Of a stretch of 64,000 nt of DNA, positions 1 to 64,000 are shown one piece after another; within the stretch, counting starts at the first letter, position 1, and the number at the start of each line of letters is the position of its first letter. The notes beneath the pieces are model-generated. The model had not been told where the DNA came from, searched no databases, and worked only from the letters and a program-made list of their open reading frames with translations. The stretch covers positions 800,001-864,000 of the forward strand of contig CAVYGB010000002.1 in assembly GCA_963767925.1 (NCBI GenBank), read 5' to 3'. Both the position numbers and the translations under genes were made by a program. Origin of the DNA: an uncultured delta proteobacterium (GTDB taxonomy: Bacteria; Myxococcota_A; Polyangia; Fen-1088).

Positions 1-111
1 CAGGACGCCCAGCCCCACCCGGGGCAACCAGGCCACCACCGCCCGGGCGGTCACCCGCCCCGCCCGCGCGCTCCCCGGTACGTTCTCCGATCCGCTGGCG
101 GGCCCACTCAC
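1..111 (-). CDS. Partial membrane protein (5' end), possibly MauE/DoxX family
   Basis: GTG at 111 overlaps the rhodanese stop (GTGA). The frame reads ...AVVAWLPRVGLGVL and runs off the window edge. Family guessed from context. Confidence 0.4.
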   Translation of the reverse strand, partial: MSGPASGSENVPGSARAGRVTARAVVAWLPRVGLGVL

Positions 112-641
112 GGGCGGTTCCTCGCCTGCTCGCCGCAGTCGGGGCAGGGACCCGAGGAGCAGGCCAGGCCGGCCTGGTCCCACCCGGCGAAGCCGCCCTG
201 GATGACGACCAGGCGCCGGTCCGACCCGGGCAGCCGGCGGCGCAGCGACTCGGCCACCGGCGTGGCCTCCTCCGTGCTGTCGCCGTACAGGATGACGGTG
301 CGGGCGGCCGCTACCCGGGCCAGCGTGTCGCTGGCGGTGTCCTGGCTGGCCGCGCAGGGCAGGTGGATCGCCTGCGCCACGTGCCCGCGGGCGAACCGCT
401 CGGACGAGCGCACGTCGGCGATCAGCACGCCCGGGTCGCCGCAGAGCTGGACCGCCTGATCGGCCGGCAGCACCTGGATCCCGCTCGAGAGCGGCCCGGC
501 GGTGCAGGTTGTCGCGGCCGCGAAGGTGGCGGGATGGATCCCGGCCGGCCGCAGCCCGTTGACCGCCACACCCAGCCCCCCGCCGACTGCCAGGAGCAGC
601 CCGGTGCGCGCGAGCAGGGGAACCAGGCCGTTTCGCACCAA
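108..641 (-). CDS. Rhodanese-like domain protein with N-terminal membrane anchor
   Basis: ADVRS..F..GHVAQAIHLP and QGGFAGW rhodanese motifs; Cys-rich C-terminus (CSSGPCPDC). Confidence 0.8.
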   Translation of the reverse strand: MVRNGLVPLLARTGLLLAVGGGLGVAVNGLRPAGIHPATFAAATTCTAGPLSSGIQVLPADQAVQLCGDPGVLIADVRSSERFARGHVAQAIHLPCAASQDTASDTLARVAAARTVILYGDSTEEATPVAESLRRRLPGSDRRLVVIQGGFAGWDQAGLACSSGPCPDCGEQARNRP

Positions 642-827
642 GGGAGGTTAGCACGCAGGCCGGCGCCGGCCCGGCGCCCACCTGCCCCGGCGTCCCCCGA
701 CATCCGGTGCGGCCCGGGCAGCGGATCGGGCCTGTTCCACGCGCGATTGGCCGCCCTCGGAGCCCGCCCCCCTGCACCCTCCAGCGGCGGCTGGTAAGAT
801 GCCCCGGCACCTGCCAGCACGAGCACC

Positions 828-1145
828 ATGGCCGAGCCGCACCTCGAAAAACACGTCTTCATCTGCGTCAACCAGCGCGAGCCCGGCAACCCCAAGGGAG
901 ACTGCGCCTCCAAGGGCGCCGAGGAGGTGCGCGAGGCCTTCAAGCGCCTCCTGCACAGCAAGGGGCTCAAGGGTCGCATCCGGGCCAACGCCGCCGGCTG
1001 CCTCGACCAGTGCGCCCGCGGCGTCACGGTCGTGGTTTACCCGGAGCAGGTCTGGTATGGCGGCGTGCGCGTCGAGGACGTGCCCGAGATCGTCGAGCAG
1101 CACCTGATCGGCGACGTGCCGGTCGACCGCCTGCGCATGAAATGA
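828..1145 (+). CDS. Thioredoxin-like [2Fe-2S] ferredoxin
   Basis: HVFICVNQR...C...AGCLDQC..G..VVVYPEQVWY. Confidence 0.9.
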   Translation: MAEPHLEKHVFICVNQREPGNPKGDCASKGAEEVREAFKRLLHSKGLKGRIRANAAGCLDQCARGVTVVVYPEQVWYGGVRVEDVPEIVEQHLIGDVPVDRLRMK

Positions 1146-2155
1146 GCAGCCCGGATCCTCCGCCGCGCGCCGAGGCCGCCGCCCCCGCCACCTGGACCGT
1201 CCTCGACGTCCTCAAGTGGACGTCGGCGCGGTTCGCCGAGCGGGGCTTGCCGAGCCCCCGCCTCGACGCCGAGCTGCTGGCCGGGCACGCCTTCGAGCTG
1301 ACCCGGGTCGCCCTCTACACCCAGTTCGATCGCCCGCTGTTGCCCGAGGAGCTGGCGCGCTTTCGCGAGCTGGTCAAGCGGCGGCAGGCAGGCGAGCCGG
1401 TCGCCTACCTAACCGGCCGCAAGCACTTCTGGAGCCTCGAGCTCGACGTCGACCGCCGGGTGCTGGTCCCCCGCCCCGACACCGAGACCGCGGTGGAGGC
1501 CGCCCTCGACCTGTGCCGCCCCCGCCCAGCCCCCCCCGACGACCTCCCGGAAAGCGCCGCCGCCGAGGCGCCCACCACCGGAGACGACCTCCCGCACGCG
1601 GCCGCCGAGGCGCCAACCCCCGCCGCCCCTCCGGTCGCGGCCCTGCGCATCGCCGACATCGGCACCGGATCGGGGGCCATCGCGCTGGTCCTCAAGAAAG
1701 AGCTCCCCCATGCCGACGTCTGGGCCGTGGACACCTCGGCCGATGCCCTGGACGTCGCGCGCGGCAACGCCGCCCGCCTGGGCCTGCCCGTCACCTTCGT
1801 GCAGGGCGACCTGCTGGCGCCGCTGGCGGACCGGCCGCCCTTCGATCTGATCGTCGCCAACCTGCCCTACATCCCGAGCGGCGACATCGCCGCCCTCGCG
1901 CCCGAGGTCCGCAGCGAGCCGCTGCTGGCGCTCGACGGCGGCGCAGATGGCCTGCTGCTGGTGCGCCGGCTCGTCGCCAGCGCCGGCGCCCGGCTGCGCC
2001 CGGGGGGCGCGCTGGTCCTCGAGGTCGGCCAGGGACAGGCCGACGCCGTCGCCGAGCTGGCCCGCGGGCACGGCTTCGCGGACGTGCGCATCCGGGCCGA
2101 TCTCGCCGGCGTCGCCCGGGTGGTCCAGGCCCGCCGGGATCCGGAGGCCCCGTGA
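1142..2155 (+). CDS. prmC: Release factor glutamine methyltransferase (HemK/PrmC)
   Basis: PRLDAELL, GEPVAYLTG, VLVPRPDTE, DIGTGSG and ANLPYI motifs; ATGA overlap with the ferredoxin. Confidence 0.95.
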   Translation: MSSPDPPPRAEAAAPATWTVLDVLKWTSARFAERGLPSPRLDAELLAGHAFELTRVALYTQFDRPLLPEELARFRELVKRRQAGEPVAYLTGRKHFWSLELDVDRRVLVPRPDTETAVEAALDLCRPRPAPPDDLPESAAAEAPTTGDDLPHAAAEAPTPAAPPVAALRIADIGTGSGAIALVLKKELPHADVWAVDTSADALDVARGNAARLGLPVTFVQGDLLAPLADRPPFDLIVANLPYIPSGDIAALAPEVRSEPLLALDGGADGLLLVRRLVASAGARLRPGGALVLEVGQGQADAVAELARGHGFADVRIRADLAGVARVVQARRDPEAP

Positions 2156-2622
2156 CCCGCGCGCTGGGGGCGCTGGTGCTGGCCGCGACCGTCGCCGCCA
2201 CCGCCGGCTGCATGGGGACCAGCCAGCGGCGCGAGGACACCCTGGTCCGCCTGGCGCGCATGTTCAACGACGACTGGCGCTGGGCCCGCTGGGACGCGAT
2301 GACCACCGCGATGACCAGCGAGGACGCCGCCACCTTCCGCCAGCGGGTGCAAAACATCGAGGACGAGCTGGTCCTGACCGACTACGAGGTGACGTCGGTG
2401 ACCTTCGCCACCGGCTCGGAGACCGCCACCGTGGTCACCAAGTTCGAGTGGTACTACAAGCGGGACCCCCGGGTTCGCGCCACGACGGTCGAGCAGCGGT
2501 GGGAGCACCGCAGCGGCGACTGGCGGGTGGTCGGCCTGCGGCGCACCCGGGGCGAGCGCTTCGGCCTCGTCACCGAGCCCATCGCGTCAACCGACGCCGG
2601 CCCACCTCCCGCCGCCGAATAA
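2152..2622 (+). CDS. Hypothetical lipoprotein
   Basis: GTGA overlap with prmC; signal peptide ending in TAGC; typical codon usage. Confidence 0.7.
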   Translation: MTRALGALVLAATVAATAGCMGTSQRREDTLVRLARMFNDDWRWARWDAMTTAMTSEDAATFRQRVQNIEDELVLTDYEVTSVTFATGSETATVVTKFEWYYKRDPRVRATTVEQRWEHRSGDWRVVGLRRTRGERFGLVTEPIASTDAGPPPAAE

Positions 2623-2730
2623 AACCGGGGCAGGCCCCGGCCCCCCGGTGCATCTTTCCGGAGATTCTTTCGCCCCCGGGAACCAACCGGACCCCTCGGT
2701 CGGACATCACCGGGTACAGGGACGTCTCTT

Positions 2731-3447
2731 TTGGCCGCACCGGACTTCGCCCAGCTCGCCCTCCCCTTCATGGGCGCCCTCTACCGCACGGCGTGTCGGT
2801 TGACGGCGCGTGGGGCCGAGGCCGAGGACCTCGTGCAGGAGACCTACCTCGAGGGGTTCCGCTGCTACCCCAGCCTGAAGGACCCCACGCGTTGCCGCCC
2901 CTGGCTGTTTCGCATCCTGCACAACCTGTGGAGCGAGCGGCGCGCGCGCGAGCGCAGCCGCGCCCTGGTGCGGGCCCTCGTCACCCAGACCGACGGAGAC
3001 CTGGAGCGGGAGATGACCGAGAGCGGTTACTCCGACGAGGTCGAGCGCGCGCTGGCCGCCCTGCCCGACGAGTTCCGGACCGCGGTCCTGCTGGTGACGG
3101 TCGAGGAGATGACCTACGACGAGGTCGCCGAGGTGATGGGCTGCCCGATCGGGACGGTCCGCTCGCGCGTGGCCCGCGGCCGCGCCCTGCTGGCGAACAA
3201 CCTCGCCCGCGCCGAGGTGGTCAAGCAGCTGGGCAAGGCGGCGCCGGCGCCGGATGGCCCCGCCGGGCTAACGGCCCAGGAAGTTTCGGAGCCGCGCTCG
3301 CAAGAGCTGGCGCAGGAGCGGTCGGAGCTGGCCGGGCAGGAGGCGCCGGACGAACGGTCGGCGAGCCCGTCCATCCTGGCGGCCCAGGCGCTGGGCTCGG
3401 CGGCGCCGCCGGTCAAGCAGCGGGGCCAGCGGGGCCAGCGACCATGA
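2731..3447 (+). CDS. ECF RNA polymerase sigma factor with C-terminal extension
   Basis: AEDLVQETYL, WLFRILHN and GCPIGTVRSRVARGR (regions 2 and 4). Confidence 0.9.
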   Translation: MAAPDFAQLALPFMGALYRTACRLTARGAEAEDLVQETYLEGFRCYPSLKDPTRCRPWLFRILHNLWSERRARERSRALVRALVTQTDGDLEREMTESGYSDEVERALAALPDEFRTAVLLVTVEEMTYDEVAEVMGCPIGTVRSRVARGRALLANNLARAEVVKQLGKAAPAPDGPAGLTAQEVSEPRSQELAQERSELAGQEAPDERSASPSILAAQALGSAAPPVKQRGQRGQRP

Positions 3448-3481
3448 GCCACGGACACTGCAAGAGAAAGGAAAGCATGTG

Positions 3482-4393
3482 ATGCGCTGCCAGGATGCTT
3501 GGGTGGAGATGAGCGCCGCGCTCGACGGGGAGCTCGACCCCGCGGGTGCCTCCTCGCTGCGGGAGCACCTGGACGGCTGTCCGGCTTGCCAGATCCGGCG
3601 CGATCAGATCGCCGCCTTCGATCAGCGCCTGCGCGCCCCCGCCCGGCGCGCCCTCCGGGTGCCCGAAGCCCTGCAAGCCCGCATCGCCGGCAAGCTCGCC
3701 AGCCAGCTCCCCGTCCCCCGCCCCCCCCGCCGTCGCGCCTCCCCCCTCGCCTTCGCGGTGGCCTTCACCGGCGCCGCCGCCGCCGCCGCCCTGGCGGTAG
3801 CCGGCCCCTCCAGCGACGACGCCACCACCAGCGACGAAGCCTCCAACGAGGCCGCCGCCCGCTCCCTCCTGGCCGGCCCATCCACGCCCCCCCACCCCCA
3901 CACCCCCCAGGCTCGCAGCCAGTCGACGAGCGCCGCCGCGGATCGCGCCATCACCAGTGACCCGTCCGCTCGTGCCGACAGCGCCCCTCTCGCACGTGCC
4001 GCCGCCCGCTCCATCAGCGCCTCCACCGCCGAGCGCACCTCCCTCGCTCGCGCCGCCGATCGCTCCAGCGCCCCCGCCGATCGCTCGACCGAGAACGATG
4101 CGCTCGACCGCCCGCAGAGCGAGGACCCGACTGCTCCCCCGCGCTTTACCGACGGGCCCGGAACCCGCGAGACCTGCCAGCTCGCCGTGACCGGCCACTC
4201 CCCCGTCGCCGTCGCCTGCGGCGCCGGCGGCCTGCGCGAGGCCCGCCGCGTGATGCGCGGCCTCGTCGACGGCGCGCGCAACCGCGGCCTCCGCTTCCGC
4301 TGCCGCGACTGCCACCGCAACGAGATCGACTTCGCCCTCGACGACAGCGCCCGCGAACGCTTCGCCACCCTGGTCGCCGCCGCCGGCGCCTGA
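3482..4393 (+). CDS. Zinc-finger (zf-HC2) anti-sigma factor with TM helix and C-terminal CxxCH domain
   Basis: MRC...LDGEL...HLDGCPAC; TM segment LAFAVAFTGAAAAAALAVAG; C-terminal CRDCH; directly follows the ECF gene. Confidence 0.8.
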   Translation: MRCQDAWVEMSAALDGELDPAGASSLREHLDGCPACQIRRDQIAAFDQRLRAPARRALRVPEALQARIAGKLASQLPVPRPPRRRASPLAFAVAFTGAAAAAALAVAGPSSDDATTSDEASNEAAARSLLAGPSTPPHPHTPQARSQSTSAAADRAITSDPSARADSAPLARAAARSISASTAERTSLARAADRSSAPADRSTENDALDRPQSEDPTAPPRFTDGPGTRETCQLAVTGHSPVAVACGAGGLREARRVMRGLVDGARNRGLRFRCRDCHRNEIDFALDDSARERFATLVAAAGA

Positions 4394-4571
4394 CCCCACG
4401 TTCGCTCCGCCCGCGGGGAGGTGAGGGGGCCGTGGCCGGCCCGGCAGGAGATGGCCTCATGTTGCGGGGCAGGCACCCCGCTGCCTGTTTGCCCGCGCCC
4501 CGCGGTCCGCCGCGGCGAGAGGGTATTGCTGCTGGGGTGAGGGGCGGTCGCCTCGCCGGGATTCCCGTCGC

Positions 4572-4600
4572 TTGACGGGAAGTAAGTGATCGCTTACTTA
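4572..4600 (+). promoter_or_regulatory. TetR promoter with overlapping palindromic operator
   Basis: TTGACG at 4572-4577; inverted repeat AAGTAAG-TGATCG-CTTACTT at 4580-4599, just upstream of the ATG at 4608. Confidence 0.7.
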
Positions 4601-4607
4601 CATACAT

Positions 4608-5402
4608 ATGGCCCCCGAGAGGCGGACCGCCGAGGAACGGCGGGAACAGATCCTCGCGGCGTCGCTCGAGCTGTTCGCGCGGCAGGGGCTCCATGGCGTC
4701 ACGACCCGCATGATCGCCGAGGCGGCGGGTATGTCGGAGGCGCTGCTGTACCGACATTTCCGCAGCAAGGACGAGCTGTACGCGGAGCTGCAGAGCTGGT
4801 GCCTGCGCGGCACCCTCGGCGCCGCCGAGAAGCTGATCCAGCTCCCGGTCAACACGGCGACCCTGGTGCTCGCCGTGTACTTCAGCGTCCATCAGATCCT
4901 CGGCGGACCCGATCGCAGCCAGTCCTTCTCCTACATCCAGCGGATCATGCTCAACAGCCTGATCGGCGACGGGAAGTTCGCGCGTGGCTTCTGCCAGGTG
5001 AACTTCGCCCGCTTCTTGCCGAAGCTGCGCGCCCTGCTCGACGCCGCCCACGCGGCCGGTGACATCGAGGGTCCCCGCTCCGCCCACCCCGACCTGGGGT
5101 TCTGGCTGGTTCACCACACCGCGGTCATGGCCAGCAACATCTACCTGCCCGACCCGCCGGTGATCGACCACGGCGTCGACCGGGCGGCCCTGGTCGTGGA
5201 GATAGCCCGCTTCGTCCTGCGCGGGCTGGGGCTCAAGGCCGCCGCCCTCGCCCGCCACTTCCACCCGCCCACCCTGGCCAGCGCCATCCAGCACGCCCTG
5301 GCCGCCGCCCCGCCCGACCCGCTGCCCCCCGCCACCCCCACCTCCCCGAAGAGTCCCCGGCCCGGAAGACCCCGATCAACAAGCAAAGGTAACCGCCGAT
5401 GA
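4608..5402 (+). CDS. TetR/AcrR family transcriptional regulator
   Basis: RREQILAASLELFARQG..TTRMIAEAAGMSEALLYRHFRSKDEL HTH. Confidence 0.93.
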   Translation: MAPERRTAEERREQILAASLELFARQGLHGVTTRMIAEAAGMSEALLYRHFRSKDELYAELQSWCLRGTLGAAEKLIQLPVNTATLVLAVYFSVHQILGGPDRSQSFSYIQRIMLNSLIGDGKFARGFCQVNFARFLPKLRALLDAAHAAGDIEGPRSAHPDLGFWLVHHTAVMASNIYLPDPPVIDHGVDRAALVVEIARFVLRGLGLKAAALARHFHPPTLASAIQHALAAAPPDPLPPATPTSPKSPRPGRPRSTSKGNRR

Positions 5403-6199
5403 GACGCACCATGCACCGAACCCCGCCCTTCGCCGCTGCCCTCGCCCTCCTGATCGGCCTGGCCGCCGGCCCCGCGACCGGCGCCGCCGATCCCGTCGCC
5501 GCCGGCCTCGAGATCGCCCGCAAGGCCGACGCCGCCAACCAGGGCTTCGTCGGGGAGAAGGGGACCATGACCCTCGAGCTCATCAACGCCCACGGCGAGG
5601 TGACGAAGCGAAAGATGAACATGGAGGTGCTCGAGGGGACCGACGACGGCGACAAGAGCCGCTCGGTCTTCGAGTGGCCCGCCGACGTCAAGGGCACCAA
5701 GCTGCTCACCTGGACCCACAAGAAGGGGGACGACGACCGCTGGCTGTACCTGCCCGCCGTCAAGCGCATCAAGCGCATCAGCTCGAGCAACAAGTCCGGG
5801 TCCTTCATGGGCAGCGAGTTCGCCTACGAGGACTTCTCCAGCCAGGAGCTGGAAAAATACACCTACAAGCTGCTCGACGAGCCCAAGCAGGGCGGCCGCG
5901 ACACCTGGCGCATGGAACGCATCCCGGTCGAGAAGGACAGCGGCTACGCCCGCCAGATCGTCTGGACGGACAAGGAGTACCTGAACCCCCTGCGCATCGA
6001 GTACTTCGACCGCAAGAACGAGCTGCTCAAGGTGGCGACCTTCGAGGGCTACAAGAAGTTCGGCAAGTTCTGGCGTTTCGGGATCATCCGCATGGACAAC
6101 CTGCAGACCAAGAAGAAGTCCGTCCTGACCTGGGAGAACCGGGAGCTGGGCAACAAGCCCCCCGCCGAGAACTTCGACAGCGGCCGCCTCGAGGACTGA
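5399..6199 (+). CDS. Outer membrane lipoprotein-sorting (LolA-like) protein
   Basis: Signal peptide; WLYLPAVKRIKRI and SFMGSEFAYED motifs. Confidence 0.88.
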   Translation: MRRTMHRTPPFAAALALLIGLAAGPATGAADPVAAGLEIARKADAANQGFVGEKGTMTLELINAHGEVTKRKMNMEVLEGTDDGDKSRSVFEWPADVKGTKLLTWTHKKGDDDRWLYLPAVKRIKRISSSNKSGSFMGSEFAYEDFSSQELEKYTYKLLDEPKQGGRDTWRMERIPVEKDSGYARQIVWTDKEYLNPLRIEYFDRKNELLKVATFEGYKKFGKFWRFGIIRMDNLQTKKKSVLTWENRELGNKPPAENFDSGRLED

Positions 6200-6201
6200 T
6201 C

Positions 6202-7521
6202 GTGCGCCGCCGCCGACCGTGCGCCGGGGCCGCCTTCGCGCTGGCCCTGGCCGCCACCCCCTCCCCCGCCGCCGCCGACTGGTCCAGCCGGGGCGAGCTG
6301 GCCCTCGAGGGACGCCAGTTCGACGACGACGAGCGCGAGGTGACGCCCGACCGGGGGCTGGCCCTGTTCGGCCGCCTCGAGCTGCGCCACAGCCACGGCC
6401 GCCTCGAGGAGAAGACCCGCTTTTACGGCCGCCTCGATCGCTACGACGAGCAGCGCTCGGTGCTGGTGTTCGAGGAGGCCTGGGCCCAGCTCGCCCTCGA
6501 GCGGGTGCGCCTGCGCGCGGGCGTCGACCTGGTCAACTGGACCGCCACCGAGGCCTTCCACCCCGCCGACGTGATCAACGCCCGCAACCTCGACAGCGAC
6601 CTCGAGAACTACGAGAAGGTGGGCGAGCCGATGGCCGCCCTGCAGGTGCGCCTGCACGAGAACACCTCCGTGCAGGTGATGTACCTGCCCCACCGCACGG
6701 CGCCGATCTTCTCCTCGCCCGGCTCACGCCTCAGCTTCGCCCCCGGGCTCGACCTGCGCGGCAGCCGGCGCATGTTCGACCGGGAGGGCCGCCTCAGCGG
6801 CTCGCGCTGGGGCCCCCAGGCGGCGATCGCCCTGCGCCAGGTGCTGGGCAACGCCGACCTCACCGTGCACGCGCTCGAGCACCTCGATCGCAGCCAGCCC
6901 CTGGTCCGCCTCGACCCCCAGACCTTCTCGCCGCTGCTGGTCTTCCAGACCGTGCGCCAGCTCGGCGGCACCTACCAGCAGGCGGTCGGTCCGGTGGTGC
7001 TGAAGCTGGAGGGCGCCTACCGCCGCTTCGTGGCTCCCGTCGATGCCTTGCCCGGCCTGCCGCTGAGCGCGGCCGGCGGCCTCCTCGCTGATCAGGAGGT
7101 GGGTCTGCCCCCCGACGATCGCGGCCAGCCCGACCACGGCCTGCTGGCGGTCGGCATGGAGTACGGCGTGCCCCACGAGGGCGGCAGCGAATCGACCTTC
7201 CTGCTCGAGGGGCAAATCCTGCTCGGCGTCGAGGATCCCGCCCTGCGCGCGGCCCTGACCATCTTCCAGCGCGACGTCCTGGTCGGCTACCGCTTCGCCC
7301 TCAACGACGAGTCGAGCAAGGAGCTGCTGGTGGGGGCGATCTTCGACACCGAACGTTCGGGCGAGAGCCTGGTGATGCTGAACTACCAGCAGCGCCTGGG
7401 CGAGACCTGGACGCTGCGGGCCGGCCTGCGCCTGTTCAACGCCAGGGCCAGCGCCCCCGGTCCCATGGCCACCCTGCGCACCTCCGATCACGTCCGCCTG
7501 GCCTTGACCCGTCACTTCTGA
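6202..7521 (+). CDS. Putative outer membrane beta-barrel of the MMPL export operon
   Basis: Signal peptide, amphipathic beta strands and C-terminal Phe; start GTG 6202 inferred. Confidence 0.7.
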   Translation: MRRRRPCAGAAFALALAATPSPAAADWSSRGELALEGRQFDDDEREVTPDRGLALFGRLELRHSHGRLEEKTRFYGRLDRYDEQRSVLVFEEAWAQLALERVRLRAGVDLVNWTATEAFHPADVINARNLDSDLENYEKVGEPMAALQVRLHENTSVQVMYLPHRTAPIFSSPGSRLSFAPGLDLRGSRRMFDREGRLSGSRWGPQAAIALRQVLGNADLTVHALEHLDRSQPLVRLDPQTFSPLLVFQTVRQLGGTYQQAVGPVVLKLEGAYRRFVAPVDALPGLPLSAAGGLLADQEVGLPPDDRGQPDHGLLAVGMEYGVPHEGGSESTFLLEGQILLGVEDPALRAALTIFQRDVLVGYRFALNDESSKELLVGAIFDTERSGESLVMLNYQQRLGETWTLRAGLRLFNARASAPGPMATLRTSDHVRLALTRHF

Positions 7522-7566
7522 GGTCGATCCCCGTCCCGCTCAACCTCTCACGCCCGAGGCCGATCG

Positions 7567-9897
7567 ATGTCCACCTCCGCGCCCTTGCAGGTCACCGCCG
7601 TCAACCGCCGCTTCGTGGGGTTCATCGCCAGCAAGCCCTGGGTCGCCATCGCCCTCGGGCTGGCCCTCGTCGCGGGGCTGGCGGGGGGCCTGCGCCACCT
7701 GCACGCCGACTTTACCCACAAGGGCTTCTTCTGGGCCGACGATCCCAAGCTGCTGCGCCTCGACGCCTTCGAGCGGCGCTTCGGCAACGACGACGTGGTG
7801 CTGCTGGCGGTGGAGAGCCCCTCGGGCATCTTCGACCTCGAGTCGGCGACCCTCATCCAGGAGATGACCCGCAAGATGTGGCAGGTCCCGGAGGTCATCC
7901 GGGTCGACTCGATCGCCAACTTCAACTGGGTGCACGGCCAGGGCGACGATATCCTCGTCGAGCCCCTGCTGCCCGCGACGCTGACGCCCGAGATCCTGGC
8001 CCAGCGCAAGCAAGTGGCGCTCAGCCACGAGTCGCTGCCCAACTACCTCGTCAGCCGCGACGGCAAGGTCACCGTGATCATGGGGCGGATCAAGCCCGGC
8101 CTGGAGGCGCCGCCCGACGCCCCCCGCATCACCCGGGCCGTCCGCCAGATCGCCCGCGAGAGCGAGGGGGGTGACCACATCATCCACGTCTCGGGCGGGC
8201 CACCGATGACCTTCGCCTTCGAGGAGATCACGACCGCCGACATCCAGCGCCTGGTGCCGATGGCCCTGGGGATCGCCGCCCTCTTCCTCACGTTGCTGCT
8301 GCGCTCGCTGGCCGGGGTGTTGCTGCCCTTCGTGGCGGTGTTCGGAGCCGTGCTGGCCTCGTTCGGGTTCGCGGGCTGGGGTGGGCTGGTGCAGACCGCC
8401 ATGAGCACCGCCGTGCCGAGCATCCTCATCGCGGTCGGCATCGCCGACACCGTGCACATCCTGGTGACCTTCCTGGAGGAGCTGCGGCGCGGGCGCCCGC
8501 GCAAGGAGGCGGCCCACCACGCCCTCACGAAGAACCTGCTCGCCACCTTCCTGACCTGCCTGACCACCGCCATCGGCTTTTTCAGCTTCATGACCGCCAA
8601 CCTCAAGCCGGTCGGCATCCTCGGCATGATGGCCGGGATCGGCGCGCTGGTGGCCTGGGTGGTGGCCCAGCTCGTGGTGGGCGGGCTGCTGTTCGTGTTG
8701 CCGATCAAGGCCAAGCCGCTGCCCCCCGAGCGCTTCGAGGCCACCGACCGGCGGGCCACCCGCCTGGTGGACTTCATCGCCCGCCACCGGGTCGGCGTCA
8801 TCGTGACGACGGTGGCGCTGTCGGCGATCTCGCTGGCCCTGGCCCTCGGCATCGACGTCAACTCCGACCCGGTGAAATATTTCCGCAAGGACATCCCCGT
8901 GCGGGCGGCCAACGAGTTCATGGAGCGCACCATGGGCAACGCCCGCAGCTTCGAGCTCGTCGTGTCGGCCGGTGAGGAGGACGGGATCAAGGACCCGGTC
9001 TTCCTCGGCAAGGTCGACACCTTCCAGAGCTGGCTCGAGAAGCAGCCCCACATCACCCGCGCCGTCTCCATCCTCGACGTCCTCAAGAGCACCCACAAAT
9101 CGCTCCACGGCGACAGGCCGGAGGCTTACCGGCTGGCCGGCGACAAGCAGACCATCGCCCAGGAGCTGCTGCTGTACACGATGGGCTTGCCCCAGGGGAT
9201 GGACGTCAACGACCGCATCACGGTCAAGAACGACGCCCTCCGCATCACCGTCCTCAACACCATCCTCACCTCACGCGAGGCGGTGGCCACCATCGACCGC
9301 ATCGTGGCCCAGGGCAAGACGCTGGGGCTCGCCGTCGAGGCGACCGGAAAATACTACCTCTACCAGCAGACCAACGAATACGTGGTGCAGTCGTTCCTCA
9401 CCTCGCTGTGGAGCGCGACCCTGCTGATCGGGATCATCATGATGGTGTTCCTGCGTTCGGTGCGGCTGGGGTTGATCTCGATGTTCCCCAACATCGTGCC
9501 CCTGTTCGCGGGGGGCGCCCTGCTGCGCCTGCTGGGGCAGCCGCTCGACATGGGGACGGTGCTGGTGGCGAGCGTCTGCCTCGGCATCTCCATCGACGAC
9601 ACCAGCCACGTGCTGGCCAACTTCGCCTATTACCGGCGGCAGGGCGTGCCGCCCAACCAGGCCATGCGCCAGGTGCTGGCCGTGACCGGCCCGTCGCTGC
9701 TGTCGACGAACGGCATCCTGATCGCGTCGTTCGCCACCTTCGCCACCGCCACCTTCGTGCCGAACATCTACTTCGGCATCTTGACCGCCTTCATCCTCAC
9801 CATGGCGCTGGTGGCGGACGTGTTTTTCACCCCTGCCCTCCTGCTCGAAGACCCCCGCAAGGAAGCGGCCGCCCGGAGCGAGCGCGCCGTGGCCTGA
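7567..9897 (+). CDS. MMPL/RND family transporter
   Basis: Two sets of TM helices with AVGIADTVH and LGISIDDTSH motifs; 776 aa. Confidence 0.93.
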   Translation: MSTSAPLQVTAVNRRFVGFIASKPWVAIALGLALVAGLAGGLRHLHADFTHKGFFWADDPKLLRLDAFERRFGNDDVVLLAVESPSGIFDLESATLIQEMTRKMWQVPEVIRVDSIANFNWVHGQGDDILVEPLLPATLTPEILAQRKQVALSHESLPNYLVSRDGKVTVIMGRIKPGLEAPPDAPRITRAVRQIARESEGGDHIIHVSGGPPMTFAFEEITTADIQRLVPMALGIAALFLTLLLRSLAGVLLPFVAVFGAVLASFGFAGWGGLVQTAMSTAVPSILIAVGIADTVHILVTFLEELRRGRPRKEAAHHALTKNLLATFLTCLTTAIGFFSFMTANLKPVGILGMMAGIGALVAWVVAQLVVGGLLFVLPIKAKPLPPERFEATDRRATRLVDFIARHRVGVIVTTVALSAISLALALGIDVNSDPVKYFRKDIPVRAANEFMERTMGNARSFELVVSAGEEDGIKDPVFLGKVDTFQSWLEKQPHITRAVSILDVLKSTHKSLHGDRPEAYRLAGDKQTIAQELLLYTMGLPQGMDVNDRITVKNDALRITVLNTILTSREAVATIDRIVAQGKTLGLAVEATGKYYLYQQTNEYVVQSFLTSLWSATLLIGIIMMVFLRSVRLGLISMFPNIVPLFAGGALLRLLGQPLDMGTVLVASVCLGISIDDTSHVLANFAYYRRQGVPPNQAMRQVLAVTGPSLLSTNGILIASFATFATATFVPNIYFGILTAFILTMALVADVFFTPALLLEDPRKEAAARSERAVA

Positions 9898-10187
9898 CGC
9901 CCCGGCGGGCGACCGGCCGAGTCGAATCCGGCCGCGGGAAGAGCGAAAAGGGCCAGGGCGGGCGGGAACCGGTGGGCGCGACGGTTCCCGGTGGCGGCGG
10001 GCGCACGGAGCGGCGGCGATGCCGGTGCCGGCGATTGGCGGAGCCGGCGCGGGAGGGTCCGGTGCAGGCCCCACGCGCGGAGCGGCGGGCGCCGGGAGCC
10101 ACGGGGGGTGAACGCCGCAACGTCGAAGAAACCTCGAAGCAGCACCGGCGCGAAGATCCAGTAGTAGACTGCCCTCGGTTGAACACC

Positions 10188-11093
10188 ATGAGGCTGGCTG
10201 GACGCGCGCTCGCCTGCTTGCTCGGGATCGGGGCCCTGGCCTGCGCGCCCGACAGCGGCGTGACCCGCTGGGGGCTGCCCCGCGCTCCCATCACGCTCGA
10301 CCGGGAGGCGGGCCGCCCGCCGGAGCCGTCGGCGCCCGCGGCGAGCCCTGGGGGCACGGCCGGCACGCCGCCCGGCGCGATGATCGATCCGCTCTCCCCC
10401 GCCGCGGCGGCGCCGGCACCCGACGCGGCGGCGCCGGCACCCGATCCGGCGCCGCCGCCACCGGGCGACGACGCGGGCGCTCCACCGCTCGGCGGCGAGC
10501 CGACCGACGCCCCGCCCTCGCCGGGCGCGGAATCCGGGGACGCCGGCGCCGGTGGAGAGCCCGCCGACGCCCCGGTCGACGCCAGCGATCCCTGCCAGCC
10601 GGGCGGCTGCAAGCGGGTGTTCGTGAGCTCGAGCGCGATGCCCAACGGCGGCTTCGGCAGCGTCAGCACCGCCGACGCCCTCTGCCAGCGCCTGGCCACC
10701 GCCGCCGCCCTCGGCGGGATGTGGCGGGCCTGGGTTTCCGACGAGCGCCGCCCCGCCGCCAGCCGCTTGACGCCGTCGCCGCGCCCGTACCGCCTGCTCG
10801 ACGGCACCCAGGTGGCCGCGAGCTGGGCCGCCCTCACCAGCGGCACGATTGACAACCCCATCGACCGCCACGAAGACGGCGCGCCCGTCCCCGGCGGCGG
10901 CCACGAGATCTGGACCGGCACCACCGCCGCCGGCGGCGCCTCCGGCATCACGTGCGGCAACTGGACCAACAACTCCCCCGGCCTGCCCAATGGCCACGTC
11001 GGCCACACCAGCCGCCGCGACGTGGGCTGGACCCAGGCCCTCGCCCAGCGCTGCAACCAGACGGCAGCCCACCTCTACTGCTTCGAGCAGTAG
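10188..11093 (+). CDS. Lipoprotein with Pro/Ala linker and DUF1554-like (lectin/endostatin-like) domain
   Basis: Lipobox ALAC; KRVFVSS...ADALCQ..A...WRAWVS...IWTG...HLYCFEQ. Confidence 0.8.
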   Translation: MRLAGRALACLLGIGALACAPDSGVTRWGLPRAPITLDREAGRPPEPSAPAASPGGTAGTPPGAMIDPLSPAAAAPAPDAAAPAPDPAPPPPGDDAGAPPLGGEPTDAPPSPGAESGDAGAGGEPADAPVDASDPCQPGGCKRVFVSSSAMPNGGFGSVSTADALCQRLATAAALGGMWRAWVSDERRPAASRLTPSPRPYRLLDGTQVAASWAALTSGTIDNPIDRHEDGAPVPGGGHEIWTGTTAAGGASGITCGNWTNNSPGLPNGHVGHTSRRDVGWTQALAQRCNQTAAHLYCFEQ

Positions 11094-11227
11094 ATCCTTC
11101 CTGGTCGAGCACGATCACGCTCCTCATCCGCCGCTGCTCGGCTTCATCACCATCACTCCCTGAAGGCCCAGCGACGACCCGCCCGAACCCCGTCGAATTC
11201 CCGGCGCGGCCCTGGTAGAAGGCGGAC

Positions 11228-12448
11228 ATGGCGATCGACGTCGAGGTGGTGCGGGGAAAGTTCCGGGCGCTGGCCAGCCCGTCGGCCTTTCTGGATGGTC
11301 CCGCCGGGAGCCAGGTGCCCGAGTCGGTGATCGCGGCGATGGTCGCCTACCTGCGCGACACGAACGCGAACTCGGGCGGTGAGTTCGGGCGCTCGCGCGC
11401 GACCGACGCCCTGGTGGTGTCGGCCCGGCAGGCGGTCGCCGCCCTGCTGGGGGCGCCCGATCCGGCGGCCATCGCCTTCGGCCCCAGCATGACCGCCCTG
11501 ACCTTCGTGCTGTCGCGCGCGCTGGCCCGGACCTGGTCGGCCGGCGACGAGGTGGTCGTGACCCGCCTCGACCACGACGCCAACGTGTGGCCCTGGGTGC
11601 TGGCCGCGCGCGACGCGGGCGCCACCGTCCGCTACGTCCCCTTCCAGCCGGCCGACTGCCGGCTCGACCTCGACGCCCTGGCCACCGCCATCACCCCCCG
11701 CACCCGCCTCGTCGCGGTGGGCGCCGCCTCGAACGCCGTCGGCACCGTCAACCCGCTGCCCGCCATCGCCAGCCTGGCCCACCAGCAAGGCGCCCAGGTC
11801 TTCGTCGACGCCGTACACCTGGCGCCCCACCGGCGCCTGGACGTCTCGGCCTGGGACTGCGACTACCTGGCCTGCTCCGCCTACAAGTTCTTCGGCCCCC
11901 ACGTCGGCATCCTGTGGGGCCGCGCCGCCCTCCTCAACGCCCTCCCCGCCTACACCGTCCGCCCGGCAGACCACGGCGTCGGCGATCGCTACATGAACGG
12001 CACCGCCAGCTTCGAGGGCATCGCCGGCACCCTCGCCGCCGTCGACTACCTCTGCGACCTGGGCGGCGGCGCCGCCACCCCCGCCGACCGCCCCGCCGCC
12101 CTCGACCGGGCCTTCGCCGCCATCCGCACCCACGAGGACACCCTCTGCCGCCGCCTCCTCGCCGGCCTGGCCGAGCTCCCCGAGATCCGCGTCCACGGCA
12201 TCACCGACCCCACCCGCCTCGCCGACCGCGTCGCCACCCTCTCGATCACCCACGCCCGCGTCCCCGCCCCCGCGATCGCCCGGCACCTTGCCGCCCGCGA
12301 CATCCAGGTCTGGGCAGGGAACTTCTACGCCGTCGAAGTCACCAAGGCCCTCGCCCTCGGCGAAGACGGCCTCCTCCGCATCGGCCTGCTCCACTACAAC
12401 ACCCCCGCCGAAGTCGACCGCCTCCTGCAAACCCTCCGCGCCCTCTGA
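11228..12448 (+). CDS. Cysteine desulfurase-like PLP enzyme (aminotransferase class V)
   Basis: FLDGPAGSQVP, LDHDANV, VDAVH, CSAYKFFGPH and GNFYA motifs. Confidence 0.92.
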   Translation: MAIDVEVVRGKFRALASPSAFLDGPAGSQVPESVIAAMVAYLRDTNANSGGEFGRSRATDALVVSARQAVAALLGAPDPAAIAFGPSMTALTFVLSRALARTWSAGDEVVVTRLDHDANVWPWVLAARDAGATVRYVPFQPADCRLDLDALATAITPRTRLVAVGAASNAVGTVNPLPAIASLAHQQGAQVFVDAVHLAPHRRLDVSAWDCDYLACSAYKFFGPHVGILWGRAALLNALPAYTVRPADHGVGDRYMNGTASFEGIAGTLAAVDYLCDLGGGAATPADRPAALDRAFAAIRTHEDTLCRRLLAGLAELPEIRVHGITDPTRLADRVATLSITHARVPAPAIARHLAARDIQVWAGNFYAVEVTKALALGEDGLLRIGLLHYNTPAEVDRLLQTLRAL

Positions 12449-12564
12449 TCCGGACGGCTTCGCAGCGGCGAGAAACCGCAGAGGACGGCAGGTTTGCGGC
12501 GGTCAGCGGGCAGCGTTGGCGGTGCGGGGGTTGAAGCCGGCGCAGGAACGCGGAGGACGGCGGG

Positions 12565-13779
12565 TCACCGGCAGCGGTTGGTGGCGGGGATGTAAAAGCC
12601 GGTGGGGGAGGCTTCGTTGGCGGCCTGGATGTGGTCGTAGGCGCAGCGCCCGGTGGCGGCGCGGTACTGGCAGCGGAAGCGGACCACGCGGTCGCCGCAA
12701 GCGGCCACCCGGTCGGTGCAGCTATAGGTGAAAAAGAGGGTGAAGCCGGAGGGGTTGTTGCAGGCCCCGGGCGAGAAGATGTCGCACATGTTCCGGAAGG
12801 TCATCACCGAGTCGCAGGAACCCTGGCCGGGAAAGAAGTAGGTGGAGCCGTCGAACTCCGGCGTCTCGCGACCGTTGCAGTCCCAGTCGAAGCTGCCGTT
12901 GGCCGCCGGGCGATCACGCAGCTCGAGGACCGGGCTGCCGGCAGCGGGGCGGCACTCGGCGGCGCCGGGGCCGCTGCAAGCCACCTTCCCCGTGCTCGCG
13001 CAGGCGCCGACGCCGCCCTTGCAATCGGCCCCCAGGGGAACCGCGTTGTTCGCGCCGTCCCTCCAGGTGAACCCCTCGTCGACCTGGCCGTCGCAGCTAT
13101 CGTCCAGCCCGTTGCACGTCTCCATGGCGGGCGAGACGTTGGGGCGGCAAGCCAGCGATCCGCCAGCGCACACCCGGGTCCCCTCCGCACAGATCCCGGG
13201 CCGACCGCTGCCGCAAGCCGCGCCGCCACCCGGGTTGCCCTCGTCGGTGGCGCCATCGCAGTTGTTGTCCTTGCCGTCGCAGACCTCGGCCCCGGGCCCC
13301 GCCGCCCCCAGGCACCGCCCGCGCACACCCTCCCGACACTCCCGGACACCGAGCCGACAGCCCCCTCGCCCCGCCGTCCGGTCATCGAGGCCATCGATAG
13401 CCCGCCCCTCCGGCGTCTCCGCGCAAGGCGGAGGACTCGCCGAATCGCACGCCGGCGGCGGCGGTGGAGGTGGCGGCGGGGGTGGAAGTGGCGCGGAATC
13501 CGGGTCGATGGTCGCGTCCATCGGGCCAGCGTCGAGCGCAGCGGGGACGCCCGGCCCAGTCGGAGCGTCCGGATCGGCAACCGCGTCACCCGGCGACCCA
13601 TTCGCATCCAGCGAGGTGAGAGGCGGAGCCGAGGGGCCATCGGGAACTTCGACCGGGCCCCTGCCGGTCTCCCGCAGCCCGCTGTCCCGGGTCTCGTCCG
13701 GCGGAGCAGTCTCCGAGCGCGGACTCGCGCAGGCCCCCAGTGCGATCAGCAGCCCCGCCAAGACCCTGTGCTTTTCCAT
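12565..13779 (-). CDS. Cys-rich lipoprotein with repeated putative metal-binding motifs
   Basis: Lipobox LGAC; two EVCDGKDNNCDGATDE / ETCNGLDDSCDGQVDE repeats. Confidence 0.8.
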   Translation of the reverse strand: MEKHRVLAGLLIALGACASPRSETAPPDETRDSGLRETGRGPVEVPDGPSAPPLTSLDANGSPGDAVADPDAPTGPGVPAALDAGPMDATIDPDSAPLPPPPPPPPPPPACDSASPPPCAETPEGRAIDGLDDRTAGRGGCRLGVRECREGVRGRCLGAAGPGAEVCDGKDNNCDGATDEGNPGGGAACGSGRPGICAEGTRVCAGGSLACRPNVSPAMETCNGLDDSCDGQVDEGFTWRDGANNAVPLGADCKGGVGACASTGKVACSGPGAAECRPAAGSPVLELRDRPAANGSFDWDCNGRETPEFDGSTYFFPGQGSCDSVMTFRNMCDIFSPGACNNPSGFTLFFTYSCTDRVAACGDRVVRFRCQYRAATGRCAYDHIQAANEASPTGFYIPATNRCR

Positions 13780-13929
13780 CGTACAGCCCCTCGGCTCGGC
13801 ACGGCGCGAGCCCACCCGCAGGGTAACACGGCAGTTGCCACGTCGGCCCCCCCCTCACCCGTTCCCTGTACCTGTCCCCTCTCCCCACGCCCGCAGACGG
13901 CCGCAGGGAGAAGGCAAACATGCAGCGGA

Positions 13930-14600
13930 CTGCCTGCCTCTGCCCTGCCTCCTGCCCCTGCCCCCTGCCTCTCCCTCTGTCTGCCTCTGCCTCCGCCTCC
14001 GCCTCCGCCGCCTCCCTCTGCCTCCGCCGCCTCCCTCTGCCTCCGCCGCCTCCCTCTGCCTCCGCCGCCTCCCTCTGCCTCCGCCGCCTCCCTCCGCCTC
14101 CGCCGCCTCCCTCCGCCTCCGCCGCCTCCCTCCGCCTCCGCCGCCTCCCTCCGCCTCCGCCGCCTCCCTCCGCCTCCGCCGCCTCCCTCCGCCTCCGCCG
14201 CCTCCCTCCGCCTCCGCCGCCTCCCTCCGCCTCCGCCGCCTCCCTCCGCCTCCGCCGCCTCCCTCCGCCTCCGCCGCCTCCCTCCTGCCTCCGCCGCCTC
14301 CCTCCTGCCTCCGCCGCCTCCCTCCTGCCTCCGCCGCCTCCCTCCTGCCTCCGCCGCCTCCCTCCTGCCTCCGCCGCCTCCCTCCTGCCTCCGCCGCCTC
14401 CCTCCTGCCTCCGCCGCCTCCCTCCGCCTCCCTCCGCCTCCCTCCGCCTCCGCCGCCTCCCTCTGCCTCCGCCGCCTCCCTCTGCCTCCGCCGCCTCCCT
14501 CCTGTCTCCGCCGCCTCCCTCCTGCCTCCGCCACCTCCCCGCCTCCCTCCTGCCTCCGCCGCCTCCCTCCTGCCTCTGCCTCCGCCTCGCCTCTGCCTCT
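13930..14600. repeat. Nearly A-free pyrimidine-rich tandem repeat made of 19/20-bp units
   Basis: Blocks of CCTCCGCCGCCTCCCTCTG (~4), CCTCCGCCGCCTCCCTCCG (~10) and 20-bp CCTCCGCCGCCTCCCTCCTG (~7), with CTCTGC-type edges. Confidence 0.95.
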
Positions 14601-14810
14601 GAAAACGCGAAGCTGAGTAGCAGTTGGGGCGGTGGGCATGTGGGCAAACGCGTCTGCGCGTCTGCGCGTCCGCTCTGCGCGTTTGTCCAAGGGGTGTGGG
14701 CAGTCTGCTGTCCACACCCCGGCATGTCCACGGCCCACCCCGCACCCCAGCGCCCCCCCATCCTCCCGTCCGGCGCCCGCCTTCACCCGAAGGCTGCGCC
14801 CGACCATCTG
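14591..14810. repeat. Left arm of the long inverted repeat flanking the RAYT gene
   Basis: GCGAAGCTGAGTAGCAG..GGGCAAACGCGTCTGCGCG..TTTGTCCAAGGG..GGCATGTCCACGGCCCACCCC; reverse complement at 15836-16033. Confidence 0.9.
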
Positions 14811-14878
14811 CCCGTGAGGCTCTCCCCCCAATTCACCACCGCATCGACGGAGGAGGGCGGACCATGAAACGATCCTAC

Positions 14879-14907
14879 TTGAAACACCAACGCGAACGAT
14901 CTAGTAT
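14879..14907 (+). promoter_or_regulatory. Sigma70-type promoter of the RAYT gene
   Basis: TTGAAA (14879-14884), 17-bp spacer, TAGTAT (14902-14907), in an AT-rich patch. Confidence 0.65.
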
Positions 14908-14919
14908 TGCCTCATTCAA

Positions 14920-15597
14920 ATGAAGAGTCCCCAACGTCGTGCTCAACTCGCCTTGCCCCGGACGTCCGGGTGGGGTGGACGTCGGAAGGGGGCCGGCCGG
15001 CCTCCGATTCCCGGGCGGCGACGGCCGGCGCCGCATCGGGTGCGGGCGCCCCACAAGGGCGCCCACCCGTTGCACGTGACCTTGCGGGCCAGGTCGGGGT
15101 TGATCTCGCTGAGGAGCAAGCGAGTCTTCCAGGTGTTGCGGGATTGCTTTCGCGCCTCGAGCTCGGCGGCCTTCCGGGTTGTGCAGTTCTCGGTGCAGGC
15201 CGATCACGTGCACCTGCTGGTAGAGGCGGACGACAAGGCGACACTATCCTCCGGAGCCCGAGGGCTGGTGATCCGGAGCGCGCTGGCCATCAACCGGGCC
15301 TGCCAGCGCAGCGGACGAATCTGGGGGGACCGGTATCACGCGCGCGAGCTGACGACACCACGGGAGGTACGCACCGCACTCGTGTACGTACTCATGAACC
15401 ACAAGAAGCACGGCCTGCGCGACCGCGGGCACATCGACCCCTGCTCCTCGGCCCCCTGGTTCGACGGCTTCCGCGTCCACGTCGTGCCTCCGACCGACCC
15501 CCCGGTCACCTGCATGCCCCGCACCTGGCTCGCCGCCGTGGGCTGGCGACGCCGCGGCCTGATCGACCCCACCGAGTCCCCCAAGACCATTCAGTGA
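14920..15597 (+). mobile_element. REP-associated tyrosine transposase (RAYT; HUH/Y1, IS200-like superfamily)
   Basis: PLHVTLR, HUH motif DHVHLLVE, DRYHAR and catalytic Tyr in YVLMNHKKHG. Confidence 0.88.
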
Positions 15598-15756
15598 ACG
15601 CGCCCGGCCTCGCCGCTGGAGGCGGGCTCTACACGGGGGAAGCGGGCGGCCCTCGGGTGGGAACAGGCGCCGGCGGAGATGGTCGGCGTGGCGTGGGCGC
15701 GCGGCGGGCGCGGAGCGGGGGGGCGGCGCGAGATGGTCGGGGCAGTGTCGGCGCGC

Positions 15757-15880
15757 GGCGGGCGCCGGACGAGGGCTGTGCGAGATGGTGGTGGGCGCAG
15801 CGTCGACGGGCGGCGGGCGCCGGACGAGGGCTGTGCGAGATGGTGGTGGGCGCAGCGTCGACGGGCGGCGGGCGCCGGAC
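15757..15880. repeat. 55-bp tandem repeat (2 copies plus a partial copy; degenerate copies from ~15670)
   Basis: GGCGGGCGCCGGACGAGGGCTGTGCGAGATGGTGGTGGGCGCAGCGTCGACGGGC at 15757 and 15812. Confidence 0.9.
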
Positions 15881-16033
15881 GGGGAAAGGGGCGGCGCTCG
15901 GGTGGGGGTGGGCCGTGGACATGCCGGGCTATGGACAGCGGACTGCCCACAGCCCTTGGACAAACGCGCAGACGCGTTTGCCCACATACCCACAGCCCCA
16001 GCTGCTACTCAGCTTCGCTTTTCAGAGGCAGAG
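15836..16033. repeat. Right arm of the long inverted repeat flanking the RAYT gene
   Basis: Reverse complement of 14591-14810 with scattered substitutions and indels. Confidence 0.9.
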
Positions 16034-16170
16034 GCAGAGGCAGAGGCAGAGACAGAGGCAGAGGCAGAGGCAGAGGCAGAGGCAGAGGCAGAGGCAGAGG
16101 CAGAGGCAGAGGCAGAGGCAGAGGCAGAGGGCAGAGGCAGAGGCAGAGGCAGAGACAGAGGCAGAGGGCA
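16024..16170. repeat. (GAGGCA)n microsatellite, ~24 units
   Basis: Directly visible hexamer run. Confidence 0.97.
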
Positions 16171-16327
16171 GACAGTGGCAGTGGTGGGACGGGGCGGGGG
16201 CGGAAGGGAGGTGGGCGGGAGTCCGGGCGGCTGATCAGGGTGAGGTGGGGCCGACTTGGCGACCGCCCTCACCCGTTCCCTCGCCCCACGGCCGCAGACG
16301 GCCACGGGGCGAGGGCAAACGGGCAGC

Positions 16328-16790
16328 GGGGGGACTGACCGAAACGGCTTGCCGCTCGCGGCGGTCGGGACGAACGGCTTAATCACCCGGTCTGGTGGCG
16401 GGGGGACTGACCGAAACGGCTTGCCGCTCGCGGTGGCAGAGACGAACGGCTTCATCACCCGGTCTGGTGGCGGGGGGACTGACCGAAACGGCTTGCCGCT
16501 CGCGGCGGCAGAGACGAACGGCTTCATCACCCGGTCTGGTGGCGGGGGGACTGACCGAAACGGCTTGCCGCTCGTGGCGGCAGAGACGAACGGCTTCATC
16601 ACCCGGTCTGGTGGCGGGGGACTGACCGAAACGGCTTGCCGCTCGCGGTGGCAGAGACGAACGGCTTCATCACCCGGTCTGGTGGCGGGGGGACTGACCG
16701 AAACGGCTTGCCGCTCGTGGCGGCAGAGACGAACGGCTTCATCACCCGGTCTGGTGGCGGGGGGACTGGCCGAAACGGCTTGCGGCTCGA
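16328..16790. repeat. 72-bp tandem array, 6 full copies plus a partial copy
   Basis: GGGGGGACTGACCGAAACGGCTTGCCGCTCGCGGTGGCAGAGACGAACGGCTTCATCACCCGGTCTGGTGGC at ~16328, 16400, 16472, 16544, 16616, 16687 and 16759. Confidence 0.95.
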
Positions 16791-16797
16791 GAGGGGG

Positions 16798-17670
16798 TTA
16801 TTCGGGTGCGAGCATGGATTTGGTGTGGGCGATGACGGCTTGGTTGCCGGTGCGGAGGCCCCATTGGGCGCCGAGGGCGGGGAAGGAGGCCCAGCGTTCG
16901 GCGGCGTGGTGTGGGAGGCCGGGCCAGGTGCGGCCTCCGGCGCGTTCGAACAAGGCGATCAGGCGGGCCAGGGACTCGGGGCCGAAGCAGCCGTGGAACA
17001 TGGCCAGGTCGATCGACGGGTCGGTCACCTGGGCTTCGGTCCAGTCGAGGATGCCGGTGACGGCGCCCTCTCCGTCGAGCAGCATGTGGCCGGGGTGCAG
17101 GTCGCCGTGGACCAGGGCCAGGTGGGGCGGCCAGCCCTCCTCGCTGTCGAGCCAGCGGTGCCAGCGCGCCCACAGGGCGTCCGTTGGCTGCAGCACCTCC
17201 CGGGTCTCCTCCATGGCCTTGCGCAGGGTCGCCCGCGATTCGGCCAGGTCGCGCACCGGCACGCCGGCGTTGCGGACGGCGTCGACCGGTACCGCCTGCA
17301 GGGCGGCGAGAGACTCTGCCATCGAGGCCAGGAAGCGCTCGGGCGGGGCCTTCTCGTTCATGTTCCAGATCGGCCCCTCTGCCCCGATGGTGACCGCCGG
17401 GGTGCCCGCCAGCCGCGGGTAGGCGATCAGATCGAGGGCGTGCACCCGCCAGTCGGGGACCGCCACCGGCATGCGCGGCTGGAGCAATCGCAGCACGCGC
17501 GCCTCGACCCGGGCCGACTCCACCACCTCCGGCCGCCGCGGGGTCCGCAGCACCCAGGCCTGGCCCGCCTCGTCGCGGGCGTGGACGACCCGGAAGTCGA
17601 GGCCGGTGCCGTCCACCTCCGGCGCGGCCGCCCCCACCTCGAGCCCGTGGCGTCGGGCCAGGGCGAGCAG
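16798..17670 (-). CDS. mph: Macrolide 2'-phosphotransferase (Mph family) domain, probably the C-terminal part of an HflX fusion
   Basis: LLALARRHGL, GLDFRVVHA, WVLRTPRR, LVHGDLHPGH and GILDWTEA motifs. Confidence 0.85.
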   Translation of the reverse strand: MLALARRHGLEVGAAAPEVDGTGLDFRVVHARDEAGQAWVLRTPRRPEVVESARVEARVLRLLQPRMPVAVPDWRVHALDLIAYPRLAGTPAVTIGAEGPIWNMNEKAPPERFLASMAESLAALQAVPVDAVRNAGVPVRDLAESRATLRKAMEETREVLQPTDALWARWHRWLDSEEGWPPHLALVHGDLHPGHMLLDGEGAVTGILDWTEAQVTDPSIDLAMFHGCFGPESLARLIALFERAGGRTWPGLPHHAAERWASFPALGAQWGLRTGNQAVIAHTKSMLAPE

Positions 17671-19144
17671 AATCCGCCGCCGTCTCGGTGGGCGGCGCCG
17701 TGGCCAGCACCCGCCGCCAGCGCTGCAGGGTCTCGGGGAAGGCGCGCACCCGGAGCTGGGCGCCCGCTTCGTCGTAGGTCTCGTGCAGCACCCGGGCGCT
17801 GCTCCGCACCTCTCCCAGCAGCCGCCCCTGCGCCGGCGGCACGGTCAGCACGTCGTCGACCATGCGCGTGTCGAAGAAGGCGACGATGCGCGCGCGCAGC
17901 CGCCCGGCGTCCTCGGGGGCCAGCGCGCTGAGGAAGAAGCCCTCCGGCAGCTCGCGGGCCAGCGCCTCCCGCCCGGCGGCGTCGACCCGGTCCACTTTGT
18001 TGAACAGGACCAGGTACGGCACCGCCGCCGCCCCCACCGACCCCAGCGTCTCGCGCACCACCTGGAGCTGCTCGCGCCAGTGCTTGTCGGAGGCGTCGAC
18101 GACGTAGAGGAGCAGGTCGGCCTCCTGCGCCTCCTGCAAGGTCGAGTGGAAGGAGGCCACCACCTCGTGCGGCAGGCTCTGGATGAACCCGACCGTGTCC
18201 GAGACCAGGATGCGCGGGGCGGTGGTGGGGGCCAGCGCCCGCACCGTCGTCCCCAGGGTCACGAACAGCTCGTCCTGCACCTCGACCTCGCTGCCGGTGA
18301 GCGCCCGCAGCAGCGACGACTTGCCGGCGTTGGTGTAGCCGACGAGGGCCACCTGGGGCGCCTCGCCCCGCCGCTCGCGCTGGCTGGCCTCCAGCGTGCG
18401 TAGCCCCTCGAGCTCCCGGCTGAGGGCCGCCACCCGCCCCCGGATCTCCTGCTTGCGCAGCTCGACGTTGGTGTGGCCCCGCTCGCCGCGCCCGCCGCCG
18501 CCGCCCTCCCGGGCGGCCCGGTCCTCGTCCTCGCGCACGCGCGGCGCCTCGTAGCGCAGGCGCGCCAGCTCGACCTCGAGCCGGGCGGTCCGGGTGCGGG
18601 CCCGCGAAGAGAATACGCGCAGGATGATGTCGGTCCGGTCCGCCACCGGCGCGTCCAGGGTCTGCTGGAGCTGGTGGAGCTGGCCGGGCCGCAGCGGGCC
18701 ATCGATCACCACCAGCGGCGGCGGGTTGTCGGGCCCGCGCCGCAGGTCCTGCAGCTGGGTCGCCAGCTCTTCGAGCTGGCCGCTGCCGATCACGCCCGCG
18801 CCACGCGGGGGGCGCTTGACCACCCGCGTGTCGGCCACGCGCAGGCCCAGGCCCCGCACCAGCCGGGTCAGCTCGAGCAACGAGCCGTCGGATCCCCGCC
18901 ACCCCACCAGCACCGCGTCCGCCGGGCGGGCCGGGTCGAGCGCCTGCCTAGCGCGGGCGTCATCGGGAGACGGAGGCAAAGACGGAGAAGGAGGCAAAGA
19001 CGGAGAAGGAGGCAAAGACGGAGAAGGAGGCAAAGACGGAGAAGGAGGCAAAGACGGAGAAGGAGGCAAAGACGGAGAAGGAGGCAAAGACGAAGCGGAC
19101 GAGAAGGCACGGGCAGGATGGCCGGAAAGTGGACGGGTCGGCAT
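17671..19144 (-). CDS. hflX: GTPase HflX (resistance-type HflXr-like); no stop codon at the domain end
   Basis: IGSGQLEE, DRTDIILRVF, GYTNAGKS, DTVG and NKVD motifs; AAGGAG SD before ATG 19144. Confidence 0.88.
18968..19095. repeat. 18-bp in-frame tandem repeat (~7x) encoding SPSLPP in the HflX N-terminus
   Basis: GGAGGCAAAGACGGAGAA repeated. Confidence 0.95.
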
Positions 19145-19383
19145 GGAAAGAGCTCCTTCGCTCGCGCGGGCGCAAGCGGGCGGGAAAAAGGCACGAGATC
19201 CTCGGCGGCACGCGGCGAATGAAACAGCCGCGCGGCGGGGCAATAGCCGGGCGCGAAAGAACCAGATACCTCCGCGCTCAGCAGTCTGCGCGGCCCGTCA
19301 GTGAGAGCGGGCCGGCACGAGCGGGGTGTCAGAGCCCTTCACAGGTTGCGAAGGCGGGCTCGACACTGGCGGGGCGGCGCTGT

Positions 19384-19410
19384 TCAGCGCAGCCGGAGGT
19401 AAGCGCGCAT
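19384..19410 (-). CDS. Leader peptide MRAYLRLR (putative macrolide-arrest uORF)
   Basis: ATG CGC GCT TAC CTC CGG CTG CGC TGA, 240 nt upstream of hflX; RLR (+X+) motif; complementary segment at 19267-19284. Confidence 0.75.
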   Translation of the reverse strand: MRAYLRLR

Positions 19411-19625
19411 AGTGGGCAAAACGTGACACCGATCGGTCGGTCGCGCAAGCCCGTTGTGGAAAGAGCCCGGCGCCGGGGCCCGGCTCTGCGGGCGCGCAAT
19501 CCGGCGACACCCGACGTGTCTTCCGGCCGCGACGCGGGATTGAACCCACACCGTCAGGTAGTAACCTGCATGTGGATGGCGGCGATGAACGACTCTGTCA
19601 GGTCACCCGCGCGGAAGGAGGCGCC

Positions 19626-19907
19626 ATGAGCGTGTTTCCGCACCGATGCCCCGCTTGCGGCTCACCCGCTTACATGGGGTTCAAGGACGTCGATTGCAGC
19701 AACCCGCATTGCCCCCACGCGGGGCCGACGGCGCAGGCGCGGCGGAAGAAGCCGCGCACCAGCAGCTTCACCTGCTGGAGCGCGGATCGCGGCGGCCCGC
19801 CCTGCACCGGCGTGGTGGTGGTCACCGACGGCAAGGGCACCTGCCCCCGCTGCGGCAGCCACTACGCCACCGGCCGCTCGCCCGGCAGCACCTCCTCGCG
19901 ACCCTGA
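19626..19907 (+). CDS. Small Cys-rich zinc-ribbon protein
   Basis: GAAGGAG SD; CPACG, CSNPHC and CPRCG motifs. Confidence 0.65.
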   Translation: MSVFPHRCPACGSPAYMGFKDVDCSNPHCPHAGPTAQARRKKPRTSSFTCWSADRGGPPCTGVVVVTDGKGTCPRCGSHYATGRSPGSTSSRP

Positions 19908-19977
19908 CCGCCGCGCGGGCGGGTCCCGCGTGCGCCCGGTAGAACGCCCCCGCGACGGGCAGAGGTTCCCCGGGATC

Positions 19978-20190
19978 CGACACGTGCACGTCTTTCGAGC
20001 ACGAGCACGAGCACGTCTTTCGTGCACGTGCATCCGTCAGACGTGAACGGAAGACGTGCTCGTGATCCGTCAGACGTGAACGCCACACCTGCTCGTGCTC
20101 GCGCTCGAAAGACGTGCAGGAATCCGTCAGACGTACACGACGCACGTGCTCGTGCTGGTGCTCGTGCACGAAAACACGTGCACGCGACCT
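19978..20190. repeat. Intergenic quasi-palindromic CACGTG/GAGCAC repeat element
   Basis: GAGCACGAGCAC versus GTGCTCGTGCT arms; three internal ATCCGTCAGACGT copies. Confidence 0.8.
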
Positions 20191-20454
20191 GCCCGCGCGC
20201 GGCCGGTCCCCTGCACCCAGTAGAACGTTCTCGCGGCCTACCCGCACGGCCGGTCCCACTCCCACCCGCCCAGCACCCCGCCGCAGGGGAGGGTTTCGCG
20301 GGCCCCGACGGAGACGCACCGGGGCCTACGATCAGCCACGCGCGCGTACCTGCGCCCACGGCAGGCGTGGCTCCGACCGCGAGGCGCAACGCGCGCCTGG
20401 CGCCGACTGCGTAATTGCCGCAAGATGAAAGGGGCACGGAAGTTGCGGAGGGGC

Positions 20455-21270
20455 ATGAACACCAGGTACGCGTGGAACGTCGGGCGGATGGCTTCTCTGC
20501 TGGCCCTGGCGCCGTTGATCGCCCTGGCGAGCGGCTGTGCCGAACGGCACGCCGGCAAGCGGGGGACGGGCGCCTCGGCGCGCATCGCCAAGAAGGCGCC
20601 CCAGGCGCTCGGCCGGCTCCCGTCGCGCGCGCCCGAGGCGTTGATGGACGTGCGCCTCACCGATCTCTCGGGTGAGTCGGTCACCATGACCGAGGTGCGC
20701 GGCCAGGTCACCGTCATCGCGATGTGGGCCACCTGGTGCAAGCCCTGCTTGCTCGAGCTGCCGATGCTCGAGCGGGTCAAGCGCCGCTACGCGAACGACC
20801 CGCGCATCTCCGTCGTCGCGGTCAGCATCGACGAGGTGAGCAACGCGGCCGATCTCGCCGAGGTGCAGGCCACCGTCAAGCGCATGGGCCTCACCATGCC
20901 GGTCTACCTCGACCAGACCGGCAAGCTGGCCCGCCACCTCATGGGCGCCGTCCGCTCGGTTCCGCTGCTCGCCATCCTCGATCCCGAGCTGCGCATGTTG
21001 CGCGAGCGGGGCTTCGACACCTCGGTCGACGAGCGGACCTACGTCAGCGCCAAGAGCGCGCTCATCGAGCAGGCCCGCCGGGGCGAGCTGCCGGCGGGGG
21101 AGCCGCCGGCCCCGGGCGACGCGGAGACGGGAGCGGTCGTCACGGCGTTGCGGGCCAACCTGAAGCGGGCTTACCCGGAGCTGAGCGATGATCGGATCGA
21201 GGAGCTGCTCAGCGATCTGGAAGAGCGCATGGAATACGCGAAGCTGCGCCGCCGCGCGCGCGGGCAATAG
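20455..21270 (+). CDS. TlpA/ResA-family thiol-disulfide oxidoreductase lipoprotein
   Basis: WATWCKPCLLELP; lipobox ASGC; start codon uncertain. Confidence 0.88.
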   Translation: MNTRYAWNVGRMASLLALAPLIALASGCAERHAGKRGTGASARIAKKAPQALGRLPSRAPEALMDVRLTDLSGESVTMTEVRGQVTVIAMWATWCKPCLLELPMLERVKRRYANDPRISVVAVSIDEVSNAADLAEVQATVKRMGLTMPVYLDQTGKLARHLMGAVRSVPLLAILDPELRMLRERGFDTSVDERTYVSAKSALIEQARRGELPAGEPPAPGDAETGAVVTALRANLKRAYPELSDDRIEELLSDLEERMEYAKLRRRARGQ

Positions 21271-21282
21271 CGGCGCCGCAGA

Positions 21283-21670
21283 CCCCTCACCCCTCCCTCT
21301 CCCCGCTGCCGCGGGGCGAGGGCGAACATTCGCCTCACCTGCCGCGATCGTGGTGCCAGCGGGCCCATCCCGTGCGCTCCCCAATTTTGCCGTCCCCGGC
21401 GAACAGTCGGCCTGGCGCCTCGCCCTCGGGCGAGCAGGGCCGTCCCCAGCGGGCCCATCCCGTGCGCTCCCCAATTTTGCCGTCCCCGGCGAACAGTCGG
21501 CCTGGCGCCTCGCCCTCGGGCGAGCAGCGGTCCTCGCTTTTCTGGCTTCACCCGGCGAACTTCAGCCAAGGCAGCGGCCCCTCGGGCGAGCAGCCTGATC
21601 CAGGGCGTCGCCGGAAAGTTTTGCCTCGCCTCGCCCGTTCGCCTTCGTCCCGCGGAGCGGGGAGAGTCCT
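21283..21670. repeat. Inverted pair of REP-like hairpins enclosing a 90-bp tandem duplication
   Basis: CCCTCACCCC..GGGGCGAGGGCGAAC at 21283 and an inverted copy at ~21637; near-identical units at 21358 and 21448, with a degenerate third copy. Confidence 0.8.
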
Positions 21671-21793
21671 CGTGACGCCGGAGACGGCCTCACCCCCACT
21701 GACGGAAATGGTGAGATCAGTGATCTCGGGCGGTTACGGCGCCATTTCCATAGCAGGGAGGGGTGACGGGGGACCGGGCGAGCCGTTGGGGGG

Positions 21794-23479
<1,686 letters not shown>

Positions 23480-23638
23480 GTACCGTGGGCACTCTAATTT
23501 CGGAAATGTCGCGCGATTGTATTCTAGTGTGGTTTTTTGTCCCGTTCGACGCGTGCCAACTGCTTGATTCTAGTCGTCTTTTAGTAATCTTGCGGCAACT
23601 GGCCGGCAATCGCCAGGCATCGTCGGCGCATTGGCTAG

Positions 23639-24367
23639 TCACAACACGAGCTTGTAACCCATGCCGTAGATGGTCACGATGTGCCGGGGCTGCGAAGCGT
23701 TCTCTTCCAGCTTCTTGCGCAGCTTGACCACGAAGTTGTCCACCGACCGGCTCTGGCTCGCGCCCGACACGCCCCAGATCTTCTCCAGGATCTCCTCGCG
23801 CGGCACCGGCTGTCCGGCGCGCTCGTAGAGGATGCGGACGATCTCCACCTCGTAGAACGAGAGCTGATACGTGCGCTTGTCGCGCACCAGCTCGTGGCGT
23901 CGGGGAAAGATCGTCGCCTCGCCGATCTCGATCGACTCCTCGGGGCCCCCCGGCGTGCGCTGCAGGCGCCGGAACAGGGCCCCGATGCGGGCCACCAGCT
24001 CCCCGACCGAAAACGGCTTGGTGACGTAGTCGTCGGCCCCCACCTCCAGGCCCCGGATCTTGTCCGCCTCCTGCGAGCGCGCGGTCAGCATGATGATGGG
24101 CAGCGTCGGGTGGATCTGCCGGATCTGCTCGCACACCAGAAAGCCGTTCATGTCCGGCAACATCAGGTCGAGGATGACCAGGTCGGGCTTGCGCTCGCGC
24201 ACCGTCGAGACCCCGTCGCGCCCGGTGCCGACGGTGGCCACGTCGAACCCCTCGAACTCGAGGGCGTCCCGCAGGCCGCGGGCGATGTCGGGCTCGTCCT
24301 CGACGATGAGGATGCGGCGCCGGTGAGCGGGCTGGACGGGTGTCGGTTGGGGCGGGGAGCTGCTCAT
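23639..24367 (-). CDS. OmpR-family response regulator
   Basis: ILIVEDE, DLMLP and [10 protein letters not shown]; winged-helix output domain. Confidence 0.95.
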
Positions 24368-26013
24368 GACTTGGCTGCTTGCCTGGGGTCCTCTGGCGAA
24401 TCGAGGAGCACCTCCGGGACCGACGGCAAGTAAACCCGGAACAGGCTCCCGACGCCACCACCGCGAACCGGCGGGACGGGACTTTCCACCGATACGTGGC
24501 CCCCATGAGCCTCGGCGATGTGCCTGACCAGGGCCAGCCCGATGCCGCTGCCGCGCACGTTGCGGTCGCGGGCGCTCTGGGCCCGGTAAAAGCGCTCGAA
24601 GATGCGGAGCTGCTCCTCGGTGGGGATGCCGGGGCCCCAGTCGCGCACCGACAGCGCCACCCCGCCCGGCACCCGGTCCAGCGCCACCTCGACCACCCCG
24701 CCCTCGGCCCCGTATTTCACGGCGTTGTCGACCAGGTTGAGGATGACGAGGGTGAGGGCGTTTTCATCCATGCGCACCATCGGCAGGTTGCGCTCGACCC
24801 GCGTGCGCAGCTTGAGCTTCTCTTTTTCCAGGCGGTAGCGGCACACGTCCATGGCCCGCTCCAGCACCACCGCCAGATCCCCCTCGGCGAAGTCGTAGCT
24901 GGCCTTGCCCCGCTCGAGGCGGGCGAAGTCGAGCACGTTGTCGATGAGGTGGGACAGCCGCTCCGACTCGCGGGTGATGATGCCCCCGTATTCGCGGGCG
25001 GTCTCCTCGCCCTTGTGCCGGCCGGTGGCCACCATCTCCCCGAACATGCGGATGAGGGACAGCGGCGTCTTGAGCTCGTGCGAGACGTTGGCGATGAAGT
25101 CGCTCTTCATGCGCGAGGCCCGCCGCTCGGTGATCACCGAGAGCAGCACGATCCCCATGCCGAAGGCGATGATGATCGTCGCCAGCACCACCAGCAGCGG
25201 GCGGATGACCCGCTGGCGGGCCATGTCGGCCTCGATGTCCTGGCGGGCGTCGTCGTTGGGGGCCATCCGCAGGTTGAAGCGGTAGAGCTGGCGGCCGAGC
25301 GGCTCGTCGTAGAGGAAGCGCTCGTTGGTGAGCGGGACGCTGCCCCCGAACACCTTGTCGGGCAGCTCCTTGCCCCACTCGTCGACAAGCGCCACCCGGT
25401 AGAGCTGCCCCAGCCGGCGCATCGTCCGGTCGAGGCCGCTCGAGGTGATGAACCCCACGTTGAGCTTCGCCACCAGGAAGTAGGCCTCCTCGTTGACCGC
25501 CTGGTAGCGGGCGGTCACGAACAGGGTGTCCCGGTTGACGTGGACGTATTTCAGGTTCGCCGTCGGGATGCGCGGCCACTCGAAGTGGCGGGCGTCGACC
25601 TTGAAGTGGTGGCGGAGGACGCCACGCTTGAACTCCGGGGCCACGCACACCTCGTCGCGCCCGGGCCCCTGGTGCAAGATGGCGAACACCTCGACCATCG
25701 CCGGCACCTCCGCCACCCCCTCGCCGGCGCACTTGCTGGCGTCGGCCAGGGCCGGGTTCTCGACCGCCGCGGCCAGGCTGGCGAAGAGCTGGTTGACCTC
25801 CCGGTCCATCTGCTGGGTCAACGAGGCGGCGACGTCGCGCGCCTCCACCCCGGCGGCGGCGTTGAACTGCTTCTGGTACAGGCCCACCAGGTTCTGGGCG
25901 CCGTCGTACCCCAGGTAGGCGAGCGCCAGCGCCGCCGCGATCATCGCGGGAAAAACGAGGGCCAGGACGAGGGAGATGCGCCCGCCCGGGCGTGTGGAAC
26001 GCGCTAAACTCAC
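24364..26013 (-). CDS. Membrane sensor histidine kinase
   Basis: Two TM helices; [17 protein letters not shown] and GSGIGL. Confidence 0.93.
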
Positions 26014-26051
26014 GGCTGTCGCCTGGAACGAAGGCCAGCTCCGATTTCACT

Positions 26052-26510
26052 ATGACCGAGGGCGCCGGCCGGCGTCCACCCCGAGCGCGAATGCCCCCAC
26101 CTGTCCGACACGTCTTCGTGTGCCTCAACGAACGGCCGGCCTCCGGGCGCCCCTCCTGCGGCGTGCGCGGGGGCGCCGCGCTGTTCACAGCGCTGCAACG
26201 TGCCATCGGCGGCCGTCCGGATCTCGCTGGACAGGTCGCGGTGACCGGGACGCGCTGCCTGGGCCCCTGCTTCGACGGCCCCACGCTGGTGGTCTACCCC
26301 GACGCCGTCTGGTACGCGGGGGCCGGCGCGGCCGACGCCGAGGAGATCGTCGAGAGCCACCTGCGCCAGGGCCGCCCGGTCGAACGCCTCCGCTTCAGCT
26401 GGGAGGCCGAGGACGACGACAACGACGAGAACGACGGCGACACCGAGGCCCGTGGCAGCGGAGCGGCGGCGCGCGCGCAGGAACGAGTGGACCGGGGGGA
26501 CGCAAAATGA
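26052..26510 (+). CDS. Thioredoxin-like [2Fe-2S] ferredoxin (second copy)
   Basis: HVFVCLNER...SC...CLGPCFDGPTLVVYPDAVWY. Confidence 0.85.
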   Translation: MTEGAGRRPPRARMPPPVRHVFVCLNERPASGRPSCGVRGGAALFTALQRAIGGRPDLAGQVAVTGTRCLGPCFDGPTLVVYPDAVWYAGAGAADAEEIVESHLRQGRPVERLRFSWEAEDDDNDENDGDTEARGSGAAARAQERVDRGDAK

Positions 26511-26569
26511 GCGCCCACCGGCCGCGCGCGCAAATCGAGCGCGCGTGAGACGAGCGTCGATCCGCCCGC

Positions 26570-27046
26570 TCACATCTCCAGCAACATGACGACCGCGTCC
26601 TCGTTGTCGTCGGCGTAGTAGCTGGGGCGCAGGCCCACCGCCTTGAAACCGAAGCGCCGGTAGACCCGCTGGGCCGGCTCGTTCGAGCGCCGCACCTCCA
26701 GCGTGATCAGCCGGCAGCGGTGCTGGCGGGCGAAGTCGAGGATGTGGCTCAGCAGCCGCGACCCGAACCCCATCCGGCGGGCGTCGGGGTGCATGGCCAC
26801 CTTGAGGATGTGGATCTCGTCCGCCACCCGCCAGTAGTTGCAGAAGCCGACCACGCTGCGGCTGACCGCCGCCCGCATGACGTCGAGGAAGGCCCAGGGG
26901 CGCGACAGCTCCTCCATGAACACCTGCCGCGACCAGGGGGCGCGGAAGGAGAGCTGCTCGATCTGCATGACCAAGTCGAGGTCGCTCTCCTTCATCGATT
27001 CGATGAGGTACCGGGGTACCTCGCGCGCTTGCGGCAGGGCACTCAT
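26570..27046 (-). CDS. rimI: Ribosomal protein S18 alanine N-acetyltransferase
   Basis: IEQLSFRAPWS, TLEVRRSN and YYADDNEDAVVM. Confidence 0.92.
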   Translation of the reverse strand: MSALPQAREVPRYLIESMKESDLDLVMQIEQLSFRAPWSRQVFMEELSRPWAFLDVMRAAVSRSVVGFCNYWRVADEIHILKVAMHPDARRMGFGSRLLSHILDFARQHRCRLITLEVRRSNEPAQRVYRRFGFKAVGLRPSYYADDNEDAVVMLLEM

Positions 27047-27055
27047 CGACCCTTG

Positions 27056-27697
27056 TTACTTTACACCACGGACGCCGGCCCGGGTGATAGCGGCCCACAT
27101 GCGGTCCAGCCCCTCCCCTGTCTCGCCCGAGACCAGGAGCGGCGGAGGAGACCCCGGGGGCAACGCGCGCCGCATCCGGACCTCGAGCTTGCCGCGCTCG
27201 GCGCTCGACAGCTTGTCGGTCTTTGTCACCACAAGGCGGTGGGGGACCTCCAGGGCGGCCAGCCACTCCAGCAGCTGCCGCTCCTCGTCCTCGAGGTCGC
27301 GACGCGCGTCGATCAGCGACAGGAACAGGGCCAAGGTGGTGCGCCCCTTGACGTACCCCTCGACCATCGGCTGCCAGCTCCGGCGCTCGTCCTGCGAGAC
27401 CTGGGCGTAGCCATACCCCGGCAGGTCGACCAGCCGGAGGGCGTGGTCCTGCGGCGGCTCGCCGGGCCAGCGGAGCTGCAGGTCGTAGAACATGATGCCG
27501 CGCGTTCGACCGGGGGTCTTGGAGGTGCGGGCCAGCGCCCGCCGCCCCACCAGCTTGTTGAGCAGGGTCGACTTGCCCACGTTCGAGCGCCCGGCGATCG
27601 CCACTTCGGGCGCCCCGGGTGGGGGCAGCGGGAAGCGGGGGCGGACCTCGGTGACGAAGTCGGCCGACAGGACGGTCGGGATGGGGGCCTTGCTCAC
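27056..27697 (-). CDS. engB: Ribosome biogenesis GTPase EngB/YihA
   Basis: GRSNVGKS, SKTPGRT, DLPGYGYA and TKTDK. Confidence 0.95.
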   Translation of the reverse strand: MSKAPIPTVLSADFVTEVRPRFPLPPPGAPEVAIAGRSNVGKSTLLNKLVGRRALARTSKTPGRTRGIMFYDLQLRWPGEPPQDHALRLVDLPGYGYAQVSQDERRSWQPMVEGYVKGRTTLALFLSLIDARRDLEDEERQLLEWLAALEVPHRLVVTKTDKLSSAERGKLEVRMRRALPPGSPPPLLVSGETGEGLDRMWAAITRAGVRGVK

Positions 27698-27747
27698 CCG
27701 AGCTTCCTAGCAAGAAACCGGACCGGCCGGGGTAGCATCGCCCCCAG

Positions 27748-28377
27748 GTGGTTGGCAAGCTCAAGCTGGTCGGGCTCACCGGCGGCATCGGATCGGGCAA
27801 GTCGACGGTCGGCCGCATGATCGCCGCGCTGGGCGTGCCGGTGATCGACGCCGACCAGCTCGCCCGCGAGGTGGTGGCCCCCGGCCAGCCGGGGCACGCC
27901 GAGGTGGCGGCCCGCTGGCCGGAGGTGATCGGCCCCGACGGGGCGATCGACCGCAAGCGGCTGGGGGCCCTGGTCTTCGCCGACCCGCAGGCCCGGCGCG
28001 CGCTGGAGGCCATCACCCACCCGCGCATCCAGGAGCGCCTGCAGCAGCGGGCCGAGGCGCTCGACCGGGCCGGGCACCATCTGGCCTTCTACGAGGCCTC
28101 GCTGCTGGTCGAGGCCAACCGGCACCGCGACTTCGACGCGCTGGTGGTGGTGACCGCCGACGAGGAGCAGCAGATCGCCCGCACCGTGGCCCGCGACGCC
28201 AGCAGCGCGGAGCAGGCCCGGGCCCGCGTGCGCGCGCAGCTCCCGCTGGACGAGAAACGTCGGGTGGCCACCCACCTCATCGACAACTCCGGCGACCTCG
28301 AGAAAACCCGCCGCCAGACCGAGGCGCTGGTGGAGGCGCTCGGCGGGGCGACGAAAGGCTCGCCAGACCGACCCTGA
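27748..28377 (+). CDS. coaE: Dephospho-CoA kinase
   Basis: GLTGGIGSGKST, IDADQLAR and LEAITHPRI. Confidence 0.96.
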   Translation: MVGKLKLVGLTGGIGSGKSTVGRMIAALGVPVIDADQLAREVVAPGQPGHAEVAARWPEVIGPDGAIDRKRLGALVFADPQARRALEAITHPRIQERLQQRAEALDRAGHHLAFYEASLLVEANRHRDFDALVVVTADEEQQIARTVARDASSAEQARARVRAQLPLDEKRRVATHLIDNSGDLEKTRRQTEALVEALGGATKGSPDRP

Positions 28378-28390
28378 CGATCGGGGCCGG

Positions 28391-28822
28391 TCAGCTCCGG
28401 GGGGCTTCGCGGGCGGACACCTCGCGCAGCACGATGGCGGCCCGCCGCCCGGGCTCGCGCTCGGCGAGGTCCGAGAGGCTGATGATGCCGTGGAGGGCGC
28501 CCTGCTCGTCCTCGACCACGATGCGCGAGACCCGGTGCTGGATCATCCGCTGCTCCGCCACCGCCAGGTCGTCGCTGGCCCGACAGGAGACCACCGCCCG
28601 GGTCATGATCTCGCCCACCCGGGTGCCGTCGCTGCTCTTGCTCTGGGCGACCGCGCGTACGGTGATGTCCCGGTCGGTGATGATGCCGAGGACCTTGCCG
28701 CGCTCGTCGCAGACCGGGAGAAACCCGATGTTGGATCGGGCCATCTTTTCGGCGGCCCGCTGCAGAGTCTCCTGCTCGCCCGACGTCTGCACCTGCCGCT
28801 TCATGATCTCCTCACACCGCAT
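28391..28822 (-). CDS. CBS domain protein
   Basis: IGFLPV..GIITDRDI and GIISLSDL; GGAGG SD. Confidence 0.9.
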   Translation of the reverse strand: MRCEEIMKRQVQTSGEQETLQRAAEKMARSNIGFLPVCDERGKVLGIITDRDITVRAVAQSKSSDGTRVGEIMTRAVVSCRASDDLAVAEQRMIQHRVSRIVVEDEQGALHGIISLSDLAEREPGRRAAIVLREVSAREAPRS

Positions 28823-28907
28823 GTGGCACCTCCCGCGGGCAATGTAGCACGCGACTTCCGGGGCGGCCGTCGCCCGGCGGGGAGCGCTGCGGAACGGTGT
28901 CAGCACC

Positions 28908-31292
28908 TCATTCGCAGCCGTCGAGGCCGCGGATCCAGCTCTCCAGCAGGGCCACGCCGGGTTCGTCCACGAGGGTGGTACCCACCAGGGGCATGCGGAT
29001 CTCCCCGGTGGTGCGCAGGAACCGGATCAGCACCGAGGCCTCGGGGTCGCCGGGGGCGATGCGCTTGTCCGCCCCCTCGAAGCTGATGAAGGTGGCGTCA
29101 AGATCGCAGGCCAGCGTCTCGTCGAACGGGGTCGTGTAACGGAAGTCGATGCGGTTCTCGTAGCCGTCCTTGGGCCGGTGGCAGCCGGCGCAGTTGGCGT
29201 GCAGGTACGAACGCGCGCGGGCGTCCAGCGAGGCGTCGCCCATCGGCGCCGGCAAGGCGGGTAGCGCCTCGGGGGGCGCCGGCAGCGGCGCGGCCAGCAG
29301 GCCGGCCTGCTGGAGGTGGACGAGCTGGTTACGGCTCCCGTCCGGATAGGTGAAGGACCGATTGAGCTGCAGGATCTCCGGGCCGAGGGCGAAGCCGGCG
29401 CCAGGCGTGTGGCAGGCCAGGCAGTGGCCGCGGGTGGGGTGGCTCCAGGTGACGCCGCCGACGGTCCTTTTCACCTCGACCGAGGAGGGGGGCACCAGGG
29501 TGGCTTCGGTCTGCTCGGCGTTCCAGCCGTAGGAGTAGCCGGCCCAGACGCCGTCGCTGTGGCGCACGAACAGGCGGGTCTCCACCTTGGTGGCGCCCAG
29601 CGAGAACTCCTTGACCAGGGTGGTGCCGGCGGGAAACTGGAAATCGCCGGTCTCGTCGAGGGCGATCTTGCCCCCCGGGGGCAGGGCCATCCAGCGGCGC
29701 TTGCTCGCCCCGTCGGAGAACAGCGGCGAGTTGACGTCGTAGGGGACGAGCGGGCCGGCGCCGCTGCCGGGCAGACAGCCGGTCTGCGACAGCAGGGCGG
29801 GCAGCGCGCGGGTGGCGGGCGGCGCGGCCGGCGCCACGTGGTGCAGGCGGCCGCCGTCGTAGTCGAGCAGGTACAGCTCCTCGTCGAGGGCCACCCCGAA
29901 CGAGACCAGCCGCAGCCCGGTCTCGAGCAGGGTCTCCGGGCGGGGCGCGCGATCGGCGGGCAGGGCCCAGACCGCGCCCGAGATGAAGTCGGCGTAGACG
30001 TAGCGGTCGCGCAGGCCGGGCAGCTTCTGCCCGCGGTAGACCGGGCCGCCGGTGACCGAGCGGCCCTCGCGGTGCTTGTACTCCACCCAGGGGGGCGTGA
30101 TGCCGGCGGTGTCGCAGGGCTCGTCTACGCACAGGGTGCCCTCGACGGTGTTCCAGCCGTAGTTGCCCCCCTTGACCACCCGGTTGACCTCCTCGCGGCG
30201 CGACGACCCGATCTCGCCGGCCCAGATCACCCCCGGCGCGAGGGGATCGAAGCGCCAGCGCCAGGGGTTGCGGAAGCCCGAGGCCCAGACCTCGCCGCGC
30301 GCGCCGGCCCGGCCCACGAAGGGGTTGTCGGCGGGGATGGCGTAGGGGGTCCCCTCGCCCACCCGGTCGACGTCGAGGCGCAGGATCTTGCCGTTGAGGT
30401 CGCCGAGGTTCTGGGCCTGGCTGAGCTCGTCGTCGTCGACGCCGTCGCCGAAGCCGGCCCACAGGAAGCCATCGGCCCCGAAGTGGATGTCGCAGTTCAG
30501 GTGGACCTTCTCGGGGTCCGGCTGCTCCATCTCGATCAGCACCTGCTCGCTGGCGGGGTCGAAGGTGGCGCCACCGTCGGTGGAGCGGAAGCGCGACAGC
30601 CGCGAGCGCAGCACCGGCCCGGCCAGCGAATACGACAGGAAGAGCTGGCCGTTGCGAGCGAACTGGGGGTGAAAGGCGATGCCGAGGATGCCGGCGTCGC
30701 CTTCGTATTCGACCCGGTCGGACAGATTGAGGGCCACCGTCCAGGCGTTGACGTCAGGCCGGTTGGCGAAGCGCTTGAGGCGGCCGCCCTGCTCGGTGAC
30801 GTACCAGTGCTCCGGCTGACCGGGGGCCTGCACCGCCGCGGTGGGGGCGGAGAAGGCGGGCAGCGCCGGGAAGGGATCGACGAGGTTGTAGGTCTCGTTG
30901 GGGCGGGGAAGGCTGGTGCAGGCGTAGACCGGGGCCGCCGGGGCCGGCCCGGGCTGCGGGCCCGGCGGTGGGGTGCCGGGAACCGCGGCGGGCGGCGCGC
31001 CGGGGGTCGGTGGAGCGCCGGGCACGGGCGGCGCGCCGGGGGTCGGTGGAGCGCCGGGCACGGGCGGCGCGCCGGGCACGGGCGGGGCCGCGGGCGTCGT
31101 GGCGACGTCCGGCTCCGGCGCGTCGGCCGGGCGATCGGCGACAGCCGCGTCGACGGCGGTGGGCGCCGGGCCCGAGCCGGCAGCGCCGTCCGGGCCGCGC
31201 GGCGGGCGCGGGGACCCGTCGGGACCGGCGGAGGGCTCGGACGAGCAGGCGGTGATGAGCAACCCGGCCAGGATCAGGCGCGCACGGGACAT
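28908..31292 (-). CDS. Lipoprotein: PQQ-dependent sugar dehydrogenase-like propeller plus dihaem cytochrome c domain
   Basis: Lipobox ITAC; GKILRLDVD..IPADNPF..GFRNPWR; CLACH and CAGCH. Confidence 0.88.
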   Translation of the reverse strand: MSRARLILAGLLITACSSEPSAGPDGSPRPPRGPDGAAGSGPAPTAVDAAVADRPADAPEPDVATTPAAPPVPGAPPVPGAPPTPGAPPVPGAPPTPGAPPAAVPGTPPPGPQPGPAPAAPVYACTSLPRPNETYNLVDPFPALPAFSAPTAAVQAPGQPEHWYVTEQGGRLKRFANRPDVNAWTVALNLSDRVEYEGDAGILGIAFHPQFARNGQLFLSYSLAGPVLRSRLSRFRSTDGGATFDPASEQVLIEMEQPDPEKVHLNCDIHFGADGFLWAGFGDGVDDDELSQAQNLGDLNGKILRLDVDRVGEGTPYAIPADNPFVGRAGARGEVWASGFRNPWRWRFDPLAPGVIWAGEIGSSRREEVNRVVKGGNYGWNTVEGTLCVDEPCDTAGITPPWVEYKHREGRSVTGGPVYRGQKLPGLRDRYVYADFISGAVWALPADRAPRPETLLETGLRLVSFGVALDEELYLLDYDGGRLHHVAPAAPPATRALPALLSQTGCLPGSGAGPLVPYDVNSPLFSDGASKRRWMALPPGGKIALDETGDFQFPAGTTLVKEFSLGATKVETRLFVRHSDGVWAGYSYGWNAEQTEATLVPPSSVEVKRTVGGVTWSHPTRGHCLACHTPGAGFALGPEILQLNRSFTYPDGSRNQLVHLQQAGLLAAPLPAPPEALPALPAPMGDASLDARARSYLHANCAGCHRPKDGYENRIDFRYTTPFDETLACDLDATFISFEGADKRIAPGDPEASVLIRFLRTTGEIRMPLVGTTLVDEPGVALLESWIRGLDGCE

Positions 31293-31306
31293 TCGTGTCT
31301 CCCTCC

Positions 31307-33673
31307 TCATTCGAGGCCGACGGTCACCAGCGTGATCGTCCGGCAGCTCATGGAAAAAGTCAGCCAGCCGTCTTTCAGGGTGAACGGCAGAGCCGCGCGG
31401 CCCGCCCCCGGCTGCGAGCCAACCACGCTGAGCACCCGCCGCCCCGAGGGCCCGCGCAGGGCCGGCGACAGCGCCACCTCGAAGCTGGCCGGGCGCGGCG
31501 TCCAGGCGGGCGGGCTCTCCCCCAGCCCGTCCAGGTTGGCCACCGCCAGCAGCAGGCGCTTGTCGCGGGTGCGGCGGATCGAGAACACGGTGGCCAGCGG
31601 CGCACCGCTGACGAGCTGGGGCGTCGCGCCCACCGCCTGGGCCACCTCGGTGCGGGCCCGCTCGCTCTCGCGCCGGAGGTAGGTCGCGCCCGCCCGCTCG
31701 GCGCCGTGCACGACCCGCCCGCTGCCGAAGGGCTTGTGGACCCAGTCGCCCGAGGCGAGGCCGAAGGCGGCCAGCAGGGCGGGGCCGCTGCGGGCCCGCC
31801 CGTCCTCGTCGTAGATGCCGAGGTCGGGGCCGGACGCGACGAGCGTGCCGCCGCCCGCGACCCAGGTCGTGAGCACGCCGATGGCCGCGTCGGACAGGGC
31901 CACCGCGCTCGGCACGATCAGCACCCGGTAGCGGGCCAGCGCCGCCGCCGACAGGCGCCAGGCCGGCAACACGTCGTAGGGCTGGTGGTCGTGGATGAGG
32001 GCCCGGCACCAGCCCCGGTAGTCGCCGAGGTAAGACAGCGTCAGGGTGCTGTCGGCCGGGTCGTTGCTCCACCACTGGTCGTCGTGGGCCTCGACCGAGG
32101 TGTGCAGGCCGATGCCGGCGCTGCGGTCCAGGAAGTCGCGGCTGGCCGAGGAATACAGCACCGCCACCTGGTGCAGCGGGTAGCCGGCCAGGGCGTCTTC
32201 CCCCGCGAGCCACTGGAACACCCGCTGCCGGTGCGCGGGGCCGACCGAGGTGTCCATCAGCGGGACCTTCAGCTCGAAGGGGTTGTTGCCGGTGGCGAGG
32301 GCCAGGGCGAACACGTGCTCGGCGTCGGGAGCCTGGTCGCCGTAGCAGAACACCCAGCTCGGGCGGGGGGCGGCGCAGCTCGCGCCGTGTTTCATCATCA
32401 CCGCCATGTCGAGCCAGTCGGCCGCGCCGGCCATGCGCATGGCCGAGGCGTCGCTGACCGCGTCCACCTCCCACACCCGCAGCACCCGGCCATCGTCGTG
32501 GGAGGCGGCGTCGAGGCCCTGCATGGTGGCGCCGCTGTAGTCCATGGTGACCGTCTCGACGACCACCTGGAAGTCGGGGCGCACCTGGCGGGCGCGGGCG
32601 GCGATCTTCTGCTCGAAGTCCCAGATCAGCCGGTGGCGCCACACCACCCAGCGCCGGAAGGCGGCGCTCGACCAGTCGACCGCCCCGGGCAGGGTCATCC
32701 CGGTCTCGGCGGCGAAGCGGGTCTGGCAGTGGCGGCAGGTGCAGGCCCACTCGCTGACCAGGGCGGCCAGCAGGGGCACGTCGGCCCAGAGGCCGTCGAG
32801 GGCGGTGCGGGCCAGCCGGTCGACCCGGGCCAGGAAATATTCGGCGTAGCCGCTGCTCGGGCACAGCCAGGCGCTCTCGGTGCCGGGCTCCACCCAGAAC
32901 ACGCTGCCCTCGTCCCCCACGAAGGAGTTGGGGCGACCGAAGATGTCCCGCTGCAGCCAGTCGGGGTTGTCGCGGGCCATCGAGCCGGGGGCATTGGCCA
33001 CGTCTTCGGTCAACACCTCGAGCGAGGGGATGTAAATGACCGCCTTCATGCCGCGGGCGTGCACCGCCGCCGCGGCGGCGTCGAGCGCCAGGGCCTCGAC
33101 TTCGAACTCCTCGTCGGAGAGGTAATACGAGAGGCTGGAGTCGAGCTCGACAACGCTGACCCCCTGGGCGGCGAAGGCGTCGAGCGACTCGGCCAGGTCC
33201 TCCGGATCGAGGCTGCCGTCGAGGCCGGCCACCCGGGCGTCGCGCACCCAGCGGGGGCCGTCGTATTCGGGCGGGTGGTTCTCCTCGAGCGGGGCTTGCT
33301 CGGGCGGGGCGCGCTCGGGCGCCCCGGCATCGGGGGGGCGGGGATCGGGCGGGCGGGTATCGGGGGCGCCGGCGTCGTTCGCGCTGACCGCGGGGCGCTC
33401 GCGGCCGGGGGCGGCGTCGGTCGCGCCCCCGTCGGGGCCGGTGGCCTGGGGCGCGGCGGGGCCAGGGGCCGGGGTCCCTGGCCCGGGGGTTCCGGGCGGC
33501 GGGGACGGATCGGCGAGCGGCGGCGCACGGCGGGGGCCGCCCGGCTCCGGCGGCGGCACCTCGGTCCGGCAGCTCGACACGAACGCCGTCCCGGCCAGAC
33601 CGCCCGCGCCCCGGAGCACCGTCCGGCGCGACAGGAGCCACCTGCCACTCGAGTCCAGGAGTATTCTACGCAA
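31307..33673 (-). CDS. Tat-exported glycoside hydrolase-like protein with beta-galactosidase trimerisation-like domain
   Basis: SRRTVL Tat motif; TIM-barrel-like region with CTCRHC; VAVLYS...YDVL...WVAGGGTLV; TTG start after AGGAG inferred. Confidence 0.7.
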   Translation of the reverse strand: MRRILLDSSGRWLLSRRTVLRGAGGLAGTAFVSSCRTEVPPPEPGGPRRAPPLADPSPPPGTPGPGTPAPGPAAPQATGPDGGATDAAPGRERPAVSANDAGAPDTRPPDPRPPDAGAPERAPPEQAPLEENHPPEYDGPRWVRDARVAGLDGSLDPEDLAESLDAFAAQGVSVVELDSSLSYYLSDEEFEVEALALDAAAAAVHARGMKAVIYIPSLEVLTEDVANAPGSMARDNPDWLQRDIFGRPNSFVGDEGSVFWVEPGTESAWLCPSSGYAEYFLARVDRLARTALDGLWADVPLLAALVSEWACTCRHCQTRFAAETGMTLPGAVDWSSAAFRRWVVWRHRLIWDFEQKIAARARQVRPDFQVVVETVTMDYSGATMQGLDAASHDDGRVLRVWEVDAVSDASAMRMAGAADWLDMAVMMKHGASCAAPRPSWVFCYGDQAPDAEHVFALALATGNNPFELKVPLMDTSVGPAHRQRVFQWLAGEDALAGYPLHQVAVLYSSASRDFLDRSAGIGLHTSVEAHDDQWWSNDPADSTLTLSYLGDYRGWCRALIHDHQPYDVLPAWRLSAAALARYRVLIVPSAVALSDAAIGVLTTWVAGGGTLVASGPDLGIYDEDGRARSGPALLAAFGLASGDWVHKPFGSGRVVHGAERAGATYLRRESERARTEVAQAVGATPQLVSGAPLATVFSIRRTRDKRLLLAVANLDGLGESPPAWTPRPASFEVALSPALRGPSGRRVLSVVGSQPGAGRAALPFTLKDGWLTFSMSCRTITLVTVGLE

Positions 33674-33884
33674 AGCCAAGCTCCTCGTTGATGAACGAAT
33701 CAGCCGGCGCCTCTGCTTCAGGGCAGGCTTTCGGGCCGCCACCTCCACCCGGACCAGACCGGCCCAGGTTCACCCGCTTCGACGTCCTTGGCAACTATCG
33801 GGCGGGCCCCCGAAGAGTTGCTCGTCACGCTTCTGTGACGCCCTGGATCCAGGCCCGTCGCGGATCCAACCTAGGAGGCTGCCC

Positions 33885-35108
33885 ATGTCCAACCCAGGTG
33901 CGCCCCCGCCCGCCGACGCCGCCGCCAGCTTCTACCGCCGCCCCTTGCCCGAGGGGCTGATCGCCTTCGCCTCGCCCGAGGGGCGGCACCTGTTCCGGGA
34001 GGCGCTGGCGGCCGGAGGGATGGAGGGCTGGTTCGCCCTGGCCGAGCAGTTCCACACCCAGGCCGATCCGGCGTTCTGCGGCCTGGGGACCCTGGTGGTG
34101 GCGCTCAACGCCCTGCAGATCGATCCCGGCCGCATCTGGAAGGGGCCCTGGCGCTGGTACGGCGAGGAGCTGCTCGACTGCTGCGTCCCCCTGGATCGCG
34201 TGCAGCGCCGGGGGGTCACCCTCGACGAGCTGGCCTGCCTGGCCCGCTGCAACGGCGCCAGCGCCCGCACCGAACGCCCCGACCGCGCCGGGCTGGAGGC
34301 CTTCCGCCAGGACGTGCGCGCCGCCACCGCCGCGCCCCGCGGCCCGGTGCTGGTGGCCGGCTACACCCGCGCCCGCCTGGGCCAGACCGGGGAAGGACAC
34401 TTCTCGCCGGTGGGCGGCTACCACGCCGCGCGCGACCTGGTGCTGATCCTCGACGTGGCCCGCTTCAAGTACCCGCCCCACTGGGTCCCGCTCGAAGCCC
34501 TGTGGCAGGCCATGACCGACAACGACCCGGCCACCGACCGGCCGCGCGGCTGGATCGTGCTCGACCGGGGCGAGCAGCGGACCACCACCCTGTTCTTCCG
34601 CCTGTCGGCCGGCGACGGGCTGGCGCCGCTGGTGGCGACGCTGTTCCAGCAGGCCCCCGCCCTCCTGGCCGCCGCCCCCACCAGCAGCCCCGCCGCCCTC
34701 CTGGGCGGCTGGGTGGCCGCGGTCGAAGCCACCATCGCCGACCGCGTCTGCGAGAGCTTCGGCGCGCCGGCGCCGACCACCGCCGCCCTGCCCGCCGAAT
34801 ACCGGGCCGCCGTCGAGACCATGCTCGGCCAGCTCCACGGCAGCGCCGCCTACCTGGCCATCGCCGGCAGCCGCCCCGGCGCCGGGCGCGCCCGCGTGCC
34901 CGACGAGCTGCTGGCCATCCTGCTGCTCGCCCTGCCCGACGCCGCCCTCGCCGCCCTCTCGCCCGAGGCCCGCGCCGCCCTCGCCCCCCTGCGCGATTCG
35001 ACCACCCTGGGCCACCTCCTGGCCGACGAGATCGCCGCCCTCCGCGCGCAGATGACGATCCTGCAACGCTGGGACGCCGCCCCCGAGGGCGCCGCTTCGG
35101 GAGGCTGA
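33885..35108 (+). CDS. Phytochelatin synthase family protein
   Basis: Catalytic Cys/His/Asp in QADPAFCG, GHFSP and LDVARFKYPPHWV; AGGAGG SD. Confidence 0.93.
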   Translation: MSNPGAPPPADAAASFYRRPLPEGLIAFASPEGRHLFREALAAGGMEGWFALAEQFHTQADPAFCGLGTLVVALNALQIDPGRIWKGPWRWYGEELLDCCVPLDRVQRRGVTLDELACLARCNGASARTERPDRAGLEAFRQDVRAATAAPRGPVLVAGYTRARLGQTGEGHFSPVGGYHAARDLVLILDVARFKYPPHWVPLEALWQAMTDNDPATDRPRGWIVLDRGEQRTTTLFFRLSAGDGLAPLVATLFQQAPALLAAAPTSSPAALLGGWVAAVEATIADRVCESFGAPAPTTAALPAEYRAAVETMLGQLHGSAAYLAIAGSRPGAGRARVPDELLAILLLALPDAALAALSPEARAALAPLRDSTTLGHLLADEIAALRAQMTILQRWDAAPEGAASGG

Positions 35109-35169
35109 AACACCGCAGGAAAGTTGCACCTCGCGCCCCGGCCAGTGGGGGCCGGATGTGCCGGGGCGG

Positions 35170-35838
35170 TCAGCGGATGCAGAGGCGCAGGCGGATGGGC
35201 TGGGAGGCGCCGGTCGGGTCGCTGGTGAAGGAGAAGCTGGTCCCCTCGGCGGCCCAGGGTGGGATCCGGAAACGAAAGGTGACGAGGTCGACGATGGCGC
35301 CGGCGTATTCGCAGCGGCGGCACCACAGCACGTAGCGCTGGGCGATGCCCCCGCAGGTGGGACAGGTGACCGGCACCGAGGCGTCGACGACCGCGGTGCC
35401 GCCGGAGATGGCCTCGGCGCGGGTGATCAGCAGCTCGATGGCGCCGTCGCGGGCGTGGCGGGCGATGCCGCGGGCGAGGAGATCTTCGAGCCGCCCCGAC
35501 AGGCGCAGCAGCGGATCGACGATCGGGGGCTGCGGCTTGCTGACCTTCCAGCCGAAGCGGCCCCCCACCCCGTTGTGCTCCCCCTGATCGGCGGTGTCCC
35601 GGCGGGGCGGCTCCGGCCGCTTGCCGAAGTGATCGTCATAGTCCAGGCGCGAGCGCGCATCCGAGAGCACGGCATAGGCACGGGCAATGCGTTGGAAGAT
35701 CTCGGTTCCGCTGGGGCCCGCGCGGTCGGGGTGGTAGCGCAGCGCGAGCAGGCGGTACTTCCGCCGCAGCTCGGCGGCGCTGGCCGAACGGTCGACCCCG
35801 AGCAGCACGTAGTAATCCTCGTTCGGGCCGTCGCGCAT
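35170..35838 (-). CDS. DnaJ domain protein with partial zinc finger
   Basis: DYYVLLGV..YHPDR; CPTCGG and CRRC. Confidence 0.88.
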   Translation of the reverse strand: MRDGPNEDYYVLLGVDRSASAAELRRKYRLLALRYHPDRAGPSGTEIFQRIARAYAVLSDARSRLDYDDHFGKRPEPPRRDTADQGEHNGVGGRFGWKVSKPQPPIVDPLLRLSGRLEDLLARGIARHARDGAIELLITRAEAISGGTAVVDASVPVTCPTCGGIAQRYVLWCRRCEYAGAIVDLVTFRFRIPPWAAEGTSFSFTSDPTGASQPIRLRLCIR

Positions 35839-35910
35839 CGAACGGCCTACATTTTAGCTGACGTCGGTGGTTCGGACCTCTGACGCGAATTCTCGTTGTA
35901 GAACTTTCGG

Positions 35911-36246
35911 GTGTCCACAACGGCGAAGGTTCCGGAGATACAAAACGTGCTCGAGGCGCTGCAGGCGCGGTTCGGGGTGGGGTGCTTCTCGGTTGTCGAT
36001 CACTGGCCTGGGGACCCCCTGGCGGTCGGGGTGGCCCGTCCCGATGACAAGGCTGTGCTGGTCTACGTCTCGGTCGAGAGCACGTTCTCGGGGGAGTCGG
36101 TGAAGTACTATGTCGCGCTCGAGCTGCAGCCTTCGGGGCCGCACGAGACGTTCAAGGCGGCGGGGGACTTTCATCGGCTGACGCTGGCGGAGATTCCCGA
36201 CATCGTGGGGCGGCACCTGGGGCTCGAAGCTTCGCCGCGCAACTGA
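35911..36246 (+). CDS. Hypothetical protein
   Basis: 111-aa ORF with natural amino-acid composition, divergent from dnaJ. Confidence 0.6.
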   Translation: MSTTAKVPEIQNVLEALQARFGVGCFSVVDHWPGDPLAVGVARPDDKAVLVYVSVESTFSGESVKYYVALELQPSGPHETFKAAGDFHRLTLAEIPDIVGRHLGLEASPRN

Positions 36247-36280
36247 TCCGCCCTGCGCGGCGGCGATCGCCGTGGCTGGT

Positions 36281-36460
36281 CGGAGCCGGAGGAGCGGAGT
36301 CGGAGCCGGAGGAGCGGAGCCGGAGGAGCGGAGTCGGAGCCGGAGGAGCGGAGCCGGAGGAGCGGAGTCGGAGCCGGAGGAGCGGAGCCGGAGGAGCGGA
36401 GTCGGAGCCGGAGGAGCGGAGCCGGAGCCGGAGCGGGGAGGAGCGGAGCCGGAGCGGGAG
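36281..36460. repeat. Purine-rich GGAGC-based tandem repeat (34-bp higher-order unit, ~4x)
   Basis: CGGAGCCGGAGGAGCGGAGTCGGAGCCGGAGGAG repeated. Confidence 0.93.
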
Positions 36461-36479
36461 GCGGGCTTCGTGCTTTTCG

Positions 36480-36690
36480 GCGGGGGGGAGGGGGGGATGT
36501 CCCTCCCGGGGGACGGCCGCCTACGCGCCCGGCCGGGGGGACCTCACGGGCCTGCGGCGACGCTGGCGCTGCGAGGACCGGGGTGGCCTATCGATCGCGC
36601 GCGGGCCTCGACTCGCGCCTTGGCGACCGCCGCAGACGGCGGTGCAGGCGCTCCACGCCCCCGGGAGAGACATCCCCACCTCCCCCCCGC
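36480..36690. mobile_element. Palindromic MITE-like element
   Basis: Arms GCGGGGGGGAGGGGGGGATGTCCCTCCCGGGGG and CCCCCGGGAGAGACATCCCCACCTCCCCCCCGC; inner CTGCGGCG..CCGCCGCAG pairing. Confidence 0.6.
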
Positions 36691-36942
36691 CCGGGGTGGC
36701 CTACATTTTCTTCGCCCCAGGGCATTGGCCAAGGGGATCGCCGACTTGATTTGGCTCGGGGGGGCCAAGGGGATCGCCGGCTCTCTTCGCCCCGCGGGAC
36801 AAGGGGATCGCCGGCTCTCTTCGCCCCGCGGGATGATGTCGGGCACCTGGCTGATTGTTCGCCCTCGCCCCGCGGCAGCGGGGAGAGGGTTGGGGTGAGG
36901 GGCTCCGGCGTTTCCAGGCGCGGCGTCTGTGGGGGATTGGGG

Positions 36943-37293
36943 TCAGCGGCTGGAGGCGGCCAGGGTGGCCCAGCCGGCCAGGAAGGCGGCGCCGCCGAGG
37001 GGGGTGATGGCGCCGAGCCAGGTCTGGCCGGTGAGGGTGAGGAGATAGAGGCTGCCGGAAAATACGATGATGCCCGCGGTGAAGAGGCCGGCTACCGACC
37101 GGCGCCAGGCGATGCGATCGCGGGCGAGGGCGACGCCAAACAGGGCGAGGACGTGAAAGAGGTGGTACAGGACGCCGGTCTTCCAGACCTCGATCAGCTC
37201 GGGGGCGACGCGCGACTTCAACCCGTGCGCCCCGAAGGCACCCAGCGCCACCCCGAGGAACCCGAGCACCGCGGATAGACGAAGGATCGACAT
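36943..37293 (-). CDS. DUF423 (YgdD/TMEM256) membrane protein
   Basis: [14 protein letters not shown] and GAITPLGG. Confidence 0.93.
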
Positions 37294-37304
37294 GGCGCGG
37301 GAGT

Positions 37305-37468
37305 CTAGTCCCCTGGAACGGTGATTTCTTGCATATCTCGCCGGTCCTCTTCGTCCCTGGCTGCGTTGCTCGTCGGTTAAATGCGCCAGGTATTCGCCCT
37401 CCTGGCGCCTTGCCAGGAACGAAGATGCCTCGCCGACACATGCAAGACTTCACCTTCCAGGGGCCCTG
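37305..37468. mobile_element. ~165-bp MITE, copy 1
   Basis: CTAGTCCCCTGGAACGGTGA...TCACCTTCCAGGGG; nearly identical to 53501-53665. Confidence 0.85.
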
Positions 37469-37535
37469 GCGTCACGTCTGTGACAGTCGAGGCGCGCGCA
37501 CGCGGCGGGGCGGTTTCGTGTTATCCCTGCCGGCG

Positions 37536-38918
37536 ATGAGTCGCATTCACCGCACCCTGCCACCGGCAGGAACCCGCATCGGCGTCGCGTTCTCCGGGGG
37601 GCTCGACACCCGCTGCGCCGTGGCCTGGTTCGAGCGCAACGGGCTCGAGGTCTTCGCCTATACCGCCGACCTGGCCCAGCCCGACGAAGCCTCGCCGAGC
37701 GACATCCCGCCGGTCGCGCTCGAGCACGGGGCGAAGAAGGCCCGCCTGGTCGACTGCCGGGACGCCCTCGTGCGCGAGGGGCTGATCGCGGTCCAGTGCG
37801 GGGCCTTCCACCTGCACACCGGGGGCAAGAAGTACTTCAACACCACCCCCCTCGGGCGCGCGGTCACGACGACGGCCATCGTCCGGGCCATGCGGGAGGA
37901 CGGGGTCAACGTGTTCTCCGATGGCAGCACCCACAAGGGGAACGACATCCAGCGGTTCTACCGCTACGGGATCCTCACCAACCCCGAGCTCACCATTTAC
38001 AAGCCCTGGCTCGACCAGAAGTTCGTCGAGGCCTTCGGGGGGCGCAAGGAGATGAGCGAATACCTGGTGGGGCTGGGACTGCCCTACCGCATGGGGACCG
38101 AGAAGGCGTACAGCACGGACGCCAACCTGCTGGGCGCGACCCACGAGGCCAAGGACCTGGAGTTCCTGGACAAGGGGATGCGCATCGTCAGCCCCATCAT
38201 GGGGGTGGCGTTCTGGCGGCCGGAGATGGAGGTCCTCGCCGAGGAGGTCACGGTCAGCTTCGAGCAGGGCGTGCCCACCCGGATCAACAGCACCCGGTTC
38301 GGGTCGCTGTTCGAGCTGTTCGTCGAGGCCAACAAGGTCGGTGGGCGGCACGGGCTGGGGATGAGCGACCAGATCGAGAACCGGGTGATCGAGGCCAAGA
38401 GCCGGGGCATCTACGAGGCGCCGGCGATGTCCCTGCTGCACGTGGCCTACGAGCGGCTGCTCAGCTCGATCCACAACGAGAACACGATGGACCTCTACTT
38501 CACGCTGGGCCGGCGGCTCGGCCGGTTGCTGTACGAGGGCCGCTGGTTCGATCCCGAGGCGATGTTGCTCAAGGACGCCCTCACCCGCTGGGTGGCCCCG
38601 GCGGTGACGGGGTCGGTCACCCTCGAGCTGCGGCGGGGCGACGACTACACCGTTGTCGACACCCGCGCCGAGCACATGTCCTACGACCCCCACAAGCTGT
38701 CGATGGAGAAGGTCGCGAGCGCCTTCTCCCCCGAGGACCGCATGGGCGCCCTCGAGCTGCAGAACCTCTCCGTCCTCGACAACCGCGCCCTGCTCATCCA
38801 CCACCTCACCTCTCTGCGCCGCCTCGGCGCCCCCGACAGCACCGCCGGCGTGGAGAGCGCCCCCGACCACCTCGCCGAGCTCCTGGCCCTCGAAGACCCC
38901 GACCGCACCGAGAGCTGA
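37536..38918 (+). CDS. argG: Argininosuccinate synthase
   Basis: [28 protein letters not shown] and [17 protein letters not shown]. Confidence 0.97.
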
Positions 38919-38929
38919 CCCCAGCGGGG

Positions 38930-39820
38930 TCAGCGGGTGAGGAGGTCTTCGAAGAATTTGGTGGCGCGGGGGTCCTTGGATTGGCCGAGCCAGAACATGG
39001 CTTGCTTGCGGACCTGGGGGTGGCGGTCTTCCCTGGCCAGGCGGATGAGGGTCGGGAGGGCTTCGGGGTCCTGGGTCTGGGTGAGGGCGAAGGCGGCGTG
39101 CTCGCGGACCTTTTCGCTGGGGTCCTCGCGGGCGGCGCGGGCGACCGCCAGGTAGCCGGGGCGGCCGCGGGTTGTGGCGAGCCAGAAGAGGGCGGACTTG
39201 CGAGTGGGCTCGGACGGAGACGTGGCGGCGAGGCCGAGGCGTTCCAGGGCTTGCTGGGCTTCGGCGCCGGCGTGGAGGGCGAGGGCCTGGATGGCGGGGT
39301 CGGCGGTGGAGCGGCGGCCGGCGGGCTCGGTGGCGGTGGCCTGGCGGAGGAGGAGGGCCACGCTCTCGGTCGGTTTGACCGACGTCAGCCAGTGGAAGGG
39401 GAGACCGCCGGCATCGAGGGGGCAGTCGTTGCCGTAGGCCCGGACCTTGATCACCTGGGTGGCCTCCACCCGCAAGAGGACCGCGACGTGGGAGGGGCCT
39501 TCCAGCTTGACGGGGCCCTGGGGGCGGGGGGGCGGGGTCTTGCGGTCGCCTTCTAGGCCGCAGCCGCGGCCCTCGTCGTTCCAGCAACAGGACTGGGCGT
39601 CGCCGGGGAGCTTGGGGACCGCCCAGCCGATCCAGGCGGAGCCGGGCTGGCGGGCCATCGCCGCCTTGACCGCCGCCTCCAGGCCGCCGGCGGCGGAGGT
39701 GATGGCGACCTGGGCGTTCTGGATGGCGGGTTGCTCGGCCGGCGGGGGCGCGGCGGAGGGGGCCACCGCCAGGGGGATCAGCGCGAAGGAGTGGGCCAGC
39801 AAGGCGCTCTGGAGAATCAT
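38930..39820 (-). CDS. Secreted HEAT-repeat protein
   Basis: Signal peptide; VREHAAFAL and VRKQAMFWLGQS repeats. Confidence 0.85.
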   Translation of the reverse strand: MILQSALLAHSFALIPLAVAPSAAPPPAEQPAIQNAQVAITSAAGGLEAAVKAAMARQPGSAWIGWAVPKLPGDAQSCCWNDEGRGCGLEGDRKTPPPRPQGPVKLEGPSHVAVLLRVEATQVIKVRAYGNDCPLDAGGLPFHWLTSVKPTESVALLLRQATATEPAGRRSTADPAIQALALHAGAEAQQALERLGLAATSPSEPTRKSALFWLATTRGRPGYLAVARAAREDPSEKVREHAAFALTQTQDPEALPTLIRLAREDRHPQVRKQAMFWLGQSKDPRATKFFEDLLTR

Positions 39821-39905
39821 GGGTCGAGCCGCTCCATCGGATGGTTGATCGCTCCGAGCGCACGCACGTTCGTCAGGCGGGAGACCGCGGCCTTCTCGGG
39901 GCGAG

Positions 39906-41252
39906 TCATTTGTTGAGCAGCTCCATGAGGTAGCTGGTGGCTTCGGGGCTGCGCATGTTCGTCAGGCGGGAGACGGCGGCCTTCTTGAGCTCGGGGTTGG
40001 TCTCCTTGCGGGTGAGGGCGACGAGCTGCTGGGCGTTGCCCTGGATGAAGAGGGCCTCGATCACGCGCTCGCGGACGCGGGGGTCGGGGGTGCTGCCGTA
40101 GATGGCGACGAGGGCCTCGCCGGCGGCCGGGACCTTGCTGGTGCCGAGGTGCTGGATCGCGCGCTCGCGCAGCTCGGGGTCCTTCTCGGTGCGGGCGACC
40201 TCGATCAGCTTGCTCGTGTTGCCGCCGACGAACAGGGCTTGCAGGATGCGCTTGCGGGTTTCGAGCGACGTCTCGGCGGGGTAGAGCTGGGCCAGCTCGG
40301 CGCTGGCCCCCATGGTGCCGAGAAACATGATGGCCTGGCCGCGCAGCTCCTCGTTCTTCTCCGAGCGGGCGATGGCCAGCAGGCGGTCGCGCTCGCCGCT
40401 CACCATGAAGCTCTGGAGCACCTGCCGCTTGATGGCCACGTCGTTCGACGATCCGTAGATGTCGGCCAGCACTTGCCGGTTCTCCTTGCCCTCGTAGAGG
40501 CCCAGGCTGCGCACGGCGTGGAGCTGCAGGTCGGGGTTGGCGCCCCCCCTGGCGACCTTGACCACCACCTCGCGCGCCCGGGGCGAGCCGCTCTGGCTCA
40601 GCACGAACAGGGCCCGCTCGCGCAGCTTGGGTGCGCCGGGCTTCTGCAGCAGCTTCTCGAGCAGCGGCACCGACCGCTCCGGCTCGCTCTGCATGAGGGC
40701 GTTGATGGCCATCAGCTTCATCTCGTCGTCGCTGGCGTCTTCGGGGTCGAGGGGCTTGCCGCCGGCCTGGCCGATCTCGACCCGCATCACCCTGGCGTCG
40801 TTGAGCCAGCGGCTGGCGGGGTGTGTCTTGCCGAGCTCGTCGAGGGCGGCCAGCGCCTCGGGGCGCCGCCCCAGCTTGGCCAGGGCGTAGGCCTTCCAGT
40901 ACAGCGCCCCGTCGGCGCGGGCCTCGCCGGCCGCCACCACCTCGTCGAAGCTGGCGATGGCATCGTTCCACTCGCGCCGGTCGAGCGCGCGCGATCCCCG
41001 CTCGTAACGTCGCTCGCCCCGGTCGCGGCCGCGCAGGCCCCGCTCGCGGGCCCGCTCGACCCGCTCCCGGGCCCGCTCGACCCGCTCCCGGGCCCGCTCC
41101 GCGGTCTCGCGCCCCCGCTCCCGGCCACCGCGCTCGGCCGCCGCCGCGGGGGTCGGACCCACCGGGGCCTGGGCCGCGGTCTGCGCGCAGGCCAGGCTGG
41201 GGACGATCAGCAGGGTGAGGATCATGGTCATCTCGGCGCTCGCTTTCGACAT
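39906..41252 (-). CDS. Secreted TPR/HEAT-repeat protein
   Basis: ALYWKAYAL TPR; LRERALFVLSQ and further HEAT repeats. Confidence 0.85.
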   Translation of the reverse strand: MSKASAEMTMILTLLIVPSLACAQTAAQAPVGPTPAAAAERGGRERGRETAERARERVERARERVERARERGLRGRDRGERRYERGSRALDRREWNDAIASFDEVVAAGEARADGALYWKAYALAKLGRRPEALAALDELGKTHPASRWLNDARVMRVEIGQAGGKPLDPEDASDDEMKLMAINALMQSEPERSVPLLEKLLQKPGAPKLRERALFVLSQSGSPRAREVVVKVARGGANPDLQLHAVRSLGLYEGKENRQVLADIYGSSNDVAIKRQVLQSFMVSGERDRLLAIARSEKNEELRGQAIMFLGTMGASAELAQLYPAETSLETRKRILQALFVGGNTSKLIEVARTEKDPELRERAIQHLGTSKVPAAGEALVAIYGSTPDPRVRERVIEALFIQGNAQQLVALTRKETNPELKKAAVSRLTNMRSPEATSYLMELLNK

Positions 41253-41289
41253 GGGGTCACTTCCATCTTTCGGGTCATCGGAAGGGCTC

Positions 41290-42177
41290 TCAGATGGGCT
41301 CTCGGATGGGCTCCAGGATCTCTTGGCGGCCCCGGCCAGACGCCGCCGGCGGCCGGCTGCCGAGCTCGCGCAGCCGCGCCTCCAGCACCCGGACCTTGAA
41401 GACGAGCTGCTGGTCGTCCAGCCGCTCGCGCAAGCTGGCGAGCTGCCCCGAGGACAGCTCCTCCGGGCCCCGGGCCACGTCGAGCAGCACCCGCTCGAGG
41501 TCCTCCAGCACGGAGGCCAGGGCGAGCTGCCCCTGCCGGGCGGCGGTGAGCCGGTACAGGCGGTTGTCGTCGAGCAGGCTGGCGGCCCGCGCCTTGTCGT
41601 CGAGCATGTCGACGTCGTCGCCCGGCTCCGCCGGAGCGGCGGGGGCCAGCGCCGCGGCGGTCGGCTCGGCCCGGTTCAGGATCTCGAGGAGGATCCGGCC
41701 GGACTGGGCCAGGTGGTCGCTGAGCGCAGCGGCCAGGATCCGCTCGCCGGCTGCCCCGGGTGGGGTCGCGCCGTCCACCATCACCACCGGCGGACGCGAC
41801 GAGCGCCCGGCAAAGAACGCGCCCACCAGCAGGACGCCCAGGGCCCCGGCCAGCGCCAGCCGCCGGGGCGCCAGCAGCCCCCGCAGCGCCGCCCCCGCCC
41901 CCCGCCACCCGCTCCGCCAGGCGCCCGGCCGGGTGGCCAGGGCCGGCTCGACCGCCGCCAGCTTGTCCCACACCCGCTCGCCGTAGCCGGCGTCCCGCTC
42001 CGGCACCGGCCAGGCGTCGACAAGGGCGAGGGCCGCCTTCAACCGCTCGAGCTCGACCCGGCAGGCGGGGCAGGCGTCGAGGTGCTGGCGGGTGCTGGCG
42101 GCGTCGGCGTCGTCGCCGTAGTAGTGCCAGACCAGGGTCTCCTCCCCGAGGTGCCCGCTGCTCACGCCTTGGCTCAT
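41290..42177 (-). CDS. Zinc-finger anti-sigma factor
   Basis: HLDACPAC; TM helix; ATGA overlap with the sigma gene. Confidence 0.8.
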   Translation of the reverse strand: MSQGVSSGHLGEETLVWHYYGDDADAASTRQHLDACPACRVELERLKAALALVDAWPVPERDAGYGERVWDKLAAVEPALATRPGAWRSGWRGAGAALRGLLAPRRLALAGALGVLLVGAFFAGRSSRPPVVMVDGATPPGAAGERILAAALSDHLAQSGRILLEILNRAEPTAAALAPAAPAEPGDDVDMLDDKARAASLLDDNRLYRLTAARQGQLALASVLEDLERVLLDVARGPEELSSGQLASLRERLDDQQLVFKVRVLEARLRELGSRPPAASGRGRQEILEPIREPI

Positions 42178-42752
42178 TTGGCCGCCCCTTCCATCTCCTG
42201 CAGCGCCCGCCGCAGCTTCTGCACCGCCCGGAACACCGCCTGCTTGGCGGCAGTCGCCGAGGTCTGCAAGACCGCGCTGATCTCCTCGATGCCCCGGCCC
42301 TCGAAGTGGCGCAGGGTGAAGGCCACCCGCTCCTGTGCGCTCAGCGCGTCGAGGGCGGCGTCGATGGTCCGCTGCATCTGGCCGTTCATGGCCGTCCGCT
42401 CCGGGCCCGGCGCGGGCGAGGTGGCCGCCGCCTCCGCGCGGGCGCTGCTCGTCTCCTCCGCGCGCCCGGGGGCCTCCGCCTGCCGGCGGCGGTTGAGGTC
42501 GATCGCGCAGTTGGTGGCGATGCGGTAGAGCCAGCTCCCCACCACCGCCCGCTCCTCGAAGCGATCCAGGTTCCGGTAAGCCCGCAAGAAGGTCTCCTGC
42601 ACGATGTCCTCCGCATCCGCCTCGCTGCCCGTGAGGCGAAAGGCCAGGCGGAACACCCGCCGGCTGTGGCGTTCGACCAGCAGCCGGAAGGCGTCCCCGT
42701 CGCCGGTACGCGCCAGCGCGACCGCGGCAGCGTCGCCGATCTCCATGCCCAC
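42174..42752 (-). CDS. ECF RNA polymerase sigma factor
   Basis: DAEDIVQETFL and WLYRIATN. Confidence 0.93.
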   Translation of the reverse strand: MGMEIGDAAAVALARTGDGDAFRLLVERHSRRVFRLAFRLTGSEADAEDIVQETFLRAYRNLDRFEERAVVGSWLYRIATNCAIDLNRRRQAEAPGRAEETSSARAEAAATSPAPGPERTAMNGQMQRTIDAALDALSAQERVAFTLRHFEGRGIEEISAVLQTSATAAKQAVFRAVQKLRRALQEMEGAAK

Positions 42753-42754
42753 CG

Positions 42755-42781
42755 TTAGACGCCCACCTTGCCCCGCGGTTA
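42755..42781 (-). promoter_or_regulatory. Putative ECF-type autoregulatory promoter
   Basis: On the minus strand, TAACC-N15-CGTCTAA immediately before the sigma start. Confidence 0.5.
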
Positions 42782-42855
42782 GCGTCGAGAGGCGAGGAAA
42801 TCACTGACCCCCGCCCCCGCCGGACAGCGCAGCGCGCTCGGGGCCCCTTGCCCGG

Positions 42856-45582
42856 CTACGCCAGGGTGACGGGGGAGCTGGCTTCTTCGAAGCGGACGTG
42901 GAGGGGGGGATCGGAGGAGGCGGGGGGGGCGCGTTCCGGCGGGTGGGAGGCCTCGCTGATGGTCGGGAGGCGCAGGCGGAAGATCGTCTCCACCTGGGGG
43001 ATCGAGCTGACCTCGACCGAGCCGCCGATGCGGGCCACCACGGTCTGCACGATGGCCAGGCCCAGGCCCCGGCCGCTGCCGGTCTTGGTCGTGTAAAACG
43101 GGGAGAAGATGCGCGACACGCTGTCGGCGCGGATGCCGGGGCCGTCGTCGCTGACCTCGAGCACCACCTCCTGATCGGCGGCCCGGGTCCGCACCCAGAC
43201 CTTCCCGCGCGGCCCCACCGCCTCGAGCGCGTTCTGCACCAGGCTCTGGATCACCTGGCTCAGCTCCTCGGGGATGGCCCGCACGGCCAGGCCGCCCGCC
43301 CGCAGGTCGAGGCGCACGGGGGTCTCCACCTCGGTGGCGGGCGCCACCAGCCCGGTCACCTCGGCCACCGCCCGGTCGAAGGTCACGTCGGCCGGCTCGG
43401 TGGGGAAGCCCACCCGGGCGTAGTGGCGCAGCAACTCGACCACCTTCTCGATGCGTACCACGCCCCGCCCGGCGCTCTCCACCATCCGGTCGATGCGGTG
43501 GCGGGCCCGGTCGATCACCGCCCCCCGCTGGGGATCGATCCCCACCGGCAGGGCCTCGAGCAGCTTCTCCAGGTTCTCGGAGATGACGAGGTTGGCGTTC
43601 TTGATGAAGTTGAGGGGGTTGTAGATCTCGTGGGCCAGACCGGCGCTGATGGTCTCCAGCCCCTCGGCGTGGGCCCGCATGACGTCCTGGATGTGGCGCC
43701 CCTGCTTCGACAGGATCTGGCGCATCACCGCCTCCAGCTCGCGCGGGCTGAAGGGCTTACCGAGGTAGACGTCGGCCCCCGCCTCGCGGGCCAGCAGCCG
43801 ATCGGCGATCTGGCTGCGGGCGCTGAGCATGATCACCGGGATCTCGGCGAGCTGAGGGTCGGCGCGCAGGCGCCTGACCATGGTGACCCCGTCCATCTCC
43901 GGCATCATGTAGTCGGTGACGATGACGTCGGGGCGCTCGCGCTGGGCCAGCTCCAGCCCCTGGCGCCCGTCGACGGCGGCGAAGATGCGGTAGCGGTCGC
44001 GCAGCTGCAGGTTGATGAGCTCGAGGATCTCGACGTTGTCCTCGACGACCAGGATGCGGGCCCCGTTGACCGGGGGGTCGTCGCCCCGGCTCACCAGCCG
44101 CCGGTCGGTGACCTGCTCGATCTCGGCGAAGCGGTAGTCGAGCTGCCGCTGCAGCTTCTGGGCCCACTCCCGCGGCTCGCCGTCGTCCTGGCGCTTGAGG
44201 CGGGCGGCGGGCGCCTCCGGCCCCCGCAGGCGGCGCTCGCGGGCCTCGGGCGGTAAATTGTCGCCCTCGGGCAGGTGGACCACGAAGCGGCTGCCCCGCC
44301 CGGGCTTGCTGCTCACCGTGACCCGCCCCCCGTGCAGCTCGACGATTTCCTTGGCGTAGGCCAGGCCGATGCCGGTGCCCCCGTAGCGGCGGGTGATGGA
44401 GGTGTCCTCCTGGCTGAACCGCTCGAAGGTGCGCTCGACGTATTCGGCGGGGATGCCGATGCCCGAGTCCTGGACGGCGATGCGCACCTCCGCCCCGACC
44501 ACCTCCATCGTGAGCGACACCCCCCCGGTCTCGGTGAACTTGAGGGCGTTCGACAGCAGGTTGACGATCACCCGCTCCAGCTTCTCGACGTCGACGTGCA
44601 GGTTGGCCGAGGCCCCCTTGATGTCGAGGTCGAGGCTGAGGTTCTTGCGGGCGGCCAGCGGGCGAGCGTAGTCCAGCACGTCCTCGAGCATCTGCCGCAG
44701 GTCGGTGCGCTCGGGCCGCAGCCGCAGGAACCCCTCCTCCAGCTTGGCCAGGTCGAGCAGATCGTTGATCAGCTTCAGCAGGCGGATGCCGTTGCGCCGG
44801 TTGGCCTCCAGGTACGAGCGCTGGGTCGAGGTGAGGGCCCCGCAGTCACCGGAGAGGATGTTCTCGACCGGCGCCAGGATCATCGTGATGGGGGTGCGCA
44901 GCTCGTGGGTGATGTTGGAGAAGAACTGCGACTTGAGGCGGTCGAGGTGCTTGAGCTGCTGGTGGGCGTCCTCCAGCCCCTGTTTTGTCTCCTCGATGGT
45001 GATCTGGCTGCGCACCTGCTCGCGCGCCCCGTGGAACATGACGATCTGCCCCACGCTGGCGATGAGGGCGGTCGAGATCAGGAAGAACAGGTTGGAGACC
45101 GCGGTGAGGCTGATGCCCTCCCCGTGCAGCAGCAGATTGGGCAGCAGGAAGCTGGCCACGATGCTGGCGTGGGTGGCCAGCACCAGCCGCGGCTTCCAGG
45201 CGAACAGCAGGCCGGTAGCCACGATGGCCAGGGTGAGCCCGGCGTAATAGGGCGAGGCCAGCCCCCCGAGAAACAGGGTCATCACGCTGACCCCCAGGGC
45301 GCACACCAGCATGTAGCCGGCCGAGAGGAGGTCCCCCCGGCGGGCGTAGAGCGGGTGGCCCACCAGGGCGAACATGATCAAGGTGGCCAGGGTGACGAGG
45401 GCCCGGGTGCCCCAGAGCACCGGCCAGGCCGAGCGGGGGGCCAGCAGGTAGTCCAGCACGCCGAAGGCGGGGTAGAGCGACAGCACGATCCAGAGCAACG
45501 TGCGGGTGCCCCGCTGGTTGTGGGTGAGCAGCCACTGCCGCCAGCGCTCCCGGAAGTTCTCGGTCTCGGGTCCGGCCGTCAT
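42856..45582 (-). CDS. Hybrid kinase: multi-TM sensor, HK, REC and second HK
   Basis: THELRTP..GGTGIGL; REC domain ILVVEDN..DYMMP..KPF; AHEIYNPL..GRGLGL. Confidence 0.92.
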   Translation of the reverse strand: MTAGPETENFRERWRQWLLTHNQRGTRTLLWIVLSLYPAFGVLDYLLAPRSAWPVLWGTRALVTLATLIMFALVGHPLYARRGDLLSAGYMLVCALGVSVMTLFLGGLASPYYAGLTLAIVATGLLFAWKPRLVLATHASIVASFLLPNLLLHGEGISLTAVSNLFFLISTALIASVGQIVMFHGAREQVRSQITIEETKQGLEDAHQQLKHLDRLKSQFFSNITHELRTPITMILAPVENILSGDCGALTSTQRSYLEANRRNGIRLLKLINDLLDLAKLEEGFLRLRPERTDLRQMLEDVLDYARPLAARKNLSLDLDIKGASANLHVDVEKLERVIVNLLSNALKFTETGGVSLTMEVVGAEVRIAVQDSGIGIPAEYVERTFERFSQEDTSITRRYGGTGIGLAYAKEIVELHGGRVTVSSKPGRGSRFVVHLPEGDNLPPEARERRLRGPEAPAARLKRQDDGEPREWAQKLQRQLDYRFAEIEQVTDRRLVSRGDDPPVNGARILVVEDNVEILELINLQLRDRYRIFAAVDGRQGLELAQRERPDVIVTDYMMPEMDGVTMVRRLRADPQLAEIPVIMLSARSQIADRLLAREAGADVYLGKPFSPRELEAVMRQILSKQGRHIQDVMRAHAEGLETISAGLAHEIYNPLNFIKNANLVISENLEKLLEALPVGIDPQRGAVIDRARHRIDRMVESAGRGVVRIEKVVELLRHYARVGFPTEPADVTFDRAVAEVTGLVAPATEVETPVRLDLRAGGLAVRAIPEELSQVIQSLVQNALEAVGPRGKVWVRTRAADQEVVLEVSDDGPGIRADSVSRIFSPFYTTKTGSGRGLGLAIVQTVVARIGGSVEVSSIPQVETIFRLRLPTISEASHPPERAPPASSDPPLHVRFEEASSPVTLA

Positions 45583-47150
45583 GCGTCCCTGGTGATGCAA
45601 ACGAACGGATTGGTCCCGGTTTCTTCCTCGAGGATCGTGCAGCGCGAGCGGCTGCCCTCCATCCGGGCGAAATCGAGCATCTCCTCGTGGGTGCGATAGG
45701 TGAGGTGCCAGTCGAGGTGGAACTCCATGAACCAGCGCCCGGGATTCCAGGGGACCATGTTGCCGATCAACATGGTGCCGCCCTCGACAAGCGACTGCTC
45801 CAGGTTGGCGCACAGGCGCGAGGCGGTGGTGAAGTTGAGGTAGTCGAACAACCCACAGGCGAAGATGAAGTCGAAGGGGCCACAGTCGTCGAAGATCTCC
45901 GGCTCGCGCAGCAGCCGTTTGATGGTGTCGTAGCGGTAGAAGATCTTCACCTGCTGGGGCCAGCGCGAGGCCACCACCCGGTTGAGGCGTCCGTAGGCGT
46001 AGTCGAGGGCCTGCCTCTCCTGGTCGAACAGCACGACGTGCAGCCGCCCGCCGAGGTCGTGGGCCTCCGAGAGCAGCTCGTAGACCTCCTGGGCGGGGCC
46101 CGCCGCCACCGAGAGGACCCGGAAGGGGGGGCCGGCCCCGTGTTCGGCCAGGCGCTCGGCGATCTGCCGGCGCACGACGTTCTTGCGCGCGCGCACCGCC
46201 CGGGCCGGCGCGGTCTCGAGGAAGGCCAGGCTCAGCGCCTTGGCGAACAGGGTGGGCCCGGCGAACGAGTCCTCGTAGACGTGGCGCATGACCCGGAAGT
46301 CCCCCGGGTAGCCGAGCGGCTTGTGCAGGGCCCGGTGCATCCAGGGCGACTGCATGAGCAGCTCCTGGATCTGGCGCTGGGAGAACTCCTTGAGGGCCTG
46401 GAGGTCGGCGGGGGGGACGCCCCGGATGGCGGCGTCGATCTGCTCGGAGTAGCGGACGATGGGGACCACCAGCTCGCGGCGCAGGCTCTCGATGAGGGCG
46501 GTGCGGGCGGGCGACTTCATCTCGCCGTGCAGGACGTGGAAGGGCAGGTGGGTCTCCAGGCTGGTGAGCTGCTTCTCGGCGTCGAGCAGGAACAGGCGCA
46601 GCTCGGAGACCAGCGACTTGAAGCGTTCGTAGCCGGAGACGAACCAGGGCCGGGCGGTGAGGCTCACCCGGGGGGCCTCGTCGCGGGCCCAGGCCTTTAT
46701 GTCGCGCAGGACGAGCACGTCCTCGATGCTCACCGGCGCGTCGGTGAGAGCGACACCGACAAGTCGCCCCTGATCGGCGTCGCGCACGGAGATGACCCGG
46801 GCGTCGCCCCGGTAGGCCTCGTGGCCGCCCAGCTCGACGACGATGCGGTCGATGCGGCTGCCGGCCTCGAACGTCAGCTCGGGCGGGCAGCGGAAGGCGA
46901 GCCCGTTCTGGGAGATGTCGATCAGGGCGCAGGCGTGGCTCACGCCCCGGTCGGTGACCCGGGCGACCGGCTCGTCGAGCCCCAGCTCGGCGGCCCGGTA
47001 GCGATCGGGACGAAAAAAGATCTCGCGCCCCTGCCCGCCCTCGCGCTCCTCGTAGCCCACCGGCGCAGCGACGGGCGGGGCGGGGGCGTCGCGGCTCACC
47101 GCCTTGCCGAGCGTCGTCACTTCCGCCTCCACCGACCGCGTGACCCGCAT
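45579..47150 (-). CDS. PilZ-like domain plus PhcB-like SAM-dependent methyltransferase
   Basis: RPDRY...DISQNGL (PilZ-like); KPLGYPGDF, SVAAGPAQE and GLFDYL; start codon uncertain. Confidence 0.75.
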   Translation of the reverse strand: MRVTRSVEAEVTTLGKAVSRDAPAPPVAAPVGYEEREGGQGREIFFRPDRYRAAELGLDEPVARVTDRGVSHACALIDISQNGLAFRCPPELTFEAGSRIDRIVVELGGHEAYRGDARVISVRDADQGRLVGVALTDAPVSIEDVLVLRDIKAWARDEAPRVSLTARPWFVSGYERFKSLVSELRLFLLDAEKQLTSLETHLPFHVLHGEMKSPARTALIESLRRELVVPIVRYSEQIDAAIRGVPPADLQALKEFSQRQIQELLMQSPWMHRALHKPLGYPGDFRVMRHVYEDSFAGPTLFAKALSLAFLETAPARAVRARKNVVRRQIAERLAEHGAGPPFRVLSVAAGPAQEVYELLSEAHDLGGRLHVVLFDQERQALDYAYGRLNRVVASRWPQQVKIFYRYDTIKRLLREPEIFDDCGPFDFIFACGLFDYLNFTTASRLCANLEQSLVEGGTMLIGNMVPWNPGRWFMEFHLDWHLTYRTHEEMLDFARMEGSRSRCTILEEETGTNPFVCITRDA

Positions 47151-47298
47151 CGACCGGCGGCTCTGCGACCCACGTGCCAGCGACCTCACGGCGCAGGCGC
47201 CCGCCAACCTGCGATCGGGGGTGTGACTGCCGGGTGACCGCCAGGTGCCAGCAGGGTGCCCGGACCCCAGGGCTGTGGTGTGGCTGCCCGACGTCGGG

Positions 47299-48228
47299 TC
47301 AGGCCCCGTTGCCGGACTTCTCCGGCGGAACGGGATCGCGGCTGGTCCCTTCGGGATCGCCGCGCACGACCTGCACCAGAACGCAGGTGATGTTGTCGTC
47401 GCCGCCGCGCTCGTTGGCCATCTCGACCAGGGTGGGGCCCACCTCCTCGGTGGGGCGGCCGCCCAGCACCTCGGCGATCTCGTCCTCGCCGAGATAGTTC
47501 GACAGCCCGTCCGAGCAGAGCAGCAGGCGATCGTCGGGCTCGACCGCCAGGGTGAAGAGATCTGGTTCGACGGTCGGTTCGAAACCGACCGAGCGCGTGA
47601 TGATGTTGCGGAAGCGCGACACCATCGCGTCCTCCGGCTCGATCAGCCCGGCCCGGATCTGCTCCTGGATCCAGGAGTGATCCTCGGTGAGCTGGCGGAC
47701 CCGCCCGCCCCGGAAGAGGTAAGCGCGCGAATCGCCGACGTGGCAGATGCTGACCTCGCCGCTGTGAAAAAACGCGGCCGTCAGGGTCGTGCCCATCCCC
47801 GATCGCTCGGGCTGGCCCTGGGCTTCGCTGTAGATGGCGATGGCCGCTTTGCGCACGGCCTCCCGCATCGCCATCGCCGCCGGGTGGACGCCGCCGCCCG
47901 GGCGCGTGTCGGCCTGCTTCTGCAGGGGGTCGGTCAGGGGGTGGGGATCCCACTCCGGGTTGACCGCGGCCCCCCCGGGGCCGCCGCCCGGCGGGAGCGG
48001 CAGGCGGGCGGGGGCCGCGCTCTGATCGACGCGCAGGCCGGGGGCCCTGGTCTCGATCTCCCGCTCGAGGATCTCCACAGCCAGGCGGCTGGCCCGCTCA
48101 CCGCCGAGGTGGCCGCCCATGCCGTCGGCCACGGCGTACAGCTCGAGCGCGGGATTGCAGAGGTAGCTGTCCTCGTTGTGGTCGCGCTTGAGCCCGACGT
48201 CGGTCGTCGCCCAGGCCTGGGTCTTCAT
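47299..48228 (-). CDS. PP2C-type Ser/Thr phosphatase
   Basis: KRDHNED, VADGMGGH, GMGTT, HVGDSR, CSDGL and GGDDNIT. Confidence 0.95.
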   Translation of the reverse strand: MKTQAWATTDVGLKRDHNEDSYLCNPALELYAVADGMGGHLGGERASRLAVEILEREIETRAPGLRVDQSAAPARLPLPPGGGPGGAAVNPEWDPHPLTDPLQKQADTRPGGGVHPAAMAMREAVRKAAIAIYSEAQGQPERSGMGTTLTAAFFHSGEVSICHVGDSRAYLFRGGRVRQLTEDHSWIQEQIRAGLIEPEDAMVSRFRNIITRSVGFEPTVEPDLFTLAVEPDDRLLLCSDGLSNYLGEDEIAEVLGGRPTEEVGPTLVEMANERGGDDNITCVLVQVVRGDPEGTSRDPVPPEKSGNGA

Positions 48229-48259
48229 CGCCGAAGGGCCGCCTTTCTCACCACCGCGG

Positions 48260-50182
48260 TCACGGCTGGGGCGGGGCCTCGGGCCCGCCCCTCTCCCTCT
48301 TTGTCGTGCGGCTTTCAATGATGAAGTCTACCCTATTGCCGCCGGCCCCTGCCCCCACCGCCTTGAGACGCGACGCAGACACCGCCTTGCCCACCAGGAA
48401 GGCCTGGATGGCGTCGGCCCGGGCCTGGGTATGTGCGCTCGCCGTGCCATCGGCCCGGACCTCCATGCGCAAGACTCCAATCTCGCGGTGTCCCTTGAGC
48501 ACCAGGGCCACCAGGTTGAGCAGCGTCTGGGCCCCCGGAGTCAGCACCGGCTGAGCGGCGGGCCCGCTGAAGGTGATCCGCTCGCGCATATCGATCGTGT
48601 TCTCGGTGAGGCGCACGAGCTCTGCGCCCGGGTCGGGGCAGCCGTCGTCGTCGCGGTTGCCGTTGAGGGTCTCGGGCTGGGCCGGGCAGCGATCGGAGGC
48701 GTCGTCGAACCCGTCCCGGTCGTTGTCCGGATCGGCGCAGCCGTCGGTGTCGTCGACGCCGTCGGCGTCTTCGGCCTCGTTGGGGCACTCGTCGAAGTTG
48801 TCGGGGATCGAGTCGTTGTCGTTGTCGATGTCGGGGCAGCCGTCGTCGTCCTCGAACCCGTCCCGGTCCTCGGGCTCGTCGGCGCACTTGTCGGCGGCGT
48901 CGGAGATCCCGTCACCGTCGGCGTCTTCGCTCGAGGAGGGGCAGCCGTCACGGGGGCGCTTGCCCCGCCCGTCCTCGGCGGCGTTGGGGCAGGCGTCGTT
49001 GAGGTCGGCGATGCCGTCCGAGTCGTTGTCCCCCTCGGGGCAGCCGTCGCCGTCCTGGTAGGAATCGACGTCCTCGGCGTCGTTGGGGCACTGGTCCTGG
49101 GGGTCGAGCAGGCCGTCGCCGTCGTTGTCCAGCTCCGGGCAGCCGTCCTCGTCGCGGTGGCCGTCCCGGTCCTCGGGCGAGCCCGGGCAGCGGTCCTCGA
49201 AGTCGTAGACCCCGTCCCGATCGTTGTCGATGAAGCTCGGCGACCAGCCCAGGGCGAGGAAGGCCCGGAACTTGGGCGAGCCGATGCCCCGCACCAGCCC
49301 CAGCCCGCCCCCCAGAGTCAGGCTGACCAGCTTGGGCAGGGCCACCCGCATGCCGGCGTCCACCTCGACCGGGTTGGCGTCGACGTAGCGCTTGGCGAAG
49401 TCAGACAGGCCGCTGCGCCCGAGCACCTCGGCCAGCAGCGACACGCCCCGGTGCACCCGGTAGTCGACCGCCGCCGCGTACAGGAGCTGGTGGCCCACCT
49501 GGGCGGCGAAGTTGGCCGACGACTGCCGCATGAGCACGCCCACCATGGCCCCCGCCCGGGCCTGGCCCAGGCGCAGCTCGCTCAGCGCGCGCAGCCGGCC
49601 GGTCACGTTGCGGTCGCCGGTGAACTTGCGCTGGTTGCCGGTGGGCAAGGTGATGCCGGGAGCGATGGCGAAGGCCAGCTCCCGGCTGGGGCCGAGCTGG
49701 CCGAGCTTGTACTTCGCCTCAAGCCGCAGGTCACCGGGGCTGGCGCCCGAGAGGGTGTAGCCGCTGGCCACCCCCATCTCGGTGAAGTCCTGCCCGTCCT
49801 GGAAGACGGAGACCGGCAGGGCGAACCCGAGCTGCAGCCGGTCGGCGATGCCGATGGCCGCCGCCAGCTCGGTGGTGACCTGGTCGCGCACCACCTCGAC
49901 CGCGGCCTCCATCTGGTTTTCGCCCTGGACGGTGTAGAGCGTGAAGGGGTTGCGCTGGTAGCTGGTGCTGAGGGCCAGGGAGAACTGCAGGTGGCCCGGG
50001 ACCTCGGCGGCGTCGAGGGTGAAGTAGGGCTGCGGCCCGATGGCCGACTGCCAGAGCTGGACCTCGAACGAACGATCGGTGCGCGGCGCCTGGGCCGACA
50101 CAACGGCGGGCAGCGCGAGCGCGACCAGCAGCGAGCCGGCCAGCGCCCCCCACCTCTTATCCGAAGTCCGCCCGGGTGACAT
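48260..50182 (-). CDS. Outer membrane barrel with thrombospondin type-3 repeats and OmpA-like domain (TraB-like architecture)
   Basis: Signal peptide, beta strands, many DxDGDG..D.CP..EDxDG repeats and a degenerate OmpA C-terminus. Confidence 0.85.
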   Translation of the reverse strand: MSPGRTSDKRWGALAGSLLVALALPAVVSAQAPRTDRSFEVQLWQSAIGPQPYFTLDAAEVPGHLQFSLALSTSYQRNPFTLYTVQGENQMEAAVEVVRDQVTTELAAAIGIADRLQLGFALPVSVFQDGQDFTEMGVASGYTLSGASPGDLRLEAKYKLGQLGPSRELAFAIAPGITLPTGNQRKFTGDRNVTGRLRALSELRLGQARAGAMVGVLMRQSSANFAAQVGHQLLYAAAVDYRVHRGVSLLAEVLGRSGLSDFAKRYVDANPVEVDAGMRVALPKLVSLTLGGGLGLVRGIGSPKFRAFLALGWSPSFIDNDRDGVYDFEDRCPGSPEDRDGHRDEDGCPELDNDGDGLLDPQDQCPNDAEDVDSYQDGDGCPEGDNDSDGIADLNDACPNAAEDGRGKRPRDGCPSSSEDADGDGISDAADKCADEPEDRDGFEDDDGCPDIDNDNDSIPDNFDECPNEAEDADGVDDTDGCADPDNDRDGFDDASDRCPAQPETLNGNRDDDGCPDPGAELVRLTENTIDMRERITFSGPAAQPVLTPGAQTLLNLVALVLKGHREIGVLRMEVRADGTASAHTQARADAIQAFLVGKAVSASRLKAVGAGAGGNRVDFIIESRTTKRERGGPEAPPQP

Positions 50183-50249
50183 CGCGGTGCCCGGCGGAGG
50201 ATAAGACGCTTCGCCGTGACGTGTCTAGCTTGGCCCGTGGGTTTTCACG

Positions 50250-51011
50250 TCAGCGGGGCGGCTCGAAGGTGTACGTGTACGTGATCAGGCAATCGACCGC
50301 GTCGCCCTGCTTGGTCCGGCAGGGAGAAAATCGAAAACGCCACATCGCCTTGACGGCGGCGTCGTCGAAGCCATGCCCGGCCCTGCGCACCACCCGCACC
50401 GAGTGGATGGCGCCCTTGCGGTCGATCCCCACCCGCATCACCACGCGCCCGCCCAGGCCGAGCTGCAGGGCCTCCCGCGGATGGTCTACCTTCACCTCCT
50501 GCATCAGGCGGGCGAACTCGCCGATGTACAGCTCGGAGACGGGGGCGAAGGCGGGCGCCGCCTCTACGGGCGGCAGGGGCCGGGGGGGCTCGGGCGGGCC
50601 CGGCGTGCGGTCCTTCGTCATGAGGGTGTTGCCCACCGGCACCGCCACCGCGGCCTCGCCCTGCACGACCGAGTCGAGGGTGACCCCGAAGGTCGGGGGC
50701 GGGGGCGGCTCGTCGGGCGGCAGCGGCGGCGGCTCGGTGTTGGGCGGCGGCGGCGGCGCCTCGACAACCACCTTCGGCGGCGGCAGCGCCACCCGCCGGG
50801 GCGGCGGCGGCGGCGGGGGGGGCGGCTCGGGCTCGGGCGGCGGCGGCGGCGGCTCGGGCGGCGGGGGTGGCGGCAGCTCGCGGACCTCCAGGTCCACGAC
50901 GTCGGGCCGTCGCGGCGCCAGGTCCTGCGGCGGCAGCCGCGCCATCGCCGTCACGATGGTCGCGTGCGCGAACAGCGACGAGACGAGACCGAGGCCAAAG
51001 GAAGTGCGCAT
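50250..51011 (-). CDS. tonB: TonB family energy transducer
   Basis: SLFAH TM motif, Pro-rich linker and TonB_C domain (G.VVMRVGID..GFDDAA). Confidence 0.88.
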   Translation of the reverse strand: MRTSFGLGLVSSLFAHATIVTAMARLPPQDLAPRRPDVVDLEVRELPPPPPPEPPPPPPEPEPPPPPPPPPRRVALPPPKVVVEAPPPPPNTEPPPLPPDEPPPPPTFGVTLDSVVQGEAAVAVPVGNTLMTKDRTPGPPEPPRPLPPVEAAPAFAPVSELYIGEFARLMQEVKVDHPREALQLGLGGRVVMRVGIDRKGAIHSVRVVRRAGHGFDDAAVKAMWRFRFSPCRTKQGDAVDCLITYTYTFEPPR

Positions 51012-51045
51012 GGCCAGCCCGACGGGCGATCAACCAGCAACCCGG

Positions 51046-51534
51046 TCACATCTCGTTCGGCGCCCCACCACCGGCCGGTGGACCGCCCGGGCCGGGAGGC
51101 AGCACCGGCACCGCCGCCGGTGACTCGACGTTGATCGCGAACTTGCGCACGCCCGCCCGCTTGACGAGGTCGATGACCCGCACGACGCTGCCGTGGGGGA
51201 CCACCTTGTCGGCGGCGATGATGGCCTGCAGATCGGGGTTCTTGGGCAGCTCGCCGCCGATGTAGCGGGTGACCGCCCCCTCGTCGCTCTTCTCCCCGTT
51301 GAGATACAGGTCGCCGTCTTTCGAGAGGGTCAGGGCGAGGGTGGTCTTGGCCTGCTCGCTGCCGGAGGCGGCCTTCGGCAGGTCGATCTTGATGGTCGGG
51401 TTGACGATGTAGGTCGTGGTCACCATGAAGACGATGAGGAGCACGAGGGTGATGTCGACCAGCGGCGTGACGTTGATGTCGACGATCCGCCGATCGCTGT
51501 CGTCGTCCGAAAATGCGTCCGCGCCGCCCGACAT
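51046..51534 (-). CDS. exbD: ExbD/TolR biopolymer transport protein
   Basis: INVTPLVDITLVLLIVFMV. Confidence 0.93.
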   Translation of the reverse strand: MSGGADAFSDDDSDRRIVDINVTPLVDITLVLLIVFMVTTTYIVNPTIKIDLPKAASGSEQAKTTLALTLSKDGDLYLNGEKSDEGAVTRYIGGELPKNPDLQAIIAADKVVPHGSVVRVIDLVKRAGVRKFAINVESPAAVPVLPPGPGGPPAGGGAPNEM

Positions 51535-51537
51535 CGA

Positions 51538-52185
51538 TCAGGCTCCGCGCCGTTCCAGGCCGCCGTCGCTGGCGGTCGAGGAGAGGATCAGATGTGCCAT
51601 CGTGTCGATCCGGCCCATGGTGCGGCGCACGCGCCCCTGGAAGATGTTGTAAGCGATGACGGCGGGGATGGCCACCAGCAGGCCCACCGCGGTGGCGACC
51701 AGCGCCTCGGAGATGCCGCGCATGACCACCGCCGCGCCGCCGCCCTGGTTCTGGGCCAGGTCGGCGAAGGAGCGGATGATGCCGAGCACGGTGCCGAACA
51801 GCCCGATGAAGGGGGCGTTGTTGCCCAGCGTGCCCAGCACGCCGAGCCGTTTTTCCAGGGACATGCGCTCGCGCGACTTGACGCTGGCCATGGCCTCCGC
51901 GGCCGCCTCGCGGCCCCGGCCGATCTCGGACAGCCCCACCAGGCCGACCCGCGCCTCGGGGGTGCCCGGGTCGCCGATCGCCTTGCGGGCCCCGGCGAGG
52001 TCCCCCTTGCCCAGCGTCTCGAGCAGGCGGGAGGCCAGCAGGTCGAGGTCGGCCAGGTTCCGGGGCAGGGCCAGCCCCCGCTCGACGATCACCGCCACCG
52101 ACAGCACCGACAGGAAGATGAGCAGCCAGAGGACCCATTCGGACCCCAGCAGCGTGAAGGCGAGCAAGCGTTCGGTGATTCTCAT
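51538..52185 (-). CDS. exbB: ExbB/TolQ/MotA proton channel
   Basis: APFIGLFGTVLGI and GISEALVATAVGL. Confidence 0.93.
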   Translation of the reverse strand: MRITERLLAFTLLGSEWVLWLLIFLSVLSVAVIVERGLALPRNLADLDLLASRLLETLGKGDLAGARKAIGDPGTPEARVGLVGLSEIGRGREAAAEAMASVKSRERMSLEKRLGVLGTLGNNAPFIGLFGTVLGIIRSFADLAQNQGGGAAVVMRGISEALVATAVGLLVAIPAVIAYNIFQGRVRRTMGRIDTMAHLILSSTASDGGLERRGA

Positions 52186-52261
52186 GGTGTCTCTCGAGCG
52201 GCGTGAAGCTGCCGCGGGGCCTGCAAAATTAGCATAGAAAGGACCTCCCGCGGTGGCGGCG

Positions 52262-53248
52262 TCATGGGGCGAGGAGGGCTTCGATCACCACGGTCGCGTA
52301 GGAGCCGGAGGGGAGGGAGAAGATCAGGCGGAGGCGGGCTTCGGGTTCGGTCTCGGCGGGAGGGGTGCCGAGGGTGACGGGGGCCACCACGGCGCGGCGG
52401 GCGCCGGGCAGGTCGCGGCCCAGGGGGGCCAGCTCCTCGCGGCGGACCCCGACCAGGGCGAGGGCCTCGTCCTCGAGGCGGCGGGCCTCGGTGCCCTCGG
52501 GCGGCTCGCGCTCGCGGTTGCCGGGCAGCGGGCCGGTGGGGACCACCTCGCCGGCGGCGACCCGCTCGGCGTCGCGCTGCAGGTCGTCGGTAATGAACAG
52601 CCCGCCGCTGTCCCGCTTCTGGAGGACATCCCCCTCGCGCAGCTTCAGCAGACCGCCGCTGGCCGCCCGCAGGTCGAGGGCGTGGTTGAACACCGCCGAC
52701 TGCAGGGCCGACAGCATGAACTGCCGCTTGCGGTGGTCGCGCTCGCGGCGCTCGCCCCGCAGCAGGGCCAGGGCGGTGGCCACGTTGTCCCCGGCGGCGC
52801 CGAAGCGCTGGTCGCCGAAGCGGTTGGGGACCCCCAGGCGGCCCAGCTCGAGCAGGCGGGCCGTCAGCCGCTCGGCCTCGGCCGGCTCGACCTGCTCGAG
52901 CACCACCTCGAAGCGGTTGCCCTTGTTGTGCCCGAGTCGGAGCTTGTTGCCGTGCCGCTCGGCGCGCAACACGCGCCAGTCCGGATCGCCGAGGGCCAGC
53001 GCCGCCTCCGGCGCCAGGCCGGGGACGCTGAGGAACTGGCGGGTGGTGGCGTGTCGGTCCTTCTGCCCCGCGAAGCCGACCTCCCGGTCATTGACCCCGG
53101 CGGCGCGGGCCACCCTGCGAGCGGCCTCCCCGGTGGTGAGCCCCCGCTTCTCGATCCAGAGGTAGGTGTGCTCACCGGCCCCGACGGGCTGGTAGGAGGG
53201 GATCTCCTCGACCACGAAGGTCTCGATGCGGGAGTTGAAGACGGCCAT
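52262..53248 (-). CDS. truD: tRNA pseudouridine(13) synthase
   Basis: FVVEE, GEH, AGQKDRHATTRQ, GNRF, PNRFGDQRFG and LPSGSYAT. Confidence 0.95.
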   Translation of the reverse strand: MAVFNSRIETFVVEEIPSYQPVGAGEHTYLWIEKRGLTTGEAARRVARAAGVNDREVGFAGQKDRHATTRQFLSVPGLAPEAALALGDPDWRVLRAERHGNKLRLGHNKGNRFEVVLEQVEPAEAERLTARLLELGRLGVPNRFGDQRFGAAGDNVATALALLRGERRERDHRKRQFMLSALQSAVFNHALDLRAASGGLLKLREGDVLQKRDSGGLFITDDLQRDAERVAAGEVVPTGPLPGNREREPPEGTEARRLEDEALALVGVRREELAPLGRDLPGARRAVVAPVTLGTPPAETEPEARLRLIFSLPSGSYATVVIEALLAP

Positions 53249-53370
53249 GAAGAGGACCTCGTGGGCGAAGGGGCGGATGGGTGTGCAGACGGCCGGGGCC
53301 GATTTTACAGGTAACCGGGTTCTGTCGCTGCGCTCGGGCGCGACTGGAGCACCGAAGGTTCACTGCGGAG

Positions 53371-53500
53371 CCCCTTCACCCTTCGCTCGCGCCGCGCAGC
53401 GGGGCGAGGCGAACGGCAGCGGGGAGCCCGCGCGGAAGGTGATCGGTGCAACCAGCCGCTGTTCGCCCTCGCCCCGCGCAGCGGGGAGAGGGAGGGGCGA
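53371..53500. repeat. Inverted doublet of REP-like hairpins
   Basis: CCCCTTCACCC..GGGGCGAGGCGAAC facing GTTCGCCCTCGCCCC..GGGGAGAGGGAGGGG. Confidence 0.7.
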
Positions 53501-53665
53501 CTAGTCCCCTGGAACGGTGATTTCTTGCATATCTCGCCGGTCCTCTTCGTCCCTGGCTGCGTTGCTCGTCGGTTACATACGCCCGGTATTCGCCCTCCTC
53601 GCGCCTTGCCAGGAACGAAGATGCCTCGCCGACATATGCAAGCCTTCACCGTTCCAGGGGACTAG
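53501..53665. mobile_element. 165-bp MITE, copy 2, with perfect 20-bp terminal inverted repeats and CTAG ends
   Basis: CTAGTCCCCTGGAACGGTGA ... TCACCGTTCCAGGGGACTAG. Confidence 0.9.
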
Positions 53666-53682
53666 CAGCCCGTTGACGGCTG

Positions 53683-54444
53683 CTAGTTGCGGCTCTTGCG
53701 GATGGAGCGGGTGGTGGGGGCGGCGGCGGTGGCGTGGCCGCCGCTCTTGACCAGGGCCAGGTACATCTTGGCGAACTTGTTGCCGGGCTGGATCTGCATC
53801 ACCTCGCGCCACTCGCGGGCGGCGTCCTCGTGTTTGCCGGCGGCGAAGTAGGTCATGCCCAGCTCGAGGCGGGGACCGGCCAGCTTGCCGTTCTCCTTCT
53901 TGACCCGCTCGAACTCGCGCGTCGCCGCCAGCAGGTCGCCCGAGGAGCGGTAGGCCGCCCCCAGCTTGTTGCGGATGTCGACGTAGCTGGGGCAGAGGGT
54001 GAGGGCGCGCTGGAACTCGTGGATGGCCTCGCGCAGCAGCCCCGCCTCGGCGTAGGCCACCGCCAGGTCGGCGTGCATGTTGGCGATCTTGCCCTTGACG
54101 TAGGGGTCGACGGTGGAGGGCGTGGTCATCGCCTTGCGGGCGGCGAGCATCTTCTTCTCGACCTCGCGCGCCTCCTTGTAGTTGCCCTGCTCGTTGTAGG
54201 TGACGGCCAGGTTGATGGCCGCCTCGGTGTAGCCCGGGTTGAGGGCCAGGGCCTCCTCGAACATGGCCTGGGCCTTCTTGTTGAGCCCCTTGTGGGCGTA
54301 GATCACGCCGAGCATCTGGTACACGTCGGCGAAGGGCTGGCGGTCGCGCACGAGCTGCACGAGGCACCGCTCCGCCTTGTCGTAATCGTTGATCGCATAG
54401 TGCTCGCGCCCACGTCGCAGGAGGCGCCGCGTGCGATCATCCAT
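53683..54444 (-). CDS. TPR repeat protein
   Basis: Repeated ALALNPGY.EA..NLA and ALTLCPSYVD..NKLG. Confidence 0.9.
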   Translation of the reverse strand: MDDRTRRLLRRGREHYAINDYDKAERCLVQLVRDRQPFADVYQMLGVIYAHKGLNKKAQAMFEEALALNPGYTEAAINLAVTYNEQGNYKEAREVEKKMLAARKAMTTPSTVDPYVKGKIANMHADLAVAYAEAGLLREAIHEFQRALTLCPSYVDIRNKLGAAYRSSGDLLAATREFERVKKENGKLAGPRLELGMTYFAAGKHEDAAREWREVMQIQPGNKFAKMYLALVKSGGHATAAAPTTRSIRKSRN

Positions 54445-55378
54445 TCGCCGCGGTCCCGTCCGGCGGCGCCTCGGGTGCCGCGTCCTTGGGGCTGTCGCCG
54501 TACCGCTGCCGGATGAACTCGATGTAGAGCTGCGCGCGCTGGGCCTGCAAAGCCCTGCCATGTTCCTTGACCACCCGCTGGAAAGTCGTGCGGGCCATCA
54601 GGGTGTTGCCCATCTCGAGGTGGGTCTGCCCAAGCACGAGCAGCAGCTCCGCCTCGCGCCCCGACTCCGGGTAGCGGCGGATGGCCTGCTCGATGCGCAG
54701 CACGGCCGCCCGGGGATGGCCGGTGTCGAGGTAAAAGCGGGCCACGTAGACCTCGTGCTCGATGAGGCGAGCCATCACCTGCTGGCGCAGCTTCTTCACG
54801 TCGACGACGTGTTTGGAGTCGGGGTACTTGTCGAGGAAGTCGGACAGCTCGCGGAAGGCGTCGCGGACGGCGGTCTGGTCCTTCTCGAAGGCGGGCGGCA
54901 CCAGGAACCAGTCGCCCGGCATCTCCTGCACGTAGCAGTCGGCGATCTTGAAGGCGACGTAGCCGTCCTCCACCTTCTCGTGGGTGGGGTGCAGGCGGGC
55001 GAACGTCTTGTAGGCGTCGATCGCCTCCTGGAAGCTGGCCCGTTCGTACTGGGTGTCGGCCAGGGCCAGCTCGGCGAGGACGGCGTAGCGGGAGAAGGGG
55101 AACTTCTGCTTGACGAAGGAGAAGTAGCGGGTGGCCTCGGCGAAGTTCTCGTCCTTCAGCTCCTCGAGCCCCTTGTCGTAGTTCTGCTTGGCGGTGAGCG
55201 AATAGGTGACGCCCTTGCCGTCCTCGTCGGCGGTCGCGCACCCGCCCGCGCCGGGGGCCAGCGCCAGCACGGCGAGGAGGGCGCCGAGGGCGAACGCCTG
55301 CCGCCGGTCCGGTCCCGCGATCGGGCCCCGGCTAGGTTGCCCCTGACTCGTTCCTGCTCCCTGTGACTGATTCTTCAC
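54437..55378 (-). CDS. bamD: Outer membrane protein assembly factor BamD
   Basis: Lipoprotein; FPFSRYA..AEL, HPTHEKV, DQT and EVYVARFY; start codon uncertain. Confidence 0.9.
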   Translation of the reverse strand: MKNQSQGAGTSQGQPSRGPIAGPDRRQAFALGALLAVLALAPGAGGCATADEDGKGVTYSLTAKQNYDKGLEELKDENFAEATRYFSFVKQKFPFSRYAVLAELALADTQYERASFQEAIDAYKTFARLHPTHEKVEDGYVAFKIADCYVQEMPGDWFLVPPAFEKDQTAVRDAFRELSDFLDKYPDSKHVVDVKKLRQQVMARLIEHEVYVARFYLDTGHPRAAVLRIEQAIRRYPESGREAELLLVLGQTHLEMGNTLMARTTFQRVVKEHGRALQAQRAQLYIEFIRQRYGDSPKDAAPEAPPDGTAANG

Positions 55379-55503
55379 CGATCAGGTATCCTATAATCGG
55401 CATGTCCTTCCGTCCATGGGCTCGTACCGGCGCTTTCCCGAGCGGGAACGCCGGCTTGGTCAACGGTCCGGGCGCCCGCTCGGGTGCCCCCCTGGCCAGC
55501 ACC

Positions 55504-56280
55504 ATGGCCACTTTGGCGCGCGGGCCGGGCGGGGGGTGGCGCGGCGGCGCGGGCGGGCTGCTCGCGCTCGGGCTGCTCGCCGCCTGTGCCTCCTCCGGAC
55601 GCAGCGCGGGGCCGCCCGCCTCGGACGTGACCGTGGTCCGGCACGTCGATCGGGTCGACCCCAATCCGCCCGCCGTCCGCCTGGCCGGCTCGCGCTGCGA
55701 GACCCCGGGCAGCGACGGCGCCTGTGCCTGCCGCCAGCCCGGCGACGAGGGGGAGAAGGAGCCACCGGCCGAGGGGAACAAGCGCCTCGAGATCCGCCTG
55801 TCGGTCGACGAGGGCGAGGGCGTGCTCGAGTCGCCGACGATGGGCCGGCTCGCCGCCAGCGGGCTGCGTGAGACCTGTTATTACCTGGACGTGCCCGCCG
55901 GCAGCAAGGCGGGGTTCAACTTCGTGGCCCGCGCCGCCCGCCCCGAGCGGGGCTTCACCCCCCGACTGACCATCTCGGAGTACGGCCCGTCAGGACCCTT
56001 CTGGTACGAGATCTTCGCCCTCGAGTGCGCCGGTGTGTCCGGGCGCTGCGACCGGCCGGGGGCCGACGCCTGGGGTGCCCGCATCAAGAACAACCGGAAA
56101 CGGGGGCGCAACGATCCGTGCGGTTCCCTGGTGGTGACGGGCCTGGGCTGGGAGACCACGGGTGGGCAGCACGAGCGCGACGCCGGGTATTACCGGGACT
56201 TTGTCGTGCGCTTCGACATCGAGGTGAAAAAGTTCGCCACCCAGTTCGCTCCCCACTCGACCGAGTGCGTTCCGAAGTAG
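55504..56280 (+). CDS. Hypothetical Cys-containing lipoprotein
   Basis: Lipobox LAAC; several paired Cys; start codon inferred. Confidence 0.7.
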   Translation: MATLARGPGGGWRGGAGGLLALGLLAACASSGRSAGPPASDVTVVRHVDRVDPNPPAVRLAGSRCETPGSDGACACRQPGDEGEKEPPAEGNKRLEIRLSVDEGEGVLESPTMGRLAASGLRETCYYLDVPAGSKAGFNFVARAARPERGFTPRLTISEYGPSGPFWYEIFALECAGVSGRCDRPGADAWGARIKNNRKRGRNDPCGSLVVTGLGWETTGGQHERDAGYYRDFVVRFDIEVKKFATQFAPHSTECVPK

Positions 56281-56297
56281 TAAATCGAGCGCACGGC

Positions 56298-58121
56298 ATG
56301 AGGCTTCATCTCATCGGCATCGCGGGCACCGGTATGGGCTCTTTGGCCGGCCTGCTCCGGGCGGCCGGGCACGAGGTCCGCGGCTCGGACGAACACGTCT
56401 ACCCGCCGATGTCGACCCAGCTCGCCGACCAGGGCATCGAGATCTTCCAGGGGTTCGCGGCGGCGAACCTGGACTGGAACCCCGACCGCATCGTCGTGGG
56501 CAACGTGTGCCGGCGCGACCACATCGAGGTGCAGGCGGCCCAGCAGCGAAACATCCCCCTCACCTCCTTCCCGGCCCTGCTGTCCGAGCTGTTCCTGCAG
56601 CAGCGGCGCTCGGTGGTGATCTCGGGCACCCACGGCAAGACCACCACCTCGTCGCTGATGGCCCACGCCCTCCAGGAGGCGGGGCGCGACCCGTCGTTCC
56701 TGATCGGGGGGGTGCCGCTCAACTTCCGGCAATCGTGGCGCCTCGGCGAGGGGGAGGACTTCGTGGTCGAGGGCGACGAATACGACACCGCCTTCTTCGA
56801 CAAGAAGTCCAAGTTCCTGCACTACCGCCCCCAGATCGTCATCCTGACCTCGGTCGAGTTCGACCACGCCGACATCTTCCGCGACGAGGCCCACGTCAAG
56901 GACGCCTTCCGCGAGTTCGTCGAGCTCATCCCCTCGGGCGGCGACCTCGTGGTGTGCGCCTCCTCGCCGGGCGCGCTCGAGGTGGCCAAGTCGGCCCGCT
57001 GCCGGGTCACCACCTACTCGCGCCCCGGCTTCCCCGCCGACTGGACCTTCGAGACCAGCGGCCAGGCCAAGGGCGGGCGCACCGAGATGCGCATCGTTCG
57101 CAAGGGGACGGTGAGCGGCGCGGTCGAGACCGGGCTGCCGGGCGATTACAACCTCGAGAACCTGCTGGGGGTCATCGTCGCCGCCAACTGCATCGGCGTG
57201 CCCCTGCCGATGCTGGCCCGGGCCAGCCAGCGGTTCCTGGGGATCAAGCGCCGCCAGGAGTTCCGGGGCATCGCCAACGGCGTCACCGTCATCGACGACT
57301 TCGCCCACCACCCCACCGCCGTGCGCGAGACCCTGGGCGCCCTGCAGGGGCGCTTCGGCCCGGGCAAGCTGTTCGCCTGCTTCGAGCCGCGTTCGGCCAC
57401 CAGCCGGCGGTCGGTCTTCCAGACCGAGTTCGCCCAGGCCCTGGCCGTCGCCGACGAGGTTGTGCTGGCGCCGCTCTACGCCCCGGAGAAGATCCCGGTC
57501 GCCGAGCGCCTCGACATCGACCGGCTGGCCGCCGACCTGCGCGCCCGCGACGTGCCCGCCCGGGTGGCCCCCTCGGTGGAGGACACGGTGAACCACCTCG
57601 CCGATCGGGCCGGCCCCGGCGACACGGTGGTGGTGATGAGCTCGGGCGACTACGGCGGCCTGCACGACAAGCTGCTGGCCAAGCTGGGCGATCCGGTGCG
57701 CCCGGCCCGCCTGCAGGACAAGACCGGCCTCAGCGGGCTGCTCAACCGGGTCGGCATCAGCCACCCCCTGCTGCACCAGTTCTGGCCGTTTTACCTGGTG
57801 ATCCCCGCCCCCGACTCGGTGATCGGCTGCGTGTGCCTGGAGCGGGTGGAGGACGTGGCCTTGCTGCGCATGCTGGCCGTCACCCCCGAGCGCCGGGGCG
57901 AGGGCCTGGGCTACCTGCTCGTCGACACCGCCGCCAACAAGGCCCGCGCCGAGGGCGTGCGCCGCCTGTACCTGGTGACCGACGGCGCCCAGGGCTACTT
58001 CGGCGAGAAGCTCGGCTTCGAGACCATCGACCGCAAGGACGTCGACTCGGCCATCGCCAACACCCTCGAGTTCCAGATGGCCCGCTCGAAGACCGCCACC
58101 TGGATGCGCAAGGTCCTTTAG
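56298..58121 (+). CDS. mpl: Murein tripeptide ligase Mpl/MurC-like with C-terminal GNAT domain
   Basis: GIAGTGMG, GTHGKTTT, EGDEYDTAFFDK and DDFAHHPTA; C-terminal LLRMLAV..RRGEGLG. Confidence 0.92.
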   Translation: MRLHLIGIAGTGMGSLAGLLRAAGHEVRGSDEHVYPPMSTQLADQGIEIFQGFAAANLDWNPDRIVVGNVCRRDHIEVQAAQQRNIPLTSFPALLSELFLQQRRSVVISGTHGKTTTSSLMAHALQEAGRDPSFLIGGVPLNFRQSWRLGEGEDFVVEGDEYDTAFFDKKSKFLHYRPQIVILTSVEFDHADIFRDEAHVKDAFREFVELIPSGGDLVVCASSPGALEVAKSARCRVTTYSRPGFPADWTFETSGQAKGGRTEMRIVRKGTVSGAVETGLPGDYNLENLLGVIVAANCIGVPLPMLARASQRFLGIKRRQEFRGIANGVTVIDDFAHHPTAVRETLGALQGRFGPGKLFACFEPRSATSRRSVFQTEFAQALAVADEVVLAPLYAPEKIPVAERLDIDRLAADLRARDVPARVAPSVEDTVNHLADRAGPGDTVVVMSSGDYGGLHDKLLAKLGDPVRPARLQDKTGLSGLLNRVGISHPLLHQFWPFYLVIPAPDSVIGCVCLERVEDVALLRMLAVTPERRGEGLGYLLVDTAANKARAEGVRRLYLVTDGAQGYFGEKLGFETIDRKDVDSAIANTLEFQMARSKTATWMRKVL

Positions 58122-58546
58122 GGGCCGTGGACAAGGCGACGCTCCGGTTAGGCCCGTCTGACCGCACCGGCCGAGTAGCGTGCTGGGCACCATGCAGCGG
58201 TACGTGATGTTCTCGTGGTGCCGCAGGTGGGTGCGCCGCATGGGCCTCGACGTATCGGTAGAACCCGGCGTCCGCCAAGATCCTTTTCATCGCCCGGTAG
58301 TACAGGCGGCGCTGCGCCGCAGCTGCTGATGCCTGACGAACAGGTCCTCCTGCTCCTCGCCTCGTTTTCCCAAGGCCATGGCGGCATCGTGCAGGAGTCG
58401 AGATCCGTCGTCGATCTCGATCAGGCGTTCAGTACCACGTCGACCCGCCACCCGGCCTCACGTGCCGCAATGTCGCCCAGCATGCCCATCGACCGGTGCA
58501 TTCAGACGGGCCAGACCGGACCGTCACTTTGTCCACGGGCTGTTAG
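58118..58546 (-). mobile_element. Internally deleted IS (IS5/IS1182-like) with ~65-bp imperfect inverted repeats and a transposase 5' remnant
   Basis: CCGTGGACAA.G.GACG.TCCGGT..GGCCCGTCTGA..GCACCGG.CGA at both ends, inverted; TTAG on both flanks; frameshifted MALGKRGEEQEDLFV / YRAMKRILADAGFYRYVE. Confidence 0.75.
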
Positions 58547-58549
58547 GGC

Positions 58550-59776
58550 CTAACCGACGAGCGCATAGCTCTCGATCCACTCGATTCCGCTTCGCACGAC
58601 CGGCGACGCGTTGACCACGTACACAGTGGCTTTTGTTGCCCAGGCAACACGAACCACGACATAGAGCAACGCGTGGAGGTAGCTCTGGCTGAAGACGGAC
58701 CAGTTCATGAAATCGAGCGCGACAGGTTCTCCCAGAGATACGCGCGGGAGCAGCGTGCCTTTGGCGAAGTCCACCGCCGCACGGGTGTCCTCACTTGCCA
58801 CCGAGACCAAGAATCGCGGAACCGCAGGCGGAAAGGAGTCAGCAAAATTCACGACGCCGCTCGTGACACGACCAGGAAGTTGAGCATCGGCGTTTCTCTT
58901 GATTGCCGTGAAAATTTCGCGGAAGTCGCCGAGGCTGTCGAGGATGCACTCGAAGACCACCAGCGTTCCGGGGAAGCCACCGTGATCCAGGAACGTCGCA
59001 CGATCCTTGGGCGAAGGCAGATCACGCCTCAGCAAAGCATCGCCACGGGAAGCCAGGAGAAATGACCCACCGGTCATCTTGGCGAGCTCTGACAGGACGT
59101 ACAGCCCAAGCCCAGCGTTTTCCATGGTCCCCGTTTGGCCCTCCGGAAACGTCCCGGAGAAGTGAGGCAGCAAGGACTTCTGGAGAGCGGTCTGAACGTC
59201 AGTGATACCGGGGTGATGCCGTCTTCCGGTCAGCGCCTGGAAAAGGCCGATGCCAGCGTCACCGACGGCGACTTGTACCCTGCGGGAGACTCCGGGGCGA
59301 TCGATGACCTGCGCAGCTACGACTCCACCAAGTCGATCTTCACTATGCTGGACGACGTTTCGGAGCAACTCGATGATGACGTACTTCACGGCATCGAACG
59401 TGGGGGTACCGATCCCTCCCGTTACGAGCCGAGCGATCTCCCGGGCAAGTGGCGCGCGGTCGGGTAGCTCCATCTCGTTCGCTTGGTTCCAGCCGAATCT
59501 TGCCAGGGTCACGCTCCGGTCTGGCTCGACCGCGATCTTTGGGGGGGTCCCCTCGACGACGCTCGCCAACCCCACAGCGTGTGCAAATTTCGAGAACCCA
59601 TCTTCGCCGGCGACGACCTGCATGGGCGACGACTGATCACGCCGCGCTACCGTCGCCAGTGCGACCAGGACGTAGATATCAGCGCCTACGATCTCCTCCA
59701 GGTGCTTCGGCTGACGGTTGTCGTTCAGCCACCGCAGGAATTGCGCTGCATCGGTCAGCGAGAAGTAGTGGCTCAC
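58550..59776 (-). CDS. HATPase/GHKL (anti-sigma kinase-like) protein with probable STAS-like C-terminal domain; lower GC
   Basis: ELLRNVVQHS, GDAGIG and NAGLGL; atypical codon usage. Confidence 0.75.
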   Translation of the reverse strand: MSHYFSLTDAAQFLRWLNDNRQPKHLEEIVGADIYVLVALATVARRDQSSPMQVVAGEDGFSKFAHAVGLASVVEGTPPKIAVEPDRSVTLARFGWNQANEMELPDRAPLAREIARLVTGGIGTPTFDAVKYVIIELLRNVVQHSEDRLGGVVAAQVIDRPGVSRRVQVAVGDAGIGLFQALTGRRHHPGITDVQTALQKSLLPHFSGTFPEGQTGTMENAGLGLYVLSELAKMTGGSFLLASRGDALLRRDLPSPKDRATFLDHGGFPGTLVVFECILDSLGDFREIFTAIKRNADAQLPGRVTSGVVNFADSFPPAVPRFLVSVASEDTRAAVDFAKGTLLPRVSLGEPVALDFMNWSVFSQSYLHALLYVVVRVAWATKATVYVVNASPVVRSGIEWIESYALVG

Positions 59777-60030
59777 GGTGTACCTCGAATCATCGAGCCT
59801 ACTCTGGTTCGACGCGACAAGAGAACGTATCCGAGACGGAATTGGACTCGCGCGTCAATGCCGAGCCTACTATCCGGACAACGACCGGCGACCATCTGGC
59901 GGCCACGATCTTGGCGACTGCGGTGGGGCGATGGGCCGCTGGCCTCTAGCCAGGCTCTCTTGAGACAGCGAAAACGTTTGCCGGTAAGCTGCGGCTCCTC
60001 GCCCCGCAAGCGAGGAGGGAGTACCGCACC

Positions 60031-61896
60031 ATGCGCACCATCCGCCCTGCCCTGGCCAGGCTTCTCTGTCTCGCGACCGCCGCGATCCTCGGCGTGGCGG
60101 CGTCGCCTGGCAACAGCGTCGCGCAGGAGGCGGGCAAGCTCGAGCTCACGCTCGGGCACGCCCCCTCGCACTTCCTGCCGGGCATGGTGGCCGCCTACCT
60201 CACGGTCGCGGTGCGGAACCCCGGGACCGGCGCGACGAGCGGCGCGGTCACGGTGGACACCACTGTCCCCGCCGGCCTGACGGCGACGGCCGCCGGCGGC
60301 CCGGGCTGGACCTGCACGGCGGCCGCCACCACGGCCTGCACGCGGAGCGACCGGCTCGACCCGGGAGCCAGCTACCCGCTGATCAAGATCGTCGTGGACG
60401 TCGCCGCCGAGGCCCCGGCCCAGATTGTCAGCCGGGCCAGCGTGGGGTCGGGCCCGGCCCAGGTCGCCGCCACCGACGCCATCCCGGCGCGCGACGCCTG
60501 CCCCTACGGGTGGTCGCCCGAGCAGACCGTGGCGTTCGCCCCGCCGTTCCGGCCGGGTCGCGCGGGCGGCAGCGACGCGGGCGTGCGCAACCCCGTTCAG
60601 CCCGACGGCTGCACCCTGCTCGACGCCATCTGGAGCGCCGAGCCGTTCGAGAGCCACGCGCGCTTCGTCGAGACGGTCGAGCGGGCCGCCGCCGACTTCG
60701 TGGGCAAGGGCCTCCTCACGGCGCCGCAGCAGCAGGCCATCGCCGCCGCCGCCCGGCGCTCGGCGGTGGGTCGCAAGGGTGTCCCGCAGGTGGACAACTC
60801 CTGCCCCAGCCGCATCGCCCTCAAGTTCGACGACGGGCCGTCCTCTTTCCGGCCCAGGCTGCTGCAGGTCCTGCGCGAAAAACAGGTCCACGCCACCTTC
60901 TTCGACAACGGCGTGCGGGTGGAGGCCAACCCGCAGGTTTCGCGCTTCCAGGTGCGCGAGGGCCACATCCAGCTCAGCCACACCTTCTCGCACGTGCACA
61001 TGGACGAGCTGCCCACCGAGGCCCTGCGCGAGGAGACCCTCCGCACCGAGGCCGCCCTGGCCGCCGCCGGCGCGCCGATGACCTTCAAGGGGATCCGGCC
61101 GCCCTTCGGCGGCACCAGCCCCGCCGTGCACCGCCTGATGCTCGAGCTGGGCTACACCGAGTTCCGCAGCGGGCTGCAGGTCGGAGCGCAGGACTGGCTG
61201 CCGGAGCGAACCGCCGAGGCCATCCGCGACGACATCCTCAAGCAGCTCCGCCCCGGCCTGATCATCGGCCTGCACGACGGCCCGATCGACACCCCCGCCG
61301 GCGCCGCCACCGTCGAGGCGGTGAGGCAGACCATCGATAAGGCCCGCGCGCTCGGCTACTGCTTCGGGGTTGTCGACGACACCGCCCACGTGGTCGCCGA
61401 CCGCTACGTCTCCTCCGGACAGGCCATCCCCCGCACCAGCAAGCCGGTGCCCTACCGCTTGCCGCTCGTCTCGGGCAGCGTCGATCGCCTGCCCCGCCCG
61501 TACGTGCGCGTCGCCTCGCCGATCCAGCTCGCCGCCAGCCACGCCCCCGCCACCTTCGTGCGCGGGCAGGTCGGCACCCTCACCCTCACCGTCCGCAACG
61601 AGAGCGACCGGCCGACCGACGGCGCCCCGGTGAACGTCGTCAACGCCATCCCCGCCGGCCTGATCGCGACGGGCGCCGCGGGCGACGGCTGGACCTGCTC
61701 CGCCGCCGGCGGGCAAACCTGCACCCGCAAGGACGTCCTCGCCCCCCGCGCCGCTTACCCCCCCATCATCATCAACCTGAAGGTCGCCGACGACGCCCCC
61801 AAGACGATCGTCAACGCCCCGGTCTTGACCGGCCACGGCAGCGCCTGGGCCGACGACACCACCGACCGCATCCCCACCATCGCCCCGGAGAGCTGA
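60031..61896 (+). CDS. Secreted polysaccharide deacetylase (CE4) flanked by DUF11-like Ig domains
   Basis: FDDGP, HTFSH, RPPFG and LHDG; two GWTC..CTR.D.L domains; GGAGG SD. Confidence 0.9.
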   Translation: MRTIRPALARLLCLATAAILGVAASPGNSVAQEAGKLELTLGHAPSHFLPGMVAAYLTVAVRNPGTGATSGAVTVDTTVPAGLTATAAGGPGWTCTAAATTACTRSDRLDPGASYPLIKIVVDVAAEAPAQIVSRASVGSGPAQVAATDAIPARDACPYGWSPEQTVAFAPPFRPGRAGGSDAGVRNPVQPDGCTLLDAIWSAEPFESHARFVETVERAAADFVGKGLLTAPQQQAIAAAARRSAVGRKGVPQVDNSCPSRIALKFDDGPSSFRPRLLQVLREKQVHATFFDNGVRVEANPQVSRFQVREGHIQLSHTFSHVHMDELPTEALREETLRTEAALAAAGAPMTFKGIRPPFGGTSPAVHRLMLELGYTEFRSGLQVGAQDWLPERTAEAIRDDILKQLRPGLIIGLHDGPIDTPAGAATVEAVRQTIDKARALGYCFGVVDDTAHVVADRYVSSGQAIPRTSKPVPYRLPLVSGSVDRLPRPYVRVASPIQLAASHAPATFVRGQVGTLTLTVRNESDRPTDGAPVNVVNAIPAGLIATGAAGDGWTCSAAGGQTCTRKDVLAPRAAYPPIIINLKVADDAPKTIVNAPVLTGHGSAWADDTTDRIPTIAPES

Positions 61897-62065
61897 GCCC
61901 GCGCCGCGGCCGCCCCGCGGAATCCCCGCGGGACCTTCGGCTTTGCCAGCTCCCCTACCGCGGTCCCGACCCCGACCGGCTGCCAAACGCCCCCGCCATG
62001 CTGTTCATGTCCGCCATCATCGCCGCCCAGTCCCCCGGCTCGATCCGAACGTCCAGCCGCACCAC

Positions 62066-62222
62066 CTCGATTGCGGCGAGGTCCGCGGCGTTGCCCGACA
62101 TTCACCGTGATCCCATCGATCGGGTGATCGTGGCGACGGCGATCGAACAGAGCGCCGAGCTCGTTTCCAAGGACGAACTGGTCGCGAGGTATCCCGGTCT
62201 GCAGGTCCGATGGGACCAGTAG
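62066..62222 (+). pseudogene. C-terminal fragment of a VapC/PIN toxin
   Basis: LPDIHRDPIDRVIVATAIE...LVSKD; the N-terminal LLDT motif is absent. Confidence 0.7.
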
Positions 62223-62234
62223 CACGTGTCGCGA

Positions 62235-62570
62235 TCAGGGGGGTGGGGCGGGGGGGAGGGGGGTGGTGAGCATGAGGGTGTTGCCTTCGGGGTCCGTGAC
62301 GTAAGCGAGGCGTTCGCCCCAGGGCTGATCCAGGGGGGGAACCAGGGGGGTGGTGCCGGCGGCTTGCAGGCGGGCGACGGTTGCGTCGACGTCGGGGACG
62401 TAGAGGCAAAGCTCGAAGCCGCGGCCGGCCTGGGGGACGCGCTGGTCCCGCGCCTCCAGGCCGGGGACCACGTCGTAGGTTCCGAGGCTCAGGCTGGCGC
62501 TGCCCCAGGTGAGGGTGACGAACGAGGGCTCTCCCTCCGGGGGAAAGCGCCGCTCGTGGCCTCCGCCAGA
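62235..62570 (-). pseudogene. 5'-truncated VOC/glyoxalase family gene
   Basis: RFPPEGEPSFV..ELCLYVPDVD..DQPWGERLAYVTDPEGN; in-frame stop upstream and first beta strand missing. Confidence 0.65.
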
Positions 62571-63013
62571 GCATACCCAAGCTCCGGTTCAGTCCGGCGT
62601 CAGGAAACGCCCTGCCCGTTTGCCGTGGGGAGAGGAGCGGGGACCCCGCCGGATCCGGCCATTCTCAGAAATCCGTGGGCGCACCGGGCACGGCGCGTTC
62701 GCGACGAGCGGTGGACGTACGCGCTATCATGGGGCGCCGGCGCGGGCGCTGCACCCGGCGCGGCGCTCACCTTTCGGGAGTGGGGCTTACGACCGCCTCC
62801 CAGACTGCGCGCGCGCGCTCGCGACGCCCGGCCCAACTGCTACCATTGAGGCACCAAGCAGGCCCCGCTCGGATGGAAAGGGCTCGTCGTCGAAGAGCCT
62901 CACCGCGCCTGGGCGTCTTCGATATCCCAGATGCGCGATCGACGGGCTACCAGGCACGGCCGCCAGGCCACGGACCGCTTGCCGGAGGCGAAACTCCCCC
63001 GGAGCGGCTGGCG

Positions 63014-63862
63014 ATGAGCGGCGCGGGACCGACTTACGGATCGGCGACCGACCTCGACCGCGTGCGCGCCTATTACGCCCGGACCGACGAGTGGGCGCGC
63101 CTCGCGTCGCCCTCCGGCGCCATCGAGCTCCGGCGGGCCTGCGCCCTGCTCGACGCCCACTTGCAGCCTGGCGCGCGGGTCCTCGACCTGGGCGGGGGAC
63201 CGGGGCGGTACGCCATCGAGCTCGCCCAGCGGGGCCACCGGGTGGTGCTGGCCGATCTCTCTCCGAACATGCTCGAGGAGGCGAGCCGGCGGCTCGCGGA
63301 GGCGGAGGTGATGGATCACATCGACTCGATCGACGAGGTCGATGGCCAGGACCTCACCCGCTACCCGGACGGCCGCTTCGATGCAGTGCTGGCCTTCGGC
63401 CCCTTTTATCACCTGCTGTCCGAGCACGAGCGGCGCGCGGCGGCCCGCGAGATCGGGCGGGTCCTCGAGCCGGGCGGGCTGGCGCTCGTCGCCTTCATCC
63501 CCCGGCTGAGCGGGATCGCCGGGCTGCTCGAGCGGGCGGCGAGCAACCCCGAGCAGGTGCCCCCGGGCACGCTGACCCGGGCCGCCGCCACCGGCGTGTT
63601 CCGCAACCCGTCGAGCCGCGGCTTCCAGGAGGGCTACTTCCCCACCCCGGACGAGCTCTCGAAGCTGTTCGAGTCGATCGGGTTCACGGTTGTCGAGATC
63701 GTCTCCCTCCGGTCGGTGGCCAATCGGCTCGAGCCGATCCTGGGCGGGATCCAGGGCTCGGTGCAGCCCGAGGTGGGCCGCGTCCTCGACGAGGTGGCCC
63801 GCGATCCGGCGGTTGTCGCCACCGGCGGGCACGCGGTCCTGGTCGCCCGAAAAATGTTGTGA
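63014..63862 (+). CDS. Class I SAM-dependent methyltransferase
   Basis: VLDLGGGPGRY, DLS and FDAVLAFGPFYHL. Confidence 0.9.
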   Translation: MSGAGPTYGSATDLDRVRAYYARTDEWARLASPSGAIELRRACALLDAHLQPGARVLDLGGGPGRYAIELAQRGHRVVLADLSPNMLEEASRRLAEAEVMDHIDSIDEVDGQDLTRYPDGRFDAVLAFGPFYHLLSEHERRAAAREIGRVLEPGGLALVAFIPRLSGIAGLLERAASNPEQVPPGTLTRAAATGVFRNPSSRGFQEGYFPTPDELSKLFESIGFTVVEIVSLRSVANRLEPILGGIQGSVQPEVGRVLDEVARDPAVVATGGHAVLVARKML

Positions 63863-63960
63863 CGTCCCGACCGGCGTCCGCCGCCGTACCGCCCGACCCT
63901 CCGAGATGGCCTGACCCGGCCAGGGCCACCCGGCCAGGCTTCGGCTAGGCTGAGCGCCGG

Positions 63961-64000
63961 ATGTCCAGAGCGACCCTCGTGCTGCTGCCCGGGATGGACG
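63961..64000 (+). CDS. Partial alpha/beta hydrolase (5' end)
   Basis: MSRATLVLLPGMD is a typical hydrolase N-terminus; runs off the window edge. Confidence 0.55.
   Translation, partial: MSRATLVLLPGMD

Follow-up and report, generated by a model that had tools for sequence, protein, structure and literature searches.

Y1 transposases of the HUH class need single-stranded DNA, which is thought to come from replication forks. The closest described systems are TIRtrons and REPtrons. In TIRtrons, a Y1 tyrosine-transposase gene (TIRYT) lies between long inverted repeats (TIRs) that are partly self-complementary and are also reported as dimers or as solo, gene-less copies (Di Nocera 2013, PMC3733652). 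In REPtrons, a RAYT protein with a HUH motif and a single catalytic tyrosine is encoded by a low-copy gene flanked by short (20-40-nt), GT[AG]G-tagged hairpins; this cognate repeat is dispersed in many copies, and its imperfect stems are strand specific, form tail-to-tail dimers, and have CT-rich flanks (PMC3333891, PMC8266576, PMC5581495, PMC6006769). Class-2 RAYTs are described by the signature Y---NP (PMC6006769). HUH enzymes of the TnpA-REP family act on single-stranded DNA, and Escherichia coli TnpA-REP is reported to cut at C|T sites 5' or 3' of its hairpin and to join any 3'-C (PMC8266576). Nick-primed amplification has already been proposed for BIMEs (PMC3333891). Furthermore, the outside end of Tn5/IS50 is a precedent for DnaA binding to a transposon end (PMC3347997), and at the A-site of the ABC-primosome a hairpin that contains a DnaA box serves to load DnaB-DnaC onto single-stranded DNA (PMC3105425).

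Here, we describe a HUH/Y1 element whose origin-like, microsatellite-capped arms are new relative to TIRtrons and REPtrons, while the idea of nick-primed amplification is not. The open-access literature covered, mostly titles and abstracts, held no description of such arms, and the main text of PMC3733652 makes no mention of DnaA, microsatellites, or myxobacteria.

RESULTS

A multicopy HUH/Y1 transposase gene

The window, a 64,000-nucleotide stretch of genomic DNA from an uncultured delta proteobacterium, contains the following gene features.

14920..15597, plus strand: HUH/Y1 transposase gene, 225 aa (H96-x-H98, Y156), PF01797 (Y1_Tnp, E 1.2e-7)
14879..14919, plus strand: sigma-70-like promoter (TTGAAA-17-TAGTAT) and conserved ATTCAA/ATTCAT-type leader ahead of the ATG (sequence motif)
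15734..15881, plus strand: 55-bp tandem repeat, 2.7 copies, between the gene and the right arm (TRF)

Y1_Tnp is the sole Pfam domain in the protein. A PDB search with its single sequence returned nothing significant, and the top Foldseek match of the protein model was TnpA-REP (4er8, E 6.5e-6), to whose HUH motif and tyrosine the protein aligns. H96 and Y156 are invariant across 97 homologues, and H98 is conserved in at least 90%. The first-pass annotation had placed a RAYT transposase at the center of this locus. The HUH/Y1 gene is indeed there, but the RAYT label is not supported: the protein scores 45.4 bits against the NCBIfam RAYT model (NF047646; cut-off, 80) and reads YVLMNH (homologue consensus, YVLMNF) instead of the class-2 motif Y---NP. 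Like IS200/IS605 elements, this one has a Y1 HUH fold and has spread to many sites within a genome. However, the protein scores only 22.6 bits against the IS200/IS605 model (NF033573; cut-off, 55), and it is longer than TnpA-IS200, with N- and C-terminal extensions rather than a short core with Y---Q. The locus also lacks tnpB, and it has arms that are identical in inverted orientation instead of small subterminal hairpins. The tail of the protein model consists of two short helices only, without the C-terminal HTH/DnaA_C-like domain of subclass 2.1-type TIRtrons.

The genome holds 11 near-full-length PF01797 gene copies, none of them near-identical in the manner of IS200/IS605 (highest identity between any two, 94.5%), and this expansion is genome specific. 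The layout of promoter and leader was the same in all 10 gene copies inspected. The inner minisatellites differ at other gene copies. The protein belongs to a large multicopy HUH/Y1 family that is closest to TIRtrons and REPtrons and in which the RAYT signatures failed.

Inverted arms with a covarying three-way junction

The inverted arms of about 200 bp proposed from first inspection were recovered by BLAST (14595-14809 versus 15838-16029), with 79% identity over 217 columns. Each arm has a conserved core (14598-14744 on the left, 15902-16026 on the right) that amounts to a module of ~125 nt, of which ~110 nt form a three-way junction.

14602..14630, plus strand: left arm 5' module with a short A-run, three origin-phased NAN trios (GAG TAG CAG), and a GGGGC spacer (oriC-trained profile 27.9, rank 8 of 18.67 M; published BUS rule passed)
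14631..14647, plus strand: left arm tandem DnaA-box-like pair GGTGGGCAT / TGTGGGCAA, doubling as the 5' strands of stems P1 and P2 (oriC profile, BUS rule, fold)
14627..14736, plus strand: left arm three-way junction, predicted plus-strand fold with G.T wobbles; loop 1 enlarged by duplications starting with TCTG (covariation, predicted folds)
15902..16026, minus strand: right arm, inverted, with TCTG, A-run, trios (16009-16000), box pair (15994-15978), and three-way junction (CM match E 6.9e-38; oriC profile 31.8, rank 4)

The fold covaries. In the arm alignment, 99.7% of cells were paired and 11 of 34 pairs had a compensatory change, a count that none of 500 shuffles reached. It is also strand asymmetric: each one-sided change in the stems preserves pairing on one strand via G.T. 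In DNA palindromes, template switching can yield compensatory changes without selection. TCTG loops in the arms also seed duplications.

The arms are linked to the gene. Each of the 11 arms in the genome is no farther than 700 bp from a gene copy, and no solo arm was found there. Arms occur in both orientations with respect to the gene. At least one arm accompanies nine of the 11 near-full-length gene copies (both arms at two, one at seven, none at two). The same layout, a gene with both arms, recurs at L221, an independent lineage at 36% amino acid identity. In another genome, of 870 contigs (G001), tail-to-tail arm pairs occur on contigs C154 and C118, along with a gene-less pair on C463. 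Judging from these single, paired, and gene-less arrangements, the arm behaves like a large REP/TIR substrate that is mobile partly apart from the gene. The arms are probably the cis substrate of this HUH/Y1 enzyme. That the locus carries a larger kind of substrate than REPs, as the first-pass annotation had suggested, fits a ~110-nt junction tied to a multicopy gene rather than short, dispersed hairpins with a low-copy one.

Strict arm patterns matched three of 301 genomes in the phylum, the source genome included, and zero viral contigs; a plasmid BLAST gave four short partial matches, and the two of them that were inspected were uninformative. Comparison with G001 yielded no clean empty site. 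The window flanks were not found together there. The genes bordering another copy show synteny in G001 in the absence of the element, but with other genes between them.

An outer inverted pair had been proposed as a third layer, which we reject. The match (23/24 nt; 21 matches, 2 mismatches, 1 gap) comes from two same-strand copies of a separate two-hairpin palindromic repeat with 109 loci in the genome, and the apparent inversion arises because the 3' hairpin arm of one copy matches the 5' arm of the other. This repeat lies within 1.5 kb of only one of 14 gene copies tested.

13837..13928, plus strand: partial copy of the separate abundant two-hairpin repeat, outside the element (nhmmer match 13864-13928, model 29-93; direct repeat of 16271-16329)
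16238..16329, plus strand: full copy of the same repeat, outside the element (nhmmer model 1-93, E 2.8e-16)

Microsatellites at the outer arm ends

Directly outside the arms are the mirrored simple repeats that were noted at first inspection, with lengths given as assembled in an assembly that has frameshifts even in dnaA and dnaN.

13932..14601, plus strand: left array of 19/20-mers derived from CCTCTG, with TCTG where it meets the arm (TRF 19-mer x34, 91% matches; three unit variants with counts of 11/9/6)
16023..16172, minus strand: right microsatellite, (CCTCTG)n on the arm's strand (TRF CAGAGG x24.7)

The association extends across the genome. Perfect CT-containing microsatellites cap eight of 11 outer arm ends and none of 11 inner ends, against a background of 65 in 20,000 random windows (0.33%) and one in 222 ends of the neighboring repeat family. 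All 19 perfect runs of CTCTG units in the 9.3-Mb genome are within 900 bp of an arm end. Units are locus specific, and every arm-side unit contains CT. The spacing between microsatellite and box 1 is constant; type-A repeats terminate in CTG or CAG, 29-30 nt from the box. A public sequencing run covered two 151-nt pieces of the gene and nothing else of the locus. Arm-end microsatellites are also present in G001 and hence are not a feature of this assembly alone.

By analogy with TnpA-REP, nicking by the HUH/Y1 enzyme may drive these microsatellites, a reading that we put just short of an even call. Alternatively, the microsatellite could be inherited with the arm and vary simply through polymerase slippage next to a hairpin that stalls forks or a site bound by DnaA, with the transposase not its maker. 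We consider this possible, if on the doubtful side. In its favor, a single substitution separates most type-A units (NCTCTG), and the idea that the repeats require the HUH enzyme was not supported: 16 CCCGTT microsatellite cassettes in the genome have no adjacent copy of this transposase gene, and the units of many microsatellites next to distant homologues contain no CT (GCGGGC, GACCGC). Among 165 homologue loci outside the source genome (a few counted twice), 30 have microsatellites, of many different units. However, slippage alone sits poorly with repeats confined to the outer side at a fixed distance, with their rarity at the ends of the other hairpin family, and with the mutL match present in the genome. 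Another point against it is the unusual unit GTTCTG, common to both diverged arms of the gene-less G001 pair, which hints at exchange between ends.

Likeness of the arm ends to the oriC unwinding motif

The outer 33 nt of the arm match the unwinding motif of oriC, that is, DnaA-trios, a GC spacer, and two DnaA boxes, a likeness that the first-pass annotation did not mention. As described for the basal unwinding system (BUS) of oriC (PMC8287927), the arms have NAN trios, a short GC spacer, and tandem DnaA-box-like 9-mers, with order, phase, and lineage-specific sequence in common. We trained a 33-nt profile on the dnaA-dnaN origins of 27 relatives, with the arms left out. Across 18,673,154 positions, the 11 arms took ranks 1-11, with scores of 21.5-35.8 versus 20.3 for the next position, and none of 31 column-shuffled profiles lifted any arm above background. 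Leave-one-out scores of the training origins were 22.6-44.8 for 23 of the 27; three mis-anchored origins (leave-one-out score below 0) were kept in the profile and excluded only from the fold-back test below. The genome's own origin, a dnaA-dnaN interval away from the arms (C2:1.349 Mb), scores only 7.1. One G001 arm and the G011 origin have 20 identical nt in common. By sequence, the arms match the lineage-specific origin motif.

The published BUS rule asks for a box with at most two mismatches and, 0-16 nt away from it, three or more NAN trios. It was passed by 11 of 18 arms, both window arms included, and is lax, with 498 matching sites in this genome; the seven failures are mostly TAG>TCG changes in the trios. 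A relaxed canonical DnaA-box pattern gave no clusters at the arms; the origin match needs the lineage's own box variants. The arms differ from the BUS in being present as 11 copies at transposon ends, in the TTG of their box-proximal trio (type A), and in having boxes inside hairpin stems. Unlike real origins, they have no long AT-rich region after the trios, where a short A-run gives way to GC-rich microsatellite, and they are not at dnaA-dnaN. The strong match is limited to one genus: a score of at least 18 was found beside only three of the 165 homologue loci, all in G001.

We also considered a covarying fold-back at oriC itself, which we rejected. The arm model matched seven of 30 dnaA loci (E < 0.005), yet own-versus-other pairing was at chance (mean rank 0.47, P = 0.65, n = 25), so these matches reflect inverted boxes only.

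Despite the likeness, the arm could be a large REP/TIR-type hairpin read only by the transposase, with C|T nicking on lagging-strand single-stranded DNA making the microsatellites and no role for DnaA; the oriC match would then be a captured origin relic or a convergence of GTAG tag and GC stem. Several features are as expected of such a hairpin. In 13 of 18 arms, a GT[AG]G lies no more than 20 nt from box 1, offset by 5 nt from the foot of the stem in type-A arms. The trios are broken in seven of 18, each of the three stems contains GTGGRCA, which would suit a motif recognized by a transposase, and the TIRs of TIRtrons are already described as self-complementary, dimeric, and solo. Yet the two arm types, different elsewhere, both retain a spacer and a box pair phased as in origins. 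In three other families, the boxes of arm-like elements resemble, by eye, those of their hosts' origin regions (TGTGGRCGG-TGTGG, TGTGA, TTATCCACA) and so appear to track the host. Moreover, similar arm-like modules border other mobile genes (HTH transposase-like, DUF222-HNH, and resolvase), generally without microsatellites. The presence of such modules at these genes speaks for a host factor, not for a single transposase. We regard a hairpin read only by the transposase as unlikely.

A DnaA role of another kind is that the arms, instead of opening the chromosome, are DnaA-box hairpins that prime second-strand synthesis on an excised single-stranded intermediate, as in the A-site/ABC-primosome. 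On one strand, the three stems restore every box-like motif as duplex, and such a hairpin would tolerate broken trios. However, trios and GC spacer would be unneeded, yet 11 of 18 arms keep them phased as at origins, and no circle or junction was observed; we consider this improbable. That the arm is a structured RNA is very improbable in spite of its G.U-type asymmetry and covariation: Rfam gave no credible match for the window region or for 15 loci with arms, the folding strand precedes the promoter at the left arm and is antisense at the right arm, and arms face either way relative to the gene.

DISCUSSION

The matches between arm ends and relatives' DNA-opening motif suggest that this element borrows the host replication initiator to open its own ends. 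Host DnaA would bind the outer end of the arm and open it or, as an alternative to melting, a helicase may be loaded at boxes re-formed in the hairpin stems. We predict that the transposase then nicks the strand so exposed at C|T sites in the arm end, a specificity borrowed from TnpA-REP, and misregistered rejoining and slippage would grow the repeats. We lean slightly toward the arms being functional DnaA sites, while the whole proposal, from oriC-like arms through opening and nicking to repeat growth, seems to us evenly balanced. A stronger form is conceivable but tentative: a HUH transposon with two miniature replication origins as its ends, in which a copied BUS would recruit DnaA and provide a single-stranded substrate independent of forks, and each nick-and-rejoin event would write a microsatellite at the boundary.

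Among known systems, TIRtrons are not described with three-way-junction arms, oriC-like trios and box pairs, or outer microsatellites, and the arm reads GGGGCTG/GGGGCGG (by eye) rather than GGGGWSAS of the subclass 2.1 type. The Tn5 end and the A-site each have a single box and no trios, with a DDE transposase in Tn5 and none at the A-site.

These findings touch on where REP/TIR-associated enzymes obtain their substrate and how their repeats are amplified in vivo. The locus is a defined site where a constant distance separates bacterial microsatellites from a nuclease substrate, making it a tractable model of their origin. If our proposal is true, ends that copy the opening module of the host origin would directly answer how the single-stranded substrate arises, and the basal unwinding system could be hijacked outside oriC. 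If the related modules at other mobile genes act alike, origin mimicry would be a general transposon strategy.

The transposase gene and its surroundings

The source genome, G000, comprises 9.34 Mb in 13 contigs with about 71% GC, and the window covers C2:800001-864000 of it. The element in the window is real. The first-pass annotation had placed its gene between inverted arms, and it lies there (arms 79% identical over 217 columns); the repeat array on the left and the microsatellite on the right were also recovered. Its neighbors are a cysteine-rich MopE-motif gene on one side and an APH/Mph-like kinase gene on the other.

Features of the window
14920-15597, Y1 transposase gene
13932-14601, left array of 19/20-mers
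outside the right arm, right microsatellite, (CAGAGG)x24.7
14902-14919, TATTCAA/AATCAA-type motif
16326-16789, 72-bp tandem repeat (6.5 copies, 96% matches), unique in the genome
16798-17637 (-), 279-aa APH-family kinase gene
19981-20098, member of the GAGCAC/GTGCAC repeat family

An outer inverted pair had been described as a further layer of the element. Although the sequence match is genuine, each site is a + strand copy of a two-hairpin repeat that forms a separate family of 109 loci. This repeat occurs within 1.5 kb of only 1 of 14 gene copies, and we ruled the pair out as part of the element. The 72-bp tandem repeat starts directly after the right copy of this two-hairpin repeat. The kinase most resembles models of Mph macrolide phosphotransferases, at 234 bits and far under cut-offs; the HflX-like GTPase gene upstream of it looks frameshifted or fused in this assembly.

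The 225-aa protein matches Y1_Tnp and scores under the RAYT and IS200 cut-offs. Its annotation as a RAYT does not stand, given that score and a tyrosine motif that, in 97 homologues, reads YVLMN(F/H)xKH rather than Y---NP. Among the same homologues H96 and Y156 are invariant, and conserved blocks occur at the N terminus (WGGxRxGAGR) and the C terminus (DPCSS/PRTWL). The nearest match to the predicted structure (pLDDT 87) is TnpA-REP (4er8). A large family, it takes in 2904 of 3978 candidates, occurs in 37 of 151 class genomes with copy numbers reaching the 19 scored per genome, and has named homologues in Myxococcales, Polyangiales, Binatus, and other deltaproteobacterial MAGs. G000 carries 11 PF01797 copies, besides fragments. 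Because these form their own clade against three copies from G001, another genome of the genus (support 100/100), have most of their differences at third codon positions (4 pairs counted), and are at most 94.5% identical, the sequences argue that the gene spread inside G000, though not very recently.

Just past the -10 box, the window and most homologue loci carry a TATTCAA/AATCAA-type motif. It is retained down to about 40% protein identity, even with the start codon further downstream, and may mark where the element ends on its inner side or serve in autoregulation.

Number, arrangement, and fold of the arms

Two methods returned the same 11 arms in G000, none more than 700 bp from a copy of the gene; the supposed linkage of arm to gene thus holds genome-wide. 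Both arms are present at two copies and a single arm at seven; a further two have none. In G001 (61-63% aa identity), we found seven arms that are complete, plus one that is truncated at its 5' end and has no repeat. A single arm lies upstream of a gene, two tail-to-tail pairs lie upstream of genes, and a further pair sits in a 3-kb locus from which the gene is absent. Since two arm types are common to both genomes whereas the genes are genome-specific, the arms have been reshuffled relative to the genes. Homologues about 41% identical in a further genome, G039 (L023, L033, L040, and L044), are bracketed by a different inverted repeat of ~250 nt without an origin-like score, which argues that the family swaps arms between lineages. 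Two more MITE-like inverted-repeat elements, CTAGTCCCCTGGAA... and GTGCACCGC..., are inserted beside Y1 copies (G000 C10:~706100, C10:~649000, and C2:~2016700).

The arm core folds into a three-way junction whose loops carry TCTG, and 99.7% of its cells are paired. Compensatory change affects 11 of 34 pairs; 0 of 500 shuffles reached this value, which is not a probability, as the sequences are related. Wherever only one side of a pair has changed, pairing survives as G.T on the CTCTG-reading strand.

Likeness to the origin of replication

A covariance model of the arms matched in 13 of 151 class genomes, and one match fell in a dnaA-dnaN interval, which is why we compared arms with origins. 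From dnaA loci of 31 family genomes, 28 of 30 loci were anchored on the first TGT(G/T)(G/A) past the AT-richest window, and a 33-nt profile was built on 27 foreign origins. Over G000, the arms ranked first to eleventh among 18,673,154 positions, with scores overlapping leave-one-out origin scores (23/27 at 22.6-44.8). With 31 column-shuffled profiles, no arm rose above background. The signal is a combination of boxes and upstream part: arms ranked lower (3 to 273) when scored on the boxes only, and no arm 5' module reached the top 400 when only the 18 nt before box 1 were used. The arms share the order of NAN trios, GC spacer, and tandem boxes that PMC8287927 gives for the basal unwinding system. 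The published rule is failed by 7 of 18 arms (mostly TAG>TCG) and matches 498 sites in G000.

The origin of G000 itself scores only 7.1, and origins show no covarying fold-back. Of the 165 homologue loci in other genomes (a few counted twice), only 3, all in G001, have a score of at least 18 nearby. In the G000 origin, no second box stands where one is usual. Both dnaA and dnaN are frameshifted (G000 C2:1349001-1350362), indicating indel errors in this assembly.

Microsatellites at arm ends

Microsatellites had been claimed beside the arms. Perfect 5/6-mer runs of at least 3 copies within 60 nt occur at 8 of 11 outer arm ends in G000. The figure is 65 in 20,000 for random windows, 0 in 11 for inner arm ends, and 1 in 222 for the ends of the neighboring repeat family. 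The other three outer ends have imperfect or short runs. All 19 perfect CTCTG-unit runs in G000 lie within 900 bp of an arm. Units are locus-specific (CCTCTG, TCTCTG, GCTCTG, ACTCTG, GCGCTG, GTTCTG, and CTCAG), each containing CT, and type-A runs stop 29-30 nt from box 1. At L221, a homologue locus with 36% identity, (GTCTC)x14 lies outside one of the inverted arms.

The placement at arm ends therefore stands, but the suggested tie to the enzyme is weakened. Among the homologue loci of other genomes, 30 of 165 (a few counted twice) bear microsatellites, many of which lack CT, and (CCCGTT)n occurs at 16 G000 loci, the 9 inspected being mostly one other cassette type. The repeats may instead be inherited and altered by ordinary slippage, which is compatible with either arm function.

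The (CCCGTT)n cassettes (e.g., G000 C2:1078206, 1552813, 1805263, and 2138772) have CTAG-bounded ends and (CCCGTT)n arms. One copy is IS-interrupted, one lies just downstream of an armless Y1 copy at C2:1804k, and some enclose the apparent start of a gene for a four-helix bundle. Another family combines GAGCAC/GTGCAC microsatellites with ACGTGAACGGAAG-type units (also at G000 C2:246496, C10:325048, and C1:26630); no Y1 gene was seen beside the copies inspected.

Related modules and known systems

At 15 of 93 loci, from 5 genomes, this Y1 family is accompanied by arm-like modules that are more distant (E<=0.01). Of 25 inspected arm-model matches, 7 had a Y1 homologue, and others accompanied HTH transposase-like, DUF222-HNH, or resolvase genes. 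Origin scores of these modules run from 0 to 30, and microsatellites are generally lacking. In three families their box variants look, by eye, like the boxes in the origin region of the respective host. Arm-like box modules occur a short way in from the end of HTH transposase-like elements and next to DUF222-HNH genes (L111, L112, and L124; L113, L123, L129, and L137), one having a perfect TTATCCACA in its closing stem. At L118, L135, L190, and L241 of genome G141, the module forms tandem ~290-bp units upstream of the Y1 gene, similar to BIME arrays.

By the tested signatures the element differs from RAYTs, subclass-2.1 TIRYTs, and IS200; it works like a TIRtron/REPtron and falls within the loose TIRtron definition. 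Precedents are DnaA at a transposon end in Tn5 (PMC3347997) and DnaA boxes in hairpins at the A-site (PMC3105425). Searches of the open-access literature gave no description of a Y1 element whose arms combine trios with boxes or are capped by microsatellites; related TIRs might be among those in Fig. 9 or the alignment file of PMC3733652.

A possible route to repeat growth

According to PMC8266576, the closest studied enzyme, TnpA-REP, binds single-stranded DNA that has folded, cleaves C|T to either side of it, and can join the cut end to any 3'-C. A model of local amplification primed by nicks has been put forward for it (PMC3333891). In our element, the arm is a predicted substrate; the motif through which DnaA opens origins sits at the arm end where CT-containing repeats pile up, and the trio-bearing strand is the one predicted to fold. 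Other proposals are that the arm is a DnaA-independent, REP-like substrate whose origin likeness is a relic or convergent, that the hairpin box primes an excised strand, or that the arm is an RNA. The simplest joint reading is that DnaA opening leads to transposase cutting and repeat growth, with the steps beyond the sequence matches inferred. DnaA would open the arm end, the transposase would cut there, and out-of-register rejoining or slippage would add 5-6-nt units that may later have been duplicated into the 19/20-mers.

Follow-up and report, generated by a model that had tools for sequence, protein, structure and literature searches.

Does the single surplus base between an HflX-type GTPase module and a macrolide kinase-like module mark the boundary between two genes, a recent mutation, a programmed frameshift, or an error in the assembled sequence of one fused gene? 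The question is raised by a locus on the minus strand of a 64,000-nt window (the whole stretch of DNA analyzed here, in which positions are counted from the first letter) from an uncultured delta proteobacterium, corresponding to positions 800,001-864,000 of the forward strand of contig CAVYGB010000002.1 in assembly GCA_963767925.1. All features described below are on the minus strand.

Two modules in two reading frames

The HflX module (17672..19144) spans 491 codons, from ATG 19144 to GAT 17674-17672, and consists of the N-terminal, middle, GTPase and C-terminal domains followed by a Pro-rich linker ending in ...RWRRVLATAPPTETAAD. A Shine-Dalgarno-like GAAGGAG, read from the sequence (19153..19159), lies 8 nt upstream of the ATG, and the resulting N-terminus (MPTR..) is similar to that of the relative P0003 (MPAR..). 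The N-terminal tail contains a tandem repeat (18966..19092; 18 bp x 7.1) that encodes (SLPPSP)7 and is missing from the aligned relatives. As claimed in the first-pass annotation, no stop closes the HflX domain: the frame is open from TTG 19243 to 16742 (an 833-aa ORF) and extends past the frame break for 930 nt. This Arg/Pro/Gly-rich, out-of-frame continuation of about 310 codons (16742..17671) crosses the entire kinase module and stays open because of the 72% G+C content; a Pfam search with the 800-aa HflX-frame read-through detected no family beyond the HflX and GTPase ones.

The Mph-like (macrolide 2'-phosphotransferase-like, APH fold) module occupies 16798..17670 (290 codons plus the stop TAA 16800-16798), with the kinase catalytic-loop motif HGDLHPGH at 17086..17109, followed by DWTE from 17046 downward. 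The preceding in-frame stop is at 18259-18261, and the first ATG, GTG or TTG downstream of it is GTG 17637, which lies 11 codons into the conserved first helix (LLALARRHGLEV). This helix begins at CTG 17670, upstream of any usual start codon, so the earlier description of a complete Mph domain whose first helix precedes any usable start holds.

Around the junction, the minus strand reads GCG GCG GAT(17674-17672) T(17671) CTG(17670-17668) CTC GCC CTG, the same letters as quoted originally, i.e., TT at 17671..17672, directly preceded by GGCGGCGGA, where the family needs a single T. In a search with intact P0003, residues 8-435 matched 17669-18967 and residues 435-735 matched 16807-17670; together with the alignment of the fused relatives, this places the frame change (+1) exactly at 17671/17672. 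The linker ET and the helix HG are 10 residues apart both in the matched relatives and, when one base is ignored, in the window, which indicates a surplus of one base rather than a loss of two. With that base removed, the two modules add up to 781 codons from ATG 19144, in agreement with the proposed fusion gene of ~780 aa broken by one base.

A scan of positions 13000-21000 against Rfam produced just one sub-threshold miRNA match, and no promoter or terminator was found in a scan of 16600-19700; neither analysis detected at the locus the kind of leader or attenuator that hflXr has. The window contains neither an antibiotic gene cluster nor a partner gene for resistance.

Family identity and conservation of the modules

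Both modules have family matches far above chance. The HflX module scores 304.3 bits against the equivalog model TIGR03156 (curated cut-off 216.75) and contains the Pfam domains PF13167, PF16360 and PF01926; the HflX motifs GYTNAGKS, DTVGF and NK.D are conserved across the fused relatives, and HflX chains from the PDB align as far as residue 473-483 of the HflX part. The second half matches APH (PF01636) with an E value of 7.5e-36 and the Mph(A) chain 5igh with an E value of 9.7e-67, residues 1-288 aligning with residues 12-298 of 301. Among the NCBIfam models of the named Mph families (A, B, C, E/G, F, L and M), whose cut-offs are 500-650 bits, none has its cut-off reached by the Mph-like module, which scores at most 237 bits; the best scores are for Mph(C) (236.9 bits against 550) and then Mph(A) (220.6 against 550).

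Across 42 fused proteins, conservation reaches at least 95% for the G1, G3 and G4 motifs, including the G1/P-loop GYTNAGKS of the GTPase domain (18317..18340), and for the kinase motifs HGD.HPGH and DW.E. Among all columns with at least 95% conservation, the window agrees with the family at 81 of 83 in HflX and at 47 of 49 in Mph, and this comparison revealed no decay in either half. With the catalytic motifs kept, both modules look active.

A family of HflX-Mph-like fusions in Myxococcota

The first-pass annotation had proposed a search for full-length fused homologues, and such proteins were found: each of the 41 longer relatives of the Mph part contains PF01926 together with PF01636, and 39 of them are full-length (717-759 aa) with all HflX domains. 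The named sources of these fusions are Chondromyces, Sandaracinus, Bradymonadaceae and Lujinxingia, where the proteins are annotated only as "GTPase HflX". The junction of the fused relatives, ETAA[D/E]-[L/V][L/V/I]-A.A..HG, reads straight through, and the genomic loci of four relatives all consist of single ORFs (728-819 aa) that encode all four domains; the DNA beside these four fusions is likewise free of antibiotic gene clusters and partner resistance genes. The AlphaFold2 model of P0003 (pTM 0.83, mean pLDDT 87.7) includes the linker and the first kinase helix within blocks of pLDDT 84-93. On this sequence evidence, the HflX-Mph-like fusion is real and conserved in Myxococcota. The family is apparently undescribed: no paper on an HflX-kinase fusion was found in full-text searches of the literature outside most subscription journals.

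The source genome encodes three HflX proteins above the cut-off, and all five genomes of family f29 encode two, the lower-scoring copy being the fused gene in four of them; by these counts, fused HflX proteins are additional paralogues. The 40 nearest genomes contain no close homologue of the fusion gene.

Relatives do not always encode the two modules as separate genes, an outcome that would have spoken against the fusion; rather, fusions exist besides stand-alone HflX and Mph-like forms. In the HflX tree, fused and stand-alone forms are interleaved, forcing at least 8 changes. The closest stand-alone relative, P0044, which is the sister of the window's nearest relative, ends in ...PPVETAADT* at the same junction; together with the interleaved tree, this indicates that genuine fission does take place at this junction in nature. 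Another relative, P0165, has a frameshift inside the kinase. Where Mph-like genes of the phylum stand alone, their start lies 5-9 residues ahead of the conserved first helix (MLEDILDAARRHGL and MTRVPTLNELLAEARAHGL). A metagenome scan for P0044 DNA yielded 16 loci with 32-41% identity. The sequencing runs listed for the locus were two soil-metagenome runs (contigs, 5% of sampled words each), with no RNA data set among them; they gave short pieces of relatives at 85% likeness. None of the pieces listed spans 17671, and they came without reported insertions or deletions.

Frame breaks across the source genome

The 9.3-Mb source genome was scanned for frame breaks with an ad hoc codon-score heuristic, without a control genome; by this measure, there are 284 strong breaks among 8,430 coding segments, of which 237 belong to the extra-base class, as at 17671/17672. 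Each of the six top-ranked breaks separates complementary halves of a single gene. In particular, the single-copy rpoB gene (contig C8, 2030930-2034994) is in three pieces that match profile positions 3-311, 309-700 and 703-1238, and the single-copy secA gene (contig C10, 199570-202238) is likewise broken. Real mutations cannot explain at least three breaks in ~18 kb of essential coding sequence. Homopolymers are not enriched at the break sites relative to controls, suggesting that the errors are not of the classical homopolymer type, and 4-mer enrichments at these sites are at most 2-fold. With even rpoB and secA split in this assembly, every "pseudogene", "split gene" and "recoding" call in this genome should be discounted until checked against reads.

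Among the 105 cleanly placed breaks, 67% skip a G, and the surplus base at 17671/17672 is a T. This departure from the G-dominated breaks, along with the end of P0044 at the junction, counts against an error at the locus, as does the location of the break: in a gene of 2.3 kb, a hit precisely within the 12-codon linker would have a chance of ~1.5% if errors were spread uniformly.

The cause of the extra base

Since comparable breaks split even essential genes of the source genome, the surplus T is best read as an indel error of an error-prone assembly, with a probability that we put at roughly 80%, and the real gene of the organism is probably intact. Thus, among the three causes offered in the first-pass annotation, the genome-wide breaks, with those in rpoB and secA, favor sequencing or assembly error and leave a recent mutation as the less likely possibility, and +1 recoding is disfavored.

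If the extra T were instead a real recent frameshift, the gene would be a fresh pseudogene or caught in the act of fission, with an HflX protein carrying a junk tail of ~310 aa and a kinase that lacks a start codon and is not made. Fission is known in the family, from the interleaved tree and the stop of P0044, and P0165 is frameshifted within its kinase; moreover, the linker position of the break spares the HflX module, and the gene appears to be accessory, given its absence from the nearest genomes. However, at the break rate seen in rpoB and secA, an error in a 2.3-kb gene is many times likelier, neither half has decayed, and a break that gives HflX no stop and the kinase no start is not a viable fission. 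We consider such a mutation unlikely.

The remaining two explanations accept the sequence as written and are far less probable. Two genes could be present, the kinase being started by translational coupling at ATT 17673 or CTG 17670, which are suitably placed given where the stand-alone Mph-like genes of the phylum begin; but the HflX frame stays open for 930 nt, no Shine-Dalgarno-like sequence precedes 17673, and the closest relatives are in-frame fusions, making this arrangement highly improbable. Least credible of all is programmed +1 frameshifting, or transcriptional slippage, at GAU-U-CUG. The break does fall exactly at the domain junction, where a second family member, P0044, ends as well, and the next 0-frame codon, UCU, is expected to be rare at 72% G+C. 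Nevertheless, the shift site is not conserved, the 42 relatives being in frame; tRNA-Asp on GAU would be unable to re-pair on AUU; the site has neither a 0-frame stop nor a strong Shine-Dalgarno-like stimulator upstream; the default product would be 310 codons of junk; and hundreds of similar breaks across the genome, rpoB included, point to a trivial cause.

Relationship to known resistance proteins

Listeria monocytogenes HflXr and mycobacterial HflX are ribosome-splitting GTPases that confer macrolide-lincosamide resistance, and HflXr has been studied in Firmicutes and Actinobacteria. The fused HflX has the four-part architecture and the G motifs in common with these proteins but comes from another phylum, and its part in resistance is putative. 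In the N-terminal 435-440 residues of the P0003 model, the best structural matches are the HflXr chains 8uu9 and 8a57 (E ~1e-29, TM-score by target 0.74-0.75), and the sequence scores against HflX chains are 203-204 bits for the M. smegmatis type, 190 for 8a57 and 178 for E. coli 5ady; these Foldseek and phmmer ranks do not discriminate HflXr from other HflX proteins. None of the solved HflX structures has the C-terminal kinase of the fusion, the listed PDB chains aligning over at most 446 of 736 columns.

HflXr has been described as a second paralogue next to the canonical HflX (PMC9638945), a pattern to which the fused HflX, as one of three in the source genome, also conforms. The NTD2 loop of HflXr is given in the same study as typically 2 residues longer than that of the canonical paralogue (PMC9638945); by loop length, the fused protein does not qualify as an HflXr, its NTD2 loop being equal in length to those of the other two paralogues of the genome in the alignment. 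The loop differs in sequence, with GGGGGRG.RGH(T/S)N in the fused HflX versus GGIG.RGPGE(T/S) in the other paralogues.

On the kinase side, the Mph(A), MphH, Mph(B) and Mph(E) chains all match the Mph-like module in sequence, Mph(A) 5igh along nearly its full length, and the P0003 model superposes on Mph chains with TM-scores by target of 0.83-0.88. The HGDLYVGH and DWSE motifs of 5igh align with HGDLHPGH and DWTE of the fusion, so that HGDL..GH and DW(T/S)E are common to both. In contrast to the Mph enzymes, which form named families, the fusion kinase lies outside all of these, lacks its own start codon and is joined to HflX.

AAC(6')-Ie/APH(2'')-Ia is a bifunctional enzyme that likewise combines two resistance modules by natural fusion; both of these modify the drug, whereas in the HflX-Mph-like fusion the ribosome would be the target of one module and the drug that of the other. 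Another parallel is found in the msr(E)-mph(E) and mef(C)-mph(G) cassettes, in which a ribosome-protection or efflux gene is paired with a macrolide kinase (PMC5776109). The cassettes and the fusion alike genetically couple target-level protection with drug inactivation, and the two activities presumably act together; the cassettes consist of two genes, reside on mobile elements of Gammaproteobacteria and have an ABC-F ATPase as the protection partner, unlike the fusion, which is one polypeptide with an HflX GTPase partner and is chromosomal in Myxococcota.

Proposed function

On the preferred reading, the locus is a single gene whose bifunctional product of ~781 aa has an N-terminal HflX-type ribosome-associated GTPase, a short ordered linker and a C-terminal Mph-like kinase. 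The HflX module could bind antibiotic-stalled ribosomes or 50S subunits via its N-terminal domains while its C-terminal domain contacts the uL11 stalk base, and the ribosome would then be split or remodelled. The tethered kinase, presumably using GTP like the known Mph enzymes, would phosphorylate a macrolide-type drug, and the phosphorylated drug would be unable to rebind, so that one polypeptide would join target rescue with drug inactivation, coupling ribosome rescue to macrolide phosphorylation. The first-pass annotation similarly proposed that the kinase could be delivered to drug released from split ribosomes. Several observations speak against such a mechanism: the Mph-like module falls short of every curated Mph family cut-off, the loop extension of HflXr is absent, and neither a partner resistance gene nor an antibiotic gene cluster was found in the window or beside the four fused relatives. 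We tentatively suggest, at somewhat less than even odds, that the Myxococcota HflX-Mph fusions are single-polypeptide resistance machines in which macrolide-type drugs are freed from stalled ribosomes by an HflX paralogue whose PTC-reaching loop (GGGGGRG.RGH) has been re-designed, and are inactivated on the spot by a rigidly attached GTP-dependent kinase.

A putative resistance-type determinant of this form would be overlooked by resistome annotation, or only half of it would be called. The joining of an extra HflX paralogue to a macrolide kinase-like module provides independent genomic evidence for a role of HflX paralogues in the response to macrolide-type antibiotics, and it suggests that ribosome rescue and drug inactivation are directly coupled, by the same logic as in the msr(E)-mph(E) cassettes. 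If the proposed function is correct, the fusion would serve as a 'Rosetta stone' that identifies HflX-type rescue and drug modification as one pathway, with evidence coming from outside Firmicutes and Actinobacteria.

An HflX-kinase fusion gene split by one surplus base

The minus strand of the window (G+C content ~72%) contains an 833-codon open reading frame (19243 to 16742) in which an ATG at 19144, with GAAGGAG eight bases upstream, opens an HflX GTPase module of 491 codons. This module scores 304.3 bits against TIGR03156 (cut-off 216.75) and contains the Pfam families GTP-bdg_N, GTP-bdg_M and MMR_HSR1. It ends ...RWRRVLATAPPTETAAD, with GAT (17674-17672) as the last codon; as the first-pass annotation had noted, there is no stop at the end of the domain, and the frame stays open to 16742. 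The ~310 Arg/Pro/Gly-rich codons that follow GAT in this frame gave no family match in a Pfam search of the read-through protein. One base on, in a second frame of the same strand, a 290-residue Mph-like kinase module runs from CTG 17670 to TAA 16800-16798. It matches the APH family (E 7.5e-36), and its residues 1-288 align with residues 12-298 of the 301 in the solved Mph(A) chain 5igh (E 9.7e-67); against the NCBIfam Mph models it reaches at most 237 bits, under the cut-off of every one (500-650). The closest upstream stop in the kinase frame is at 18259-18261 and the next ATG, GTG or TTG is GTG 17637, eleven codons into the conserved first helix LLALARRHGLEV, so that this helix indeed begins upstream of any usable start. 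The N-terminal tail of the HflX module carries a tandem repeat (18966-19092, 18-bp unit x 7.1, 99% matches) that codes for (SLPPSP)7 and is missing from all aligned relatives.

The proposal that the two modules belong to a single protein is borne out by the longer relatives of the kinase half, all 41 of which combine a GTPase domain with APH across a continuous junction. Full-length fused homologues, the check suggested at the outset, are thus available: 39 of these proteins have the full HflX domain set in 717-759 aa, and the remaining two, of 525 and 546 aa, are truncated at the N terminus. The sources named are Chondromyces apiculatus, Sandaracinus amylolyticus, Bradymonadaceae and Lujinxingia vulgaris, and the sole annotation given, under which the fused proteins already stand in public databases, is 'GTPase HflX'. 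Each of four relatives' genomic loci is a single open reading frame that encodes all four domains (728, 746, 744 and 819 aa), three of the four representing one genus and hence not independent.

Once aligned, the relatives show ...RW(R/K)..LP..P.IET(A/V)A(D/E)-(L/V)(L/V/I)-.-.-A-..-HGL... across the junction, and in the window the first frame contributes ...PPTETAAD and the second LLALARRHGL. When the intact fused relative P0003 is compared with the window, its residues 8-435 fall on 17669-18967 and its residues 435-735 on 16807-17670. Ten residues separate the ET of the linker from the HG of the helix in the relatives matched, and the same spacing is restored in the window by dropping one base; the defect is therefore one surplus base, either T of 17671-17672, just where it had been placed before. 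Judging from these sequences, the HflX-kinase fusion is real and conserved.

Distribution and phylogeny

The kinase half has no close homologue in the 40 nearest genomes (best match E 8.3e-13, 32% identity). In a phylum sample of 401 evenly chosen genomes, including that of the window, kinase matches at E <= 1e-40 were found in 17. Eight of the 16 other genomes, all from one family (f29), have open frames of 733-839 aa, and the other eight have stand-alone frames of 297-348 aa; the two stand-alone kinase genes that were read start with MLEDILDAARRHGL and MTRVPTLNELLAEARAHGL and lack an upstream HflX.

Fused and stand-alone proteins are mixed among the nearest relatives of the HflX half. In an HflX tree with 129 rows (the window, 41 fused and 85 stand-alone proteins and, as the outgroup, the two other paralogues of the genome, with P0016, P0023 and P0002 excluded), the two states are interleaved, requiring 13 changes under parsimony, at least eight of them forced by starred branches. 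This pattern implies either repeated fusion and fission or that some of the 'stand-alone' calls are broken fusions. The window clusters with P0003 and with P0044, a stand-alone protein of 444 aa. The latter, the sister of P0003 and the stand-alone HflX closest to the clade of the window, ends ...PPVETAADT*, precisely at the fusion junction; P0165, also a close relative, continues across the junction and loses the frame within the kinase. Counting the window, three of the four closest members are interrupted.

Origin of the frame break

The surplus T is probably an assembly error and the frameshift itself ordinary. The genome (9.34 Mb, 13 contigs, marker completeness 84%) was scanned for frame breaks using a codon log-odds table trained on 1,574 long open reading frames, with the best segment taken per frame of at least 60 codons. 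Break pairs were defined as adjacent segments of one strand that differ in frame and abut within 60 nt, the upstream frame staying open for >90 nt past the switch and the downstream one lacking a start within 15 nt. Among 8,430 segments, there are 284 such pairs, evenly distributed over the contigs, 237 with an extra and 47 with a missing base (about five to one); no homopolymer enrichment was found at the break sites. The HflX/Mph break was picked up as the sole pair in this window. In each of the six top-scoring pairs, the two halves complement each other within a single protein family: RNA polymerase beta, PEP carboxylase (profile positions 1-405 / 407-919), a TonB-dependent receptor, a CheB/CheR-PAS-kinase protein and, in two cases, an AcrB-type pump, one of them split at 320-641 / 644-1020. 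In the PEP carboxylase locus (L021:1469-3502; G000:C2:2092386-2094419, minus strand), a single frame joins the C-terminal portion of a phosphofructokinase (profile 91-232) to the N-terminal 405 positions of PEP carboxylase that follow it, which reflects either an unusual gene arrangement or, through loss of a stop, a further assembly fault.

Genome-wide family searches showed that essential genes are affected as well. The only rpoB of the genome (L036-L038, G000:C8:2030930-2034994) is in three pieces (profile 3-311 / 309-700 / 703-1238) in two frames, the first and third sharing one; the only secA (L060-L062, G000:C10:199570-202238) is broken at 373-376; and a second gyrA/parC-like gene (L064-L067, G000:C10:1570245-1572398) is in four pieces. 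The rpoC gene, one gyrA and two ileS genes are unbroken. Thus, ~18 kb of essential coding sequence contain at least three breaks where real frameshifts cannot persist, and at this rate an error in a 2.3-kb gene is many times likelier than a genuine fresh lesion. On the other side, the break falls within the 12-codon linker of a 781-codon gene, with a chance of ~1.5% if random, and P0044 stops at the identical junction. Two sequence runs (5% of words, as contigs of relatives) yielded no piece across the break site.

The location in the linker, together with the end of P0044 and the frame loss of P0165, which indicate that real fissions or lesions occur in this clade, would fit a real mutation. 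We nevertheless consider this unlikely because the break supplies neither a stop to HflX nor a start to the kinase, which would make fission unworkable, and because the assembly breaks rpoB and secA too. Programmed +1 frameshifting, the third cause named by the first-pass annotation, appears highly improbable: the site lacks conservation, re-pairing of GAU as AUU is impossible, neither a 0-frame stop nor a strong stimulator is present, and 310 junk residues would be attached to the default product. With the assembly error as the probable cause, the organism's own gene would be intact. The assembly needs polishing, and its low marker completeness may stem from the frame breaks.

Conservation, predicted structure and genomic context

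Three HflX proteins of this genome score above the cut-off (420, 395 and 305 bits), the fused one lowest; all five family-f29 genomes have two each (~448 and ~330-344 bits), the lower-scoring one fused in four. Columns at least 95% conserved in 42 fused proteins include the P-loop LVGYTNAGKSS, DTVGF and the Gly-rich NTD2 loop GGGGRG.RG in HflX, and HGD.HPGH and DW.E...DP..D in the kinase. The window retains 81 of 83 such columns in the HflX half and 47 of 49 in the kinase half, no worse than intact members. By these measures, the fused protein is an extra HflX paralogue with both modules intact.

The AlphaFold2 model computed for P0003 (45 aligned sequences; mean pLDDT 87.7, pTM 0.83) has low confidence only in residues 1-16 and the NTD2 loop (150-162), and the linker and first kinase helix fall in blocks of pLDDT 84-93, suggesting that the two modules form a compact protein and not a beads-on-a-string arrangement. 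In Foldseek searches, the first ~435-440 columns matched HflXr/HflX chains (8uu9 and 8a57, E ~1e-29) and the last ~300 Mph chains (5uxc, 5igh and 7w19; TM by target 0.83-0.88); among the chains listed, none spans more than 446 of the 736 columns. The NTD2 loop of the fused clade reads GGGGGRG.RGH(T/S)N, compared with GGIG.(R/K)G.GE(T/S), of equal length, in the other HflX paralogues of the genome. This altered, PTC-reaching loop, GGGG(G)RG.RGH(S/T)N (HflX alignment A2, columns ~160-190; window ~18480-18560), also occurs in stand-alone close relatives, such as P0076 from Archangium.

Neither an antibiotic gene cluster nor a partner resistance gene was found near the fusion gene in the window or beside its counterparts in the four relatives. 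The gene lies in a repeat-rich stretch adjoining a plus-strand IS200-like Y1 transposase gene (14920-15597), with tandem repeats at 13932-14586 (19 bp x 34), 15734-15881 (55 bp x 2.7), 16023-16172 (6 bp x 24.7) and 16326-16789 (72 bp x 6.5, beginning 9 bases past the kinase stop), possibly REP-like elements with their transposase. Genes for a TetR-family regulator, a LolA-like protein, an MMPL/RND-type transporter and, before the latter, a 441-aa protein lacking any Pfam family follow one another on the plus strand at 4599-9894, apparently as an export operon with no relation to the fusion gene.

Proposed function

According to PMC9638945, HflXr and HflX bind the 50S subunit with NTD1 at H69-H71 and the C-terminal domain on uL11 at the stalk base; the NTD2 helices follow H89/H91 and place their loop in the peptidyl-transferase centre, and HflXr confers macrolide and lincosamide resistance. 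In functional metagenomics, environmental HflX genes increased erythromycin MICs to 64-128 mg/L (PMC5776109). The kinase is joined to the C-terminal domain through ~10 residues, which would keep it peripheral, close to the stalk base, with the NTD2 loop acting at the drug site. The solved Mph structures listed contain GDP, GTP, GMP or guanosine, so that the kinase as well as the GTPase would use guanine nucleotides. A coupling of stalled-ribosome rescue to phosphorylation of the freed drug is proposed from the fusion, the conserved active sites of the two modules and the parallel with msr(E)-mph(E) cassettes (PMC5776109). The kinase substrate could be other than a classical macrolide. A full-text literature search found no description of an HflX-kinase fusion. 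As predicted from sequence, this gene family unites two known kinds of resistance factor in one protein.
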